Positions 1-64,000 of a stretch of 64,000 bases of DNA are shown here, one piece after another. Below the pieces are notes generated by a model. That model was not told the DNA's origin. It was given only the letters and a program-made list of their open reading frames with translations, and ran no database searches. The stretch comes from an uncultured Alphaproteobacteria bacterium (GTDB lineage Bacteria > Pseudomonadota > Alphaproteobacteria > Micavibrionales > Micavibrionaceae). The position numbers and the translations under genes were made by a program. Location: assembly GCA_963702155.1 (NCBI GenBank), contig OY969717.1, positions 657,563 to 721,562 of the forward strand, read 5' to 3'. The first letter of the stretch is position 1. Each line of letters begins with the position of its first letter.

Positions 1-41
1 AAGCAGGGGGTTGCAGGTTCGAAGTCCTGCAGGGCGCACCA
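1..41 (+). tRNA. 3' end of a tRNA gene, truncated by the window edge
   Basis: T-arm-like hairpin GCAGG/CCTGC around TTCGAAGT, then a 7-nt acceptor strand AGGGCGC, discriminator A and encoded CCA. The T-loop reads as 8 nt, so it is atypical or carries an indel. Confidence 0.55.
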
Positions 42-468
42 TTTACTCTCAAAACAAATTTTAAGACGATAAAAAGGGCGGTATTTACCTTTGCTCATAA
101 CTGTAAGTCTAGTTTTTAAACAAAATACATCACATATAAAAAAAGGTCCGGAGACCTTTTAAAAAGATGCTCCGGACAAACGGCGGTAATAGAGGGTGTG
201 TGCTTATTGTTATATGCCATTTCTAAAACCGTTGCAACAAAAAAAATGGCTTTTTTTGTAAAAAAATTTCAAAACCGGAACGATCTAATAAAATAAAAAT
301 AAAGATCAATAAAAGGATTTTAAATATAATTATTCATAGAAATAAAAAAGTATAATGAGTAAATATATACACAAAAAATAAGTAATAAGAGATTTATTTT
401 ATTAAATATTACTAGAAATACAAAAAATATGATTTGTTTATACTTCAAAGGGAAGTAGAAGTTCTACC

Positions 469-1341
469 TCAAGAAGACTTTGCAATCTCGTAGGCAGACG
501 CTTTATGCCCCCATTCGCTCCATGAACCATCAAAAACCGAGATATTCTTATATTCTGCTTCATAAAAAGCCAGAAAAATAACACATGCGGTAATACCGCT
601 ACCACATGTCGCTATGATAGAATCCCCTTCATTGATACCAATATCTGAAATAATAGAATTCAAATTATCTTTTGATTTAAAAAATCCGGTATCAGATTGA
701 ATGAATATATCTGCTGGCACATTTATACTTTTTGGAATATGACCCGCACGCATATTTGCTCGTGGCTCTGGCACTTTACCTGAAAAACGGGCAGGGTTAC
801 GCGCATCTAAAATATGAAAACCATCCTTACCTATCGAATTTTCTACGTTTTTTATACCAATATAAAAGCTGGACTGAAAAACGGCGTTATATTTTTTTTG
901 TTGTATTGTGCTTTGAGCATCACTTGAAACAACAGGATATCCGGCCTTAACCCAAGCCGGCAAACCTCCATTAAGTATATAAACTTCCTCATGACCGAAT
1001 GTTTTAAACATCCACCAAGCCCGCGCAGCGCCCATTTTTATACCATCCTGACCATACACTATAACAGTATCTTCTCGCGAAATACCCTTAGCTCCGACAT
1101 AATAACTAAAATGGTCTGCGTCAGGTAAAGTATTTGGAAAAACCGAATTTGGATCCGAAGCAGCGCGAATATCAAAATAGCGCGCATCTTTTATATGTGC
1201 GTTTTGATAAACGGCAAATGCATCTTTCCCTTGATTGGGCAAAACAAAGCTTGCATCTAGGACAACAAACCGGCCTCTATTTAAAGAGCCAGAAGATAAC
1301 ATCGAATGAAGTTTCTGCGGTGATAATAAAACACTACGCAT
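469..1341 (-). CDS. sseA: 3-mercaptopyruvate/thiosulfate sulfurtransferase (tandem rhodanese domains)
   Basis: 290-aa ORF with two rhodanese-like halves. Active-site loop CGSGITAC matches the CG[ST]GVT motif of 3-MST. Confidence 0.85.
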   Translation of the reverse strand: MRSVLLSPQKLHSMLSSGSLNRGRFVVLDASFVLPNQGKDAFAVYQNAHIKDARYFDIRAASDPNSVFPNTLPDADHFSYYVGAKGISREDTVIVYGQDGIKMGAARAWWMFKTFGHEEVYILNGGLPAWVKAGYPVVSSDAQSTIQQKKYNAVFQSSFYIGIKNVENSIGKDGFHILDARNPARFSGKVPEPRANMRAGHIPKSINVPADIFIQSDTGFFKSKDNLNSIISDIGINEGDSIIATCGSGITACVIFLAFYEAEYKNISVFDGSWSEWGHKASAYEIAKSS

Positions 1342-1406
1342 TAAAAAGTCCTTATAATATATATAAAAATTCGAAGTAAAAGCGGTTTTTCACACTACTA
1401 TATCAG

Positions 1407-1440
1407 TAAAAAAAGCCTGAAACAAAGTCAGGCTTTTCTT
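1407..1440 (-). terminator. Rho-independent terminator downstream of the 1458..1949 gene
   Basis: Hairpin AGCCTGA/TCAGGCT (1414-1434), flanked by an A-run on plus, which is a T-run on minus. Confidence 0.6.
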
Positions 1441-1457
1441 GAAAAAATATTAAAAAA

Positions 1458-1949
1458 TTATGCGGCTATGTTATAAGCATCTTCACGATTAAATATATCT
1501 TTAACTCTATCTTTTTGCTCATCATTATTAGTATCAACAGCTATAAGAATAGATCCGTTTTTGATCTCGTCTTCATAAATTTTTGCTTCATGTTCTGGAA
1601 TGCCGGCACCAACCATTGCGCCAACTAATCCACCTGCTGCTGCACCAGCTCCAAGACCCGCCAAGGCAGAAACTATAGAGCCAACAACAACAATATTTAG
1701 ACCAGGAATAGTCATTGCAGTAGCGGTAGACAGAGCACCAATAATTGCACCTATAACACCGCCAACAGTCGCGCCTGTGGCCGCACCTTCTGGCATTTTA
1801 CTTTCTTCTTCAATATTAAAACTTTTCCCGCGCGTCTCATCAGTCATGATAATACTGATTTGCTCATCAGTAATTCCAATAGCTTCAAGCTGATTTAATG
1901 TGCTCTCTGCCGCTAATTTTGTTTTAAATGTAGCTGTAACGTTTGACAT
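1458..1949 (-). CDS. General-stress-type membrane protein with a glycine-zipper C-terminal half
   Basis: 163 aa. Gly/Ala-rich hydrophobic segment (GAATGATVGGVIGAIIGAL...GAGAAAGGLVGAMVGAG) typical of glycine-zipper stress proteins. Confidence 0.6.
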   Translation of the reverse strand: MSNVTATFKTKLAAESTLNQLEAIGITDEQISIIMTDETRGKSFNIEEESKMPEGAATGATVGGVIGAIIGALSTATAMTIPGLNIVVVGSIVSALAGLGAGAAAGGLVGAMVGAGIPEHEAKIYEDEIKNGSILIAVDTNNDEQKDRVKDIFNREDAYNIAA

Positions 1950-1987
1950 GTGATTTCCTTTTTAAGTGATTTAATTTATACACCACT

Positions 1988-2013
1988 AATGAAAAGAAAG
2001 GTCTATAAGTTCC
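1988..2013 (-). promoter_or_regulatory. Candidate ECF (EcfG-like) promoter, GGAAC-N17-CATT
   Basis: The minus strand reads GGAAC, 17 nt, then CATT, about 40 nt upstream of the 1949 start codon. Confidence 0.35.
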
Positions 2014-2174
2014 TTTTAATACTTTAACAATGCAAACATTATGGATGAATAAAACATAATTTGTAAAAAGTACTCGAAAAGGTCTTTTGGAGTTTTTAAT
2101 AGACATGGTTTACTCCATTATAAATGTTTATATACTTCAAAAAACCAAATCCGATTTAAAGGTTTCTCAAAAAT

Positions 2175-3407
2175 ATGAACATCTATTTTTTCAGTTTATT
2201 AATTATCGGCATTTCAGGGTTGGGAATGACGTGGATACCCGCATTGGCAAAAAAGATATGTATATCTTATTCTCTCGTATTTGTAGCTTTCGGCATGTTG
2301 ATTTACTTGGTTTTTCCGGATTTGAATTGGCCGGACCCTCTAAAAGATACAAAACTTACATTACATTTTACTGAAATAATTGTGATCATTGCGATCATGG
2401 GAACAGGGCTGAAAATTGACCGCGCGCTATCTTTTAAAAAATGGCGCGCCCCTTTGCAGCTTTTAACGATCACAATGTTTTTAAATATTACAGCCATAGC
2501 AGCTATTTCTCATTTTATGTTAGGGTTTGATATAGCATCATCTATTTTGTTAGGCGCTGTTTTATCGCCTACTGATCCCGTGCTTGCAGGTGATGTGCAG
2601 GTTGATGAACCCAACAAAGGCAAAAGCGATGACGTAAAGTTCTCACTTACTGCCGAAGCTGGCATGAATGATGGGCTGGCCTTTCCTTTTGTTTGGCTTG
2701 CTATATTAATTTTAGGAATATCTACAAATAATGATTGGGCCATCGAATGGTTAGGCTTTTACATTATTTATAAAATTATCTGCGGGATAATACTCGGTTT
2801 TATAGCCGGTAAAATTGTAACATATTTGTTTTTCAAACTTCCTGAAAAACATAATATGTTGCATGTACGTGATGGCCTCGTCGCTTTATCGGCAACCCTT
2901 TTTGTTTATGGCGCTACAGAACTTTTACATGGGTATGGGTTCATAGCCGTCTTTGTAACAGCCTTAACAATAAGAAACTACGAACAAGATCACGAATATC
3001 ATGCAAAACTGCACTCTTTCACAGATCAAATAGAACGTGTTTTGCTAGCCGTTCTTCTTATTATATTTGGAGCAATAGTATTAGATGGCGTTCTTGCACC
3101 TTTAACATGGCCTATGATTGGTTTATCCATAGCAGCAATTTTTTTAATCAGGCCAATTTTTGGCTATATTGGACTAATAGGAACCGCTGTAAAAGAAAGC
3201 CATAAGAAAGCTATCGGTTTTTTAGGCATACGTGGCGTAGGGTCCTTATTCTATCTTACATACGGATTGGAAAAAGGTAATTTTATGTATGCACCCGAAT
3301 TATGGGCTATAACGGCATTGACCATCCTAGCATCCATATTTATACACGGTATGAGTGCGCCTTTGATAGTAAGATATTTAAATGTAGATAAAGATAATAA
3401 TGTTTAA
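2175..3407 (+). CDS. Na+/H+ (cation:proton) antiporter, CPA1-like
   Basis: 410 aa, about 11-12 hydrophobic segments, with an SPTDPV motif typical of Na+/H+ exchanger family proteins. Confidence 0.8.
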   Translation: MNIYFFSLLIIGISGLGMTWIPALAKKICISYSLVFVAFGMLIYLVFPDLNWPDPLKDTKLTLHFTEIIVIIAIMGTGLKIDRALSFKKWRAPLQLLTITMFLNITAIAAISHFMLGFDIASSILLGAVLSPTDPVLAGDVQVDEPNKGKSDDVKFSLTAEAGMNDGLAFPFVWLAILILGISTNNDWAIEWLGFYIIYKIICGIILGFIAGKIVTYLFFKLPEKHNMLHVRDGLVALSATLFVYGATELLHGYGFIAVFVTALTIRNYEQDHEYHAKLHSFTDQIERVLLAVLLIIFGAIVLDGVLAPLTWPMIGLSIAAIFLIRPIFGYIGLIGTAVKESHKKAIGFLGIRGVGSLFYLTYGLEKGNFMYAPELWAITALTILASIFIHGMSAPLIVRYLNVDKDNNV

Positions 3408-3598
3408 AATTATACAAAACATTGAGCAAACACATTTGATATCGGGTTAAATTTGGCAAGGAACTTGCTCGCTACACGTACTTATTCTTTATCAATATCT
3501 TGCGGATCAAAAAAACCATGATCTTAAAACTGGGCTAAGCTATAAAGGCAGGTCAAATTATCATAGAAAATAGTTGATATAAGTTAAATTTAATTAAT

Positions 3599-3624
3599 GG
3601 AACATATCTTCAATTCAACTGTTT
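3599..3624 (+). promoter_or_regulatory. Candidate ECF (EcfG-like) promoter, GGAAC-N16-TGTT
   Basis: GGAAC at 3599-3603 and TGTT/GTTT at 3620-3624, about 35 nt upstream of the csbD start. Confidence 0.35.
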
Positions 3625-3657
3625 GTAGATAGCGATTAACAAAAAAGGAGCACTAAA

Positions 3658-3870
3658 ATGAACAAAGATATTTTTGAAGGTAATTGGAAACAGTTTAAAG
3701 GCGAAGTTCAAAAACAATGGGGCGATTTAACAGATGATCAATTTGATAAAATTGCAGGACAGCGCGATAAACTTATTGGTCAAATTCAGGAAAATAAAGG
3801 TATAGCAAAAGAAGAAGCTGAAAAGGAAGTAAATGAATTCGAAAGTCGCTATAATGTCGATAATTCGTAA
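3658..3870 (+). CDS. csbD: CsbD-family general stress protein
   Basis: 70 aa. GNWKQFKGEVQKQWGDLTDDQ...GQRDKLIGQIQE is the canonical CsbD repeat pattern. AAGGAG RBS upstream. Confidence 0.9.
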   Translation: MNKDIFEGNWKQFKGEVQKQWGDLTDDQFDKIAGQRDKLIGQIQENKGIAKEEAEKEVNEFESRYNVDNS

Positions 3871-3955
3871 TGTTTACAAAGTTATCAGTACTGGCTCAAC
3901 AATTGTAACTGCCTATCAAATTATAAAGCATAGAAAAAAAATAAAGGAAAAAATT

Positions 3956-4462
3956 ATGTCACAAGAAGAAATACAAAATATCGAAGATCTATTCAAGCAC
4001 TTGCTACAGGATATGTATTATGCCGAAAATAGAATAAAGAAACAGTTACCTAATATGGCAAAAAAGGCAACACGATCTGATTTGAAAAAAGGCTTTGAAG
4101 ATCATTTAGAAGAAACCAAAGACCAAATATCCAAACTGGAGAACGTATTTGAAATTCTTGGCTATGATAAAGAAAAAGAAAAATGCGAAGCCATTGAAGG
4201 CTTACTTAAAGAAGGTGAAGGCCTGATTAAAGAAACTAAAGAAGGTGCTGTTCGCGATGCTGCATTAATCGTTGCCGCACAAAAAGTCGAGCACTATGAG
4301 ATTGCTTCTTATGGTACCTTATGTGCAATGGCAAATGAACTAGACTACACTGAAGCATCTGGAATATTACATGAGATTCTAGAGCAGGAAAAGAAGACAA
4401 ATGAGAAGCTTACAAAGCTGTCATATAAAACCAATGAAGACGCTGAACAAAAAGCGGCTTAG
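3956..4462 (+). CDS. Ferritin-like DUF892 (YciE/YciF-type) stress protein
   Basis: An internal ATG at 3956 follows AAAGGAAAA. The LFKHLLQDMYYAENRI...LPNMAKKA N-terminus is typical of YciE/YciF. The track ORF starts earlier, at 3833. Confidence 0.8.
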   Translation: MSQEEIQNIEDLFKHLLQDMYYAENRIKKQLPNMAKKATRSDLKKGFEDHLEETKDQISKLENVFEILGYDKEKEKCEAIEGLLKEGEGLIKETKEGAVRDAALIVAAQKVEHYEIASYGTLCAMANELDYTEASGILHEILEQEKKTNEKLTKLSYKTNEDAEQKAA

Positions 4463-4484
4463 GTTTTTAAAATAATTAAAATAA

Positions 4485-4510
4485 GAGCGGGCTATTCAGC
4501 TCGCTTTTTT
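4485..4510 (+). terminator. Rho-independent terminator after the DUF892 gene
   Basis: GAGCG...CGCTC-type hairpin followed by TTTTTTT. Confidence 0.55.
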
Positions 4511-4584
4511 TATAGTGCCACTTTTAATTTTGTAAACATACCTAGGCTTCACGCGCAATATTCTCTAATCAGAAAAAAAATTAA

Positions 4585-4628
4585 ACTAAATGGCGGTGCA
4601 GAGCGTCCAAAAAATAAAAAAATCTCCA
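4585..4628. repeat. Left copy of a 44-bp imperfect direct repeat (partner at 10939..10982)
   Basis: ACTAAATGGCGGTGC(A/G)GAGCG...TCTCCA. 37 of 44 positions identical by eye, same orientation. Confidence 0.7.
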
Positions 4629-4746
4629 GATTACCGCCTTGAATTTAAACAACCTTTTGTAAACCGTTCCTTAGCATGTCCTGAATGACCCACTTTTTAG
4701 GATTTAAACTGTCTACTTAGGGGGCTTAAAAACTGCACCGTGTATA

Positions 4747-4998
4747 TTGAAAATATACACCATCGAAAATTTATGCAAGATGGATTATGATCTTGTCATG
4801 AGGCAAAGAATACACGGCGTTCAAGATCACCCAGAATATGAAACACTAAAGACCTATGACGGCGATGTTGCCGAAGGGCTTTACCGTGTCCGGCTGGACT
4901 ATCATGCTTGGGGCAAATCCACCAACCTGTTTTGTTATTTTACTGATCTCACAACTGATAGCCGCTTTCGTTTAAGTGTTTTTCATCGCGGAGGTTAG
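4747..4998 (+). CDS. Hypothetical protein, possibly a truncated relic
   Basis: 83-aa ORF with a non-ATG track start (first ATG is at MDYDL). It ends exactly where the duplicated MauE segment begins. Confidence 0.3.
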   Translation: MKIYTIENLCKMDYDLVMRQRIHGVQDHPEYETLKTYDGDVAEGLYRVRLDYHAWGKSTNLFCYFTDLTTDSRFRLSVFHRGG

Positions 4999-5303
4999 TG
5001 ATCGGCATGACGATAAAGATGTTTATTGCTATCAGCATGTGCGCTCTGGCTATTCAAAAGCTTCGCGATCTTTATGCGTTCTCAAACCAGTTTATCACTT
5101 ATGATCTGCTGGCCATGCGGTGGGTGCGCTATGCCTATATCTATCCATTTGTGGAAATGCTGGCCGGTGTTTGCATGATCGCAGGTGTATTCATTCCGAT
5201 AGCGGCTCCGGCGGCTTTGTTCATAGGAACCATTGGTGCAGTATCCGTGTTTAAAGCTGTGTATGTAGAGAAACGCGACATCAAATGCGCTTGTGTCGGA
5301 GGA
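4998..5303 (+). pseudogene. 5' fragment of a MauE/DoxX-family membrane protein gene (duplicate of 21922..22227)
   Basis: Collinear with 21922..22227: 6 mismatches in the first ~115 nt, then identical. Homology stops after CGGAGGA at 5303, and the ORF runs into unrelated sequence. Confidence 0.75.
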
Positions 5304-5870
5304 AATTATAAATCTCATCTTCACGAACAATAGTATCGTTACGTTCGCTGTTGATCTCATAATTAGCCATAAGGAAGTAACGCAAGAAACGTAAGGGCTT
5401 TTCTTTGTTTTTTTCAAGCGGACTGGTGATCTTTTTCCATTCATCTTTTAACTGGAAAAATTGCTTGGGTGAGACCTGTGTAAATAATAGATTTTTCAAA
5501 AGATCCATAGGGTTTAGGCCAACGCCGCGCTCGTTAATCGTTTCAAAGATTTTTAGTGCGCTACTTACATCCGTAGAGATTTGAATGAAAACTACATTAT
5601 TGGCTAGATGCCCCCAATACTTTTTCAGTATGGCTTCATCATCATAGTTATTGATCAGGAAGCGATAAATAACGTCATAGGCGTTCAATATATTCTCAAC
5701 AGACCCATAAACCTCAATACCAGAACTTTGAATGTTGGCGCGAACAACTTGCGGATCACCATTCGCTTGAACAATCTTTTCAATAACCTCGCCAGCATTT
5801 TCGTATCTTGGCTCCAGTTTAAGATTAGTTTTAATGTCGCCTTGTGCATCAGTATATACAGACGGTAAAT
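5304..5870 (-). pseudogene. DUF262 (GmrSD-type N-terminal domain) gene fragment
   Basis: The minus-strand frame contains ...FETINERGVGLNPMDLLKNLLF, a DUF262-type motif. The 3' end is cut at the 5303 junction. There is no start codon or DGQQR box upstream, and a further frame break lies near 5870. Confidence 0.55.
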
Positions 5871-6071
5871 CAGGATAGATACTTTTCCATTGCCATAAAG
5901 TCGCTTAGATGCTTCCTAAAAACTTCATTTTTTCCGTAATGAGGATTGTAAGATTTCGGCTGATAAATATTGAAGATGATTTTGGATTTTATGACAGAAA
6001 CACTTTCACGCTTGACATAAATTTCTTATTCATTAATTTGAGAGTATTAAATAAATAGTATAGGATTTTTC

Positions 6072-6809
6072 ATGACTAAGCTCGCAAAAAGCTTGATCAG
6101 GATTGTTGTAGTATCTTCATTAAGTATTATTCTTCTTTATATTCTAGGGGGCTATTTCAGCCATTTAAGGAAAAAGGATCAGGAGATAAATACAAAAGCT
6201 TCAGAGGTTGATGAATATAACTTAGGTGATGAAACAATATTTATTCCTTCTATATATTTCCACAAAATAACAGACATTATGAGTAGACCTAGTGGAAATA
6301 TTGCTGCCTATTCTCCAGGAAACATTCCAGTTTTGCTAAGCGAAAAACAAATAAAGAAATTCAATGTAAATGATAAAGTAATAAAAATTGAATTTTTCGA
6401 CGTCAGCACATCTGAGGAAGTCAACCTTTCTAAAGGCTTGGAAGCAACAAAAAAAGTTTTTGCCTTAAACAAAGCTGCTGGTTTTCAATACGACCTGGAA
6501 TACTTTGTTCATTCTGATGGGAGAGATGTTTACAAAGGTTTATGGGTTGATAATGAAGATCAAGTCGACGCCTCTTATATATTATGCCAGCAAGATAAAA
6601 AGACCGTAACAACATGTGATCACGTGTTTAGAAATAATCAATTTAGCTTTGTTCTAAGATATGACAAGAAACTGCTTAGCGATTGGAAAAATATCAAAAC
6701 CAATATTTCGAATTTATTTGAGTCCTTTAACAATCGTAATGTTGCTAAAAATCATATTATTGAGAGTTTAGAAAAAGAAAAAGAAATACAATTTGGAGTA
6801 ATAGAATGA
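6072..6809 (+). CDS. Hypothetical N-terminally membrane-anchored protein
   Basis: 245-aa ORF in an AT-rich segment with one N-terminal hydrophobic helix. No recognisable motif. Confidence 0.5.
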   Translation: MTKLAKSLIRIVVVSSLSIILLYILGGYFSHLRKKDQEINTKASEVDEYNLGDETIFIPSIYFHKITDIMSRPSGNIAAYSPGNIPVLLSEKQIKKFNVNDKVIKIEFFDVSTSEEVNLSKGLEATKKVFALNKAAGFQYDLEYFVHSDGRDVYKGLWVDNEDQVDASYILCQQDKKTVTTCDHVFRNNQFSFVLRYDKKLLSDWKNIKTNISNLFESFNNRNVAKNHIIESLEKEKEIQFGVIE

Positions 6810-7107
6810 GGATTATCAGATTTTGAATTCCTCGATCATCAGATGTTTACAAACAAATTTTCTCTGCTATGTTAACTGCATGCGAAAAGATCATGTATGA
6901 AGTAAAGTATGATAATAAATAAAAAACCTGCTTTTATAGTTTTGACGTTGACTGTTTTAGTTTACCTCACTTCTATTGATAAAGCTTATGCTTGCCTTAC
7001 AGTCAATGACCCTGTGGAAGTTGCATTTAAAGAAAGCGATGTTGTTTTTTCTGGTAAGCTCGTAGGGTGCGAGTCTAAAAGAAAATAAAAATTTTCTTAA
7101 GTATGAA

Positions 7108-7428
7108 GTGCATCAAATTTGGAAAGGAAATATACAACGAGAGTATCTAAAACCTATTAAAGCATCATGTAATAGTCGGATAGTAAATTATAATTTAGTG
7201 GAAAGCCGAAACCAAAAAATAATTACATATGCTGATCATACCAACGAAAATTTTTATCTAAAAAAATACCACAAAGGAAACTGTGGCGGAAGAACGACTT
7301 TAATTCCTTCGTTTTGGCAAAAAGTATATTATAAGGCCTATTATTTCATAAAAGGGCAACACCATATACCATTCGCTTTTGAGGAAGATTACGAATTATT
7401 AGGCGAACCTAAGCATACCTTTAAGTAG
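7108..7428 (+). CDS. Hypothetical protein, possibly the 3' part of a broken gene that starts at 6908
   Basis: 106-aa ORF. A 59-codon signal-peptide-like ORF (6908..7087) lies just upstream in another frame. Confidence 0.3.
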   Translation: MHQIWKGNIQREYLKPIKASCNSRIVNYNLVESRNQKIITYADHTNENFYLKKYHKGNCGGRTTLIPSFWQKVYYKAYYFIKGQHHIPFAFEEDYELLGEPKHTFK

Positions 7429-7752
7429 AAAGTAAAATACAGATGAGTAATTTAAATTATACAGATGTAATAAATACATCTTCAGTATCTAATTCTGAAA
7501 CAAAAACAAAAATTGAATCCGTGCTAGATCAAATTGATGATACGAATGAGGGGCAGGTTTTACTCCAAAATATACTGCAAGGTGAGATGTATGATATTTT
7601 TGATTTGTAGCTATGTTCTAAATTTATTATTTTTTCGTTTTTGGTCATAATTGATCTCTTTCTCTAATATTTAGAGTAAAACTCAATTTATAGAAATTTT
7701 CTAGAAAAGGTTGTTGTTATAGCCCCCTAGGTCAATTAAGAATTGTTATATA

Positions 7753-8580
7753 TCAAGACGTTGAGCGTTCCTTAAATTCAGGAATCCAACTAGTTTCAAT
7801 TGTTGAGATGGAAATGTTTACTTTCTCTTTTTTCAAAAAATCATGGATTTCAGAAGCCGCAGAGGTATTTTTATATTTATACAGCTTTCGAAGACTATAA
7901 ATTTCCTCAGCACGAGTTTTATGAGCATTCGTCTTCTCAGCATTTTTATTGCCGCCTTTTGAGCCATGTACGGCACTGTAAGATGGCCCTTTAATATATT
8001 GGTACATGCTACTATGTATTTTTGAGAGTGAATCTATCTCGCATTGCTCGTAAGAGTAGAGTGCAAGTTCAACCGCATAAAAAGTAGCAATTGCATACAG
8101 CTCTTTTTCGGATCTTGTTTTCCCTGCTAATTTTAGTGAAAATGGATTTCTTTCTAATTCTTCATTATTTATATACGTATCATCGACAAGGGTTCCTATA
8201 TATTTATTTGAGTCTTGAGGTCTCTCGTCAATGATCTTCTTAAATCGTGAAATCATAATAATTTTATGCGCGTTCATCATAAATTGACCTCTCAACTCTA
8301 AATTAGTTTTGTAAAAATTATCCACCTCATCAATCTCATTGAGCTGATGCACTTCACACATTAAGGCCAAGAAAGCACGCACAGATGCATGCATCATTTC
8401 AGTGCGTTTAATTTTTAAATTTTTAGGTAACTCAACGTGTTTTGAGATGTCGTCTTTCCAAAAATACTTATAAGCATCGCTTAAATATATGGATAAACCT
8501 GTTTTTTCTAAAATTTGTGGGCTTACGAACAAATATTTTAATGTTGACGTATTTGTATATTTTTCATTTTCAAGAGACAT
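7753..8580 (-). CDS. Hypothetical protein, divergent from the DUF2924/recombinase pair
   Basis: 275-aa ORF, AT-rich. The C-terminal segment (SEIHDFLKKEKVNISISTIETSW) looks HTH-like. Confidence 0.5.
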   Translation of the reverse strand: MSLENEKYTNTSTLKYLFVSPQILEKTGLSIYLSDAYKYFWKDDISKHVELPKNLKIKRTEMMHASVRAFLALMCEVHQLNEIDEVDNFYKTNLELRGQFMMNAHKIIMISRFKKIIDERPQDSNKYIGTLVDDTYINNEELERNPFSLKLAGKTRSEKELYAIATFYAVELALYSYEQCEIDSLSKIHSSMYQYIKGPSYSAVHGSKGGNKNAEKTNAHKTRAEEIYSLRKLYKYKNTSAASEIHDFLKKEKVNISISTIETSWIPEFKERSTS

Positions 8581-8673
8581 AATTTTTTAAATAACCTTCT
8601 TCAGATGTTACTCGACTTCTTATGCTTTGTACGCATGTATGGACACTACCATGTAAGAAATAAGGAGTTGAAA

Positions 8674-9084
8674 ATGAAACATAAGAAAGAAATTAATCTG
8701 GCTGATTTGCGTGCACAATGGCAGCAAGCTTGGCAGATGAAGCCTCATAACCGTATCGGACGTAAAATGTTAGAGCGCAGCCTATATTTCAAACGGCACG
8801 AAAAACCATTGCCGCTGCAATCGCAAAAACGTCTTAGTAAGCTTATTCAAAATTATAAACGTAACCCACAATACTTTTCGCAAGGGCATTTGGTTTTAAA
8901 GCCAGGAATGAAAATCCTACGAGATTGGAAAGGCAAAACGCATACCGTAACGGTAACATCAAATGGGTTTAGATATGATGCCAAAAACTATACGAGCCTA
9001 TCTAAGATTGCATCGGAGGTAACCGGATCAAAATGGAATGGCTGGGTGTTCTTCGATCTTAAAGACAAGAAGGGAGCATCATGA
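8674..9084 (+). CDS. DUF2924-family protein (serine-recombinase accessory)
   Basis: ATG at 8674 follows AAGGAG. The motifs LKPGMKILRDWKGKTHTVTV..GFRYDAKNYTSLSKIASEVTGSKWNGWVFF match the DUF2924 pattern. There is a 4-nt overlap with the recombinase gene. Confidence 0.75.
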   Translation: MKHKKEINLADLRAQWQQAWQMKPHNRIGRKMLERSLYFKRHEKPLPLQSQKRLSKLIQNYKRNPQYFSQGHLVLKPGMKILRDWKGKTHTVTVTSNGFRYDAKNYTSLSKIASEVTGSKWNGWVFFDLKDKKGAS

Positions 9085-10622
9085 AACCAGACATAAAAAA
9101 CTGCGCTATTTATACGCGCAAATCTACAGAAGAGGGACTGGACCAGGATTTTAATACGCTCGATGCGCAACGTGAAGCTTGTGAGGCTTATATCTTAAGC
9201 CAGAAGGCCGATGGTTGGAAAGCGATTCAAGCCCATTATGATGACGGGGGCTATTCTGGTGGTAATATTGAGCGCCCTGGACTGCAGAAACTGATGCAGG
9301 ATATTAAAGCTAGTAAAGTCCAAACGGTCGTCGTTTATAAAATTGACCGATTGACGCGCTCGCTGACAGACTTTTCAAAGTTAGTTGAGGTTTTTGATGA
9401 ATACGGAGTAACCTTCGTATCGATCACACAAAGTTTTAACACCACAACAAGTATGGGGCGCTTAACCCTGAACGTACTGTTATCTTTTGCGCAATTTGAA
9501 CGTGAAGTCACGGGGGAGCGTATCCGTGATAAAATAGCCGCCAGCAAGCAAAAGGGTATGTGGATGGGAGGATTCCCACCGCTTGGATATCAGCGTGTAG
9601 AACGAAAGTTATTACCAGATCCGATAGAGTGCAAAACTGTAAAGCTTATATTCAACCAGTATCTAAAGCTCAAATCAGTAAGAGCGCTTGCAGATTTTCT
9701 ATCTGCTGAGAATATAAAAACACCAGAACGCGTGTCAAAAAAATGCCGCTTATATGGTAATAAAGAATATAGTAGAGGGCATCTTTATAAAATCCTCAAT
9801 AATCCTGTTTATATCGGCATGGTACGCCATAAAGACAAAGTTTACGAAGGTCAGCATGAAGGCATTATAGACAAGGCTGTTTTTGAAAGCGCACAAGAAC
9901 TGCTCAACAGGCAAGCCGTTGTAAGAGCAGGCAAGACGATTGATAGCGGACAATTGTTAAAAGGACTGCTCTATGATGTTGATGGCACGATTTATAGCCC
10001 AACATATACTTCAAAAGGTAAAAAGCGTTACAGCTATTATATCAGTCAGAATTTACTCCAATATCGTGACCACCCAAAAGGCGTTTTAGCGCGCATCCCA
10101 GCCCATGAAATTGAAAAGGCAGTCACTTGTGGTTTGAAGTCATGGCTATCCGATGACGCCAATCTTGTGGAATTATTTCCCTCCGTAGCTCGGCAGACTC
10201 TAAAATGGATTTCAAATCAGCATTTAGATATTTTGCACGATGATGTGCGCGCCATTTTAAGTATGGTTGTCTTGGCGCAAGATGAAACGACACTCAAAAT
10301 TAACACAGCCAAACTGCAACAATATTTAGAAGATACATTAAAGGTTACGCTTGAAACACCATCTTTAAAAGAGATCTTAGTATTTGTTCTGTATAAAACA
10401 AAGCGCGTAAATAATGGCGCGGTCATTGTTGAAACCAATAGTAGCAATAAAAACATGCTTGATATACCTAATGATCAGCTCGCGCGTATTGTAAAAGGCA
10501 TAGTTTGGCGAGACGAGCACTTTGCCGGTAGCACCCTCAAATCAATCTCAAAAAAGTATCAGCATGGCGAATATTATGTTCATCGATGTATTCATGAGAG
10601 TTTTGACTTTTTGAGCCGTTAA
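9081..10622 (+). CDS. Large serine recombinase
   Basis: 513 aa. N-terminal resolvase domain (AIYTRKSTEEG...DAQREAC, VVVYKIDRLTRS), followed by recombinase and zinc-ribbon-like regions. Confidence 0.92.
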   Translation: MKPDIKNCAIYTRKSTEEGLDQDFNTLDAQREACEAYILSQKADGWKAIQAHYDDGGYSGGNIERPGLQKLMQDIKASKVQTVVVYKIDRLTRSLTDFSKLVEVFDEYGVTFVSITQSFNTTTSMGRLTLNVLLSFAQFEREVTGERIRDKIAASKQKGMWMGGFPPLGYQRVERKLLPDPIECKTVKLIFNQYLKLKSVRALADFLSAENIKTPERVSKKCRLYGNKEYSRGHLYKILNNPVYIGMVRHKDKVYEGQHEGIIDKAVFESAQELLNRQAVVRAGKTIDSGQLLKGLLYDVDGTIYSPTYTSKGKKRYSYYISQNLLQYRDHPKGVLARIPAHEIEKAVTCGLKSWLSDDANLVELFPSVARQTLKWISNQHLDILHDDVRAILSMVVLAQDETTLKINTAKLQQYLEDTLKVTLETPSLKEILVFVLYKTKRVNNGAVIVETNSSNKNMLDIPNDQLARIVKGIVWRDEHFAGSTLKSISKKYQHGEYYVHRCIHESFDFLSR

Positions 10623-10782
10623 ATTCCCTGTTATTAACAATAAATTCCCTGTTAATTTTGAAAATTTTTTGCCACAAAAGATGTGAAACCTATGTATTCT
10701 CTGCTGTGCAGCTGATTTTCCCACGAAACCAAACATTAAAAAACAAAAATTCCCTGATAATTCCCTGTTTAACAGGGAATTC
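10622..10782. repeat. Cluster of AATTCCCTG(T/A)T motifs, including a perfect 11-bp-arm palindrome
   Basis: AATTCCCTGTTA at 10622 and 10643, AATTCCCTGAT at 10748, and the palindrome AATTCCCTGTT-T-AACAGGGAATT at 10759..10781. Confidence 0.8.
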
Positions 10783-10938
10783 ATGCGTTTGACCATTCGG
10801 GATATAAACCAAAGAGAGAAATGAGTAATATTAGGGTTATTCAAAGATTCTCTGGGAATCGTCAAAAACATGACAAGCTCAAACACCGCCTGTAGCGGGG
10901 AATCACGTGTAATATTCTCTGAAAGAGGGGAAAGGTAG

Positions 10939-10982
10939 ACTAAATGGCGGTGCGGAGCGACTAAAAAGAAAATAAGTCTCCA
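10939..10982. repeat. Right copy of the 44-bp imperfect direct repeat
   Basis: See 4585..4628. Confidence 0.7.
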
Positions 10983-11082
10983 ATGCAAACTGTTGTAAAA
11001 CAAAAGAAAAATTTTTTTCTATTTATACCTTGTCTCTACCGACCGCTTATATTTTAGAAAGATAGCAATTATTGAAACCGAT

Positions 11083-11409
11083 CTAAACCATTTTTTTGAT
11101 CACCCATGTAATAACCCCATATATTTTGAGGTCTTCTAGCGTGTTAAATGGCGGGAGGTTGTCAGCCTTATTGTGAGGAAGGAGGTCTATGTTATTCCCG
11201 TTGATGTATAGCCGTTTAATATAAATCTCATCACCAACCTCAATCGCCACAATATTTTCATGCTCGGCCTTACGTTTCACATCAACCAAGAGGTGATCTC
11301 CATCCTCAATATGGGCTTCAGGAATTGAACCACCTTGCGCCATGATGATCTCCAGGTCGTCGATGCTTTCAAAAAGCAGAGCTTGAATGTTTGCTAAATT
11401 GTTGTCCAT
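11083..11409 (-). CDS. S24 (LexA/UmuD-like) peptidase domain protein without a DNA-binding domain
   Basis: Start MDNNLANI at 11409, 1 nt after the czcD stop. GGSIPE..IEDGDHLLVD (Ser) and IYIKRL (Lys) match the S24 catalytic dyad context. Confidence 0.6.
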   Translation of the reverse strand: MDNNLANIQALLFESIDDLEIIMAQGGSIPEAHIEDGDHLLVDVKRKAEHENIVAIEVGDEIYIKRLYINGNNIDLLPHNKADNLPPFNTLEDLKIYGVITWVIKKMV

Positions 11410-11410
11410 A

Positions 11411-12295
11411 TCACACCTCACTACATTTATTGATTTCAAATTCTAAAGTTGAATGTTCGATAGAATGATCGTCATGAAGCATAGTTTTTAGATGTTTTTT
11501 TGTTGCTTCCATCTTATCCATATTCGAGAGAACAACGTGCGCTTCCAAGGCATTGCGTTGCTCGTCAAGCTGCCATACATGAACGTGATGAACATTCTTT
11601 ACGCCTTCAATATTTTCCATGGCGGTGGTTATATCGTCGATGCTGACATTCTCTGGTGTTCCTTCCATAAGCAGGTGAATTACTTTCGGAATTTCTGAAA
11701 AACCGTGATAGAGGACATATCCGGCAATGAGCAGCGTCATGGCCGCATCCGTCCATATCCAGCCATACAGTAAAATCAGCGTTCCGGCGATAATCACACC
11801 CACGGATGCTGCCGCATCTGTTAAGTTGTGCAGAAATGCCGCTCTAATATTCATGCTGTTTTTGGATTGGCTGTAGGTCAAAAGAGCTGTAAAAATATCC
11901 ACGACCAAGGCAATAGCCGCCACGATAACAATCGTCCATCCTGCAATCGGCTCCGGCGTTATAAAACGCATAATCGCCTCGTAACACAGATACAATCCAA
12001 TAATGATCAAAGTGGTCAGGTTAATGAGCGCGGCTATGGTTTCAGCGCGTTTGTAGCCAAAGGTTTTAAATTGATCTGGTGGTTTTCGACCAATCCGAAT
12101 AGCCACCAGTGCAATAAATAGCGAGGCCGCATCACTGAAATTATGCAGGGCGTCGGCAATCAAGGATAAGCTGCCGGAGATTATACCACCAATAACCTGT
12201 GCCACTGTCAGCAATATGTTTGCGCCCACCGCCCACCATAAGCGTTGTTCTCCTACTTCAGACGGATCTCCGTGATGATGATGTCCATGTCCCAT
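11411..12295 (-). CDS. czcD: Cation diffusion facilitator (Zn/Co/Cd efflux)
   Basis: 294 aa with an N-terminal HGHHHHG tract. IADALHNFSDA and FGYKRAE motifs, six TM segments and a C-terminal cytoplasmic domain. Confidence 0.9.
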   Translation of the reverse strand: MGHGHHHHGDPSEVGEQRLWWAVGANILLTVAQVIGGIISGSLSLIADALHNFSDAASLFIALVAIRIGRKPPDQFKTFGYKRAETIAALINLTTLIIIGLYLCYEAIMRFITPEPIAGWTIVIVAAIALVVDIFTALLTYSQSKNSMNIRAAFLHNLTDAAASVGVIIAGTLILLYGWIWTDAAMTLLIAGYVLYHGFSEIPKVIHLLMEGTPENVSIDDITTAMENIEGVKNVHHVHVWQLDEQRNALEAHVVLSNMDKMEATKKHLKTMLHDDHSIEHSTLEFEINKCSEV

Positions 12296-12298
12296 ATT

Positions 12299-12643
12299 TT
12301 ACCCCAATACGTTTTTCATGATGAATTGATGCAAGAAATATCCAGCCACCAATAGAGCAAGCCCCACGCCATAGCTAATCCAGAAATTCAAATCCCATTT
12401 TTCAATAAAGAAGAAAGGCAGGAAAAACAGCCATGAAATCGGCACCGCAAAAATAATGCTGCGCGCGTATTGTGCGGTTGTCGCTGTGTCCTGGTATTGA
12501 ATATAAGAAAACGCTATGGCGAGAATGGAAACCAGCGGCAAGGCCGTTATAAACCCTGCCAGCTCTGGTTTTTTCCCCGATAGCCAGGATGCAAAAGCAA
12601 TCACTAAAGCAGCAATACCGATTTTTAAAGCCGTGAAAATCAT
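12299..12643 (-). CDS. Small four-TM membrane protein (DUF3147-like)
   Basis: 114 aa, four hydrophobic segments, sits within the czc operon. Confidence 0.55.
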   Translation of the reverse strand: MIFTALKIGIAALVIAFASWLSGKKPELAGFITALPLVSILAIAFSYIQYQDTATTAQYARSIIFAVPISWLFFLPFFFIEKWDLNFWISYGVGLALLVAGYFLHQFIMKNVLG

Positions 12644-12654
12644 GATCGCTCTTC

Positions 12655-12891
12655 CTACTCTTTTTGTTCTCTGGCCTTGCGTTTCTCATAGATCTCGACA
12701 CGCACTTCTTTTTTGCATTCAAGGCGTTTTTTGACGGACGGATAACGCGCCTTTGGGCATCGTTGTTGTTCGATACTGCTGAAACGCGGCATCTCCTTGA
12801 TTTGGTCCGGCGTGTAATCACTCACATCCGCGCGGGCTGTTCCAAGGCCGATAGTCAGTACGGCGGCAGTTAAAAGCATTAATGTTTTCAT
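12655..12891 (-). CDS. Small exported protein of the czc operon
   Basis: 78 aa with a signal peptide (MKTLMLLTAAVLTIGLGTARA), two Cys and a basic C-terminus. Confidence 0.5.
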   Translation of the reverse strand: MKTLMLLTAAVLTIGLGTARADVSDYTPDQIKEMPRFSSIEQQRCPKARYPSVKKRLECKKEVRVEIYEKRKAREQKE

Positions 12892-12905
12892 AGTTTTTTC
12901 TCCTT

Positions 12906-16097
<3,192 letters not shown>

Positions 16098-16104
16098 CTA
16101 CTTT

Positions 16105-17241
16105 TTAATGTTCGTGCGCTGCGCCGGATTTCAAAATATCGGCCTTGATAATAAAACTGCCTTCGCTGACATAGCTCTGTCCTGCGCTCAAGCCGCTTGT
16201 GATTTCAATATACCGTCCGTCAGACACGCCTGTTTTGACGGGCTTCATCTCATAATTATTGCCGTCTTTTATGAACACGACGGTTTGATCTTCCATTGTT
16301 TGCAAAGCGGATTCCCGCACGGCCAGAGGCACCTGCTTTTGTGAAACGCTTACATCGCCCTCGACAGTCGTGCCTGGCCTCCACATGCCATTTTCATTGC
16401 TCATTGGTGCAACAGCCACAAGCGTTTGGCTCAAAGCATCTGCGGTGGGAAACAGCATTGAGATTGTTGCATCTTGTTCTTTGCCTTCATCAAGCGTGTG
16501 AACGCGAACGCTTTGCTGCGTGGCGACAACATCAGCATCTTTGGGAAAAATGTGGAACTTTGCCCAGACCGTTGAAAGATCAGCAATTGTAAACAAAGAC
16601 CCATCACCCGCAACGTCACCTAGGTTGGTATTTCGCATCAAAATGGTGCCATCAATCGGTGATGTGACACTATATTCTTTAAGGCTTTCATTGCTCTCGA
16701 CAATGGCCAGCACTTGGCCTTTTTTAACAGTTTCACCCAGATTAGCTTTGACGCTGCGGACAATGCCAGGAAACCGCGCCCGCACTTCGGCTTTCGTATT
16801 TTGGTTGATCGTGATGCGTCCCGTAAGAGCGACAACATCCCCAATCATGGCCGGAGCGGTTTTCTCAATCATAACGCCAGCCTGTTTTGCGGCGTCTGGT
16901 GCAATTTCAGTTTTGCCTTCTTCGTGTTCGTCACCATGATCGTCATGTCCACCGTGACCATGGTCATCGTGGCTATCTTCCTTTTCATGACTGTCATGGC
17001 CGTGATCATCATGAGAGTCGCCGTCTTCGGAATGATCATCGCCATGGTCGTCGCCATCGCCTTCATCATGCCCGTCTTCATGCTCATGTCCGTCATCATG
17101 GCCGTGGCCTTTTTGTTCGTCATGTCCATGATCGTCATGCGTTTCTGTTTCCGCTTTTGCGGAGGTAATAAAGGCGGGTGTGAGTTGCCACGCAAATAGC
17201 GCAAGCCCCAACACAAATAGAGATAAGAGTTTTTTAGTCAT
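16105..17241 (-). CDS. czcB: RND efflux membrane-fusion protein with a His/Asp-rich N-terminal extension
   Basis: 378 aa: signal/anchor, an ~80-aa HD-rich tract, then an HlyD-like barrel-sandwich region. Confidence 0.9.
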   Translation of the reverse strand: MTKKLLSLFVLGLALFAWQLTPAFITSAKAETETHDDHGHDEQKGHGHDDGHEHEDGHDEGDGDDHGDDHSEDGDSHDDHGHDSHEKEDSHDDHGHGGHDDHGDEHEEGKTEIAPDAAKQAGVMIEKTAPAMIGDVVALTGRITINQNTKAEVRARFPGIVRSVKANLGETVKKGQVLAIVESNESLKEYSVTSPIDGTILMRNTNLGDVAGDGSLFTIADLSTVWAKFHIFPKDADVVATQQSVRVHTLDEGKEQDATISMLFPTADALSQTLVAVAPMSNENGMWRPGTTVEGDVSVSQKQVPLAVRESALQTMEDQTVVFIKDGNNYEMKPVKTGVSDGRYIEITSGLSAGQSYVSEGSFIIKADILKSGAAHEH

Positions 17242-18517
17242 TGGTTTTTCCTTCTAAGGTTGCTTGAGAGAAATGTTCGATCAGGGGGCTATGTGTCCCC
17301 ATCAGGAAATCGGTTTGTGCCTTGGCCTCATAAACGCTTAACAGACTATCCAGCCGTGCTTCACGCACTTCGTACAAAACGCGCTGTGCATCAAGCAAAT
17401 CGAGGAAACCAAAAGCACCACGGCCATAACCGTCATCGGCCTGATTGTAGGCTTTCTGTGCGCTCGGGATGATTTCATTCTGATAACGCTCCGCCTCGGC
17501 CAGAGATGCCGCATAATTTTCCCATGTCTGAATAGCCGATTGACGCAAAGCCAGACCAGCCGCATAGGTTTCGGCATCGGCTTTGATCATATTGGCCTTG
17601 GCTTCCTTTATACTGCCCTGATTGCGGTTAAAAACCGGAAGCGGGAATGAAACACCGGCCACCAGTGCCGTGCTGTCATTCTCATTGAAGCGGCGAATAC
17701 CCAGCCCGAAAGTCGGATCCGGCACGGCCTGTGATCGCGCTAAATCCAAAGATGATCGCGCTTGCATTTTGGCAAATTCCTGCGCTTTCATTTGAGGGGC
17801 GTTTTGAATGGCTTGTAAAAGACTTTCTTTTTCCAGCAAGTCCGGCAACGATCCGATATCAGCGTCCACGGTCAAATCAGCGGTATCTACACCACCCAAC
17901 AATCGTGCGAGATCATTTTGCGCGGTGACCAATTCCTGTTCAGCGCGCCTTTGTTCAACCTCGGCGGCGGCTTGTTCGATATCCGCTTTGGTGTGTTCAA
18001 TCTCTGCGGATCTTGCCGCTCCGACACGTTTTTTAACGATGTCGTGGGTTTTATCAGCCAGCGCAAGGCGTTTATCCGCCAAGGCAACGCGTTCCTGTGC
18101 TACGGCCACACGCATATAGGTGTAATCGGTTTCGGCCAAAAGGCTTAAGGCTTGTGCCTTGGCCTGTTGCTGATTGATGTTATATGAGAAACCCGCGACC
18201 TTTGTGCGATTGCCGCGCTTTCCGCCCATCTCAATTTTTTGCTCAATACCAAGCGTAAGCTCCGCGCCATCAAAGCCTTCATTTTCATCGTCTCCGGCAA
18301 AGTTTTCTATTTCAAAAACCGCATCGGGGTTTGGAGGGAGTGAGGCTTGAAGGCGTGAGCCGTCCGCCGCATCAATATCTGCCAATGCCGCCTTATAAGT
18401 CGGGTTATTCTGTAAGGCTGTTTGAAGCGCCGCCTGTTTATCCAGCGATTCAGCTCTGGCGAGTGTTGGTTGCCATAAAAGCATAGCCAGCGCGGACGTA
18501 TAGAGTAATTTTTTCAT
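17234..18517 (-). CDS. czcC: Outer-membrane factor (TolC-like) of the heavy-metal efflux system
   Basis: 427 aa with a signal peptide and duplicated OEP coiled-coil repeats. Overlaps the czcB start. Confidence 0.88.
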   Translation of the reverse strand: MKKLLYTSALAMLLWQPTLARAESLDKQAALQTALQNNPTYKAALADIDAADGSRLQASLPPNPDAVFEIENFAGDDENEGFDGAELTLGIEQKIEMGGKRGNRTKVAGFSYNINQQQAKAQALSLLAETDYTYMRVAVAQERVALADKRLALADKTHDIVKKRVGAARSAEIEHTKADIEQAAAEVEQRRAEQELVTAQNDLARLLGGVDTADLTVDADIGSLPDLLEKESLLQAIQNAPQMKAQEFAKMQARSSLDLARSQAVPDPTFGLGIRRFNENDSTALVAGVSFPLPVFNRNQGSIKEAKANMIKADAETYAAGLALRQSAIQTWENYAASLAEAERYQNEIIPSAQKAYNQADDGYGRGAFGFLDLLDAQRVLYEVREARLDSLLSVYEAKAQTDFLMGTHSPLIEHFSQATLEGKTND

Positions 18518-18652
18518 CGTGTGTTCCTTTTTTGAGTCAATAAGGGGGTAAGGCGGCGCTCTGTTTCAAAGCGCAGTCTCAAAGAAATAAGGTCGCAAAA
18601 TTGCTCCGCTTATGGCACGAGCCAAAAAGCGGATATACTACGCCTTACAGAT

Positions 18653-18973
18653 TTATGATTTGGGGGGGCGTTTAAGGCCGTAAATAAAGTCCGATACGAA
18701 TATACTCGCAGGGCGGACTTGAAGCTTATCCTTCGCAGAGGATGGTAAGCTGGTAATTTGGTTAGAGTTGTTCATGACGTGATGAATGCAGCAGCCGCCA
18801 CACGCTATATCACAATCCTTGCTTCCAAGGGGGTTATGGTCGCCTGAATCATCCAAATCAACTGAAATGGAAATCTCGGAAGGAGAATCAATACTGGCAT
18901 GAGCATGTGTAGCGCTGACCGTCATAGAGACGATCATGGCAAACAACGTGAATATCAAAAAAACTTTGCTCAT
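18653..18973 (-). CDS. Small periplasmic Cys/His-rich protein (CzcI-like position), C-terminal RPPKS
   Basis: Start MSKVFLIF at 18973. Signal peptide, DCDIACGGCCIHH cluster. First gene upstream of czcC. Confidence 0.6.
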   Translation of the reverse strand: MSKVFLIFTLFAMIVSMTVSATHAHASIDSPSEISISVDLDDSGDHNPLGSKDCDIACGGCCIHHVMNNSNQITSLPSSAKDKLQVRPASIFVSDFIYGLKRPPKS

Positions 18974-19101
18974 GATTTCAAAGTACCATTGAAGTGTTAG
19001 CAATTCAATAATGAAACTTGAATATTATTATCAAAGGTTTTTCAAGAGCTTTCTGAGTAACCAAAGTGACATATGCACCGAATTAGATTATAATGATAAA
19101 T

Positions 19102-19452
19102 ATGAAGCGTTTTATTTTGATGTTTGTTGCAGTGATGTTTCTTGCCAATGCCTTTGCGGTATCGGCATGGGCAAAGCCGTGCATGAACATGGATATGGCT
19201 TCATCAAGCCAGCAAACCATGGATATGAGCGATATGCCTTGCCATGAGGACAAGGAACAAAAATCCCCCACGAAACATTGTGACGGGGTGTGCCTTTGCC
19301 TTCATGTCTCTATCAATCAAACACCTGTTTTAAACGATCAAGCCAGCTTGGATGTGCCTTCAGGCCAGAGCGAACGGCTTGATGCTACAAACGAGCGTGT
19401 TGCATCCATGGCAACAGCCCCCCTTAGGCGCCCTCCAAAATCTAACTCCTGA
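19102..19452 (+). CDS. Small periplasmic Met/Cys/His-rich protein, C-terminal RRPPKS
   Basis: Start MKRFILMF at 19102. Signal peptide, then PCMNMDM...MDMSDMPCHED...HCDGVCLCLH. Shares its C-terminal motif with 18653..18973. Confidence 0.6.
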   Translation: MKRFILMFVAVMFLANAFAVSAWAKPCMNMDMASSSQQTMDMSDMPCHEDKEQKSPTKHCDGVCLCLHVSINQTPVLNDQASLDVPSGQSERLDATNERVASMATAPLRRPPKSNS

Positions 19453-19524
19453 TATTTAAGCCATCAATGGCTTTTCTTGCCGTGCCTTTGCACGGCCTAA
19501 TCTCACACATATCAGGAGATCATT

Positions 19525-20167
19525 ATGCGATATGTACTTTATGCCCTTATTGGAATGGGGCTAATTATTCCAAATGTTGCTGACGCACGACCTGTATCTT
19601 ATCCGGGCGGCTGGACGGTTATGTTGATGAATGATGGCGATAAAAACAGCGCCCACATTCATTACTCACCGACGGCAAAAACGTCGGTGGGTTATAAATT
19701 TGAATACTGGCGGGACAAGGAATTTACCTTAAACGCCGTTCAAATGAACAACCTTCTCAAACGCTGGAACAAAAAAGACAGCCAAGCCAATTATATTTAA
19801 AGTCCGGCTTTGGTGTTGCATACAGCGATGAAGGCGATTTCGACGGTGAAACCAAGCGGCAGGGTTTACAGGCATTGCCGCCGATTGGGAAAACCGCCGT
19901 TTCTTTACCTCATACGAAAACCGCTACACCGAGGCCGGAGAGATTGATGATTTTTATCAGCAATCCGCCCGTGTCGGTTTTGCGCCGTATGAAGGTGATT
20001 ACGGCGATCTGCATACATGGCTGATGCTTCAAGTCGAGCATATGCCGGAAGCGGATAACAATTTCACCGTCACGCCACTTGTGAGGCTCTTTAAAGATGT
20101 TCACCTGTTTGAAGCAGGCATGAACAATCGCGGAGAAGTCCTCTTTAACTATGTACTTCGGTACTAA
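19525..20167 (+). pseudogene. Outer-membrane beta-barrel-like protein gene with about two frameshifts
   Basis: The signal-peptide ORF 19525..19800 continues in other frames (GFTGIAADWENRRFF...LFNYVLRY, ending in an aromatic residue). Confidence 0.55.
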
Positions 20168-20222
20168 ATCAACTTGTCTCGGCTTGCGCGTGACGTATTA
20201 AAACTGAAAAAGAAAAAATATA

Positions 20223-20557
20223 ATGAAACATTTAACTTTATTACTAACTGCATTAACCCTCTCTTTTGCCGCGCCTGTTTACGCAGCGGAAGACGTCCAA
20301 CCTATGCAAGCAGAGCAAGCCGTTCAATCCGGTGATGTCCACGTAAGCGTCAATGGGCTTGTTTGTGATTTCTGCGCTCGCGCTCTTGAAAAAGTGTTTG
20401 GCAAAGAAGAAGACGGTCAAAGGGATTGATGTAAATCTTGATACGAAAATTATCACGATCAACTTCAATGAAGGCCAAACGCTTAGACGATGAGACAATG
20501 ACAGAACTTATCACGGATGCTGGCTATAATGTGGAAGGCATACATCGTGTCGAATAA
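20223..20557 (+). pseudogene. Periplasmic heavy-metal-associated (MerP-like HMA) protein gene, frameshifted
   Basis: Signal peptide plus GLVCDFCA metal-binding loop. The reading frame breaks near 20415 and resumes as VKGIDVNLDTKIITINF...ITDAGYNVEGI. Confidence 0.6.
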
Positions 20558-20945
20558 CGCTGAACCCACGCTTTGGCAACATACTGTCATGCCAACCCTT
20601 AGCCTATTTACCAGTATGGGAACGCTCATTTGCTGTGCGCTTCCAGCTTTACTGGTAACGCTTGGCATGGGCGCGGCATTGGCAGGGTTTGTCGGGGCTG
20701 TGCCGTGGATTACCGCTCTGTCTGAATATAAAGAGTGGGTATTTGCTGGGGCTGGCATCATGCTGGCGTTGTCGGCGTTCATGCAGTGGCGGGGGCGTTA
20801 TGCGCCTTGCCCTGCTGACCCGGCAAAGGCAAAGGCGTGTATGCGGCTTAGAAAAGTCAGTTGGGCGATATTGATCTTCTCGATCATCGTTTATCTGATT
20901 GGCTTTTTCTTTGCCTTTTTAGCCGCAGATATATTCTACGGATAA
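20547..20945 (+). CDS. MerT-like metal transport membrane protein
   Basis: CC pair in TM1 (GTLICCALPALL) and a Cys pair in the loop (CPADPAKAKAC), with overall MerT-like layout. The GTG start overlaps the HMA gene stop. Confidence 0.6.
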   Translation: MSNNAEPTLWQHTVMPTLSLFTSMGTLICCALPALLVTLGMGAALAGFVGAVPWITALSEYKEWVFAGAGIMLALSAFMQWRGRYAPCPADPAKAKACMRLRKVSWAILIFSIIVYLIGFFFAFLAADIFYG

Positions 20946-20951
20946 TAATTG

Positions 20952-20987
20952 AAACAGGCCGGATACGGAACTGTTCGGCCTGTTTTT
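20952..20987 (+). terminator. Rho-independent terminator
   Basis: AAACAGGCCG...CGGCCTGTTT hairpin followed by a T-run. Confidence 0.7.
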
Positions 20988-21015
20988 CCGTTTAACAATT
21001 AGAAGGAAATATAAA

Positions 21016-21524
21016 ATGAAATACTCAAAATTCTTTGCCATGATTGGCACGTCAACCGTAGTTATGTTCGGTTTAATGTATCTTAAACTCATACGCGCTA
21101 GATCATGTGTTTTTCAGTGAAACGAGAACATATATGGCGATTTATATGGGCGCGGCGATGGCAGTTATTATGCTGCTTTTCATGCTCGGTATGTATAAAA
21201 ACAGAAAAACCAACATTCCTTATTTTCCTGGGAAGCGCGATTATATTTGCAGGATCTTTATATCTTGTGCGTTCGCAAATCACTGTAGATGATCAATCAT
21301 GGATGAGCGCGATGATCCCGCATCACTCGATTGCTATTTTGACCAGTGAACGCGCTAATATCGATGATGTTCGTGTCAGTGAATTAGCCGATGAAATTAT
21401 TAAGGCACAACGCCGTGAAATTAAAGAAATGCAATGGTTGCTCGATGATATTGAACAAAATGGTAAGGCCAAAACTCGAAGATGCGAAGCACGTCCAGTG
21501 CCAAAATTTGAAGGAGAATTATAA
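21016..21524 (+). pseudogene. DUF305-family protein gene with multiple frameshifts
   Basis: Three overlapping ORF pieces. MIPHHSIAILTSE...EIIKAQRREIKEMQWLL is the DUF305 signature. The N-terminal TM pieces lie in other frames. Confidence 0.6.
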
Positions 21525-21921
21525 TGAGCGAAGGTAAAAGCTGTTGCGGCTCTAAAGCAGCAAACAATGATGCATCTAAAAACAGGCAAATCTATATCGC
21601 ATGGTGACAGACAAACATATTTGTCCGTACGGCATTAAATCGAAAGACTTGCTTAGAACGGCAAGGATATGAGGTTGAAGATCATCATCTACAAAACGCG
21701 AGAAGAAACGGATGCGTTTAAAGAAAAAGCATGATGTAAAAACTACACCGCAAACCTTTATTAATGGTAAACGTATCGGCGGTCATGATGATCTTGTTGA
21801 GCATTTTGGCATCACCACAATGAAACAAGAAGGTACAACCTATCAGCCTATTATTGCCATTTTTGCTACTACATTTCTTAATGGCACTTGGCGGTTAGTT
21901 GGGCAATGACTGGGGACAATC
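21524..21921 (+). pseudogene. Glutaredoxin-like domain gene, frameshifted, probably once fused to the downstream MauE/DoxX gene
   Basis: Fragments ICPYGIKSKDLL and TTPQTFINGKRIGGHDDLVEHFG (glutaredoxin signature) lie in different frames. Confidence 0.55.
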
Positions 21922-22308
21922 GTGATCGGCTTGACGATAAAGATGTTTATTGCTATCAGTATGTGCGCTCTGGCTATTCAAAAGCTTCACGATCTTTATG
22001 CGTTTTCAAACCAATTTATCACTTACGATCTGCTGGCCATGCGGTGGGTGCGCTATGCCTATATCTATCCATTTGTGGAAATGCTGGCCGGTGTTTGCAT
22101 GATCGCAGGTGTATTCATTCCGATAGCGGCTCCGGCGGCTTTGTTCATAGGAACCATTGGTGCAGTATCCGTGTTTAAAGCTGTGTATGTAGAGAAACGC
22201 GACATCAAATGCGCTTGTGTCGGAGGAGACAGCAACGTACCGCTTGGAGCGATATCCCTAACTGAAAACCTCATGATGATGGGCATGGCGATCTGGATGC
22301 TTTTGTAA
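21922..22308 (+). CDS. MauE/DoxX-family redox-associated membrane protein
   Basis: 128-aa four-TM protein with a CACVGG motif. Full-length counterpart of the 4998..5303 fragment. Confidence 0.7.
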   Translation: MIGLTIKMFIAISMCALAIQKLHDLYAFSNQFITYDLLAMRWVRYAYIYPFVEMLAGVCMIAGVFIPIAAPAALFIGTIGAVSVFKAVYVEKRDIKCACVGGDSNVPLGAISLTENLMMMGMAIWMLL

Positions 22309-22369
22309 AAAAAGGCTTATTCCATTTAACCTCTCCCAATTCCCCGAAAAATGGTTAATATAGTGCTGC

Positions 22370-22567
22370 TATGTCGAAATGGGCATGGTCGGGCAGTAGT
22401 AGACCCGTAACAAGCGTCTGACAAAACGATATTTGTCGCTCTCTGGCTTTATGGCCGGGGGGCGGCAGCGTATGTCCAGAGCCTCGGCTTAAAGGCTGTC
22501 GCGGCTGTCTTGTTACGGTCTACTAACCTCCGGCCACCATGCCTAATAAACGGCATGGTGGTTTTTT
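22370..22567 (+). ncRNA. Candidate structured RNA (unknown class) ending in an intrinsic terminator
   Basis: 15-bp helix 22399-22414/22509-22523, with nested hairpins. Terminator CCACCATGCC/GGCATGGTGG + T6 at 22534-22567. A 5' GGCATGGT (22382-22389) can compete for ACCATGCC. Confidence 0.45.
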
Positions 22568-22599
22568 ATTAGGAGTTTTGCCGCTATGAAAACGGTAAT

Positions 22600-22830
22600 G
22601 AATAATGTAACACTATTTGTTGTGACGGGGCGTAGTAACCCCAACGAATATACGTATGGAGCGCGTGTTTGCGTAATGGCTCCTCTCTACCTTATGGTCG
22701 AGAGGACGTGCGGAATACAATACTCGCTTGCGAGGAATACGCCGTGCATCGATTCGTCGATGTTACTAACCTCTTGGCTACCAGAGGTATCTTGTCACAA
22801 TGCAATGCAGATGAGATATGCGATGGAGCT
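22600..22830 (+). other. Second densely structured segment, either a leader of the XRE gene or an independent RNA
   Basis: At least six perfect hairpins, including CATCGA-TTCG-TCGATG (22747-22762). Shares TACTAACCTC with the upstream RNA. Confidence 0.35.
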
Positions 22831-22840
22831 TAATTAAAAC

Positions 22841-23305
22841 ATGGGACAAACAAACAAAACCCAAAAAACAAAACAAGGTCCGACCGAGGAAGATGTCTAT
22901 ATCGGCATCCGGCTAAGAACCAAACGCTCTATTTTAGGGTGGTCACAGGAGAGATTGGCCAAGGCGCTTGATCTCTCTTTTCAGCAGGTGCAAAAATACG
23001 AAAACGGCACCAACCGCATATCCAGCGGAACACTCTATAAAATCTCAAAAATCCTTGATGTGCCTTTTGATTACTTTGTCTCGGGCATGGAGGAGTATCT
23101 CTTTAAAACACTGGTGGGGTTTTCGGACACGGATCAGGAGCCAATAGATGGCGCACCGTTCGCAAGGCTGGAAGATTATATGTCTGACAAGGAGATTGTC
23201 CGATTCATCAATAAATACCGTAAAATCGCGCATAACCCTAAGCATGTAAAGCTGGTCAATGAAATGATGAATACGCTGGCTAAGAGCAGTCTGGAGGGGA
23301 AATGA
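22841..23305 (+). CDS. XRE-family HTH transcriptional regulator
   Basis: IGIRLRTKRSILGWSQERLAKALDLSFQQVQKYENGTNRIS is a canonical HTH_3 domain. Confidence 0.85.
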   Translation: MGQTNKTQKTKQGPTEEDVYIGIRLRTKRSILGWSQERLAKALDLSFQQVQKYENGTNRISSGTLYKISKILDVPFDYFVSGMEEYLFKTLVGFSDTDQEPIDGAPFARLEDYMSDKEIVRFINKYRKIAHNPKHVKLVNEMMNTLAKSSLEGK

Positions 23306-23604
23306 AACGATTTTTATTTTGTGTTTTGTTATTGGCCGGCTGTACTTCGCAAACCCAATTTGAGAAAGACGCGATTGTGCGCGCAAAACAGGATCCGGAC
23401 ACGGCAGAAAGCTATTTTTTGCAGCGCATCGAAGAGGAGCAGCCGCCCATAGAACAGCAAGCGGTCTACCTATACGCCATGGGCGTGGCCAGTGAGCGCA
23501 TGGGCGATGATATCGAAGCGCTCAATAATTACCTGAGTGCGGAAGCACTGGGCTATGCTAAAGCAACACAAGCTCTGCAACGCATACGAAAAAAGATTCC
23601 ATAA
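23302..23604 (+). CDS. Small lipoprotein with a TPR-like helical repeat
   Basis: Lipobox LLLAGC after a signal peptide. Its start overlaps the XRE gene stop by 4 nt. Confidence 0.65.
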   Translation: MKRFLFCVLLLAGCTSQTQFEKDAIVRAKQDPDTAESYFLQRIEEEQPPIEQQAVYLYAMGVASERMGDDIEALNNYLSAEALGYAKATQALQRIRKKIP

Positions 23605-23621
23605 CCTCAAAATCCGGACAC

Positions 23622-23659
23622 AAAAAAAGCCCCAGACCTGCACGAGGCAAGCCTGGGGC
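23622..23659 (-). terminator. Intrinsic terminator oriented for minus-strand transcription
   Basis: Strong hairpin GCCCCAGACCTGC/GCAAGCCTGGGGC. The T-run is present only on the minus strand (A7 on plus at 23622-23628). Confidence 0.5.
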
Positions 23660-23693
23660 GTTGGAAATCTTATGTATTTTTCAATAATTGCAA

Positions 23694-23722
23694 TTGTTGC
23701 TATTGCGGCAATTGGTTAATAT
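23694..23722 (+). promoter_or_regulatory. Sigma70-like promoter candidate for the NTase cassette
   Basis: TTGTTG, 17 nt, then TAATAT. Followed by AAGGA and an ATG at 23754. Confidence 0.35.
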
Positions 23723-23753
23723 GGCAGTTAATCAAATTTTTAAGGATTTGGAC

Positions 23754-24524
23754 ATGGGGACATCATATCTTCAAAGCCTCTTGGCACAACGTAGTGCATC
23801 TGGAAGTGTTACATCAGCGGTTGATGCGGCGAACAAGCTCATACCTCTTATCAATCGATGGGGTAATGGCTATGTTGCAAATATTTCCCTGTCTGGGTCA
23901 TATGCGAAAGGTACGGCAGTCCAGGGCGGCACAGATGTCGACCTATTCATTTCATTATCCTCAAATCTCAATGACAGTCTCGCTGATATTTACAATACTT
24001 TGTATAATTGCCTAAGCCAGAACGGACATACTGCTCTTCAAAAACAAAATGTGTCCATCGGCACAACAGTGAATGGGTTTAAGGTCGATCTTGTTCCGGC
24101 GAAGAGACAAGATGCATATAGTCAGGATCATAGCCTGTATCGCCGGAAGGCAAACACATGGACAAAAACCAATGTTCAAAAACATATTGATTTGGTTTCA
24201 AGATCGGGACGTTTGAGCGAAATTCGCGTTATGAAGCTCTGGCGCAATCATAAAAATCTTGAATTCCCGTCTTTTTATCTGGAACTCTGCGTTATTGAAG
24301 CTTTAAAAGGTTATGGCCTGATATCGGGAGGAAGCGGCGATCTATCCAAAAATATTGTCCGCGTTCTAAATTATTTAAAGACGGATTTTAAAACAGCGCG
24401 GTTTCTTGATCCTGCTAATACCAATAATGTCATTTCGGGTGATATGACGCTGCAGGAAAAAACCCTTGTTGCCCAGGCTGCAGAACGATCACTCGCCGGA
24501 AGTTGGGAACAATTTATTTCATGA
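23754..24524 (+). CDS. SMODS/CD-NTase-like nucleotidyltransferase (Pol-beta fold)
   Basis: SGSYAKGTAVQGGTDVDLF (GS...DxD), a third acidic strand FKVDLVPA, then W.KTN..KH...R..K.WR and PSFYLE, as in the minimal CD-NTase/OAS-like layout. Alternative starts at 23721 and 23688. Confidence 0.7.
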   Translation: MGTSYLQSLLAQRSASGSVTSAVDAANKLIPLINRWGNGYVANISLSGSYAKGTAVQGGTDVDLFISLSSNLNDSLADIYNTLYNCLSQNGHTALQKQNVSIGTTVNGFKVDLVPAKRQDAYSQDHSLYRRKANTWTKTNVQKHIDLVSRSGRLSEIRVMKLWRNHKNLEFPSFYLELCVIEALKGYGLISGGSGDLSKNIVRVLNYLKTDFKTARFLDPANTNNVISGDMTLQEKTLVAQAAERSLAGSWEQFIS

Positions 24525-24569
24525 ACAGATTCTCTGCTCTCACATCTTCTTGCCGGATTTAACGAGGAG

Positions 24570-25238
24570 TTGTTAAACCAGCTTAAATTAGGCCGAAGCA
24601 CAACAGAACACCCCGTCTTAAAAGGCGATGCCAGTGAGTTGGCATGGCTGGATATGCTCCAAACCTATTTGCCCAAAAGATACGAGGCGCAGAGCGGTGT
24701 GGTGATCGATGCCGAAGGTGCTAAAAGCGATCAGATCGACATCATCATTTTTGATCGCCAGTATTCACCCTTTATCTTTACCAATAACGGCATTCATTAT
24801 GTTCCGGCAGAGAGCGTGTACGCCGTCTTTGAAGTGAAACAGTCTTTGAATAAAGAAAATGTCTCATACGCACAGCAAAAAATAGAATCTGTCCGGTCTT
24901 TAAGCAGAACAAGTTTGCCAGTGCCGAATATTTACGGAACGAGCAAAGCCAAAGAGCCGCATTTTATCCATGGAGGACTATTATGCCTCAATTCGGATTG
25001 GGCGCCGCCATTTGGTCAGCCTTTTGAAAAACAGATGCAGGAGGCCAATCCTGCATCAATGATCAATTTGATCTGCGTTGCTGCAGAAGGGTTTTTTGAG
25101 CTGGGCGATGATGTGCAAGCCTATCAAAAACAAAAGCCGGTTACATTATTCTTCTTTAGAGTAATCAGTCTCCTGCAACAAAAAGGCACCGCGCCGATGA
25201 TGGACATTATGGCCTATGCAAAATGGCTGGATGGTTAA
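24570..25238 (+). CDS. PD-(D/E)xK nuclease-fold protein (DUF6602-like); start codon uncertain
   Basis: SDQIDIIIFD ... VYAVFEVKQSL gives a D...(D/E)xK arrangement. The frame is open from 24525, immediately after the NTase TGA and in the same frame. The only in-frame start is TTG at 24570. Confidence 0.6.
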   Translation: MLNQLKLGRSTTEHPVLKGDASELAWLDMLQTYLPKRYEAQSGVVIDAEGAKSDQIDIIIFDRQYSPFIFTNNGIHYVPAESVYAVFEVKQSLNKENVSYAQQKIESVRSLSRTSLPVPNIYGTSKAKEPHFIHGGLLCLNSDWAPPFGQPFEKQMQEANPASMINLICVAAEGFFELGDDVQAYQKQKPVTLFFFRVISLLQQKGTAPMMDIMAYAKWLDG

Positions 25239-28200
25239 ATTCCCCCAATCAAATTTTTGTAATAAGCATGCTTCTGCATGATCTCGTCTTGCGTTAAAAG
25301 CCGCCCATGAGCATCGCCAAAGTAATACACGCTATCGCTAACGCTGGTGCCTAAATAGAGTTTTTGTGAGAAGGATGTAATTTCATCTTCGGGATTAAAT
25401 GGCATTTCTGCTATGGCGAGGGAACCATTTTCGTACAGGCGCATTTCTGTGTTGTCAGTGACCGCCAGCGTGATAATTACAGGCTTGGCTGTGTCGGTAT
25501 AAAGCCCGTTTGTAATGGTGATGTTTTTATTATCAGCATCGCGGCGTTTGTAATCAATGCGGGTCGGGTCGAGATTGCGACCGACCACCATGGCGCGATT
25601 GCCGTTAAAACCCCACATCTGGTCTTCATTGCCGTTGGCAATATGCGCGACAATCGTGATTGTCATCCCAGCCTTTGCGCCGTAATTGGATAGCAGATAA
25701 CGCAGAGTGCCGTCGGTCACGGAATTGGATTGAATGATGGGCTGGCCATTTATACCGCCCTGGGCATGATATTCCGGTCTTAGTAAAGGGTCATCTTGGC
25801 TTATATGAAAACCATTGCCGCTTTGATCGGTGAGTTGCTCCACACGACCAGAACCATCGAGCAACACCGTATCGGCATTCCAGACCGCATCTACATCACC
25901 GAACGCTTGTGGCGGCGCTGGATTATCAGATACGACGACACGCTGCCGCGCAAACGGCTGTAACGGTTTAGTATCGGCGGCATTGTTAGAGGGAAACTGG
26001 CTCGGCACCGGATAATTGAGCGGCCCATAACCCCATGTCGCTTCAACAATATCGCCATCCTCTATAAAGTCAGCCACAGCCAGATTAAACTCTGTTTCTG
26101 TGGTTTTTTGCGCGGCATATACTTCGCTTTGTTGGCCGTTGATTTCGACATACCAACCTTTGTAACGCAAATTATCAGCATCCTGCGCCAGCGTATCGCC
26201 GCCATCCAGATCAAGAGCAACCTTGATATTGCGCGTATTTTTAAGAGCTGATAACGCGGTCATAGCTGGGCCGAATACGCCCTGGGCATCACGTTTGCCA
26301 ATATAAAACGCGGCAAGATCGGCTTGCCTCTGGCCATATAAAATACGCCCAGCATCATTGAAATGCACCGTATCATCTAAAGGCTGGTCAACCGTCCAGA
26401 CCCCGGGGACAATACATGAAGCCTCTTGTGTGACTTCAATTTGGATTTCTCTAACGCGCTGCCATGCTTGCGCTGCTAGCTCGTTCGTGTCCACGCCTAG
26501 ATAATCAAGGGCAATGACGGCATTCGGGCATTTGGCTTTCATGGCCGCAAACAGCATAAGCAGTGCCTGTTTGTATTGTCCGAAATTCAGATCCACAATG
26601 CCACCATCGGTTTGGCCTTGGTTCCAGTGAATAATCTGCACATCCTCTGGGCTGTCAAAATCGGCATCGATACGGGCAACCCAACTATTATAGGCCGGGC
26701 CGTTTACGATAAGTTCGGCATCATTATTGACCCAATAATTCCCTGTATTTGAAGAACGCAACAAGCCGGATCCTCCGGTTGCGCCCTGTGAGGTTGTTAC
26801 GATATCGAAGTAATCCTTGGCGCGCGCAATATAGGCGCCATCGCCATCACCGCCATTGATTGTGGTTTGCTGTTGCATAAGGGATTGCCCAGCATAGGAA
26901 GCAAAGAGATATTCCAGCTTCGTGGTCTTTTCCCAAACTTCCTCGGCGATCACCTTGCCAACGGTTTCATTGCTGGAGAGCGAATAATGCTGTTCATCGC
27001 CTGGTATCCCTGGCTGGTCTGTTCCTTCAACAAAATAAACGCGGGAGACGTTATCAGCCACATCCTTCTGCCCGTCGATGATGGCATCATAATCAGCTTC
27101 GTCTAAGGAGATATCGGTCGACCATTCGGGCATGCCGACATTGAACCAGGGTAAGCCGGGATATTGTAAGGCCGTGCGGATTTCATAAATGAGAGCCTTT
27201 AATTCGGCGGCGTAATCATTGCGGGGAACATCATTGCCAGCATCGGATTCACCTTGCCCCCATATAATACCGGCCAACTGACCATGTTGGCGCAGCATGC
27301 TTAAGCGGTTGATGGTCGCCATAACAGAGGTGCCAAGCCCTTTAATCTTTGTGCCGCTTGTACGGTATCCGGCGCGTTCACTTTGGGTCGGCCATGTAAC
27401 GGTTGAGCCGCCGATCAAACCACTCCCATTGACGTTACAGGGAACAACGCCGATATCCTGACCCAATAAATCCACCATGTGGTTGGCAAAAAATCCGGCA
27501 TACCCGACCTCCTGAATAGAGTTTTGTAAAACAGGCAGAACGATATTTGTATCATCGGTGTACGGATCTGCATATTGTTTGACCGCACCATCATGGGCGA
27601 AGAGATACATATCACTTATATTCGGATAGACCGGAGAACCAGTGGCAATGCCAACACTGTTGGATTGCCCTAAGAACGCATAAAATTTCTTGTTCGGATC
27701 AAATGTTACACCCGTCAAAATATCTGCGTTGGATGTTAATTTGCGCCCCTGAGTTTGTGTTAAACAGTGATCGTAATAATGGAATTCATGTAAGGTTTCG
27801 GTCGACATACCAAAGCTACCACCCAACTGCGCCAAATCAACGCGGTTTAAACCAACCGGCCTAACAAAATCAGTATCAATGGAGGCATACAATGCACCGT
27901 TAACCCAGCACATCATATGGTTTTCATTCCAGCCTATGGCCACCTTAATGCGGCCACTAGCAAAACAATCCATAAAGCTGTCAAAAACCTCGTTTGTTTC
28001 ACCTTCTGTTTTACAAACAAGCCGAAAACGATCTTGTGTATCGCGCCGCTGTAAAAAAATACTATTTGTTATGTCGCCATCATCAGTCACACCAAGGTAA
28101 AGTGGACTGCCTGATAAATCATTTACATCGGAATCGGTTAGATCCAAAAACACTGTGCCTTGCGCGGCATTGAAATTGGGGATGGTTTCAACACCTTGAA

Positions 28201-28279
28201 CCGGACTTTTATTGATATAGGCCGGACGCGGAAATCGGACGCGTGGTTGCGGCGACATGCGCCCTGGTTGAATAAGCAT
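25235..28279 (-). CDS. Tail fibre / receptor-modifying protein with two SGNH (sialate O-acetylesterase-like) domains and LamG-like ends
   Basis: GQSNSVG...WGQGESD, then a second GQS...WNQGQTD...DDTVHF set. Concanavalin/LamG-like N- and C-terminal regions. Confidence 0.75.
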   Translation of the reverse strand: MLIQPGRMSPQPRVRFPRPAYINKSPVQGVETIPNFNAAQGTVFLDLTDSDVNDLSGSPLYLGVTDDGDITNSIFLQRRDTQDRFRLVCKTEGETNEVFDSFMDCFASGRIKVAIGWNENHMMCWVNGALYASIDTDFVRPVGLNRVDLAQLGGSFGMSTETLHEFHYYDHCLTQTQGRKLTSNADILTGVTFDPNKKFYAFLGQSNSVGIATGSPVYPNISDMYLFAHDGAVKQYADPYTDDTNIVLPVLQNSIQEVGYAGFFANHMVDLLGQDIGVVPCNVNGSGLIGGSTVTWPTQSERAGYRTSGTKIKGLGTSVMATINRLSMLRQHGQLAGIIWGQGESDAGNDVPRNDYAAELKALIYEIRTALQYPGLPWFNVGMPEWSTDISLDEADYDAIIDGQKDVADNVSRVYFVEGTDQPGIPGDEQHYSLSSNETVGKVIAEEVWEKTTKLEYLFASYAGQSLMQQQTTINGGDGDGAYIARAKDYFDIVTTSQGATGGSGLLRSSNTGNYWVNNDAELIVNGPAYNSWVARIDADFDSPEDVQIIHWNQGQTDGGIVDLNFGQYKQALLMLFAAMKAKCPNAVIALDYLGVDTNELAAQAWQRVREIQIEVTQEASCIVPGVWTVDQPLDDTVHFNDAGRILYGQRQADLAAFYIGKRDAQGVFGPAMTALSALKNTRNIKVALDLDGGDTLAQDADNLRYKGWYVEINGQQSEVYAAQKTTETEFNLAVADFIEDGDIVEATWGYGPLNYPVPSQFPSNNAADTKPLQPFARQRVVVSDNPAPPQAFGDVDAVWNADTVLLDGSGRVEQLTDQSGNGFHISQDDPLLRPEYHAQGGINGQPIIQSNSVTDGTLRYLLSNYGAKAGMTITIVAHIANGNEDQMWGFNGNRAMVVGRNLDPTRIDYKRRDADNKNITITNGLYTDTAKPVIITLAVTDNTEMRLYENGSLAIAEMPFNPEDEITSFSQKLYLGTSVSDSVYYFGDAHGRLLTQDEIMQKHAYYKNLIGGI

Positions 28280-28548
28280 TATTGATCCTCCGTTTTTTGC
28301 TGTAAGGCACTATTCACGGCCTGTAATTTGGATTTACAGTCTTTGTGGGCGTACCAGAGGTTGGTATAGTTTTCGGCGATATCGCGCTGGGTCATATCCT
28401 CGCCTGGATAATCCGGCGCATCCTTACAATCCCGAAGCGATTGCGGGATGTCTGGCTCAATCACCTTAATCTGTGTTTGTGGTGCGCCCGTACAGGCGGT
28501 CAATAGTGCCGCGCAGCACAGGAGCGGCAGGTGCATCTTCCTCATCAC
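28279..28548 (-). CDS. o-spanin-like outer-membrane lipoprotein
   Basis: 89 aa with lipobox LLTAC. Its 5' end overlaps the i-spanin 3' end. Confidence 0.65.
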   Translation of the reverse strand: MMRKMHLPLLCCAALLTACTGAPQTQIKVIEPDIPQSLRDCKDAPDYPGEDMTQRDIAENYTNLWYAHKDCKSKLQAVNSALQQKTEDQ

Positions 28549-28831
28549 TGGCTCCTTTTATACGGCCTAAAAGCCGCTCTTGGTTTTTGGCGCGGGTGAT
28601 TTCCCGCATGGATTCTTCCTCCAAGGCTTTGATCTTTGCGGCGGCATCACTTTGAAGCGTGGCAAGGCTGGATTCATAGGAGGCAATGGTGGCTTCAGAG
28701 GCGCGAAGTTTTTGCGTGAGCGTGTCAATGCGGTGGCTCTGATATGTGATCCAGCCTAAAAACACTGCCATCGCTAAAAAGCTGACGACAGGACGCCAAT
28801 ATTTAATCGCGAGATTGATCAAGACGCTCAT
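28466..28831 (-). CDS. i-spanin-like protein
   Basis: Start MSVLINL at 28831. N-terminal TM helix followed by a coiled coil. Confidence 0.65.
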   Translation of the reverse strand: MSVLINLAIKYWRPVVSFLAMAVFLGWITYQSHRIDTLTQKLRASEATIASYESSLATLQSDAAAKIKALEEESMREITRAKNQERLLGRIKGASDEEDAPAAPVLRGTIDRLYGRTTNTD

Positions 28832-29060
28832 TTTGGCCTCCTTTGGTTCTGATATGTGCGGAATACAAATACGCCCCAATCGGCCCCGATGCTAAAATGC
28901 CGATATAGGTCAGCACCGCTTTAAGCAGACTAATATCGGCACCGCCATAGAGCTGATAAAAAATCAGCACATGCGGCAAAATTACAAAGGCATAAATGGC
29001 CGTCCAAATCGCAAGCGTTCGGCGCACCTTTATGGGATCGTTAGTATCGGGTGTGATCAT
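28803..29060 (-). CDS. Holin candidate (two TM helices)
   Basis: Start MITPDTND at 29060 after GGAGG. Two hydrophobic helices and a charged C-terminus. Confidence 0.55.
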   Translation of the reverse strand: MITPDTNDPIKVRRTLAIWTAIYAFVILPHVLIFYQLYGGADISLLKAVLTYIGILASGPIGAYLYSAHIRTKGGQNERLDQSRD

Positions 29061-29540
29061 ACGGAGCCTCCTTCGTAAAGTTGGATGACGGGTTCGGATT
29101 TTTGTAAAAAACCATCGACGGTGCCTGCGCCCAGATGCGTGTTGTAATAACGCTTCCAATATTTTGCCATGCCGTGCCAATCTCCCGCTTGTGGAAGCGG
29201 TTTTGAAAAACGCAGATAGAAAATCCGGCACATCGCGGCGGCATAAAATAGATTGCCGCGCAGTTGATCGAGCAGATCCATATCACGCATTGTCAAACCT
29301 TTTAAATCGGCAACCAGGCGTGGCTTCCCGCTTAAATACCGCGACCAGATATCGTCATGCGTGGCTGGCTCCATTTGAAACAAGGCCGCGCGCTGGGCCG
29401 CGCCCGACTTGCTGGATATATTGGGCTTTGCTTTCCGCCATAGCGGTCGCCATAACCAGTTGCTCGGCCTCTAAGGAATACGCATTAATCCAGTCGAGCG
29501 CAGGCACCACCACATAGTGGCGGAGTTGTTTAATATTCAT
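29057..29540 (-). pseudogene. Lytic-transglycosylase-like endolysin gene with a 1-nt frameshift
   Basis: ORF 29355..29540 (…AMAESK…GPARGL) and ORF 29057..29383 (FQMEPATHDD…) join as ...ES...GLFQME... if one base near 29385 is removed. Confidence 0.65.
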
Positions 29541-29562
29541 GATGATCTCCTATTTGATTGGG

Positions 29563-30021
29563 TTATTGTTGTTTATCGCAGGGAGCAGAAACGCCCATGA
29601 GCTGAAGCTTGAGTGATTCTAGTTCTGTAGAGAGCGCGGTTATAGAATTGCGATTTTCTGTTTGTTGCTGACGGCGTTGAATACGCTCATCCTCTAGTTT
29701 TTCAGAGATATTGGAACGCAACATACTGCCATCACGATCTGTAAACCGATCTGTATTCACCGCGTTAATTTTATCGGTATTGCGCTCAATCTGTTTTGCT
29801 ATGGCAATTTGCGCTTCCTGCATTCGAAGTAAAATATCATTTTGCGAGTCCTGTTTTTTCTGCAGACCCTCCAAAAATATGGTCGTGGTTTCTAACTGCC
29901 TGTCCTGATTATTCTGATCATTTTGATAGACGTAAATTGCCAGCCCTATGAGAGCCATTGCGAATAAAAGTGAGTTATTGAGCGCCTCAAAAATCGGCGC
30001 AGGTTTTTTGCGTTGAGCCAT
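29563..30021 (-). CDS. Membrane-anchored coiled-coil protein
   Basis: Start MAQRKK at 30021. One TM helix and a Q/E/R-rich coiled coil. Confidence 0.5.
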   Translation of the reverse strand: MAQRKKPAPIFEALNNSLLFAMALIGLAIYVYQNDQNNQDRQLETTTIFLEGLQKKQDSQNDILLRMQEAQIAIAKQIERNTDKINAVNTDRFTDRDGSMLRSNISEKLEDERIQRRQQQTENRNSITALSTELESLKLQLMGVSAPCDKQQ

Positions 30022-30044
30022 AAGTTTTCCCTTTTTTGGTTGGT

Positions 30045-30554
30045 TTAATAGGTTGAAATTACGATCCATTGCCCACCATCGCTGTAGATGGTGATGGCGG
30101 CGAAATGTGAGGTGAGCGTGAATATTTGTGCATCTGCGCCACCCGATCCGTTTTCAAGCTGGACTTTGATCGTGTTACTGGTCGGGTCGATTTTCTTTAT
30201 GGTCGACATGCGCCCTGGGGCTTGATTGGGGTGCGGCAATTCAAACTCAATATTGCCGTCAAAAGCCGAGACCAGATAAACGCGGTTGAGCATATCGGAT
30301 TGGAACAGGCCGTTATCCGTATCAGAACGCTGGATATAGCGGCTCGGGCGTGGCATTCGGTTATCTTGACAAATCCACCATGTCGCGCCGTTTGAGACCA
30401 GCGTGACCGTGTCGTATTGCTGAAGCAGTGTGAGTGTTCGGTTATCCGGCCCCGCGCCACTTTCTTCTTTCACGTATATGGGATTGCTGCGAAGATCCGC
30501 TTTTTTAAGCGTGACCCAGCGACCAACGGCATTGCCAGCATTAGGCAGGATCAA
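30045..30554 (-). CDS. Hypothetical tail-fibre-module protein
   Basis: 169-aa ORF between depolymerase and lysis genes. No motif recognised. Confidence 0.45.
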   Translation of the reverse strand: MILPNAGNAVGRWVTLKKADLRSNPIYVKEESGAGPDNRTLTLLQQYDTVTLVSNGATWWICQDNRMPRPSRYIQRSDTDNGLFQSDMLNRVYLVSAFDGNIEFELPHPNQAPGRMSTIKKIDPTSNTIKVQLENGSGGADAQIFTLTSHFAAITIYSDGGQWIVISTY

Positions 30555-30567
30555 ATCATAGGATTTA

Positions 30568-31675
30568 TTAAATGAGCTTAGGACGATAAAATGTGTGCGT
30601 CAGGTCAATGCTGATATTGCCGACATGATCGACGGCGGGATCAATATAGGTCGTGCCGCGTGTCATGCCGTCAACATGGACATCGGTTAAATACGTGTCC
30701 TTCAAAAAGTTTCTAATCGGGAATCCGGCATCAATGGCTTGATATTCGCCCTGCAAAGTCGGATCCCATATAGCCGCACCGCCTGTGACCGAAAACAGTC
30801 TTACAATCGTATTATCGATGGCGCCGTTATCAATACGGATGGCTGGAGCCAGTCCCAGGCTCTCGGCATAAAAGTTGGTAATCACGTTATGCCGCGCCAA
30901 AAAGCCCAGCCTGAAACACGCCTCGGCGGTGACATCGACGTTGGCCTCACAATCGACGAATGAATTATTATATTGCCCTGTAGAGACAAAAAACCCTGCG
31001 CCGGACATAGCCGCAGAGAGCGAGTACACTCGAACATCATGGAATTTATTGGCGTTGGGGCTGTCTCCAAAGGTGCTGGGATCGTTCCAATCATCCGGTG
31101 TGGTGGTGAGCAATACACCATTAATTTGCGGTCTGGCGACCAGAACGCGGCTGATATTATTCCAGTAACAGGGGCGATCAAAGCTATTCCAGCCATCCAG
31201 TGTCACGCCGATTTTGGCATCCCATATGGTGACGTTTTCGACCACGTTTTTGACGCAGGGGCTGACTTTTCCAGCCATAAAGATGGCAGAGCCACCACCC
31301 ACAATGCGGACATTGGCCAGCCTGCGAATACCCTTCAACAAATTCCACCGCATTGAAATCGGCACTATAAGGCGGCACGGCGGCTTCGTTTAACGGGCCG
31401 TCCTGCGCCTGAATAATCGACATATCGCCATATCCAATAAGGCTCATGCCATATCCCAAAACGATCCGGTCGGTGATCCGGTATGATTTAGGGCCGAGCA
31501 AACAAACCTTGTTTTCGGTCAAACATTGATTGATCGCCGCCGTATCATCATTAATGCCGTTGCCAAGTGCGCCGTAGTCTTCGGGCCGCGGCGTTTCGCG
31601 AGAACCTAGATATTGGCGCAACTCCTGTTTGTTGACGCTTTGACCAGGGACTAAAATTTCCTCAATAGTGGGCAT
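30568..31675 (-). pseudogene. Right-handed beta-helix (pectate-lyase-3-like) tailspike/depolymerase gene, frameshifted
   Basis: The N-terminus EDYGALGNGINDDTAAINQC is the Pectate_lyase_3 signature. The frame changes near 31335 into ORF 30568..31365. Confidence 0.65.
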
Positions 31676-31691
31676 GGATTATAGCTCCCCC

Positions 31692-32972
31692 TTATAATTC
31701 GGCACTGGCAAGAATGGTTCCGCCTGCGCCGCGATGAATGTAATGCCGCCCAGATGTAAGGCCGGAAAATAAGGCAATATCTAAACGGCCACGCTGGGCG
31801 TTATTTTCATGGGTTGAAGAGATGTTGGCACTGGACTGGCTTTTATCCGCGACATAGCCGTCAGTCATATCAAGTGCGGCATCCAGCTCATAAGCTGGCG
31901 CGGCGCGCATATCAGGATGAACGACCGTGGCTTGCATATTGGAGCCTGAATTGGCGACCGCCGCTACAATCGCGGCAGGCTGGACAAAGCGATGCACCAG
32001 CTTTTCTTCTAAAGCCGCAGGACGAAATTCAAGTGCCTGTTGAAATGCGCCGATGGAAAACTGCAATTGCCCTAAAAAGATATCCTTGGTGGTGATCGCG
32101 CCGCAATCGACCTTGATCTCAATTTCAATCCCGTTCCGGCAATCACCCATATCGGCCACACTCAAAGCGATATCGTCATTGGTGTTATTGGCAACGGTAA
32201 CTGTCGCACTTTCAATTTCAGTGACAGATGAGAAATCATCCTCGGCATCGGCTTTATTGACGGTGATAATATAATCCTGCGTGGAGCCGATATCGTGGTA
32301 AGTGCGCGCTGAAAAATACGCGCCTTTATCATAAAAATGCCGTGCATCTTTGGATTCAATGCGATGCCGGAATAAAACTGCGCCGGAGCCTGTAAGCGTT
32401 GCATTCTCGACCATACAGGCCAGTCCGGTTGTTGTTAGTGTATAAGCTCCGGTGAACCGTTTGATCGTGCCTGCCGATACGCTTCCTTCGGCTTTGACGG
32501 CCAGCAAATCCACCGCGCCATATTGCCAGCTCGTGCTTAGAGACAAATCACCACGATGCGATACAACGCAATGGCCATTAATAATGGCGTTAAGCGCCCC
32601 CGGGGTGGGCTTATTGATCAAATCATCATAATCACCGCTGGTGGCAACGGAGGCGAGATCACCAGGCTGTGTGGCCGTATCAGCCTTTACGCCTTGTGCT
32701 GCCGTTGCAAAAACGGTCTCATCTTGTAAGGCAGTATCGGCTTTGGCACCTTGTGCGGCGGTGGCAAAGTCACCAGTGTCACTTCCTGCGGCGGTTCCGG
32801 CATCGCTGATATCGGATAAAGTGTGGCCGTGGCCGTCCGCAGATAGTCCTTCTTTGAAATCGTTAGGAGAAGCACGGCGCGTAGCACCGTCTTGAACAAT
32901 GGGTATATCTTCATCACCCACCAAAGGCGTGACAGCAGAGGGTAATTCGGAGATTTTTTTCGTCGTGGTCAT
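31692..32972 (-). CDS. Tail fibre protein
   Basis: N-terminus KISELPSA...IPIVQDG, then repeated AAQG(A/V)KADTA units and DYDDLINKP, typical of phage fibres. Confidence 0.7.
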   Translation of the reverse strand: MTTTKKISELPSAVTPLVGDEDIPIVQDGATRRASPNDFKEGLSADGHGHTLSDISDAGTAAGSDTGDFATAAQGAKADTALQDETVFATAAQGVKADTATQPGDLASVATSGDYDDLINKPTPGALNAIINGHCVVSHRGDLSLSTSWQYGAVDLLAVKAEGSVSAGTIKRFTGAYTLTTTGLACMVENATLTGSGAVLFRHRIESKDARHFYDKGAYFSARTYHDIGSTQDYIITVNKADAEDDFSSVTEIESATVTVANNTNDDIALSVADMGDCRNGIEIEIKVDCGAITTKDIFLGQLQFSIGAFQQALEFRPAALEEKLVHRFVQPAAIVAAVANSGSNMQATVVHPDMRAAPAYELDAALDMTDGYVADKSQSSANISSTHENNAQRGRLDIALFSGLTSGRHYIHRGAGGTILASAEL

Positions 32973-32996
32973 GAGTAAGGCTCCTTCATATGTTTA

Positions 32997-34811
32997 TTAT
33001 TCGAGGACAAGAACGACCGTCTCGTCTCCGGTGGTTGTGGCTTGGACGGGTCCAGCGAAATCTGATTTGTTGCCATAGCGATCAACAGCGCGGAGCCAGT
33101 AATAAAACTCGGTATTGCCGATAAGCAGATTGCGGGTGAATGAGTTGTCGTAGACTTCCAAAATCCTTGCGGCATCAACATCCGGCGTGGCGGTGTTGCT
33201 GGTTTTTTCAAACACCTCGACATAGCGGAAATCGCTCTCGGTAATGGGATCCCAGCTCACCGTGATAAAATCATCGCCAGCCGTGGCCGTGACGTTATTC
33301 GGCTCATTGGGTGGCACAGATTGATTGTTCGGAATCACAACCTCCGGCGCATCACCGATAGTGCGAAGGTCGGCTTCATCGAATGTGTAAATCGTTTCGC
33401 CGTCTTCATCGAGCGTGAGATCCACACCCATATCTTCAACCATTTGCCAGTTACTGACGCGGCATGGCAGACCGTTTAATCCAAAACGCGGCAAATCCAG
33501 CGCGACCGTGTGTCCGGCGGCAATCTGATATCCGGCGAGGTTGGCGGGATATTAAATCTGGCGCTGTCTGCGAATTTGCTCCAGCGCAATACGGGCAATA
33601 CGCTGCGCCATGGTGTGCGAGGTGGTAAACGATAAGTCCAGGGTCGTAAAAATCTCCTCACCATCATCCTGCGCCACATAGAGACTGCTTTCCACGGATG
33701 GGTAATCGGTGGATTGATAATTATGATCCGGCGATACGAATGCACCTTTAACGCCATTGAAGAGCTGACGCTTGGAGCGGTGCGGACGCATAATAACCGC
33801 ATCGCGTAAGTAGCTTTCATCAAAGGTTTTAAGCGGCGGACTATATGCGCCGACATGCAATCGCCATGTGCCGCCTGTGTGAACCAAAAATCCGGCACAG
33901 CTTGACAACATCTGCTCTAAAATATCGCGTGGGCTGTCGGTCAAATCGACCACGCCATTGCATGTGTAACGCTTTTCCGTGCCGTCTAGCGTGTTGACCA
34001 CCTCATCGCAGATATTGGCGGCGGCGATAAAGGAATTGAGATCAATCTCTCCAATCGAAGCACCCAGGCCAAAATCAGAGAGCAAATAATCCAAAACACA
34101 AAGTGCAGCATTGTTGGAATATGCGGTGCTTTCATCACGCGGATCATAGACTTTCCGGCCTTGTACCAGCGCAGATATATTCGGTGTCCCGCTGGGATAG
34201 GCTTTCTCGTCATAGCGCATCTCCGCGTGGATATAGGCAAGACCGCGTAAACGGTGGGCGTTTGTCCATTTGCCATCGGCATTGGCAGTGAGGACAGGAT
34301 CTGCTTGCTGGTCGATATCGCCCAGATGTTTATACACGCTGGCATAAACCGTGCTGTCCCGCTTATAAGGCTCGGAGGTGGCATCATCGTTGCCATCCAA
34401 AGGCACGACTTCATCATTGAAATAAATATCGCCAATGGCCTCCACCTCATGAGCGGCAAGCACAATCACCCAATGAAGCATATCCAGCTTGGCATCCCCC
34501 GCATTAACCGGACGGCTATGCGTAAATACTAACGGGCCGGAGACGCGCACCTCGCCATAAACAATGCGGTGCGAGACAATCGGCTGGTTAATCATCTGCG
34601 TCCGGCCACGGCTTCCGTTTGATATGGAGGTGACCGATGCGGCGCTAAAATCAGGGCGTTTCGGCTTAGGTGCAAATAATGGTGCGGTAAAGGATACAAC
34701 GGCAGAGCCGACGACACCGCCAACAATCGCGCCGATAATACCGCCGCCAACAACGCCGGAGACAAAGTTGGATGCGACCGCGCCTAAAACAACCGGAATG
34801 ACCTGGGGCAT
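32997..34811 (-). pseudogene. Host-specificity (lambda J / GTA g15-like) tail protein interrupted by an in-frame TAA
   Basis: ORFs 33552..34811 and 32997..33494 are in the same frame, separated by one TAA at 33552-33554. The C-terminal piece has an FN3-like domain and no ATG start. Confidence 0.7.
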
Positions 34812-35233
34812 TATCCAATCCTCCAGGCACGCTCGGCTTCAGCTAAAGGAAAGCCGATCAAGCCATCTTCCCCGGGGGCGAAAATATATTGCCCACCGCA
34901 GATGCCGAGCGTATCGCCACGACCGATATCGAATAAAACAACATCGCCGCGTTGCATGGTGAGAGGCGCGATTTCAGGAATGCTGTAGTTTTTGGCTTCG
35001 GCTTCTGCGATGCCTTTAACGCCGCCGCAGCGTTTTAAAAGCGCGGCACCTTCACGCATATTGCTATAGCCGCGATATGGCTCTGCGATATCGGTACCAG
35101 TGATCGCTTCCACGCAATCCATAGCGAAAAGGCAGCAATCATTTTGCCCCCACGTAAACGGCGTATTTCGCGCAGCGTCGATAACACGCGCCAAGTGATC
35201 CGGCCAATCGGCCAGTCTGGTTAATGTGGTCAT
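34811..35233 (-). CDS. NlpC/P60-like tail-associated peptidase (GTA g14-like)
   Basis: Start MTTLTRL at 35233. WGQNDCCLFAMDCV carries a catalytic-Cys context. Confidence 0.6.
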   Translation of the reverse strand: MTTLTRLADWPDHLARVIDAARNTPFTWGQNDCCLFAMDCVEAITGTDIAEPYRGYSNMREGAALLKRCGGVKGIAEAEAKNYSIPEIAPLTMQRGDVVLFDIGRGDTLGICGGQYIFAPGEDGLIGFPLAEAERAWRIG

Positions 35234-35246
35234 GTGTGTTGATCCT

Positions 35247-35825
35247 TTAAGTGTCGGCGGCTTCACGGCCCCATACGATTTGCTTGTCCTGCAGGCTTGG
35301 GACGTACTCCAAACCCTTGTCGCCTGGATAGCGGCCTTGCTGTTCCGCATCCGTATAACGGCGTGTGCGAAGCCGCTCTAAATCACGCAGGCGGCTTTCG
35401 GCAGTCACTGTAATGCTGGCTGTATCACCGCCATCGGCGATTTCTGCCGTATCCATGCGCCCGTCAAAAATCAGCACCGGATCCATGATCAATGTGCTGA
35501 AATTCGCATCCATAAACCCGAGATACATAAGCGCTTTTTTGCCCTGTATCGGATAGGAGCTGATTTTATTAACCAGATCGGCGGGAATGCCGGAGAGTTG
35601 AAAGCTGGCACCTGTGGCGCGAAGCTCGGTTGTTTCTTCTATCGTTGAAACCTTGCCGAGCGTTCCAGCCCCATAATAGGTTTTGCCGTCATACACCAAC
35701 TCACCAAGACCGCTCCATGCGCGATCTATGGTTTCGTCAAATTCAAACTCTGCCATTAAAATCGGGCGCACCACCTGCTTTTCCGTCTCATCTGACAGAG
35801 TGGAATTTAGGCGTTTTTCGCTCAT
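35247..35825 (-). CDS. Distal tail protein (DUF2163 / GTA g13-like)
   Basis: 192 aa with the FEFD....RAWSG.G.L..DG.TY.G.G.LG pattern. Confidence 0.5.
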   Translation of the reverse strand: MSEKRLNSTLSDETEKQVVRPILMAEFEFDETIDRAWSGLGELVYDGKTYYGAGTLGKVSTIEETTELRATGASFQLSGIPADLVNKISSYPIQGKKALMYLGFMDANFSTLIMDPVLIFDGRMDTAEIADGGDTASITVTAESRLRDLERLRTRRYTDAEQQGRYPGDKGLEYVPSLQDKQIVWGREAADT

Positions 35826-35854
35826 AATGGTTTAGGTCAATATCTGTTCAAATT

Positions 35855-36809
35855 TCAGTGAATAGCTGGATCGGTTGGGTGGCCGCGCGGGTTTTCTGCG
35901 CCTTCATCATCGGTTAAGCGCATCAAGACCAGGATGCCGTCTAAAATTAAGGGTTGTTCGGATACGGTTGTTCTAAGGCGCGGTTCAATGGTCATGAACG
36001 CCATGCCGTCAATATCAGTGACCACATCGGAAATAATCAAATGGCCGTGGCCGGTTGCTGGCATAATGCTGTCGCCAGCCTTGCTAATCGCCGCATAGGG
36101 AGCCATGCCACGCACAAATAAACGATGCTGACCGCCTTGCACCAATATCGGCTGGCCTTCGCCTTCAATAAAGCCGCCACTGATTTGAAGCGGTATGGCT
36201 TCACGCTCTTCGGTCAGGATTATAAAACCTTCCTCGATCTGAAACGGCATAGCCTCACCACATTCAATGGTCAGCAAAAAACCACGATCCGTCTCAAAAG
36301 GGATGCCGATATTTTCTGCGAATAAACCATCTCCGGCTTCGGTCAAAAGCGCCAAACCTTCGTCACTCTCATCCGGCAACAATAAAAGCGCATCAAACAC
36401 GCCGCCAAATAACGGCTCATATTCCGTGCCTAAGTAACGGGCCTTCCTCATAGGTTAAAAAACCATCTTCGATGGTTTGATCGTCAAAATCATAACGATC
36501 ATCAAAAAACGTCAGGCCAATCTCATCGGCATAGTCATCCATGCTTTTGGTGACCGGAACGGCCTTATTGCGCCGAAAATCCGGCACCAGCACAGGCGTA
36601 ACTGATCCGCGCATCGAGGCGATAAAGCCGTCCATAATGCGGCTTCGCACCGCATCCAGCTCAAATTCAAACTCGGCAAACCACCGCGCAGCGTCTCGTC
36701 CCAGAACCTGAAATTGTCCGGTGTAGGATGAAATGTGTCGTGCGCTGGGATATGCGAGATAAAAGCTCTGACTTTGCGGATATATTCCTTCCGGCCAGTC
36801 CAGCGTCAT
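35855..36809 (-). pseudogene. Paralog of the 36806..37411 tail protein, split by a frame change and carrying 18-aa tandem repeats
   Basis: The N-terminal half (36417..36809) and C-terminal half (35855..36451) each align by eye with the halves of the neighbouring gene. The two frames overlap at 36417-36451. Confidence 0.5.
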
Positions 36810-37411
36810 TGCGGCAATACCTCAATCAATTCCATTTCAAAACTGGTGAGCCGCCTTGCATCGGTGGCGTTTTCAGTCTGATCATCATCTGCCAAACGCA
36901 TGCGGACACGGCAATTATCAGTCACAAGCGGCCCGACCGTAACGGCCTCACGCAAGCGCGGGGCAATGTTTACGGTGGCATCGCCACTGCCATCGGCATC
37001 AACATCGGATAAAACAATATGAGTGCGTCCGGTGGAGACCTGAATGAGATCACCGCTTTTTAAAACGCCTGTGGCATTGGCGGTAAAGCCGCTCAAATTC
37101 AAAGATGTGCCGACACCGCCATCCAGTTGCGGGGATCCGGCCAAGGAGCCTTTGGCTTTAAGTCTGCGAAAGTCCGGCATAAACACATGCCCGACCGCAC
37201 CGCGAAGTGTGGCCAAAAACGCATCCAGTCTGCGCGAGTCCAATTCCGACCGCACCAGCGATAATTTGCTAACCCAGCGCGCCGCATCACGCTCTAAAAC
37301 TTGAACCTGTCCAGTTAAAGGGTTTTCAAAGCGTGTGGAGACGGTGCGAATATAAAAACTCTGCTCCCCTGGGCGCAAATCCAAAGGCCAGTCCAGTTCG
37401 ATATCTGCCAT
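36806..37411 (-). CDS. Distal tail protein (GTA g12-like position)
   Basis: 201-aa ORF directly downstream of the tape measure gene. Confidence 0.5.
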   Translation of the reverse strand: MADIELDWPLDLRPGEQSFYIRTVSTRFENPLTGQVQVLERDAARWVSKLSLVRSELDSRRLDAFLATLRGAVGHVFMPDFRRLKAKGSLAGSPQLDGGVGTSLNLSGFTANATGVLKSGDLIQVSTGRTHIVLSDVDADGSGDATVNIAPRLREAVTVGPLVTDNCRVRMRLADDDQTENATDARRLTSFEMELIEVLPQ

Positions 37412-37432
37412 GTCGCTTATCCTTTCTCTGGC

Positions 37433-39862
37433 CTATTCAAATCGAGAGCCGCGCCGTTGCCAGCTATCAACCGTGCGGCGTTGCGCGACTTGTGCGGAGG
37501 TTTCAATAATGCCTGGGATCCGTGCGTTCAATGCTTCATCGACAGCTTTACGAACAGAAACGGATGTGGCTGTGGGATCGGTAGAGCCTCTGGCATCAAC
37601 GCTGATGGCAAAGAAACTGCCAGAACCACTGCCAATCGCTTCCACGCCCAGATTACCGTTTGATGTACGGCGCAATGGTAATACGGCCTCGGGTCCGGCT
37701 TCACCCATAAGCCCCATGCCTTTGGCCATGGGGAATACAGTGGGCGCGCTCACAACGCCGCCACGGGCAAAGGCTGTGACATTGCCGTTATTAAACGCGG
37801 CGCCTTTTGCAAAGAAGCCGCCGAATAAATTACTGAAAAAGCCACCACCTCCGCCGCCACCGCCACCGCCACCGGAGCTTTGACCGCCGAAAATGTTGCC
37901 GATGAGACCGCTTAAACCTTGGGCAAGCGGTCCTGTGATTTGAGTGCGTACCAATAGCCGCGCCACATCTTCCAAGATTGAATCCACCAGCTCTTTAAAC
38001 TCAAACTTTCCGGTGGTGGCGGCATCGACCAGTGCGTCTTCCAATCCCTGCATGGCGTTGGTAACCACACGCTCCACATTCGCCGCCATATCGGTGGCTT
38101 CCTCGGCATATTTATCTAAAGCGCGTTTGGCACCGTCGAACCATTTGGTGCTGGCTTGCTCCAATTCGTCATAAGCCTGTTTTCCAGCCGCTTCAAACTC
38201 CTCTAAGGATATTGCACCTTCTTCGAGCAGCTCATTCAGCTCTTTCATCCGGTCGTTATATCGATCCTGCGCGGAGATATTCTCTTCGGTGATTTTCTTA
38301 ATATCCTCGATGAGTTGTTGTTTGCGGCGTTCAACTTCCTCTTCGCCTTCCTTGGCCTCTTTGAGACGAAAATACTCTTCGACAAGACGCTGGATTTCCT
38401 GTCCTTCTTGCGATTTGAGAGCCACGCCTGCGGATTGGAGCTGATTATAAAGCTCTTGTGTTTTTTCATCACGGAGCAGTTGCTGATTGCGGAATTTTAA
38501 GCTCTGCGTGATCTGGTCAATTTTCTTGCGCTCGGCCTCTAATTGTTTGATGAGGGCTTTTTGCTCTTTGGTTTGTTTTGCAGGGCGTGTACTAGCGGCA
38601 GCGGCGGCCTGGTTCGCTTGTTTTGTTTTAGAGGCGGTGATCTCGGCCTGACGCTGTAACTCCTTCAGGCGTTTTTCCTGTTCCCGCAATCCCTGTATGG
38701 ATTCCTTAGACGGCCCGAAATCAAGCGTCCCAACAAATTGACGGGCGTTATCGGCAATAGCGGCATCGACGGCGGCGCGGAGATTATTAATGGCACGAAT
38801 GCCTTCCGTTTCAACGCCCGGGATAGAATTGACCACAGCAACGACCGCATTTTGCAATCCTTCCAGCGTGATTAATAATCCGCGCGCCAAGCCCAGCACG
38901 ACCGTTTGAACGGTCAGGAATGAAGCCTTAATGAACCGTGCGGCGAAGAAGGCTGTTTTTTCAACGATGCCCACGGATTCGGCAAAAGCCATTTGTCCGG
39001 TGACGGCTTTGGAGGCCACACCGATAGAGCGTGCAAAGGCATCTGTAAGATCGGCCAGAAATTCAATAATGCCGCTTTCACCGATGGTGCGTGATAATTC
39101 CGTCCACGCATTATCCAGCCGCGTTAAGGATCCGCTGATTGTATCATCCAGATCCGATGCCGCGCCGTCATAGCCTTCCAACGCCGTAACGAGCGTGGTG
39201 GCGAATAGATCAGAGGTGACTTCTCCGGCATTAACCAAGCGACGGAAACCACCAGCTGACAATCCAGCGGCTTTGTCCAACTCCTGCAGGAGACCAGGCA
39301 ACGGTTCTACCACCTGATTGAGTTCTTCAGCACGAAGCGTTCCGGCTGACAAACCCTGCGATAGCCCAAAAAGAACACGCTCAATATCTGCGCCGCCAGC
39401 ACCCAATCGGGCGGCGGCATTGACCAAACCTTCAGAGAGCTGGTTGACCTGTTCACGATTTAAAACACCGCTGTTTTGCAAGACCAAGAGCCGCGCATAA
39501 CCGTCTGATAGTGTTTCAATGCCGACATTCAATTCATCGGCTTTGGCCTTTAAGAAATCCTGCGTGTTGGCGTAATCTTCGGAGCTGTTGGTTAAGGCTT
39601 TGAGACGCAAATCCAGTTTTTCAAAGGTCTGGATATTCCGGAAGATGGATCCGGCAGATGCGGCGGCGGCAAAGGCTGGCACCAGTGTCGATGTAATATT
39701 CCGCGCCACGCCAGCTAGAGCCTTGTTGGTGCGGCCTGCGCTGACACGTATCTTTTTAAGCGCACGGTCGCCCTTGTTGCCAACTTGATCCAGATCGCGG
39801 GATACGCGAACGGATCCGTCAACTTTCAGACGGATAACGTAATTGGACTGCCTATCGGCCAT
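37433..39862 (-). CDS. Tape measure protein
   Basis: 809 aa, alpha-helical/coiled-coil, with a Gly run and GG-rich C-terminal part. Position is between chaperone and distal tail genes. Confidence 0.88.
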   Translation of the reverse strand: MADRQSNYVIRLKVDGSVRVSRDLDQVGNKGDRALKKIRVSAGRTNKALAGVARNITSTLVPAFAAAASAGSIFRNIQTFEKLDLRLKALTNSSEDYANTQDFLKAKADELNVGIETLSDGYARLLVLQNSGVLNREQVNQLSEGLVNAAARLGAGGADIERVLFGLSQGLSAGTLRAEELNQVVEPLPGLLQELDKAAGLSAGGFRRLVNAGEVTSDLFATTLVTALEGYDGAASDLDDTISGSLTRLDNAWTELSRTIGESGIIEFLADLTDAFARSIGVASKAVTGQMAFAESVGIVEKTAFFAARFIKASFLTVQTVVLGLARGLLITLEGLQNAVVAVVNSIPGVETEGIRAINNLRAAVDAAIADNARQFVGTLDFGPSKESIQGLREQEKRLKELQRQAEITASKTKQANQAAAAASTRPAKQTKEQKALIKQLEAERKKIDQITQSLKFRNQQLLRDEKTQELYNQLQSAGVALKSQEGQEIQRLVEEYFRLKEAKEGEEEVERRKQQLIEDIKKITEENISAQDRYNDRMKELNELLEEGAISLEEFEAAGKQAYDELEQASTKWFDGAKRALDKYAEEATDMAANVERVVTNAMQGLEDALVDAATTGKFEFKELVDSILEDVARLLVRTQITGPLAQGLSGLIGNIFGGQSSGGGGGGGGGGGFFSNLFGGFFAKGAAFNNGNVTAFARGGVVSAPTVFPMAKGMGLMGEAGPEAVLPLRRTSNGNLGVEAIGSGSGSFFAISVDARGSTDPTATSVSVRKAVDEALNARIPGIIETSAQVAQRRTVDSWQRRGSRFE

Positions 39863-39874
39863 TATTTATACCTT

Positions 39875-40675
39875 TTAAGAAACGGGGTCGGTGGGATAAG
39901 GATTGTCGGAATGCGGTGACTCATCGTCTTTTTCGCCAGCAATGGATTCCAGCAATCCAGCTTCACCGGATTGCAGAAGCGGCACGACCAGCTCAAGATC
40001 GCAGTTTTTGGCTTTGGCCAGCTCTAAGGCCGCTGCCATATCAATGCCGAGGATTTTGCCGGAAGGTGCGATTTTGAGTTGCGATGTAATGCTCTCCAAA
40101 ATTTCCCATGCCTGCTGTTCCTGTATGATGAGCGGCTGATATTTTTGATAAGGGCAGATGTTCTCAAAAGCGCAGGATAAATCCTGTTCTTTACAGGTCG
40201 CGCAATAGGACGGGCCACCGCTCTTTTTATAATGCCATGCGGTGAGTTTGCGGATGCGTTCCCGAGCTTCGCCAAGTAAAAACACATAACGTGTGAAGAG
40301 CTGGAAAAACCGTTCTGCATACTCCGATATGTCCATCACCTTGCGAATGTTGGCGTCGGTGGGATCGGCTTCTTTTTTGCCGTCATCATCCCATACGCCT
40401 GTCCATGAGACGATATGCGCGATGGCCAGTTCCTTGATTAAATAATCGAGATACAGGGCATTGCGCTCCAACGGGTCACGCAAATTGACGGGCATCTCGG
40501 TCATGAATCCGGCGGCTTCAACATCTGCCAGACCTTTATCAAGATCGGCAATTTTCTGTTGCGCGGTCATCGTGGCAACTGAATAGCCAAGCGTGGTGAG
40601 CGGTTTGACCGTAACAGTAAATCCGCTCACCACCTCTATGGTGTATGGCTCTTTAGGGGTTTTTAGAGAGATCAT
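39875..40675 (-). CDS. Tail assembly chaperone candidate
   Basis: 266-aa ORF between the tube and tape measure genes. Call is by position only. Confidence 0.4.
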   Translation of the reverse strand: MISLKTPKEPYTIEVVSGFTVTVKPLTTLGYSVATMTAQQKIADLDKGLADVEAAGFMTEMPVNLRDPLERNALYLDYLIKELAIAHIVSWTGVWDDDGKKEADPTDANIRKVMDISEYAERFFQLFTRYVFLLGEARERIRKLTAWHYKKSGGPSYCATCKEQDLSCAFENICPYQKYQPLIIQEQQAWEILESITSQLKIAPSGKILGIDMAAALELAKAKNCDLELVVPLLQSGEAGLLESIAGEKDDESPHSDNPYPTDPVS

Positions 40676-41943
40676 GTGTATTGTGTCCCATCCAAATCAT
40701 TGATGAGAGCGACAGTCAGCATATGACCTTCAGCGGAGTTAAACGCGCCTTGGAAATCAAAGCTGGCTTGCACACCGCCTGGGCCGTCCACGGAGAGTTT
40801 CGGTTTTGGCAAATACACCTCATGCGCCGTGAGCTTTAAGATCAATCCGGCGTTAAGCGTATAGGCAAAATCCAAATCGACAGGCGTTCCGGCAGAGGCT
40901 TTATCCACTAGCGTGGTATCAGCAAATCGCACCTCAATGGTTCCGGTTAAAGCGGCAATCGTTGGATCCGCGCCGTCAATCAAACCGTCATCACGGATGG
41001 TTTCGATTTTTTCCATGTTGTTGCTGTATGCGACCGATCCCGCAGTGAGGTTTCCGATATTTTGGCCTTCGCTTTTAATGCTGCCCTGAAACTGGCTAAT
41101 CCGGTTGAATGTTAACTCCTGCGGCGTTCCGCCTTGGCTGGTATCATTACGAGTTTCAGATTGGGCAATCACACCGACGGTGGCCGCCGCCGCACCGGAG
41201 CGTTGGAAATCCAGTGCAAAGGTATTTATCACCACGCCCTTGTGCATAAAAAAGGCAGGGACTTTCGGCATTCCAACCTCAACGGAATAACTCGGCAGCG
41301 TATCCTGGCCGGAGATAAATTTATGCTCCGTGCCGCCGCCTTGTAATGTTGCCGCACTGCGCGTGGCAACGGTGCTATCCTCGGCCAGCGTAAATGTGTT
41401 TCCGGCAGTACCAGCAGTGTCGTGTGTAATTTGCAAACGCTGGGTTCCGGTCGGACGGCTGTAAGTGGCATCATCCACATCATCATCAGCGGAGGCATTG
41501 AGCTGGCTGACAGCATTATTGACGGTCTCAATAACCGTGCCGCCGATTTCAATTTCATCACCCGCCGGAGATCCGGCAACGAATGTAAATTCAACGCCAT
41601 TGATGGTAAGCGTATCGTTTACATCAGGCTGGGCAGAAAAATCATAATATCCGGTGGCCGGAACATTGCTGGATGTTGGATCCCCCAACAAGCCGGTCAG
41701 CCAAAATCCCATAAAACGTGGATCAACGGGGACGGAAATATCGCCCTCATTATTGATAACATCCCGAAGAGGTTCGAGCGGGTCACGGCCATAACCCAGA
41801 ACCGCGTCCTCGATCAAACCTTGTTCACTGGATAGATCGGAGCTGTTGAAGGGCATCCGATAAAAATTGCCGCTAGGCTGTTCTCCATACGTGGTCTCAC
41901 GTTTTAGATACAGCCGTGCGTTTGAGCCATATGCGCGCGCCAT
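40672..41943 (-). CDS. Major tail (tube) protein with an inserted domain
   Basis: 423 aa, in the position after neck genes. Beta-rich. Confidence 0.55.
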   Translation of the reverse strand: MARAYGSNARLYLKRETTYGEQPSGNFYRMPFNSSDLSSEQGLIEDAVLGYGRDPLEPLRDVINNEGDISVPVDPRFMGFWLTGLLGDPTSSNVPATGYYDFSAQPDVNDTLTINGVEFTFVAGSPAGDEIEIGGTVIETVNNAVSQLNASADDDVDDATYSRPTGTQRLQITHDTAGTAGNTFTLAEDSTVATRSAATLQGGGTEHKFISGQDTLPSYSVEVGMPKVPAFFMHKGVVINTFALDFQRSGAAAATVGVIAQSETRNDTSQGGTPQELTFNRISQFQGSIKSEGQNIGNLTAGSVAYSNNMEKIETIRDDGLIDGADPTIAALTGTIEVRFADTTLVDKASAGTPVDLDFAYTLNAGLILKLTAHEVYLPKPKLSVDGPGGVQASFDFQGAFNSAEGHMLTVALINDLDGTQYT

Positions 41944-42029
41944 GGTGTTTTCTCCTTTTTTGGTTGGTGGAATAAAAAAAGCCGCCCATCAAAAAATCGA
42001 TGTGCGGCCTAGTTTGGGGGGTGGAAAAC

Positions 42030-42464
42030 CTAACTCAGTGGTGATGCCGCCTCATATTCTAGAAGCAATGGGATTGCGCCGGATTTGACGGCATGTGAGC
42101 CTGGAATAATCTCGACGGTGACATCGGGGCGTGAATAGGTCATTCCAAAAATAGCCCCACTCAAATCAGGGTCATTGCGTAAAGCGATGCCAATATCTTT
42201 TACAATCGTGTCGAACAGCGTATCGCGGGAGCTTTGTGCGCCGTCTGCCACGTAAATTTCAATCTCGGCTTCGTGATCATAATAAACGGGGTCATAGCCG
42301 CCCAGGGTTTCATCGGCGACCCCGGGGTTTCCGTCCCGCAAAATCACCAAGCCTTCAGGCGGTATTTTCTCCGGCACAGATGCATTGCGTTCGAATGCGG
42401 CTGTTGTTCCGGCATCGATCAAAGTGGCAAGCGATTGCAGGACGGATTCAGGTTTACTGGTCAT
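42030..42464 (-). CDS. Tail terminator/completion protein candidate
   Basis: 144 aa. Call is by synteny. Confidence 0.45.
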   Translation of the reverse strand: MTSKPESVLQSLATLIDAGTTAAFERNASVPEKIPPEGLVILRDGNPGVADETLGGYDPVYYDHEAEIEIYVADGAQSSRDTLFDTIVKDIGIALRNDPDLSGAIFGMTYSRPDVTVEIIPGSHAVKSGAIPLLLEYEAASPLS

Positions 42465-43099
42465 CGGTATTTTTGCTCCAGCAGATTAATATGTTTGATG
42501 CCCCATTGATCAGCGATCTTTTGGACATCCAGTTTTTTCGGCATTTTGGCGGTGGGGATCAGAATAAACATCACCACTGTGGTGAGACCTTTTCCGGTTT
42601 TTAAGGCGCGTTTGCTGGCCTTGCGAAATCCGCGAAACTCACCTGTTTTGCGGCTGTAAGAGGCGCGGCGGTCGTCGGCCACCAAAAATGCTGTGCCGCC
42701 ACGCGTTTTTACAAACCGGAGAGGCCCTTTATTTTCGACATAGTTTTTCGGTGTAGGCTTGCGCCGATTAATCCGTTTCGGGGCATTTTTCGTGGGGATC
42801 GCCAGATATTTGCCTTTTTTGGCTTTGATCAGCGTTCCTTGGTCGAATGATTCAATAATTTGTGGTGCGCGGGAATAAACAAAGCCGCTAATCGTATTCT
42901 TGCGATCTTCATAAAAATTAGACCGCCATGTGCGCGATAACCTTACGCCCATGCCGGAGCCTGTTATATCGCCGCGCAAATCCTTTTTAAGCCCGTTTGT
43001 GGCATCCTTGGTGGAGGACTTGGCAATTTTGCTTATAAGCTCACGCTCGGTCTTTAATCGGGCGCGTATGCTGCCAATTTGCTCGGCTGTTAATCTCAT
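42461..43099 (-). CDS. Neck/head-tail joining protein candidate
   Basis: 212 aa, basic. Call is by synteny. Confidence 0.4.
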   Translation of the reverse strand: MRLTAEQIGSIRARLKTERELISKIAKSSTKDATNGLKKDLRGDITGSGMGVRLSRTWRSNFYEDRKNTISGFVYSRAPQIIESFDQGTLIKAKKGKYLAIPTKNAPKRINRRKPTPKNYVENKGPLRFVKTRGGTAFLVADDRRASYSRKTGEFRGFRKASKRALKTGKGLTTVVMFILIPTAKMPKKLDVQKIADQWGIKHINLLEQKYR

Positions 43100-43419
43100 G
43101 CGGGGCGTGCGTCTATAATCCAGACCAATCCTTCGACATCTTCCAGCCTGGGCTCTGCCTGAATGAGATAATCGATTGAATTGACATTGAGCAGGCCATT
43201 CTCGGCAGGACTGCCAAGATCGGCCACTTTGATTTCAAAAAACAAACTGTCAAAAGTGATCTGCGTCTCCCCCAAATCAAGGAGGCTATCTCCTCGACGG
43301 GGGAGAACACGGATCGGTACGGCGGAACCGCCCAAAGGAATATCAGGCGGAGTATATGTCGCATCCAGCCCAAAAAGCTGAAACGCGGCATCAATAGCTG
43401 CCTGACCATAAGCACTCAT
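43096..43419 (-). CDS. Head-tail connector protein candidate
   Basis: 107 aa. Call is by synteny. Confidence 0.4.
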   Translation of the reverse strand: MSAYGQAAIDAAFQLFGLDATYTPPDIPLGGSAVPIRVLPRRGDSLLDLGETQITFDSLFFEIKVADLGSPAENGLLNVNSIDYLIQAEPRLEDVEGLVWIIDARPA

Positions 43420-43928
43420 TTTTGCTCTCCGCCCCCAGTGGCCTTCGGGTCACCAGTTGTTGAGTTAGTGTCCGGATTATCCGGATTGGCATCAGGATCT
43501 GCATCCGGATCATCATCCTCATCATTGTCATTGCCGTCATCGAGATCATCGGATCCGTCTTGGGCATCGAGAAGTGCTTTCGCATCTTCTTTTTTCAATG
43601 GTTCGGTGTTGATCGGATTGCCCTCCGGATCTAGCACATCCCATTTGCCAAAGCCCTTATGCACCATCTTAAATTCGGATGGTTCAGGGTGATCTTTGGC
43701 AGATGTTTGTTCCAAACGGTCAATCCATGCCTTGGGAATATCGCCTTTGACGATGCCGATTTCCTCGCCGTATTTGAATTCCACCGTTTGCAAAACCTCA
43801 TATTGGTTTTTGCGCTTGGTTTTTTTCAAAGCCTCGGTGCGGATATCGGCTTGCTCTTTTGTCAAAGCCAAAATAAAGCCAGGGGCAAAGCGAACTTTAA
43901 CCCCTGTCACTGTGTAGGACGTTGTCAT
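43416..43928 (-). CDS. Hypothetical head-module protein with an acidic D-rich tail
   Basis: Start MTTSYTV at 43928. The C-terminus reads DGSDDLDDGNDNDEDDDPDADPDANPDNPD. Confidence 0.5.
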   Translation of the reverse strand: MTTSYTVTGVKVRFAPGFILALTKEQADIRTEALKKTKRKNQYEVLQTVEFKYGEEIGIVKGDIPKAWIDRLEQTSAKDHPEPSEFKMVHKGFGKWDVLDPEGNPINTEPLKKEDAKALLDAQDGSDDLDDGNDNDEDDDPDADPDANPDNPDTNSTTGDPKATGGGEQK

Positions 43929-43939
43929 GAAAACCTCCT

Positions 43940-44884
43940 TTATGTGAGCTGCGCTAGGCAGGCATGTTGCCAGAAACCGTAGCCCACATTGCGCCATGTA
44001 TCGACGCCATAGTGATGCTTCTTCTCCTTAAACTCTAATTCAGAGCCTTCAGCGATAGCATCCATGCGGACGGGGTCTTCCTCTTGACGGATGAACGGTT
44101 TGACCGATCCGTCGGTGCGGAACACAGCCAGCTTATCAGTCCATGTGAGGCGCGGATTTTGCGCGACAGATAGGCTGACCTCATCCATGACTTTGACAAT
44201 ATTTGTCTGACCATGGGTGATCACCGGAGCGGCAACAGCGGCCTTGGCAATATGCCATAGGCTTGTCGGCACCATCACAGCGAAGCTGCTGGCGTTTTCG
44301 TTCAACGGCTCTCCAGCTTCATCTTTGAAGGAATAGAGCTGCTGTACCATTTTTAAAATGGCCAACTGCAATTCCTCGACGGATGGATTGGCTGTATTGC
44401 CGTGAACCTCCGTGGGCAAGGCGCTGATATCGATAGACAGCTTATTACTTTGCACGCCACCCTCAATCGGGTGATCGGTATCAAAGAAATATTGCCCGTC
44501 ATAACAGACCTGACTTTCCCCGCCCATAACAAGCGTGGAGAGCAGTTTTGCCCAATGGGAGTTTGTGCGGTCGGCCAGCTCGTTTACACGAACCAAGATT
44601 TGCCCCGTTTTATCACGGCGCATTTCTTTGACCAGAACCTCCAAAGTTGCTTCGAAGTGACGGTTTTCAATAGTGATGCCGTTCTCTTTGAAGCCTTTGG
44701 CTTGGCGACCGCCAACCCACTCACGCATGGCAGGCACTTGGCCGAGCCATTTGTAAGTTTCGGACTCCTGGTCGGAGATAAAGTAGTTAGAGAGTGCCTC
44801 GACCCACTGAAGGCCAGGGTTTTGCTCTAACCGCTGATAGTACGCGCCAATAATGGCGCGCGAAGATAATCCTTGTCCGGACAT
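43940..44884 (-). CDS. Major capsid protein (Mu gpT-like)
   Basis: SRAIIGAYYQRLE...ETYKWLGQVPAMREWVGGR matches the gpT-type head subunit pattern. Confidence 0.8.
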   Translation of the reverse strand: MSGQGLSSRAIIGAYYQRLEQNPGLQWVEALSNYFISDQESETYKWLGQVPAMREWVGGRQAKGFKENGITIENRHFEATLEVLVKEMRRDKTGQILVRVNELADRTNSHWAKLLSTLVMGGESQVCYDGQYFFDTDHPIEGGVQSNKLSIDISALPTEVHGNTANPSVEELQLAILKMVQQLYSFKDEAGEPLNENASSFAVMVPTSLWHIAKAAVAAPVITHGQTNIVKVMDEVSLSVAQNPRLTWTDKLAVFRTDGSVKPFIRQEEDPVRMDAIAEGSELEFKEKKHHYGVDTWRNVGYGFWQHACLAQLT

Positions 44885-44942
44885 GGTTTCGTTTCCTTTC
44901 TATAAAATTAAGGGATTATGGTTGGGGGTTAAGCAGTGACGC

Positions 44943-45353
44943 CTAGGAAGTAACAAGCGTGTCAAACGTGACAATGCCCACACCTGCAGAGACGAAACGC
45001 GCCACCCGTCCAATAAACGTGTTACTGGTCGATGTTTTGGTGAACGTATCGTCATCAGAGGCGTAAACGGCGGCACCGATATCGGTGATCACCAGCGAGT
45101 CGACAGCCACTTCCACCGCACCTTTGGTGCGGACGCGGACATGCTTATCGCCTGCGGCGCCGTCTGAATTGTCGCATTTGGTTTCGGCAAATCCGGCAAA
45201 GGCATCGCCAGCCTGTAAGGGCCGTGCGTAACCTGTACCGGAGACGATGCCGACCGCAGCGCCTTCGTAAATGATATCGGCTGCAATAACAGGCAATTCA
45301 TTAATTGTGCCCAGCTCAAAAGGTCGCTGAACGTCTTTAGCCAACGTGGTCAT
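44943..45353 (-). CDS. Head decoration/cement protein (DUF2190-like)
   Basis: 136 aa between the protease and capsid genes. Confidence 0.6.
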   Translation of the reverse strand: MTTLAKDVQRPFELGTINELPVIAADIIYEGAAVGIVSGTGYARPLQAGDAFAGFAETKCDNSDGAAGDKHVRVRTKGAVEVAVDSLVITDIGAAVYASDDDTFTKTSTSNTFIGRVARFVSAGVGIVTFDTLVTS

Positions 45354-45390
45354 ATGATTTCTCCTATTTTATGTTGGTTGGGGGGTGGGT

Positions 45391-46755
45391 TTATGAGCGA
45401 TTCAAAATTCGAACCTGTCCGGCTTCCTCTGCTTTCACAAAGGCGGTATAGGCATCGAGAGTTTTGAATTCCTTGCGGATTTTGGGATCCTTATCCCATG
45501 TCGCCTTGGCACGTTCATCGACTGGCAAATCAGGATCAACCGGATCTTGCGCTTGCGCTGGATCAACGCTGGGTTCCAAAGACGGAACGCTTTCAGCACT
45601 AGCTTTCATCGCTGATAATGCGTCCGATCCTTTTTGCTTTTCACAAGCAAGAATCTGCATCGCCAGCTCTTCAGCCGTGGTTTTGCCATCAGATTTGGCC
45701 TTTGCGACCATATCCTCGTACCCGGGCATTGCGACATCTTCAATTTTCATGATGCGCTCACGCTCGGATGTGGCTCCGGCTTCTTGACCATTATCGAATT
45801 CCGCTTTTGTTGCGGCCTCCAAATCGTCAGAAGCAGTTTCTTTCCCTTCATCAATCAGGCTTTGAGCGATGGTGGGGAAGCGTTCTTTAATAAACGCCGT
45901 GGTGATTTGACCCAGCTGGATCGTCTCACCGTTGCCTTCTTTTACGGAAGGCGTCTCTTTTTCATGTTGCATGGTGGCAACTCCTTTCGGTTTTGGTTTG
46001 AGGGTGGAGACAAGAGCCAGCGCGTCTTTTAACCCGCCGACCATATCCGTCATGCCGACTGACATGGCGGTTCGGGCAGGAAGAACATCTCCCTGACCGA
46101 ATTCTGATAGAACCGTTTCCGGTGATACGCCGCGATGAAGAGCTACGGCTGCTATAAACTCATCCTCCATGGCATCGATGCGTGCCTGGATGGAATCTTT
46201 GCCTTCTTTTGTGGAGGGCGAGATGTTTTTGCGCGGCGCATTTGAGGAGACAAATTTTACCCAGCGGCTGTCTTCAGCTTTTGGCACCGCCATGGCCACG
46301 CCGATGGAGCCTTGGAATGTTGTCGAGCCGGCCACGATTTTATCGGCGGCAGATCCAATCCAATATGCGGCACTGGCCATGTTGCCGTAGGAATAGGCAA
46401 CAATCGGTTTTTGACCGCGCGCGTTATAAACCGTGTCGGCAAATTCCTGCACACCCGTAATCAAACCGCCTGGGCTATCAATCCGCAGAACAATGCCGTC
46501 AATCGTTGGGTCATTCATGGCCTCGGCAAAAGCGGTTTCTAATTCCTGAATAGATGTGCCGCCAAATAACAGGATTAAAATATTATGATACGGCGTGATG
46601 ATGGACGTAACATCCAGCACTGCAATCCGGTCATGATGCTCAACGCCAGGCGATAAAGTGGGTTGGGGCTGGCCTTGTAATAATGTCGGTGCTTCGTGGG
46701 GCAGCATATCAAGCTGGATCGCCAGTCCTGCACCGGATGGAATATCCCAGGTCAT
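45391..46755 (-). CDS. S49 (SppA/ClpP-fold) head maturation protease with a scaffold-like C-terminus
   Basis: Start MTWDIP at 46755 after AAAGGAGGA. IDSPGG and GNMASAAYWIGSAADK are S49 motifs. Confidence 0.85.
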   Translation of the reverse strand: MTWDIPSGAGLAIQLDMLPHEAPTLLQGQPQPTLSPGVEHHDRIAVLDVTSIITPYHNILILLFGGTSIQELETAFAEAMNDPTIDGIVLRIDSPGGLITGVQEFADTVYNARGQKPIVAYSYGNMASAAYWIGSAADKIVAGSTTFQGSIGVAMAVPKAEDSRWVKFVSSNAPRKNISPSTKEGKDSIQARIDAMEDEFIAAVALHRGVSPETVLSEFGQGDVLPARTAMSVGMTDMVGGLKDALALVSTLKPKPKGVATMQHEKETPSVKEGNGETIQLGQITTAFIKERFPTIAQSLIDEGKETASDDLEAATKAEFDNGQEAGATSERERIMKIEDVAMPGYEDMVAKAKSDGKTTAEELAMQILACEKQKGSDALSAMKASAESVPSLEPSVDPAQAQDPVDPDLPVDERAKATWDKDPKIRKEFKTLDAYTAFVKAEEAGQVRILNRS

Positions 46756-46756
46756 A

Positions 46757-47092
46757 TTAATCCTCCTTTGTGGCTTCGCAGATGTAGAGAACACCGTCCG
46801 TGCCGTTGGACAGGACGGAGAGTTTTTCGCCCTCGGTCACGGTTTCGACCCATGGTGTTTTTTCGGCTAATGGAAAGCTGGTGCCGTCATCGGCGGCGGT
46901 GGGATTATCACCGACATTGATAAAACATTCCTGCGTGGCATAGAGCCGGATGAGCGGTGATGTGAAAACGGCGGATGGGGCAGCGGTGCCGGAAAAGGCA
47001 ATGCGTTGAACGCCTGCGCCGTATGTCCATTGCGGGGCTTGGACAGACACATGCGTATTGCCGCTCACCGCGCATTTAATGCGTGAGGTCAT
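46757..47092 (-). CDS. Hypothetical protein between the portal and protease genes
   Basis: 111-aa ORF, tightly packed. Confidence 0.45.
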   Translation of the reverse strand: MTSRIKCAVSGNTHVSVQAPQWTYGAGVQRIAFSGTAAPSAVFTSPLIRLYATQECFINVGDNPTAADDGTSFPLAEKTPWVETVTEGEKLSVLSNGTDGVLYICEATKED

Positions 47093-47118
47093 GGGGGTCT
47101 CCTGTTGGTTTTGGGTTT

Positions 47119-48690
47119 TTAATCGTTGTCGGAATTGGTAGGGGTGATTGGCTCTTCCGCGCCTGCGGTGGGTTCGTCCAATCCAGCTTCCAAGCGCATT
47201 TTATGTTCTTTAGTGCGCTGGGCGTGTTTGCGCTCCCAATCACCGCCTGTTAATCCGGCAGTTTCTTCAGCCAGTGTTGAAATACCCAGCTCGACACGTT
47301 CGCGGGCGGCGCGACCTTCTTTGAGTTGGTCAATTTGTCCGCGTGGTGGCCCTATCCATTCCGCGCCCAGATAAGCGCGGCGAATAAGAGGATCAGTGAA
47401 AAATCCAGGCGCGTTTAAATATCCGCGCGCAACGGCCTCGGTAATCACAGCTTCATAAACGGGCTGGCAAAATACGCTGGCCGTCCAGTCACGGCGGGAT
47501 TTGAAAAACTTCCACGCCTCCAATAATGCGGCCTGTGCCGCGCTGTAACTGGCGGTGAAATGCTTAACCAGCAATTCAAACGGAATTTCTAATGCCACAC
47601 CGACTTGGCGCATAATGGCCAAAACAAACCCGTCAAAGGCTTGGTTGGGGCGTTTCGGATCAGCAATTTCAATGGATTCATGGGGCAGTAAATCCAAAAT
47701 GGCGCCGGATCCAAGCTCAAAATCTTTATCGTTGCTGGCAGATGGTGCCTCATCGCCCATGGACGATATGCCATCCGGATCTTCGGAGCGTACAAACACC
47801 GTGAACATGGAAGAGATCACCGCACTCATCAATTCGGCTTCGGTGTATTTATCAATCTGTTTGAGGCTTTCAATCACAGGCGACAAATATGGCGGTGTGC
47901 GTGTTTGCCCTGGGCGTTTGCGCGGGATGAGGTGATAAACCAAAGGCAGACCGTCAGCACCATAGGCAGGCACACGCACGGTTTCGGTGCGTTTTTTATC
48001 ACCGTAATCATCCGGATGCCCTTGGCGCATATGATAGGCCAGCGGCGCACCATAACTGTCCATTTCAACACCGCCAGCCATAGATGGCGTGTCTTTGGTA
48101 AAGCTGGGGTTGAGAACGCGGTCGGCTTCAATAACCTGTAAGGCGGTGCCAAACATGCGCCCGGGACGATCAATAAAACGCCGGATCACAAATACGTCTC
48201 CGGCCTCTAGCACCGAGCGAAAACTCAAATCCTGCAGACCGCAAAAGTTTTGAATGCGGCTGGCATCACAATCGGCATTATCAGCCCAATAATTAAACAG
48301 CCGTTCGGCCTGTCGTTCAAATTTAGAAAACACGGCTTCATCTTCACCGAGGACAGGCCGTAAAATCTCACGATCTATCCGGCTTTGCATTTTTAAACCC
48401 ACACCGATTGTGTTGGTGACGACCGTGTTGATCGCGCCTGTGGCAATCGGGGCATTGCGGATTAAATCACGGCTACGGTTTCGAAGCTCCTGAATATCCG
48501 GCAAGGTGGCGTTATCGGCACTGCCAACGCTGGGCTTCCAATTTTGGGTTTGCCGTCGGTCGCGCCGTGCGCCTGTATGCCCTCCGGTTAAGGCCAGCAT
48601 ATGACGGGCGGCGAGACGTTTTAATCCAGCTTGCGGATCAATCCAGCTCACCACATGGTCGGCCAGATTCATTTTGGCTTTCTCAAACAT
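47119..48690 (-). CDS. Portal protein, lambda family
   Basis: 523 aa. The N-terminal pattern ...RDRRQTQNW.P...SADNA.LPD...LRNRSRDL.RN.P is typical of lambda-type portals. Confidence 0.88.
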   Translation of the reverse strand: MFEKAKMNLADHVVSWIDPQAGLKRLAARHMLALTGGHTGARRDRRQTQNWKPSVGSADNATLPDIQELRNRSRDLIRNAPIATGAINTVVTNTIGVGLKMQSRIDREILRPVLGEDEAVFSKFERQAERLFNYWADNADCDASRIQNFCGLQDLSFRSVLEAGDVFVIRRFIDRPGRMFGTALQVIEADRVLNPSFTKDTPSMAGGVEMDSYGAPLAYHMRQGHPDDYGDKKRTETVRVPAYGADGLPLVYHLIPRKRPGQTRTPPYLSPVIESLKQIDKYTEAELMSAVISSMFTVFVRSEDPDGISSMGDEAPSASNDKDFELGSGAILDLLPHESIEIADPKRPNQAFDGFVLAIMRQVGVALEIPFELLVKHFTASYSAAQAALLEAWKFFKSRRDWTASVFCQPVYEAVITEAVARGYLNAPGFFTDPLIRRAYLGAEWIGPPRGQIDQLKEGRAARERVELGISTLAEETAGLTGGDWERKHAQRTKEHKMRLEAGLDEPTAGAEEPITPTNSDND

Positions 48691-48726
48691 TCAAAGTCTT
48701 TCCTTAAAATTTACCTGTGAAGATTC

Positions 48727-48936
48727 TTAAATCGGTATTCCGCCGCGGGCGCGGATGCCTTTGCCGCCACGCTTCACTTTTGCTTCATAACGGGCTTCCA
48801 GCTTTTGGAGGCTTTCGATATCGGCATGAGTGACCTCGCGGCCTTCATAGGCAACTTTTTGACCGCCCAGCAAAATATTATCGATAGCCTTGCGGATATT
48901 GGTCAATTTGCTCTGTGCGTCTTCAAGATCACTCAT
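48727..48936 (-). CDS. Head-tail joining protein gpW-like
   Basis: 69 aa between the TerL and portal genes, with a gpW-like sequence. Confidence 0.7.
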   Translation of the reverse strand: MSDLEDAQSKLTNIRKAIDNILLGGQKVAYEGREVTHADIESLQKLEARYEAKVKRGGKGIRARGGIPI

Positions 48937-50840
48937 GATCGAACTCCTTTACTGCGGACGCGCCGTCCGGATTTAGGTTTTGGCTTCGGTTCGCCTTCTT
49001 TTTCCTGATTGGCCACATGGGTTAAATGCGCCTCAAGATCACGCCAGTGGCGTTCGCTGAAACGATCCAATCCCTCCATAGCGGCGGCGGCTCTGGCATA
49101 GACGTAACAGTCCAATGCTTCGTTGCGCTCACGCAGTTTCTGCCATTCACGGATGGCATATCCCGCGCGGTTGCGCTTTGTAATGAGCTGCTCCGAACAC
49201 ACTTGCCTCATAAACTCTTCATCCATTTTGGGGAAATGGACGAAGCCAGGGGGATACGGATCACCGCTTTCATCGGTGGGCGGTAATTTTCTCAAATTCC
49301 CGAACAGCTCCAGCTTGGCGATATGACCGGATACAGGCCGGATACGAATACCGCGCCGAAGCTTTTTACCGTCGTGGCCGGTTTCAACAGCCGTGGCGGT
49401 ACCGACAAGCGCAGAACCACGCGCAACACCTTTGACGGCCACCACCAAAGAGGAGGATTGTTTACGAACCCAATCGTAGACCTCCTGCGTGGCGTAACCG
49501 CTATCAATGGCGATGCGTTTTAATGAAAGCTGGCATCCCAGCTCATGCGGCCACGTATCGTTGGTTAATTTTGTCAGACGATTCCAAACATCTTGTCGGC
49601 TGGTATCGCCGTCCAAAACGCGGTGTTCAATAAGCCAGCATTCTTTTTCGCGTCCCCATGCCCAGATCGAGGCTTCAATCCGGTCTTTTTGAACGTCAAT
49701 GCCAGCGGTAAGGAAAAAGCCGCCCTTGGGAACCGCACCAACTTTATAATCCTCGCGGCGTTCATATAAACGCTGCCAGTCTGGGGCTTCGCCGGATTCC
49801 ACGAATGTTTCTCCAAGCTCGGTATTTTTGAAGGCTTTGATCGCCGCATCCGAGCCTTGGGCATCCTTCCATGATTTGGCAATATCAACCCATGACCGCC
49901 AACCAACTGGCGAGTACAGCGATGAGAGGTGAAACCCCGCAACTTTGGAGTTGACTTTTTTGTCTTCTGGGGCTGTGGCTTCCCAATAGCCGTTTTCCAG
50001 CATCCATGTTTTGTGATGCTCATCGATAAAGTCATCACAATGTTCACATTGATATCTGGCCAGCTCCGGTTGGTCTTTTGGCCATTTGAGTTGTTCAAAT
50101 TTGAGCCATTGGGACGATCCACAATGCGGACACGGCACCATATAACGGCGTTGGTCGCTTAATTCATATTCGCGTTCAATCCGCGATATGCCCTTAATCG
50201 TGGGCGTAGAGACCAGAAAAATCTTCCGGCGTGAGAATGTCCGCGTCCGTGCTTCAGCCAAAGCAATCGGATCACCTTCATCGTCGATGTCGCCAGGATA
50301 AGCGTCAATCTCATCCAAAAACAAAAACCGGACAGGCATGGAGCGCAGTCCGGTTGCGCTGTTTGCGCCCGTTAAAATCAAAACGCCGCCCTGAAATTCT
50401 TTAGACAAGATCGTGTTGCCGCTATCACGGCTGCGGGCAGGTTTGATCTTCTCGCTTAAGATCGGGCTTTCAGCAATCAACGGATCCAAGCGTTGTTTGG
50501 ATGTCCGTTTGGCCATTTCCACCGTGGGCAGAACCGATAACATCGGCCCTGGCGTGTGGTGAATAACAAATCCAATCCAGTTATTACCAGCCTCGGTCGC
50601 GCCGAGCTGGGAGCCTTTCATGAAAACAACGCGCTCCATATTGGAGTGCGGTGATAGCGCATCCATAATCTCTTTGAGATATGGTGTTCTGCTTGTGCGC
50701 CATGGGCCAGGCTCGGCAGATGACTTACTGGATAAGCGGCGATATTCGTCCGCCCATTCGGATACGGTAAGTATCGGATCGGGTGTAAGGCCGTGCCGAA
50801 ACGCCGTTCCATAGACGGTGTCTGCGTTCGGCATGGTCAT
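48933..50840 (-). CDS. Terminase large subunit (GpA-like)
   Basis: 635 aa. Walker-like KGSQLGATE, an FLDEID acidic motif and a CPHCG...CEHC zinc element, as in GpA terminases. Confidence 0.9.
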   Translation of the reverse strand: MTMPNADTVYGTAFRHGLTPDPILTVSEWADEYRRLSSKSSAEPGPWRTSRTPYLKEIMDALSPHSNMERVVFMKGSQLGATEAGNNWIGFVIHHTPGPMLSVLPTVEMAKRTSKQRLDPLIAESPILSEKIKPARSRDSGNTILSKEFQGGVLILTGANSATGLRSMPVRFLFLDEIDAYPGDIDDEGDPIALAEARTRTFSRRKIFLVSTPTIKGISRIEREYELSDQRRYMVPCPHCGSSQWLKFEQLKWPKDQPELARYQCEHCDDFIDEHHKTWMLENGYWEATAPEDKKVNSKVAGFHLSSLYSPVGWRSWVDIAKSWKDAQGSDAAIKAFKNTELGETFVESGEAPDWQRLYERREDYKVGAVPKGGFFLTAGIDVQKDRIEASIWAWGREKECWLIEHRVLDGDTSRQDVWNRLTKLTNDTWPHELGCQLSLKRIAIDSGYATQEVYDWVRKQSSSLVVAVKGVARGSALVGTATAVETGHDGKKLRRGIRIRPVSGHIAKLELFGNLRKLPPTDESGDPYPPGFVHFPKMDEEFMRQVCSEQLITKRNRAGYAIREWQKLRERNEALDCYVYARAAAAMEGLDRFSERHWRDLEAHLTHVANQEKEGEPKPKPKSGRRVRSKGVRS

Positions 50841-50882
50841 TCATCATGTTTCAATTTTTTAAAAATTTTGTTGTGGATTTGA

Positions 50883-50914
50883 CTGGACTTCCGTTTTTTC
50901 CCAAGCGTTCATGG
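50883..50914 (+). promoter_or_regulatory. Promoter cassette copy 1: CTGGACTT-N10-CCAAGCGTTCATGG
   Basis: One of three copies with identical spacing. GGAC-N17-CGTT resembles ECF-type promoters. Followed by an A(A/C)CGAAAGG leader and an ATG. Confidence 0.55.
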
Positions 50915-50959
50915 CATCACACGATGAGCGTGTAACCCATTCAACCGAAAGGAAAAACA

Positions 50960-51352
50960 ATGTCTAAAACTCAAACAAAGCCCAAAGTGGCACCTAAACA
51001 GCCGGATCTTAAAAAAGATGAGGCGGTAAAACCAAAAACCGCACCCCCAACCACAGTAGAGGCCAAAAAACCGGAAGCGGACAAACCCAAGGCAGAGCCA
51101 GCCAAAAAGGTCACCAACAAACAGCGAATGATCGATATGCTCAATCGCCCCGATGGTGCGACCGATGCCGAGCTGGTCAAAGCCTTTAGCTGGAAAGGCA
51201 ATCATGTCGCCCGAGGCCAACGATCCACACTCGCCAAAGAATACCGCGAAAAGAAAACGGGCTTGATGCTGTGTAAATTTACGCGGACACCCAGCGGTGA
51301 CACCGCATATAAGATTGAGCCAATCGAAGAAGAAAAGCCCCAAGCGGCGTAA
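50960..51352 (+). CDS. DUF3489-family protein with a Lys/Pro-rich N-terminus
   Basis: MLNRPDGATDAELVKAFSWKGNHVARG fits the DUF3489 pattern (GAT..EL....W..HS.RG). Confidence 0.65.
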   Translation: MSKTQTKPKVAPKQPDLKKDEAVKPKTAPPTTVEAKKPEADKPKAEPAKKVTNKQRMIDMLNRPDGATDAELVKAFSWKGNHVARGQRSTLAKEYREKKTGLMLCKFTRTPSGDTAYKIEPIEEEKPQAA

Positions 51353-51461
51353 ATATGGGCGAGTGTCGGGCAATGAAGCCCGACACTCTATTCATTGAAT
51401 ACTAGGAAAGGAGCATTGCAATGAAATCTCTAAAAATACGATCATATGATGGTGTTTTTTG

Positions 51462-51493
51462 CTGGACTTACAGGTGTTTCCAAGCGTTCATGG
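51462..51493 (+). promoter_or_regulatory. Promoter cassette copy 2
   Basis: CTGGACTT at 51462 and CCAAGCGTTCATGG at 51480. Confidence 0.55.
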
Positions 51494-51525
51494 ATGTATA
51501 AAAACAAACAACGAAAGGCAATATA

Positions 51526-51747
51526 ATGAACACACAAACCAAACAAACAGCCGCTGAAAGCGTTGAGATGAGGTTATTTAGAATTAACGTCCAACTTGAC
51601 CGCCTTATGCGTCATAACAAAAAACAAGAACAAAATTTTGACCCAGATAAGGTTACATGGGCAGATGATGGCACACTCGGTCACATCGAAGCCAAGCTTC
51701 AAGAATTAAGCGACTTTGTTTTTCAAGAAGGCGAACACACAACATAG
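51526..51747 (+). CDS. Hypothetical small protein
   Basis: 73-aa ORF preceded by promoter cassette 2 and the AACGAAAGG leader. Confidence 0.5.
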   Translation: MNTQTKQTAAESVEMRLFRINVQLDRLMRHNKKQEQNFDPDKVTWADDGTLGHIEAKLQELSDFVFQEGEHTT

Positions 51748-51760
51748 AAAGGGACACCCC

Positions 51761-52057
51761 ATGACTGACGAAAAAATAATCCGTAAAGAAATGAAACAAT
51801 TACTGGCACATTTCGATGATAAAAAACTCGATAATATCTATTATCTGAAATTCAGATGGGCAGATGAAAGCGAATATGAAGACTTTGAAGAGTACAAAGA
51901 CGTTGTTAAAAAGCACCTTTCAAATTCAGTCTATAAATTCATCTCGCTCGATAAGCGATTTAAATTAACGGTCGAAAACACGGAAACAAATAACATATTC
52001 GCGGTATCATTTAAAAATGATGGCGTGTCCGTCAATTACAAACAAAAAGCCGCATAA
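51761..52057 (+). CDS. Hypothetical small acidic protein
   Basis: Start MTDEKIIRK at 51761. More AT-rich than its neighbours. Confidence 0.5.
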   Translation: MTDEKIIRKEMKQLLAHFDDKKLDNIYYLKFRWADESEYEDFEEYKDVVKKHLSNSVYKFISLDKRFKLTVENTETNNIFAVSFKNDGVSVNYKQKAA

Positions 52058-52060
52058 GGA

Positions 52061-52092
52061 CTGGACTTGCTCCGCGACCCAAGCGTTCATGG
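52061..52092 (+). promoter_or_regulatory. Promoter cassette copy 3
   Basis: CTGGACTT at 52061 and CCAAGCGTTCATGG at 52079. Confidence 0.55.
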
Positions 52093-52113
52093 GTCTAACG
52101 AAAGGAGCAAAAT

Positions 52114-52362
52114 ATGACCGATAATCAAGAGCCGTCATTACAACATACAGTCCGGTGCAAAGCCATGCATGCCAATATTGAGGCCATGGAATACATCGTT
52201 AATAATCTACTCATCCAAATCAAGGCCGCACACGAGAAAGCCCTCTATAACAACAGTGAGGAAGCCATGACCGAATTGGCAAAAACAAAACCAACACTTG
52301 AAGCCATAGCCGCATTATACGAGGCCACAGATAAGCTGAATACAAACGTATTACAGTTTTAA
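52114..52362 (+). CDS. Hypothetical small helical protein
   Basis: 82-aa ORF after cassette 3, with RBS AAAGGAG. Confidence 0.5.
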   Translation: MTDNQEPSLQHTVRCKAMHANIEAMEYIVNNLLIQIKAAHEKALYNNSEEAMTELAKTKPTLEAIAALYEATDKLNTNVLQF

Positions 52363-53606
52363 TCCTCGCCGAATTCTTTTCCGGTCTCGGCATGCGTGGC
52401 CGTCTTGCCTGTGTGATCCTGCCAACGCTGCACAATCACATCCACATACTTCGGATCTAGCTCTATAAGCCGTGCGGAACGCCCTAGATTTTCAGCCGCA
52501 ATCATTGTGGTACCCGAGCCACCGAACGGATCCAGCACGATATCCTGTGTCTTTGATGAATTTTTTATAGCACGTTCCACCAACTCCACTGGCTTCATAG
52601 TGGGGTGAAGCGTCTGCAGATGCGGACGGTTGATATGCCAGATATCACTCTGGTCACGCGCACCGCACCAATAATGATCGTTGCCCTTACGCCAGCCATA
52701 TAAGATCGGCTCATATTGTTTGTGGTAATCAGACCAGCCAAGCGTGTAATGGTTCTTAGCCCAGACAATATGCGTGGAGACATAGCCGCCAGCCTCTTCA
52801 AATGAACGGTGGAGGTTATGCATCTCACTGCCAGCCATACAGATATACAGCGCACCCTTGGTGTATTCGATGGCCACGGCACATAGGTCGGATAAGAATT
52901 TACCAAACTCCGCACCGAGATTATCGTTCATAAGGTCACGGCCTTTGACCTTCTTACCCTTGGCACGGGCGCGAACCTCTTCGGTCTTACCGTAATCAAC
53001 ATTATATGGTGGGTCGGTAAAGCACATATCGGCCAGCTCTTCCGCACCGAACAACCGTTCGTAATCAGATTTCTTTGTGGAGTCACCGCATAATACTTTG
53101 TGCTTACCGCATATCCATATATCACCCAGACGAGAGACGGGGTTATCCGGTGGCTCTGGCGCGGTATCTTCTTCCTCGCGTGCCTGGTCGTCATCCTCTT
53201 CAGGATTGAGTAAGCCATCTATGAACGCTGCTTCCAACGCAGTGATGTCTATATCGAAGCCTTCCTCATCCAGATAGCCCAGCTCCTCTGCCAGTTTTTC
53301 TTCATCCCAGCCGGAGTTGAGTGCGATACTGTTGTCAGCAATAGTCAGAGCGCGCCGCTGGGCTTCGGTCAATCCTTTTAGGATGATCACAGGAAGCTCT
53401 TTATAGCCTATGTTTTGTGCCGCTTCTAAGCGACCGTGGCCAGCAATTATAATATTGTTCTCATCGATAAGGATCGGGTTATAGAAATCAAACTCAAGCA
53501 TCGACCGTTCAATCTGTTTGATTTGATCGGTGGGATGCGTCCGTGCGTTGTTATCGTAGGGGACGATCTCTTCAATGGGTCGGTACTCGACCTTCAATTT
53601 GTTCAT
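52359..53606 (-). CDS. ParB-like nuclease domain fused to an N6/N4 DNA methyltransferase
   Basis: N-terminal ParB/Srx box (ILIDENNIIIAGHGRLEAA). The MTase core has DPPYN and a C-terminal DPFGGSGTT. Confidence 0.88.
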   Translation of the reverse strand: MNKLKVEYRPIEEIVPYDNNARTHPTDQIKQIERSMLEFDFYNPILIDENNIIIAGHGRLEAAQNIGYKELPVIILKGLTEAQRRALTIADNSIALNSGWDEEKLAEELGYLDEEGFDIDITALEAAFIDGLLNPEEDDDQAREEEDTAPEPPDNPVSRLGDIWICGKHKVLCGDSTKKSDYERLFGAEELADMCFTDPPYNVDYGKTEEVRARAKGKKVKGRDLMNDNLGAEFGKFLSDLCAVAIEYTKGALYICMAGSEMHNLHRSFEEAGGYVSTHIVWAKNHYTLGWSDYHKQYEPILYGWRKGNDHYWCGARDQSDIWHINRPHLQTLHPTMKPVELVERAIKNSSKTQDIVLDPFGGSGTTMIAAENLGRSARLIELDPKYVDVIVQRWQDHTGKTATHAETGKEFGED

Positions 53607-53832
53607 ACTGGCCTCTATTACGTGAAGTGTGTGCGAATTATTTTTCGTAACGAAATAAAAAAGGTACTGTGACGCGCCGACGTAAAGGGGCGGCGAACGC
53701 GCGATATTTATTTAGCGACAGGGTTGCCAACTTGGTTGCGGTAACATGGTTTCGGTGGTCGCAAGCATTTGATTTATTTACACAATCACCGAAACGAAAC
53801 CGCCGCTTGGTTTCGGTGCTTATGATCCGGCT

Positions 53833-55122
53833 TCATCGGCAATGCAGAGAAGCGTATAAAGTTCGAAACGCATACGCTGCCACCAGTGGCACCACGCCAT
53901 TTCCACAGAGCCGAAGTCTGTCCACCCGAAAGGCCATCCCATCAGCCATTCGGTGAACAGCGGGTTTAAGCGCATATCCGATATCTTCCCATCTTTCATG
54001 GTTGCTGGGAGATGGTGGCCAGACTGGAATGCCAAGGTCGGAAGCGATATCTGCTGTGTTTTCCGTGGCTTCATCCCGGGGCTGTCTTTCCAATCCCGAG
54101 CGCACGGTGTCGGCCATGCCTTGGCTTGCGCCGTCAATGAGCTGTGAGCCTGATTTGTCCGGTCGTCCATCCGTTTCAGAAATGTTTCCTGTTTCTCGCC
54201 GCTTTCTTGCGCCCGCGGGGTCAGCCATTGTTTCGCTGTTTCCGCAAGGCCGTTGCTGAAATTCGCGCTGGTCGATCCTGGTTCCTGCGCTCTGGGTGTT
54301 GGCCAGTTGATTTTCGCCGTCTTGTATTTCTGGCCGGTTTGTTTCTTCTGCAGATCCTGTTTCGTATAAGGAAAATCCTTCGGTTGCATAACAGTCTCTG
54401 CCAGCGATGGTGTCCGCAGTACGTTGCGCCCATCTTTCCGGATCATCTTTTCCGGTGGTCTGGCTTTGTTGGTATTCGCATCGGTCGCCGTCACCGTCGG
54501 CCACATATGCCGGACTTGATCTCGAAGCATCAGCGGCATGTTCGCTTCCATCTTTTCCTTGAATTTTTGAGGACTTAGACATCCGCCCGTTGCCTCGGTC
54601 GCTTTCACGGTGCGCCATAATGAAGAGCCGTTCACGTTTATGCGTTGCACCGACTTCTTCCGCTGTAAACAAGCCCGCCGCAACGCTGTAACCCATTGAT
54701 CGTAAGTCGTCGTGGACTTGCTGAAAGCCCAAACGTAAATGGTGAGAGACGTTTTCAAAGAAACAGAGTTCCGGCTGGATTGCGGCGACAATGTCTTTGA
54801 TATAAGGCCAGAGATGCCGTGGGTCTTTTTCCCCGCGCTTGACTCCGGCGATTGAGAACGGCTGGCACGGATATCCTGCAGTGAGGATATCCACGCATCC
54901 GCGCCACGGTTTTGGATCGAAGGTCTTAACGTCAGACCAGATAGGTGCGGCATCCATGGTTTCATCTTCCATGCGCGCTGCAAGCTGCGCGGCAGCATAG
55001 GCTTCCCCCTCGACATAACAAACGGTTCTTGCTTCAGGCACTCCGAGCTTAACGCCGAGTTCGAGTCCGCCCGCACCGGAACAGAGGGACAGCACTGTTG
55101 GGGTATATGGATCCACATTCAA
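53833..55122 (-). CDS. DNA (cytosine-5) methyltransferase
   Basis: Motifs LCSGAGG (I), GYPCQPFS (IV), ENV (VI), RERLFI (VIII) and GNGVVP (X) all lie in this frame. A second, fully overlapping 432-codon ORF exists (see findings). Confidence 0.8.
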   Translation of the reverse strand: MNVDPYTPTVLSLCSGAGGLELGVKLGVPEARTVCYVEGEAYAAAQLAARMEDETMDAAPIWSDVKTFDPKPWRGCVDILTAGYPCQPFSIAGVKRGEKDPRHLWPYIKDIVAAIQPELCFFENVSHHLRLGFQQVHDDLRSMGYSVAAGLFTAEEVGATHKRERLFIMAHRESDRGNGRMSKSSKIQGKDGSEHAADASRSSPAYVADGDGDRCEYQQSQTTGKDDPERWAQRTADTIAGRDCYATEGFSLYETGSAEETNRPEIQDGENQLANTQSAGTRIDQREFQQRPCGNSETMADPAGARKRRETGNISETDGRPDKSGSQLIDGASQGMADTVRSGLERQPRDEATENTADIASDLGIPVWPPSPSNHERWEDIGYALKPAVHRMADGMAFRVDRLRLCGNGVVPLVAAYAFRTLYASLHCR

Positions 55123-55150
55123 AATGATTTTTAAGTTTTAGAAAAATCGG

Positions 55151-55648
55151 TTAAACGACCGCAGGTTTTTTCCATTGAAGAGAATCTTCATCGAACCTGT
55201 ATGCAAAACCAAAGTGTCGCTTACAGCATTGCCGTATTTCAGTTACAGTAGCTTTGCCCCAATTTGGCAGAAGTAATAAGTCTGCATCGTTCAAATCCAA
55301 AACTTCATTCAAATTTTTGACACCAATGGATAAAAAGGAATTTACAGTTCTAGTTGAGAGATCAAGGTAGCGGATAGACAAATCAGGAATTCCCTGACTA
55401 TCTATCGTTTCACCGTCGTGAGCTTCAATATGAGCTTCAACATGTGCCGTCATATCTTTTTGATGTTGAACGAGCTTTTTGAGTTGTTTGTTTTCAAAAC
55501 GTAATTTCCAACTATGCTTCACGATGATTGTTTTTATTCTACCCGGGGATAGGTCAAAGCGTTTGGCAAGATCACTAAAACCCACACGCTCGTTAAGCCA
55601 GATATCGAATATTTTCTCGTTTCTTTCTTCTTTTTCAGGATCACGCAT
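55151..55648 (-). CDS. Mor/C-like HTH activator fused to an RNA polymerase alpha-CTD-like domain
   Basis: The N-terminus ERNEKIFDIW..GFSDLAKRFDLSPGRIKTII is Mor-like. The C-terminus LDLSTRTVNSFLSIGVKNLNEVLDLNDADLLLLPNWGKATVTEI parallels E. coli RpoA CTD [44 protein letters not shown]. Confidence 0.65.
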   Translation of the reverse strand: MRDPEKEERNEKIFDIWLNERVGFSDLAKRFDLSPGRIKTIIVKHSWKLRFENKQLKKLVQHQKDMTAHVEAHIEAHDGETIDSQGIPDLSIRYLDLSTRTVNSFLSIGVKNLNEVLDLNDADLLLLPNWGKATVTEIRQCCKRHFGFAYRFDEDSLQWKKPAVV

Positions 55649-55662
55649 CTTTCCTACCTGCG

Positions 55663-56208
55663 TTAAATTGGTTTTTTCGTGAGTTCGGCCAGAGCTTTGT
55701 TAAGTTCTTCCTGCAATTTTTTATGAATCTCCGCAGCATCGTTAAGGCTTGCCAATACAGGAGCCAAACGGTCAGGGATATTGAGAATATTGTCGCGTAC
55801 AGTGCGTGCCTGCTTAAACGCTGCGGCACGGACTTCATCCACATCCACGTATTTGCCGCCTTCAACTTTAGCTTTGATTTCCAGTAATTTTGCTTTTTCA
55901 CTTTCACTTTTGATCCGTGTTTTGAGAAGCAGTGTTGGCAGTTGTGAATCTGATAGTGGGCGTGGCGCGGACACATTGACCGCCGCGCTCTCAATCGCAT
56001 TTTCTGCTTTTCGGTCTTGATGTGTTTGTCTTGCGGGTTCGCGCCGCGCTTCCAATATGGCATCGGCCTGTACTGGATCGATCTTGTCATTAATCGTAGG
56101 AATAACACCTTCTCTGATAAGCCGACCGATATACTGGCGAGAAACGCCGCGTTGCTCTCCGTAATCGGTGCGCGTCAGGAGCTGTTTTTTCTTTGATTTT
56201 TTGGCCAT
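55663..56208 (-). CDS. Putative terminase small subunit (Nu1-like HTH protein)
   Basis: N-terminal HTH (LTRTDYGEQRGVSRQYIGRLIREGVIP) and a coiled-coil C-terminal region resembling small terminases. Confidence 0.5.
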   Translation of the reverse strand: MAKKSKKKQLLTRTDYGEQRGVSRQYIGRLIREGVIPTINDKIDPVQADAILEARREPARQTHQDRKAENAIESAAVNVSAPRPLSDSQLPTLLLKTRIKSESEKAKLLEIKAKVEGGKYVDVDEVRAAAFKQARTVRDNILNIPDRLAPVLASLNDAAEIHKKLQEELNKALAELTKKPI

Positions 56209-56323
56209 GAAATTTTTGGAAGAATTTTTGAGGGGATAAATTGAAGTCAGATTTCCCGATCATGCGTTTTATGATGCATCAATTCGGCAAAAAACCCGCC
56301 ACAAATTTCCGTGACCGATGCGG

Positions 56324-56797
56324 TCACGTTTTTTTGTTATTTAAATCAACGTCTTGATATGTGGGATAGGATTTTATGATAACGCCTTCGGGGTCATGTG
56401 CGTTCAATTTTGCAACAATCTTCATAATGCCGTAATTCAAACGGCGCCGACCTGTGGTCTCTGATATTTTCAATTCATACTCAATGACCTTCCACGGCTT
56501 ACCCATAGCACGCCGCCATATAACTCTGGCTTCCTCTGCATTTGCCCACCGTAACCAGCAGGCCACATGATCATGAAAATCAACTTCGCGGGAGAGAGCG
56601 TATCCACGACTTTTATCGCCTGGGTCGCCTTGAATAATCTCCATTAAGTCACGCAGAACGGGAGGCCAGACAGAGAAATAGCCTTTTGGTTTTACGCTAG
56701 GAAATTTCTTTTCGATATCGGCAGCTTTTCGGATGTAAGAAAACACCATTTCATCCGTCCAATATGGCTCTGGTGGTGGCCCGTAATGGTATGTCAT
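56324..56797 (-). CDS. Hypothetical protein with a sigma-region-4-like HTH
   Basis: WKVIEYELKISETTGRRRLNYGIMKIV resembles a region-4/LuxR-type HTH. Confidence 0.45.
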   Translation of the reverse strand: MTYHYGPPPEPYWTDEMVFSYIRKAADIEKKFPSVKPKGYFSVWPPVLRDLMEIIQGDPGDKSRGYALSREVDFHDHVACWLRWANAEEARVIWRRAMGKPWKVIEYELKISETTGRRRLNYGIMKIVAKLNAHDPEGVIIKSYPTYQDVDLNNKKT

Positions 56798-57006
56798 TTG
56801 GCACCTCCATATCCGTATCTGGCTTCGGCGATCATGAATAAAAAATTGCGTTCATCATCCGTTAAGCGTGTATCCGAAGGGCAAATCATTAAAACGCCTT
56901 GTTCGATCCACGCACGGCGGCGCATGACCTCCATTTCATGACTATCCGCTGGGCTGTCCGGCATGAGTTTTGTTAAAGGGGACTTTCTGGGATATCCGCT
57001 CATCAT
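56794..57006 (-). CDS. Hypothetical small protein
   Basis: 70-aa ORF with overlapping stop/start on both sides. Confidence 0.45.
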   Translation of the reverse strand: MMSGYPRKSPLTKLMPDSPADSHEMEVMRRRAWIEQGVLMICPSDTRLTDDERNFLFMIAEARYGYGGAK

Positions 57007-57512
57007 TTCGCTCCTTCCGGTTTGAGATTTACCGGGCCTTGCTCAATCGCCCAATGCAGCAGTGCTAGAGCATCGGCTTCGTTATGATCGGTGACGCGGT
57101 CGTGTCCAAATTTTTCACGAACCGCTTTGATCATGAGACCCTTGTTGGCGTTGCCTTTTCCGGTGGCGAATTTTTTGATTGTGCCGACAGGAACACCGAG
57201 ATAGGGGACTTGAGCTTCCGGCTCGTCTCCCCACGCCTTGAGCTGGCCTAAAAATTCACCATAGGTGTGTGCGGCAGTGGTTCCGGCATGCCTGCGGACT
57301 TCTTCAAAAACACAAACATCCAAACCCTTGGCCTGTACATTCATGACAGTGAGCCAGCTTCTAAAACGAAGCAGCGCCATGCCGGAGCTTTCAAATCTGT
57401 TTGGTTTGAAGGTTTCGAAACCAGAATGGATTTCGCCTGACGGGGTGAGCAATGCCCACCCCGTTGTGCGGCCTAAATCCAAAGCGAGTGCGGATTTAAA
57501 ACGATTACTCAT
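57003..57512 (-). CDS. RuvC-like Holliday junction resolvase
   Basis: ALALDLGRTTGWA (Asp), VFEEV (Glu) and DHNEADALAL (Asp/Asp) match the RuvC catalytic layout. Confidence 0.8.
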   Translation of the reverse strand: MSNRFKSALALDLGRTTGWALLTPSGEIHSGFETFKPNRFESSGMALLRFRSWLTVMNVQAKGLDVCVFEEVRRHAGTTAAHTYGEFLGQLKAWGDEPEAQVPYLGVPVGTIKKFATGKGNANKGLMIKAVREKFGHDRVTDHNEADALALLHWAIEQGPVNLKPEGAK

Positions 57513-58060
57513 GCCGCACCTGCCTTGCGAAACTTGATCTCGCCATTCAAATCGAGATGTCCATCATCCTGTTTTTCCGGAGGCGTGGTTTTTTCGATTA
57601 AAGCCTCCAGTGCAAGAAGCTCATCTTTGCAAGACATATCCTCTGGCGATTCCTTCGAAATCCTCGCGGCTTCAGCGACCGCTTTTTCAGAGATTTGCTT
57701 TGTTTCGACAGGCAGAAACGGGACATTGTGCATTCCAAAAAACGCCTTGATCACACCGATGCAAATTACTCTGCGTAACGATATTTCCGTATTTGTGTCT
57801 TTGAGCGTTGGAACCCTCATGACGATGCCGTCAATTTGCCCAACAAGCTCCAACATCGCAGTCATCTCGTCTTCGAGCTGTGTGATTTGATTGGGGAATG
57901 AGCGCAAAGTTGAGAATTTCATATCGGTGCTTTGATACGAACAGACATCACCATCGGCAGATATCATTGCCCAGGCAAATTTATCCTCCAGTGAAATTGC
58001 AAAAAGTGCGTGTTTGGGTTTGCCGTCTTTGACAAACTGTTTCATTGTTTTCTTACTCAT
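57509..58060 (-). CDS. Hypothetical protein, possibly a degenerate RuvC-fold paralog
   Basis: Start MSKKTMK at 58060 after AACGAAAGGAAAG. ALFAISLEDKFAWAMI and DELLALEALIE parallel the neighbouring resolvase. Confidence 0.45.
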   Translation of the reverse strand: MSKKTMKQFVKDGKPKHALFAISLEDKFAWAMISADGDVCSYQSTDMKFSTLRSFPNQITQLEDEMTAMLELVGQIDGIVMRVPTLKDTNTEISLRRVICIGVIKAFFGMHNVPFLPVETKQISEKAVAEAARISKESPEDMSCKDELLALEALIEKTTPPEKQDDGHLDLNGEIKFRKAGAA

Positions 58061-58297
58061 GATCTTTCCTTTCGTTGGTGTGGTTTTGAGTAAATACAGC
58101 GGTTCGAATTTGATCGGATCGCTGCTGGTTATTCCCAGGATTGGGAAACTTTTTTGAAGCGCGCGCGGATGCCTTTCCATACGGGATGGGCAAACACTGC
58201 AAGGTTTGCCCTCTCCCGTAGGGAGAGTACCCACCCGCACTAACATCAATATTTGATAAAACCTTTGCTCTGCTTGACTTAGAGGGGCGGTTTATAT

Positions 58298-58417
58298 GTT
58301 GGGGTTTTAAGTTGGGGGGAACCCCAACACCCAACTTACCTAAAGCAAGGCTCTGTAAGGGATTGGGTGAGCTGGGGTAAAAAACCCCAACTTCCCCAAC
58401 ATGGCGAAAACCCCAAC
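58298..58417. repeat. Iteron-like cluster of the CCCCAAC/GTTGGGG heptamer
   Basis: GTTGGGG at 58298 and 58311. CCCCAAC at 58322, 58385, 58394 and 58411, plus ACCCAAC at 58329. Includes the inverted pair GTTGGGG-GGA-ACCCCAAC. Confidence 0.75.
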
Positions 58418-58447
58418 ATAAAATGGCAATTATTTGCAAATAAAAGG

Positions 58448-60622
58448 TCATTCTTCATACCCCTCCAGCTCCGGCCATTCACGCGGATCAGTCACTTCTT
58501 TTGTGTGGTTATCGGCACCGCGATAGTGGGTTGGTAAAATCTCGACCATCTGGTCTTCGTGCGGATATCTCATGTGCTGGACAACCAGATAACCGTTGGT
58601 GGATTTGCTTTTGCCAATGCCTAGATCCGGCAATTCCTTGACGTATTTTATGTATCCTTTTTGGAGCAGGACTTTGACGCGTTCCTTGATGCTATAAAAA
58701 CCGCCCAATCCTTCCTTGTTTTCAAAGGCTCGGCAGAATGCATCTGCGGTGTAGAGTTCTCCGGCTTTGCTTTCTTTGGCAAGCATGAAAAGGACACGAT
58801 CATTTTTGCGGTCACGCTCTGCATCAAGTTTTCCGCCGTATTTTGCATTGGCGAGGCGTTGAACAGCCATATCCAATTCGACCCATTGGCCATCCACTTT
58901 ATCGACGAGCTTGTTATCAATGGCCGGGCCGTTTCGAAGCTCGAAGATCAACATTCTCTCGCTTTTGAGTTCGTCTTCTCGAAATAACAAAATCCCTGTG
59001 CTGTAATAACTCCGCAGGGATCCGGCACCACTTAAGGCTTGGAACGGATCATCTTTAAATTGCGCTTTGGAGAGCTTTTTAGTGTGGTGGATGAGGATAA
59101 CGCCGGAGCTGGGATTGACCATCTCGCGCAGTTTTTCAACGCGCTCCTGAAGGAAAAACAGCATGGAATTATTGTCGTTCTCGCCACGGCTGTCGGGGCC
59201 ACCGTCAAAAACATTGCGGATCGGGTCGATACAAATAATGTCCGGACCGTCAGGGAATTTTGATTTTATTGTTGCCGCCGCCATTTCAACGCCATCCTCA
59301 TCGAGAATGAATTTTGTGCGCGGCGTTATAACGATATTTTCAGCGGCTTTTTGGGCGAGATCACTATCCGAGACAATTTGCCGGATTCGCTCTCTCAAAT
59401 ATGCATATTCAATTTCGGCCTGTAGATAGAAAACCTTTAATGGTCTGGGAGGTCGGAAATTTAAAAACGGCAATCCCGCCGCCATATGCACAAGCATGGT
59501 GAGGACAAAATCGCTTTTCCCAACCTTGGGCGATCCGGCAAAAACAGCGATGCCACCAGGCGTTAAAATGCGCGGCGCGATAATGTCATCCGGCATGGGA
59601 GAGATATCATCAAAGAGCTGCTGGAGGGTATATGCCTCAAACTGGGGCTTTTCAAACCTATGGTCGGGTGTGGTGGCCGTTTCTAAGAAATTTTTAACGT
59701 CAAAACTCTCTTCGGCACCATCGGCAGCATCCCATTTTTCGGGCTTGTCCTCGGGCGGCAACAGCATGTGAACCGATTTGACCTTGGTGTGTTTTAGAGC
59801 TTTGGCAACGCGCTCTGCATAATCTTTGCCCGGGACATCATTATCCGGCCAGATATAGACGTCTTTGCCATACAGCGGCGACCAGTCCGTTTTATCGACG
59901 GGTGCGTTAGCACCGTTCATGGTGGTTGTGGCGCAGTATCCTTGCTGGATAAGAGCTTCGGCGCATTTTTCGCCCTCGCATAAAATAACAGCATCGGTCT
60001 TGATGATGCCCGGGATGTTATAGAGTGGCCGTGGATCCGGTGCCTCATATTTTCCGGTCAAAACATTATATGGACGGAAGATTTTGCGCCGACCAACTGG
60101 GTCATGACGATAAACACAGGCAATCAATTTGCCGTTCTCGTCAAAATAGTCCCATTTTCCGGTATATGGCCCCAGATTATCCTGTGGCGGCTTTTTCTTT
60201 GTCCGTTCGCTCTCCGGTGGCTTGGGCTTCTCCGTGACTTTGCTGCGCTCCCCCAGATATGTACGCAAACGCCTGATAACCTCGGAAAAATGGTGTTTTG
60301 CGTCCAAACTGTGATACGCGGCAAATAAATCGAGAATATCGCCGCCTTGACCTGTGGCGAAGTCAGTCCACAAGCCGGCCTTTTTGCCATTCAGCTCAAC
60401 GACCAGGCTTTCCCCAGCTTTTCCGCTCACATCACCGATTTTAAATTTGCCTTTATCGACGCATCCGGCGGGGAACAGGCCGAACAAATTGTTTTCAAGA
60501 TTGTCTAAAAACTTTTGCTTCAGCTCTTCCTTGGTCATCTCTTCCTTGATTTCAGGCGCGATCTGGTCTTCCGCGTTGTTAAAATCAAAATAAGAGTCAG
60601 TGGTGGGAGCTGTTTCGCTCAT
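58448..60622 (-). CDS. Bifunctional primase (Toprim) / RecA-fold replicative helicase
   Basis: Start MSETAPT at 60622 (ATGA overlap). Toprim motifs ILCEGEKCA and VYIWPDNDVPGKDYA. Walker A GSPKVGKSDF. Confidence 0.82.
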   Translation of the reverse strand: MSETAPTTDSYFDFNNAEDQIAPEIKEEMTKEELKQKFLDNLENNLFGLFPAGCVDKGKFKIGDVSGKAGESLVVELNGKKAGLWTDFATGQGGDILDLFAAYHSLDAKHHFSEVIRRLRTYLGERSKVTEKPKPPESERTKKKPPQDNLGPYTGKWDYFDENGKLIACVYRHDPVGRRKIFRPYNVLTGKYEAPDPRPLYNIPGIIKTDAVILCEGEKCAEALIQQGYCATTTMNGANAPVDKTDWSPLYGKDVYIWPDNDVPGKDYAERVAKALKHTKVKSVHMLLPPEDKPEKWDAADGAEESFDVKNFLETATTPDHRFEKPQFEAYTLQQLFDDISPMPDDIIAPRILTPGGIAVFAGSPKVGKSDFVLTMLVHMAAGLPFLNFRPPRPLKVFYLQAEIEYAYLRERIRQIVSDSDLAQKAAENIVITPRTKFILDEDGVEMAAATIKSKFPDGPDIICIDPIRNVFDGGPDSRGENDNNSMLFFLQERVEKLREMVNPSSGVILIHHTKKLSKAQFKDDPFQALSGAGSLRSYYSTGILLFREDELKSERMLIFELRNGPAIDNKLVDKVDGQWVELDMAVQRLANAKYGGKLDAERDRKNDRVLFMLAKESKAGELYTADAFCRAFENKEGLGGFYSIKERVKVLLQKGYIKYVKELPDLGIGKSKSTNGYLVVQHMRYPHEDQMVEILPTHYRGADNHTKEVTDPREWPELEGYEE

Positions 60623-61377
60623 TTCGCGTCCTTCCAGCACCGATCCTGCCAGTCACAGAATTTGCACACGAAAAAAGTCGGGGATTTTGCTACGCGGGGG
60701 AGTTGTTCATGGTGGTCACAGGCCGTGAGGATTTTGACGGCGCGGTCGCTCATTTTTTGCGCCAACGCGCCATCAAAAGGCACCAGCTCATGGTGAAGCT
60801 CTGCCGTATCTTTGTTTATGGCCGTAAAAAAGGCTGGATTTTGCGATATGCCCTCAATCGAACCTTCCATATACGCCTGATAAATGGCCATCTGCGTGGC
60901 ATAGACGGGCTTGGATGCCACGACACCTTTTTTGACGGTATCATTCCACGATTTATTATTGAGCGATTTGCATTCCCACAGCATCGGATAGGAAAGCCCC
61001 AAATCTGGCGATCCTGCGGTGATAATGCCATCCACATGCCCTCTGATTCGGCCTTTAGCGACAGAGAAGCCGAATTGAGACCCATCTGCCTTTTCGGTGA
61101 AGATTTCAAAACCAGCTTGCCGGAGCCATTTGATTGTCAGATCCTCAAAAACGTGTCCGGCGGCGAATATCCGCAGCGTTCTACCGCTAAACTCACGGCC
61201 TTCATCTTTTGGTGTGTTGAGATGCTCATATTGAAGCGCACGATCACACTCTGCGCCCAGCCGTGATGCACCGAGATAATCACGCGGTTTCTGCAGACCA
61301 TTTACAGTCGTTAAGGCCGTATCAATGCGATGGTTGATTTTATCGGCGAAGGTTTCTCTTGAATTAAAATCAAGCAT
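60619..61377 (-). CDS. PD-(D/E)xK exonuclease, Cas4/RecB-like, with a C-terminal Cys cluster
   Basis: GHVDGI...LWECKS (D...ExK), a QMAIYQAY motif, and terminal C..C....C (FVCKFCDWQDRC). Confidence 0.75.
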   Translation of the reverse strand: MLDFNSRETFADKINHRIDTALTTVNGLQKPRDYLGASRLGAECDRALQYEHLNTPKDEGREFSGRTLRIFAAGHVFEDLTIKWLRQAGFEIFTEKADGSQFGFSVAKGRIRGHVDGIITAGSPDLGLSYPMLWECKSLNNKSWNDTVKKGVVASKPVYATQMAIYQAYMEGSIEGISQNPAFFTAINKDTAELHHELVPFDGALAQKMSDRAVKILTACDHHEQLPRVAKSPTFFVCKFCDWQDRCWKDAK

Positions 61378-61754
61378 CAGTGTTTCTTCTTTGGTTTTGG
61401 CTGGTTGTCGGGGAAGTTGGCGAACAAATAATCCTGATAGCCTGTGATCACGACCTCGATCATCGTTAGGATCTCGCCACGGCTGTAATCTTGGAGAGGA
61501 CGGTGCATACCGATTTCAGTCACGTATTCAGCCAAAGGCTGGATGGCGGCTTCCATGGCCTCTTTCTCTTGTTTTGAGGGGTCAATCATTGGATATCCTT
61601 CCTTTTTCATGAATGAAGCCCATCGGTTCATGCATTCCATCGAGCAGAATTTCCGGCGGGTTTTGTCTTTGCGTTTGTCAAAAATTTTGAAAAGCGGATT
61701 CATCCAGCCAAAGCCGCGAGATTTCCGTTTGCAGATGGCACATAAAACGGTCAT
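61377..61754 (-). CDS. Small zinc-ribbon-like protein
   Basis: 125 aa with CAIC...CSMEC. Confidence 0.5.
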   Translation of the reverse strand: MTVLCAICKRKSRGFGWMNPLFKIFDKRKDKTRRKFCSMECMNRWASFMKKEGYPMIDPSKQEKEAMEAAIQPLAEYVTEIGMHRPLQDYSRGEILTMIEVVITGYQDYLFANFPDNQPKPKKKH

Positions 61755-63445
61755 GCGGCATATCCTTTCGCCGCGTTAAATACGAGATCGCGGATTTTTC
61801 TGCGGTTGAATTGGAATGTGATGAGGACGGAGGCTTTGTAGCGCGTCAGGCTATAATCCATTCGGTATTTGTCCGGCAAAATATCGAGCTGTTTTTCAGT
61901 GGGGGACTGTTCTAACCAGCGTTTTGATTTGTGCGCGGACGCATCGCTTTCGTTTTGATTAAGCCAGTCATTCGCGGCGGCAAGAGCCACCAGCTTTTCG
62001 CTGACAGATAAAAGCCTTGGGCGTTCGTTTTGTGATGCGCCGACAGCAAACCAGTGGCCGTTCAAGGAAAACACACCAGCCCATGCTTTGAAGCCGTTGG
62101 CAATTAATGCGGAATGGTCATCAAGCGGATCAACCCAGAGGAAGGAGGATTGTTTGAATAGATCAATCTCCGTCATAACGAAGTCGTCTAAATTGCCGCC
62201 ATGTCCTTCTTCATCGCCTTGGCCTTCATCCTCTTCCTCGGCCACAAAGTCATATCCGCATAGCAGGCATTCTTGCGCGCTGGCCGGAACAATACCGTCG
62301 CACTCTGGGCATTCCTTTGTTGGCGCGTCCTTGTTTTTGCTGGGATCCAGATCAACGCCTTGCTCCAAAGAGCCATGCATCAATGAGGATGTGCCAAAAT
62401 CCAGCACGATGCAGTCGCTTTTTTGAACGCCAGGGAATTCGTTCGGATCAACTGTCCGCAGGCCGCGGCCCACCATTTGGATCATGGTGGATTTGTAGGA
62501 GCTGGGGCGCAGGAGGATAACGCATGATGTGGGCGGGTAATCCCAGCCCTCGGTTAAAACGGCGACATTGACAATGACCTTGGCTGTGCCATTTGTAAAT
62601 CTCTGCAATTCATTCTGGCGATCATTGGTGTTTAGCTTGCCATGTACAAAGGCGGTTTCTATACCATTGGCCTGAAACGTCTCTTGAATTTTGGCGGCGT
62701 GATCGACGGTCGAGCAAAAAATAACAGTTTTCCGGTCGGCGGCGTGTTTACGCCAATGATCCACAATGGCCTGGTTAATCGGCGCCTTGTTCATAATCGC
62801 TTCGACCTCGCGCATATCGAAATCATCGACAGTCTTGCGAACGGACTGGAGCTGTGCCTGTGTGCCTTCAATATCGATGACAAAGGTGCGCGGCTTTACG
62901 AGATGGCCGGAGGCAATCAGCTCGGCAATGGATATTTGATCGCCCACATTTGAAAATATCGGACGTAATGCTTTTTTATCGCCGCGATTGGGCGTGGCCG
63001 TAACACCGAACAGCTTTAAATTCGGATTGGTGTCATAGGCTTGATTGATAATGCGCTGATAACTCTCTGCCGCAGCGTGGTGCGCTTCATCGACCACGAT
63101 CAAGTCGAGATGTGGCATTTTATCAACGGAATGCTGGCGCGATAGCGTCTGCACCATGGCGAACGTCACATTGCCGTCCCAGCTTTTCGTTTTGGCATCA
63201 TAAACGGATGTAGAAATGGAGGGATTTACGCGCAAAAACTTATCATTGTTTTGCTCGGTCAGCTCATCGCGGTGTGCGAGAACGCATGCTTTGTCAGCAC
63301 CGTTTTTGAGAAGTTCCCCAACAACGCCGGAAAGCATGATCGTTTTTCCGGCTCCGGTTGGAGCAACCCCAAGGGTGTTTCCATGTTCGTGGAGGGCATT
63401 AACACAGCTCTCCACGAACACCTTTTGGCGTGGCCTTAAAATCAT
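61751..63445 (-). CDS. Superfamily-2 DEAD/DEAH-box helicase with a C-terminal zinc ribbon
   Basis: Motifs APTGAGKT, VVDEAHH, TATP and QMVGRGLR, plus CPECDG...CLLCG. Confidence 0.85.
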   Translation of the reverse strand: MILRPRQKVFVESCVNALHEHGNTLGVAPTGAGKTIMLSGVVGELLKNGADKACVLAHRDELTEQNNDKFLRVNPSISTSVYDAKTKSWDGNVTFAMVQTLSRQHSVDKMPHLDLIVVDEAHHAAAESYQRIINQAYDTNPNLKLFGVTATPNRGDKKALRPIFSNVGDQISIAELIASGHLVKPRTFVIDIEGTQAQLQSVRKTVDDFDMREVEAIMNKAPINQAIVDHWRKHAADRKTVIFCSTVDHAAKIQETFQANGIETAFVHGKLNTNDRQNELQRFTNGTAKVIVNVAVLTEGWDYPPTSCVILLRPSSYKSTMIQMVGRGLRTVDPNEFPGVQKSDCIVLDFGTSSLMHGSLEQGVDLDPSKNKDAPTKECPECDGIVPASAQECLLCGYDFVAEEEDEGQGDEEGHGGNLDDFVMTEIDLFKQSSFLWVDPLDDHSALIANGFKAWAGVFSLNGHWFAVGASQNERPRLLSVSEKLVALAAANDWLNQNESDASAHKSKRWLEQSPTEKQLDILPDKYRMDYSLTRYKASVLITFQFNRRKIRDLVFNAAKGYAA

Positions 63446-63470
63446 TGGAATGTCCTGAAAAAATTAAGGG

Positions 63471-63971
63471 TTACTGCGCCCAGGATGGTTTGCTGGGGTT
63501 GTCTGGTTGCTGTGGCGATGCTGGTTGTTGTCCGGCATTTTGCTGTGGCGGCGGTGACTGATTATTTTGCGGCATCGCATAGCCATTGGCGGCAACAAAG
63601 CCCTGATAATCTTTATTATCCGGTGTGATCGCCGTGCGGATTTCGTTTTTATCGTCATCACGCGTGTCTTTGCCGACATCAATCAAGGCCAAAAACTCAA
63701 TGCCATCGAGGTCGGCAAAGCCAGATATGCGGCGTTTGTTTTGTGCTTCAGGCGAGTTGTCCTTCGGATTAACGCCTCTGGATGAATTCAATATGGCTTT
63801 CACGAAAGATCGGCCCATATCTGCCCACTTAGGCCCGTTGGGAGAATGCAGTCCGATATTGCTCCAAACCTTACGCTTCGCAAATTTTCCTTCTGTGATT
63901 ACAAATTCACAATCAAGATAAATCGCGCCCGTTGTGTCGTTGCGCTTGGCATAGCCGCCAGTCCAACCCAT
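63471..63971 (-). CDS. Hypothetical replication-module protein with a Q/P-rich tail, possibly ssDNA-binding
   Basis: 166-aa ORF. The frame stays open upstream to the window edge, so the true start may lie beyond 64000. Confidence 0.4.
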   Translation of the reverse strand: MGWTGGYAKRNDTTGAIYLDCEFVITEGKFAKRKVWSNIGLHSPNGPKWADMGRSFVKAILNSSRGVNPKDNSPEAQNKRRISGFADLDGIEFLALIDVGKDTRDDDKNEIRTAITPDNKDYQGFVAANGYAMPQNNQSPPPQQNAGQQPASPQQPDNPSKPSWAQ

Positions 63972-64000
63972 GCTCGGATCGTCATATCCGCCTGGTTTGA

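Follow-up and report, generated by a model that had tools for sequence, protein, structure and literature searches.

The window, as we call the whole 64,000-nucleotide stretch of DNA from an uncultured alphaproteobacterium that was analyzed, includes a prophage in which a gene on the minus strand (55151 to 55648, stop codon included) encodes a complete protein of 165 amino acids, referred to below as the fusion protein. The open reading frame is single and uninterrupted and starts with ATG; the strand had been absent from the earlier sequence-only reading of this DNA. A ribosome-binding region, AGGTAGGAAAG (55649 to 55659, minus strand), lies immediately 5' of the ATG, which is separated from the stop codon of the upstream gene by a gap of only 14 nt. 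The ribosome-binding site is good and the gene is translationally independent. A search for a promoter-like site of its own found none. The upstream neighbor (55663 to 56208, minus strand) encodes a small-terminase-like protein (phrog_57, PHROG E value of 9.6e-33). The downstream neighbor (53833 to 55122, minus strand), which lies 28 nt past the stop codon of the fusion gene, encodes a C5 cytosine DNA methyltransferase (PF00145, E value of 1.4e-31). The order of genes on the minus strand is primase-helicase, RuvC-like nuclease, DUF6362 protein, small-terminase-like protein, and fusion protein, beyond which lie the C5 methylase, a ParB-N6 methylase, a plus-strand island, and, later, the structural genes. 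An impression gained by eye that the DUF6362 protein is sigma-4-like had no support from BLASTP or PDB searches.

The closest relative of the fusion protein, P0002, is a full-length protein of 161 amino acids that is 53% identical and can be aligned from residue 1. On a metagenomic phage contig, its gene occupies the syntenic position within an identical gene order. Because P0002 aligns from the first residue and shares the gene order, the open reading frame at 55151 to 55648 is a real, conserved gene. In locus L005 the fusion gene directly follows the small-terminase-like gene and is followed by the C5 methylase, as in the window. Identities of neighboring proteins between the window phage and the P0002 contig (76%, 64% for the small-terminase-like protein, and 39%) bracket the 53% of the fusion protein; the gene has therefore been passed down within this phage lineage for a while.

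When the window phage was compared with its relatives, the fusion gene was present in just two of them all, the window phage itself and the P0002 contig. It was absent from five more distant phage relatives (L031, L032, L033, L035, and L036) gathered via the small-terminase-like protein. In two of these, unrelated genes on the opposite strand lie between the small-terminase-like and large-terminase genes (L031:3251-4144 and L032:5528-6160); in another the C5 methylase comes immediately after the small-terminase-like gene, the fusion gene being absent (L033:3011-4201); and in the remaining two the small-terminase-like gene leads almost directly to the large terminase (L035:5516-5869). The stretch from the small-terminase-like gene to the large-terminase gene is a variable cargo slot. 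The fusion gene has a GC content of 38.8% (GC3 of 33%) versus 45 to 54% GC in its neighbors. Judged by these sequence comparisons, it is an accessory rather than a core gene. As these distant relatives lack it, it cannot be an essential late activator of the phage group. A role as controller of the C5 methylase was considered and rejected, since L033 has the methylase without the fusion gene. The methylase locus of L033 consists of two open reading frames of about 390 codons that overlap in adjacent frames (3011 to 4201 and 3013 to 4179), the same layout as at 53820 to 55122 of the window. The prophage as a whole, at about 45 to 52% GC versus about 35% for the host (positions 12000 to 64000 of the window compared with the host flank at positions 1 to 12000), shows a large compositional mismatch with its host.

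An AlphaFold model built from an alignment with 14 relatives had a mean pLDDT of 79.6 (a single-sequence model reached 40) and divides the protein into five parts, all encoded on the minus strand. A three-helix helix-turn-helix (HTH) domain of the sigma-70 region-4 type, discussed below, occupies residues ~6 to 50 (55499 to 55633) and was modeled with a pLDDT of >95. A long helical extension of the recognition helix follows (residues 51 to 76; 55421 to 55498), so modeled that residues 35 to 76 form one continuous helix. Residues 77 to 89 (55382 to 55420) are a predicted flexible tether, with low pLDDT and no secondary structure over residues 77 to 90; its length differs across family members. 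The second folded domain, of the RNA polymerase alpha-CTD type, spans residues 90 to 146 (55211 to 55381). Residues 147 to 165 (55154 to 55210) are a C-terminal tail that is predicted to be disordered (pLDDT of <50). The tail motif GF..(R)..SL.WK is common to the fusion protein and P0002 in their alignment, and we take the tail to resemble the tail of RpoA, GLSLGM..NWPP.

The sequence-only reading had proposed that a phage protein here joins an HTH to a module like the C-terminal domain of the RNA polymerase alpha subunit, and profile and structure searches bore this out. Pfam profile PF03118 (RNA_pol_A_CTD) matched residues 88 to 141 with 38.7 bits (E value of 8e-10) against a gathering cutoff of 23.8 bits, a result reproduced for the fusion protein in a genome-wide Pfam scan. 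RpoA chains or alpha-CTD fragments made up 49 of the 50 matches listed in a PDB sequence search, and the top 50 Foldseek matches of the model in the PDB were all RpoA. Isolated alpha-CTD chains superimposed on the model with target TM-scores of 0.72 to 0.92 and rmsd values of 0.7 to 1.9 Å. The alpha-CTD fold was thus recovered by both kinds of search, and the pattern of residues is, by these scores, well beyond chance. On the strength of the profiles and the model, the C-terminal half is a real RNA polymerase alpha-CTD with the compact (HhH)2 fold. It has the same fold as the RpoA domains in PDB entries 1LB2, 3GFK, and 1DOQ and shares with RpoA the HhH signature L.LS.R..N.L ... PN.G..S..EI. 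Unlike RpoA, the fusion protein is phage borne and has its alpha-CTD joined to an HTH. The alpha N-terminal domain (PF01000/PF01193) was absent from the 165-residue protein in the Pfam scan, and it therefore cannot assemble into RNA polymerase.

The family alignment (n=14) was mapped onto the numbering of the Escherichia coli alpha-CTD, with the DNA-contacting "265 determinant" taken to be R265, N268, C269, G296, K298, S299, and E302. The corresponding residues of the fusion protein are R, N, S, G, A, T, and E, respectively. R265 and G296 are kept in all 14 family members, N268 in 12, E302 in 13, and K298, which is alanine in the window protein, in 8 of the 14; position 299 is S or T in every member. 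This alignment indicates that the DNA-contact determinant is conserved across the fusion family. The host has its own rpoA gene elsewhere in the genome, encoding a protein of 337 amino acids, and the alpha-CTD of that protein is only 24% identical to the module of the fusion protein. Recent capture of the host's own alpha-CTD was ruled out on this ground, and the module is instead an old, diverged copy.

The alpha-CTD is found in other settings as well. Large proteins in the protein library have 3 to 11 tandem alpha-CTD repeats, including P0003 (1031 amino acids), P0004 (570 amino acids), P0005 (1572 amino acids), P0012, and P0021, an indication from sequence that the domain serves as a repeated DNA-binding module far beyond RpoA. 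In another protein, P0132, a helicase-associated domain and a sigma-70 region 4 domain occur together with two alpha-CTDs. Residues 46 to 144 of the fusion protein weakly matched the middle part of the BREX kinase PglW (E value of 0.0027 in PADLOC and 0.053 in NCBIfam), a hint of an alpha-CTD-like HhH module within PglW. The possibility that the fusion protein is a component of a defense system was rejected, as this weak match was the only one in PADLOC.

The N-terminal HTH had been attributed in the sequence-only reading to the Mor/C type, named for Mor and C of phage Mu, which act by contacting alpha-CTD and sigma. Its general shape (RN..I...G.S.LA..F.LS...I..I) is that of Mor, and the Mor profile PF08765 weakly matched 3 of the 14 relatives (best E value of 5e-4). 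The window protein alone had no significant match to any HTH family: hmmscan gave no match to PF04545 (Sigma70_r4), PF08765, or PF07750 (GcrA) even at E values of ≤10, and the genome scan gave a subthreshold match to Sigma70_r4 (11.1 bits, E value of 0.8, cutoff of 24.1). Among the relatives, PF04545 matched 9 of 14 (best E value of 5.6e-11), PF08281 matched 3 of the 14 family members, and PF07750 weakly matched 2 of 14 (E value of ~0.003). A profile of the 14 N-terminal domains retrieved region 4 of SigA, RpoH, and RpoD from the PDB with E values of 2e-7 to 1e-5, and Mor was absent among the 60 PDB matches listed. When the family profile was compared by hhalign with region 4 of the host RpoD, the score was 93.6% (E value of 2e-7) versus 10% for Mu Mor and 27% for Mu C. 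Structural neighbors in BFVD include phage proteins labeled "sigma-70 region 4" and "ECF sigma." At the level of the family, the HTH is most aptly classed as sigma-70 region-4 type; the three-helix HTH and the pattern ER..I / S..R.RQI are common to the family and to region 4.2 of RpoD and SigA. Mor is of the same broad HTH class, but these profiles place it in a different family.

Could the fusion protein nonetheless be a middle or late activator of the Mor/C type that carries its own alpha-CTD? The fusion gene lies near the early/late boundary, and comparison of the window protein with phrog_532, a "late transcriptional activator" family, gave an E value of 0.18; neither the window protein nor five other members had a significant match in PHROGs v4. 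Mu Mor and C (PF08765) are also small phage HTH proteins. However, Mor has a dimerization domain followed by a C-terminal HTH, an order opposite to that of the fusion protein, in which the HTH is N terminal. In addition, the window phage, judged by its primase-helicase, Cas4-type exonuclease, and RuvC, is not Mu-like, and relatives of the phage do without the gene. Taken with the lack of a PF08765 match in the window protein and the hhalign scores, these differences led us to reject membership in Mor/C. The family assignment is largely refuted by the profile comparisons, and an activator of this type is very improbable.

The fusion protein is not a sigma factor, since sigma regions 2 and 3 are absent; Pfam searches found no match to Sigma70_r2 in either the window protein or its relatives, and the window protein is too short to include that region. 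It also departs from sigma-70 region 4 in that the recognition helix extends into the long helix rather than into a sigma C-terminal tail. The residues of sigma-70 that contact the -35 element are R584, E585, R586, R588, and Q589. In the window protein, whose recognition helix reads SPGRIKTII, the corresponding residues are P, G, R, K, and T, so that only R586 is kept. All five contact residues are kept only in P0044 and P0145 within the family alignment, and the recognition helix of P0044 (VTRERIRQI) has the same nine residues as region 4.2 of the host RpoD. Because its recognition helix differs from the residues that read the -35 element, the site bound by the window protein is probably not a canonical -35 box. 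Recognition-helix residues vary from member to member across the fusion family, and such variation fits site-specific regulators better than it fits a universal -35 binder.

These residues bear on the possibility that the protein is an RNA-polymerase-directed decoy or competitor, which would occupy DNA of the UP-element/-35 type and so silence strong host promoters or, in a variant, titrate factors whose usual docking sites are alpha-CTD or sigma region 4. Both routes would end in host shut-off or redirected transcription. The architecture consists of precisely those two modules with which the upstream half of a promoter is read, the DNA determinant of the alpha-CTD is conserved, and some relatives, such as P0044, keep the full sigma-70 set of -35 contacts. 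The gene is also a compositionally foreign accessory gene, as genes for host interaction often are, and gp67 of Staphylococcus aureus phage G1 is reported to show that phages target UP-element-dependent promoters. However, the window protein keeps just one of the five -35-contact residues, and its alpha-CTD, at 24% identity to that of the host, would make a poor surface mimic. The mimic or decoy role put forward in the sequence-only reading is somewhat weakened by this low identity. Furthermore, few residues precede the three-helix core, so the additional sigma-4 helices for docking on the beta flap are probably absent. Such a decoy function is, on this evidence, unlikely.

The long helix may be a coiled-coil or dimerization element. 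Heptad periodicity along it was significant in 3 of the 14 relatives, whereas in the window protein the signal was borderline (p of ~0.07), a point that counts against the regulator described next.

We favor, at roughly even probability, the interpretation that the fusion protein is an accessory phage transcription regulator with two DNA-binding heads. The HTH head, of sigma-70 region-4 type, would read the major groove and pick the site. Its recognition helix would continue into the long helix, through which the protein may dimerize, and the flexible tether would link the long helix to the alpha-CTD head, an (HhH)2 module expected to read the minor groove. The alpha-CTD could add affinity by binding adjacent A/T-rich DNA, as in UP elements, or it could touch RNA polymerase in the manner of the polymerase's own alpha-CTD. 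Transcription initiation would then be regulated either by activation, with the module making a surrogate alpha-CTD contact, or by repression through occupancy. Both heads are predicted to bind DNA. Two further points weigh against a regulator: the HTH of the window protein is itself below the Pfam threshold, and the gene contexts across the family are heterogeneous and would equally fit a "moron" with another role.

A bolder form of this interpretation, which we regard as unlikely, makes the protein a stand-alone miniature of that half of the RNA polymerase holoenzyme with which upstream promoter DNA is read, acting in trans at promoters. It might occupy promoter-upstream DNA and so block host RNA polymerase, or it might give a neighboring polymerase a surrogate alpha-CTD contact. 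If true, it would be a previously undescribed route by which phages reprogram transcription.

The distribution of the family was examined with an exhaustive phmmer search of 1.84 billion cluster representatives, in which the window protein had 243 matches at E values of ≤1e-3. Among the best 150 of the 243, about a dozen clusters have the full HTH-linker-alpha-CTD layout, with lengths of 138 to 270 amino acids and 21 to 53% identity; in the remainder of these 150 the alpha-CTD module has a different setting. Members, which are near-singletons, come from metagenomes and carry the database labels "DNA-directed RNA polymerase alpha subunit" or hypothetical. A homologous-protein search with the window protein returned the query alone, and homologue searches with the family alignment or with another family sequence, P0077, returned little more than the query. 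No match came from megablast or tblastn against 50,697 phage records or from a search by protein for related loci in genomes or viral contigs, and the fusion gene was absent from 60 relatives of the host genome. By these searches the gene is single copy and extremely rare. The suggestion that such a fusion is uncommon therefore held with respect to rarity, but the protein is not a one-off: the matches point to a sparse, recurrent, phage-borne family.

All relatives that could be placed are phage genes and lie in modules of the early, early/late-junction, or head type. P0032 and P0122 follow a head-morphogenesis gene, P0133 is among early genes beside an integrase, P0142 follows the gene for a single-stranded-DNA-binding protein, and P0152 opens a series of small early genes. 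P0048 lies between a DNA methylase gene and the small and large terminase genes, just upstream of the terminases, which is the usual position of a late regulator.

These contexts also raise the possibility of an accessory to DNA packaging or DNA architecture, which would bind and bend DNA near the packaging site for the small terminase or act as a nucleoid-type binder. The fusion gene directly follows the small-terminase-like gene both in the window and in L005, and the places of P0048, beside the terminases, and of P0032 and P0122 point the same way. The combination of an HTH at the N terminus and a long helix after it resembles the layout of small terminases, and alpha-CTD arrays of up to 11 repeats suggest a generic DNA-binding use. 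On the other hand, relatives of the window phage package their DNA without the fusion gene, other family members are among early genes far from packaging genes, and each placed phage has its own small terminase. A packaging or architectural function is accordingly quite unlikely, and the two-headed regulator remains the interpretation that we prefer.

Noncoding elements near the gene were examined as possible targets of such a regulator. Three cassettes in the plus-strand island (50885 to 50911, 51464 to 51490, and 52063 to 52089, plus strand) have the form GGACTT-N15-GCGTTCA with fixed spacing. The idea that the fusion protein acts on these repeats, put forward in the sequence-only reading for the interval 50883 to 52092, gained no support. 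The core occurs a fourth time, as TGGACTT-N14-16-GCGTT, at a distant place in the genome (G000:C1:2012039-2012064, equivalent to L040:2540-2565; minus strand), where it precedes an operon of a 154-amino-acid protein gene and a serine recombinase gene on another mobile element. As the fusion gene is rare and single copy, a dedicated reader of the three cassettes was rejected. We read the motif as a -35/-10 pair resembling an ECF-sigma-type promoter, GGAAC-N16/17-CGTT. A genome scan found several sigma genes of ECF size in the host.

A conserved noncoding element (56209 to 56323, minus strand; L005:7331-7390) lies between the DUF6362 gene and the small-terminase-like gene. In the window it includes a perfect hairpin, GTGACCG-CAT-CGGTCAC, with a T-tract, and the sequence GCATCATAAA..GC.ATG.TCGGGA with an ATCAT/ATGAT inverted repeat. 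It was rejected as a specific operator upstream of the operon since it is in part common to relatives that lack the fusion gene.

RNA polymerase reads promoter-upstream DNA with two modules, the alpha-CTD and sigma region 4, and these are also the docking places of most activators. A natural protein that has both modules, is detached from the polymerase, and is carried by phages offers a compact means of studying how transcription initiation is tuned or hijacked by phages, and it is a potential part for synthetic biology as a portable promoter-upstream binder. The label "DNA-directed RNA polymerase alpha subunit" on members of the family is misleading and should be corrected.

Known proteins offer partial parallels. 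In GcrA, a sigma-4-like DNA-binding domain is joined to another domain that acts on RNA polymerase. GcrA-type proteins (PF07750) occur in Alphaproteobacteria and their phages, and methylase genes adjoin the fusion gene in the prophage, whose host has an RpoA that seems alphaproteobacterial to us. The second domains differ, however, as GcrA has a domain that binds sigma region 2 in place of the alpha-CTD. No functional study of alpha-CTD-like phage proteins or of sigma-4/alpha-CTD fusions was found in the literature; a phage open reading frame with an alpha-CTD is listed in a genome paper (PMC9127768), as annotation only.

Stand-alone phage proteins of 110 to 210 amino acids resemble the fusion protein in having one alpha-CTD module each, but their N-terminal parts differ, and tblastn with the window protein found none of them. 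Two examples from cultured phages, both 197 to 210 amino acids long and annotated "RNA polymerase subunit alpha," are gp9 of Roseobacter phage CRP-701 (L012:3716-4309) and c00050 of Bacillus phage Goe8 (L013:1959-2591). Each has a single alpha-CTD and an unrelated N terminus with no Pfam sigma-4 match. The alpha-CTD gene of CRP-701 is flanked by two genes for PD-(D/E)XK nucleases.
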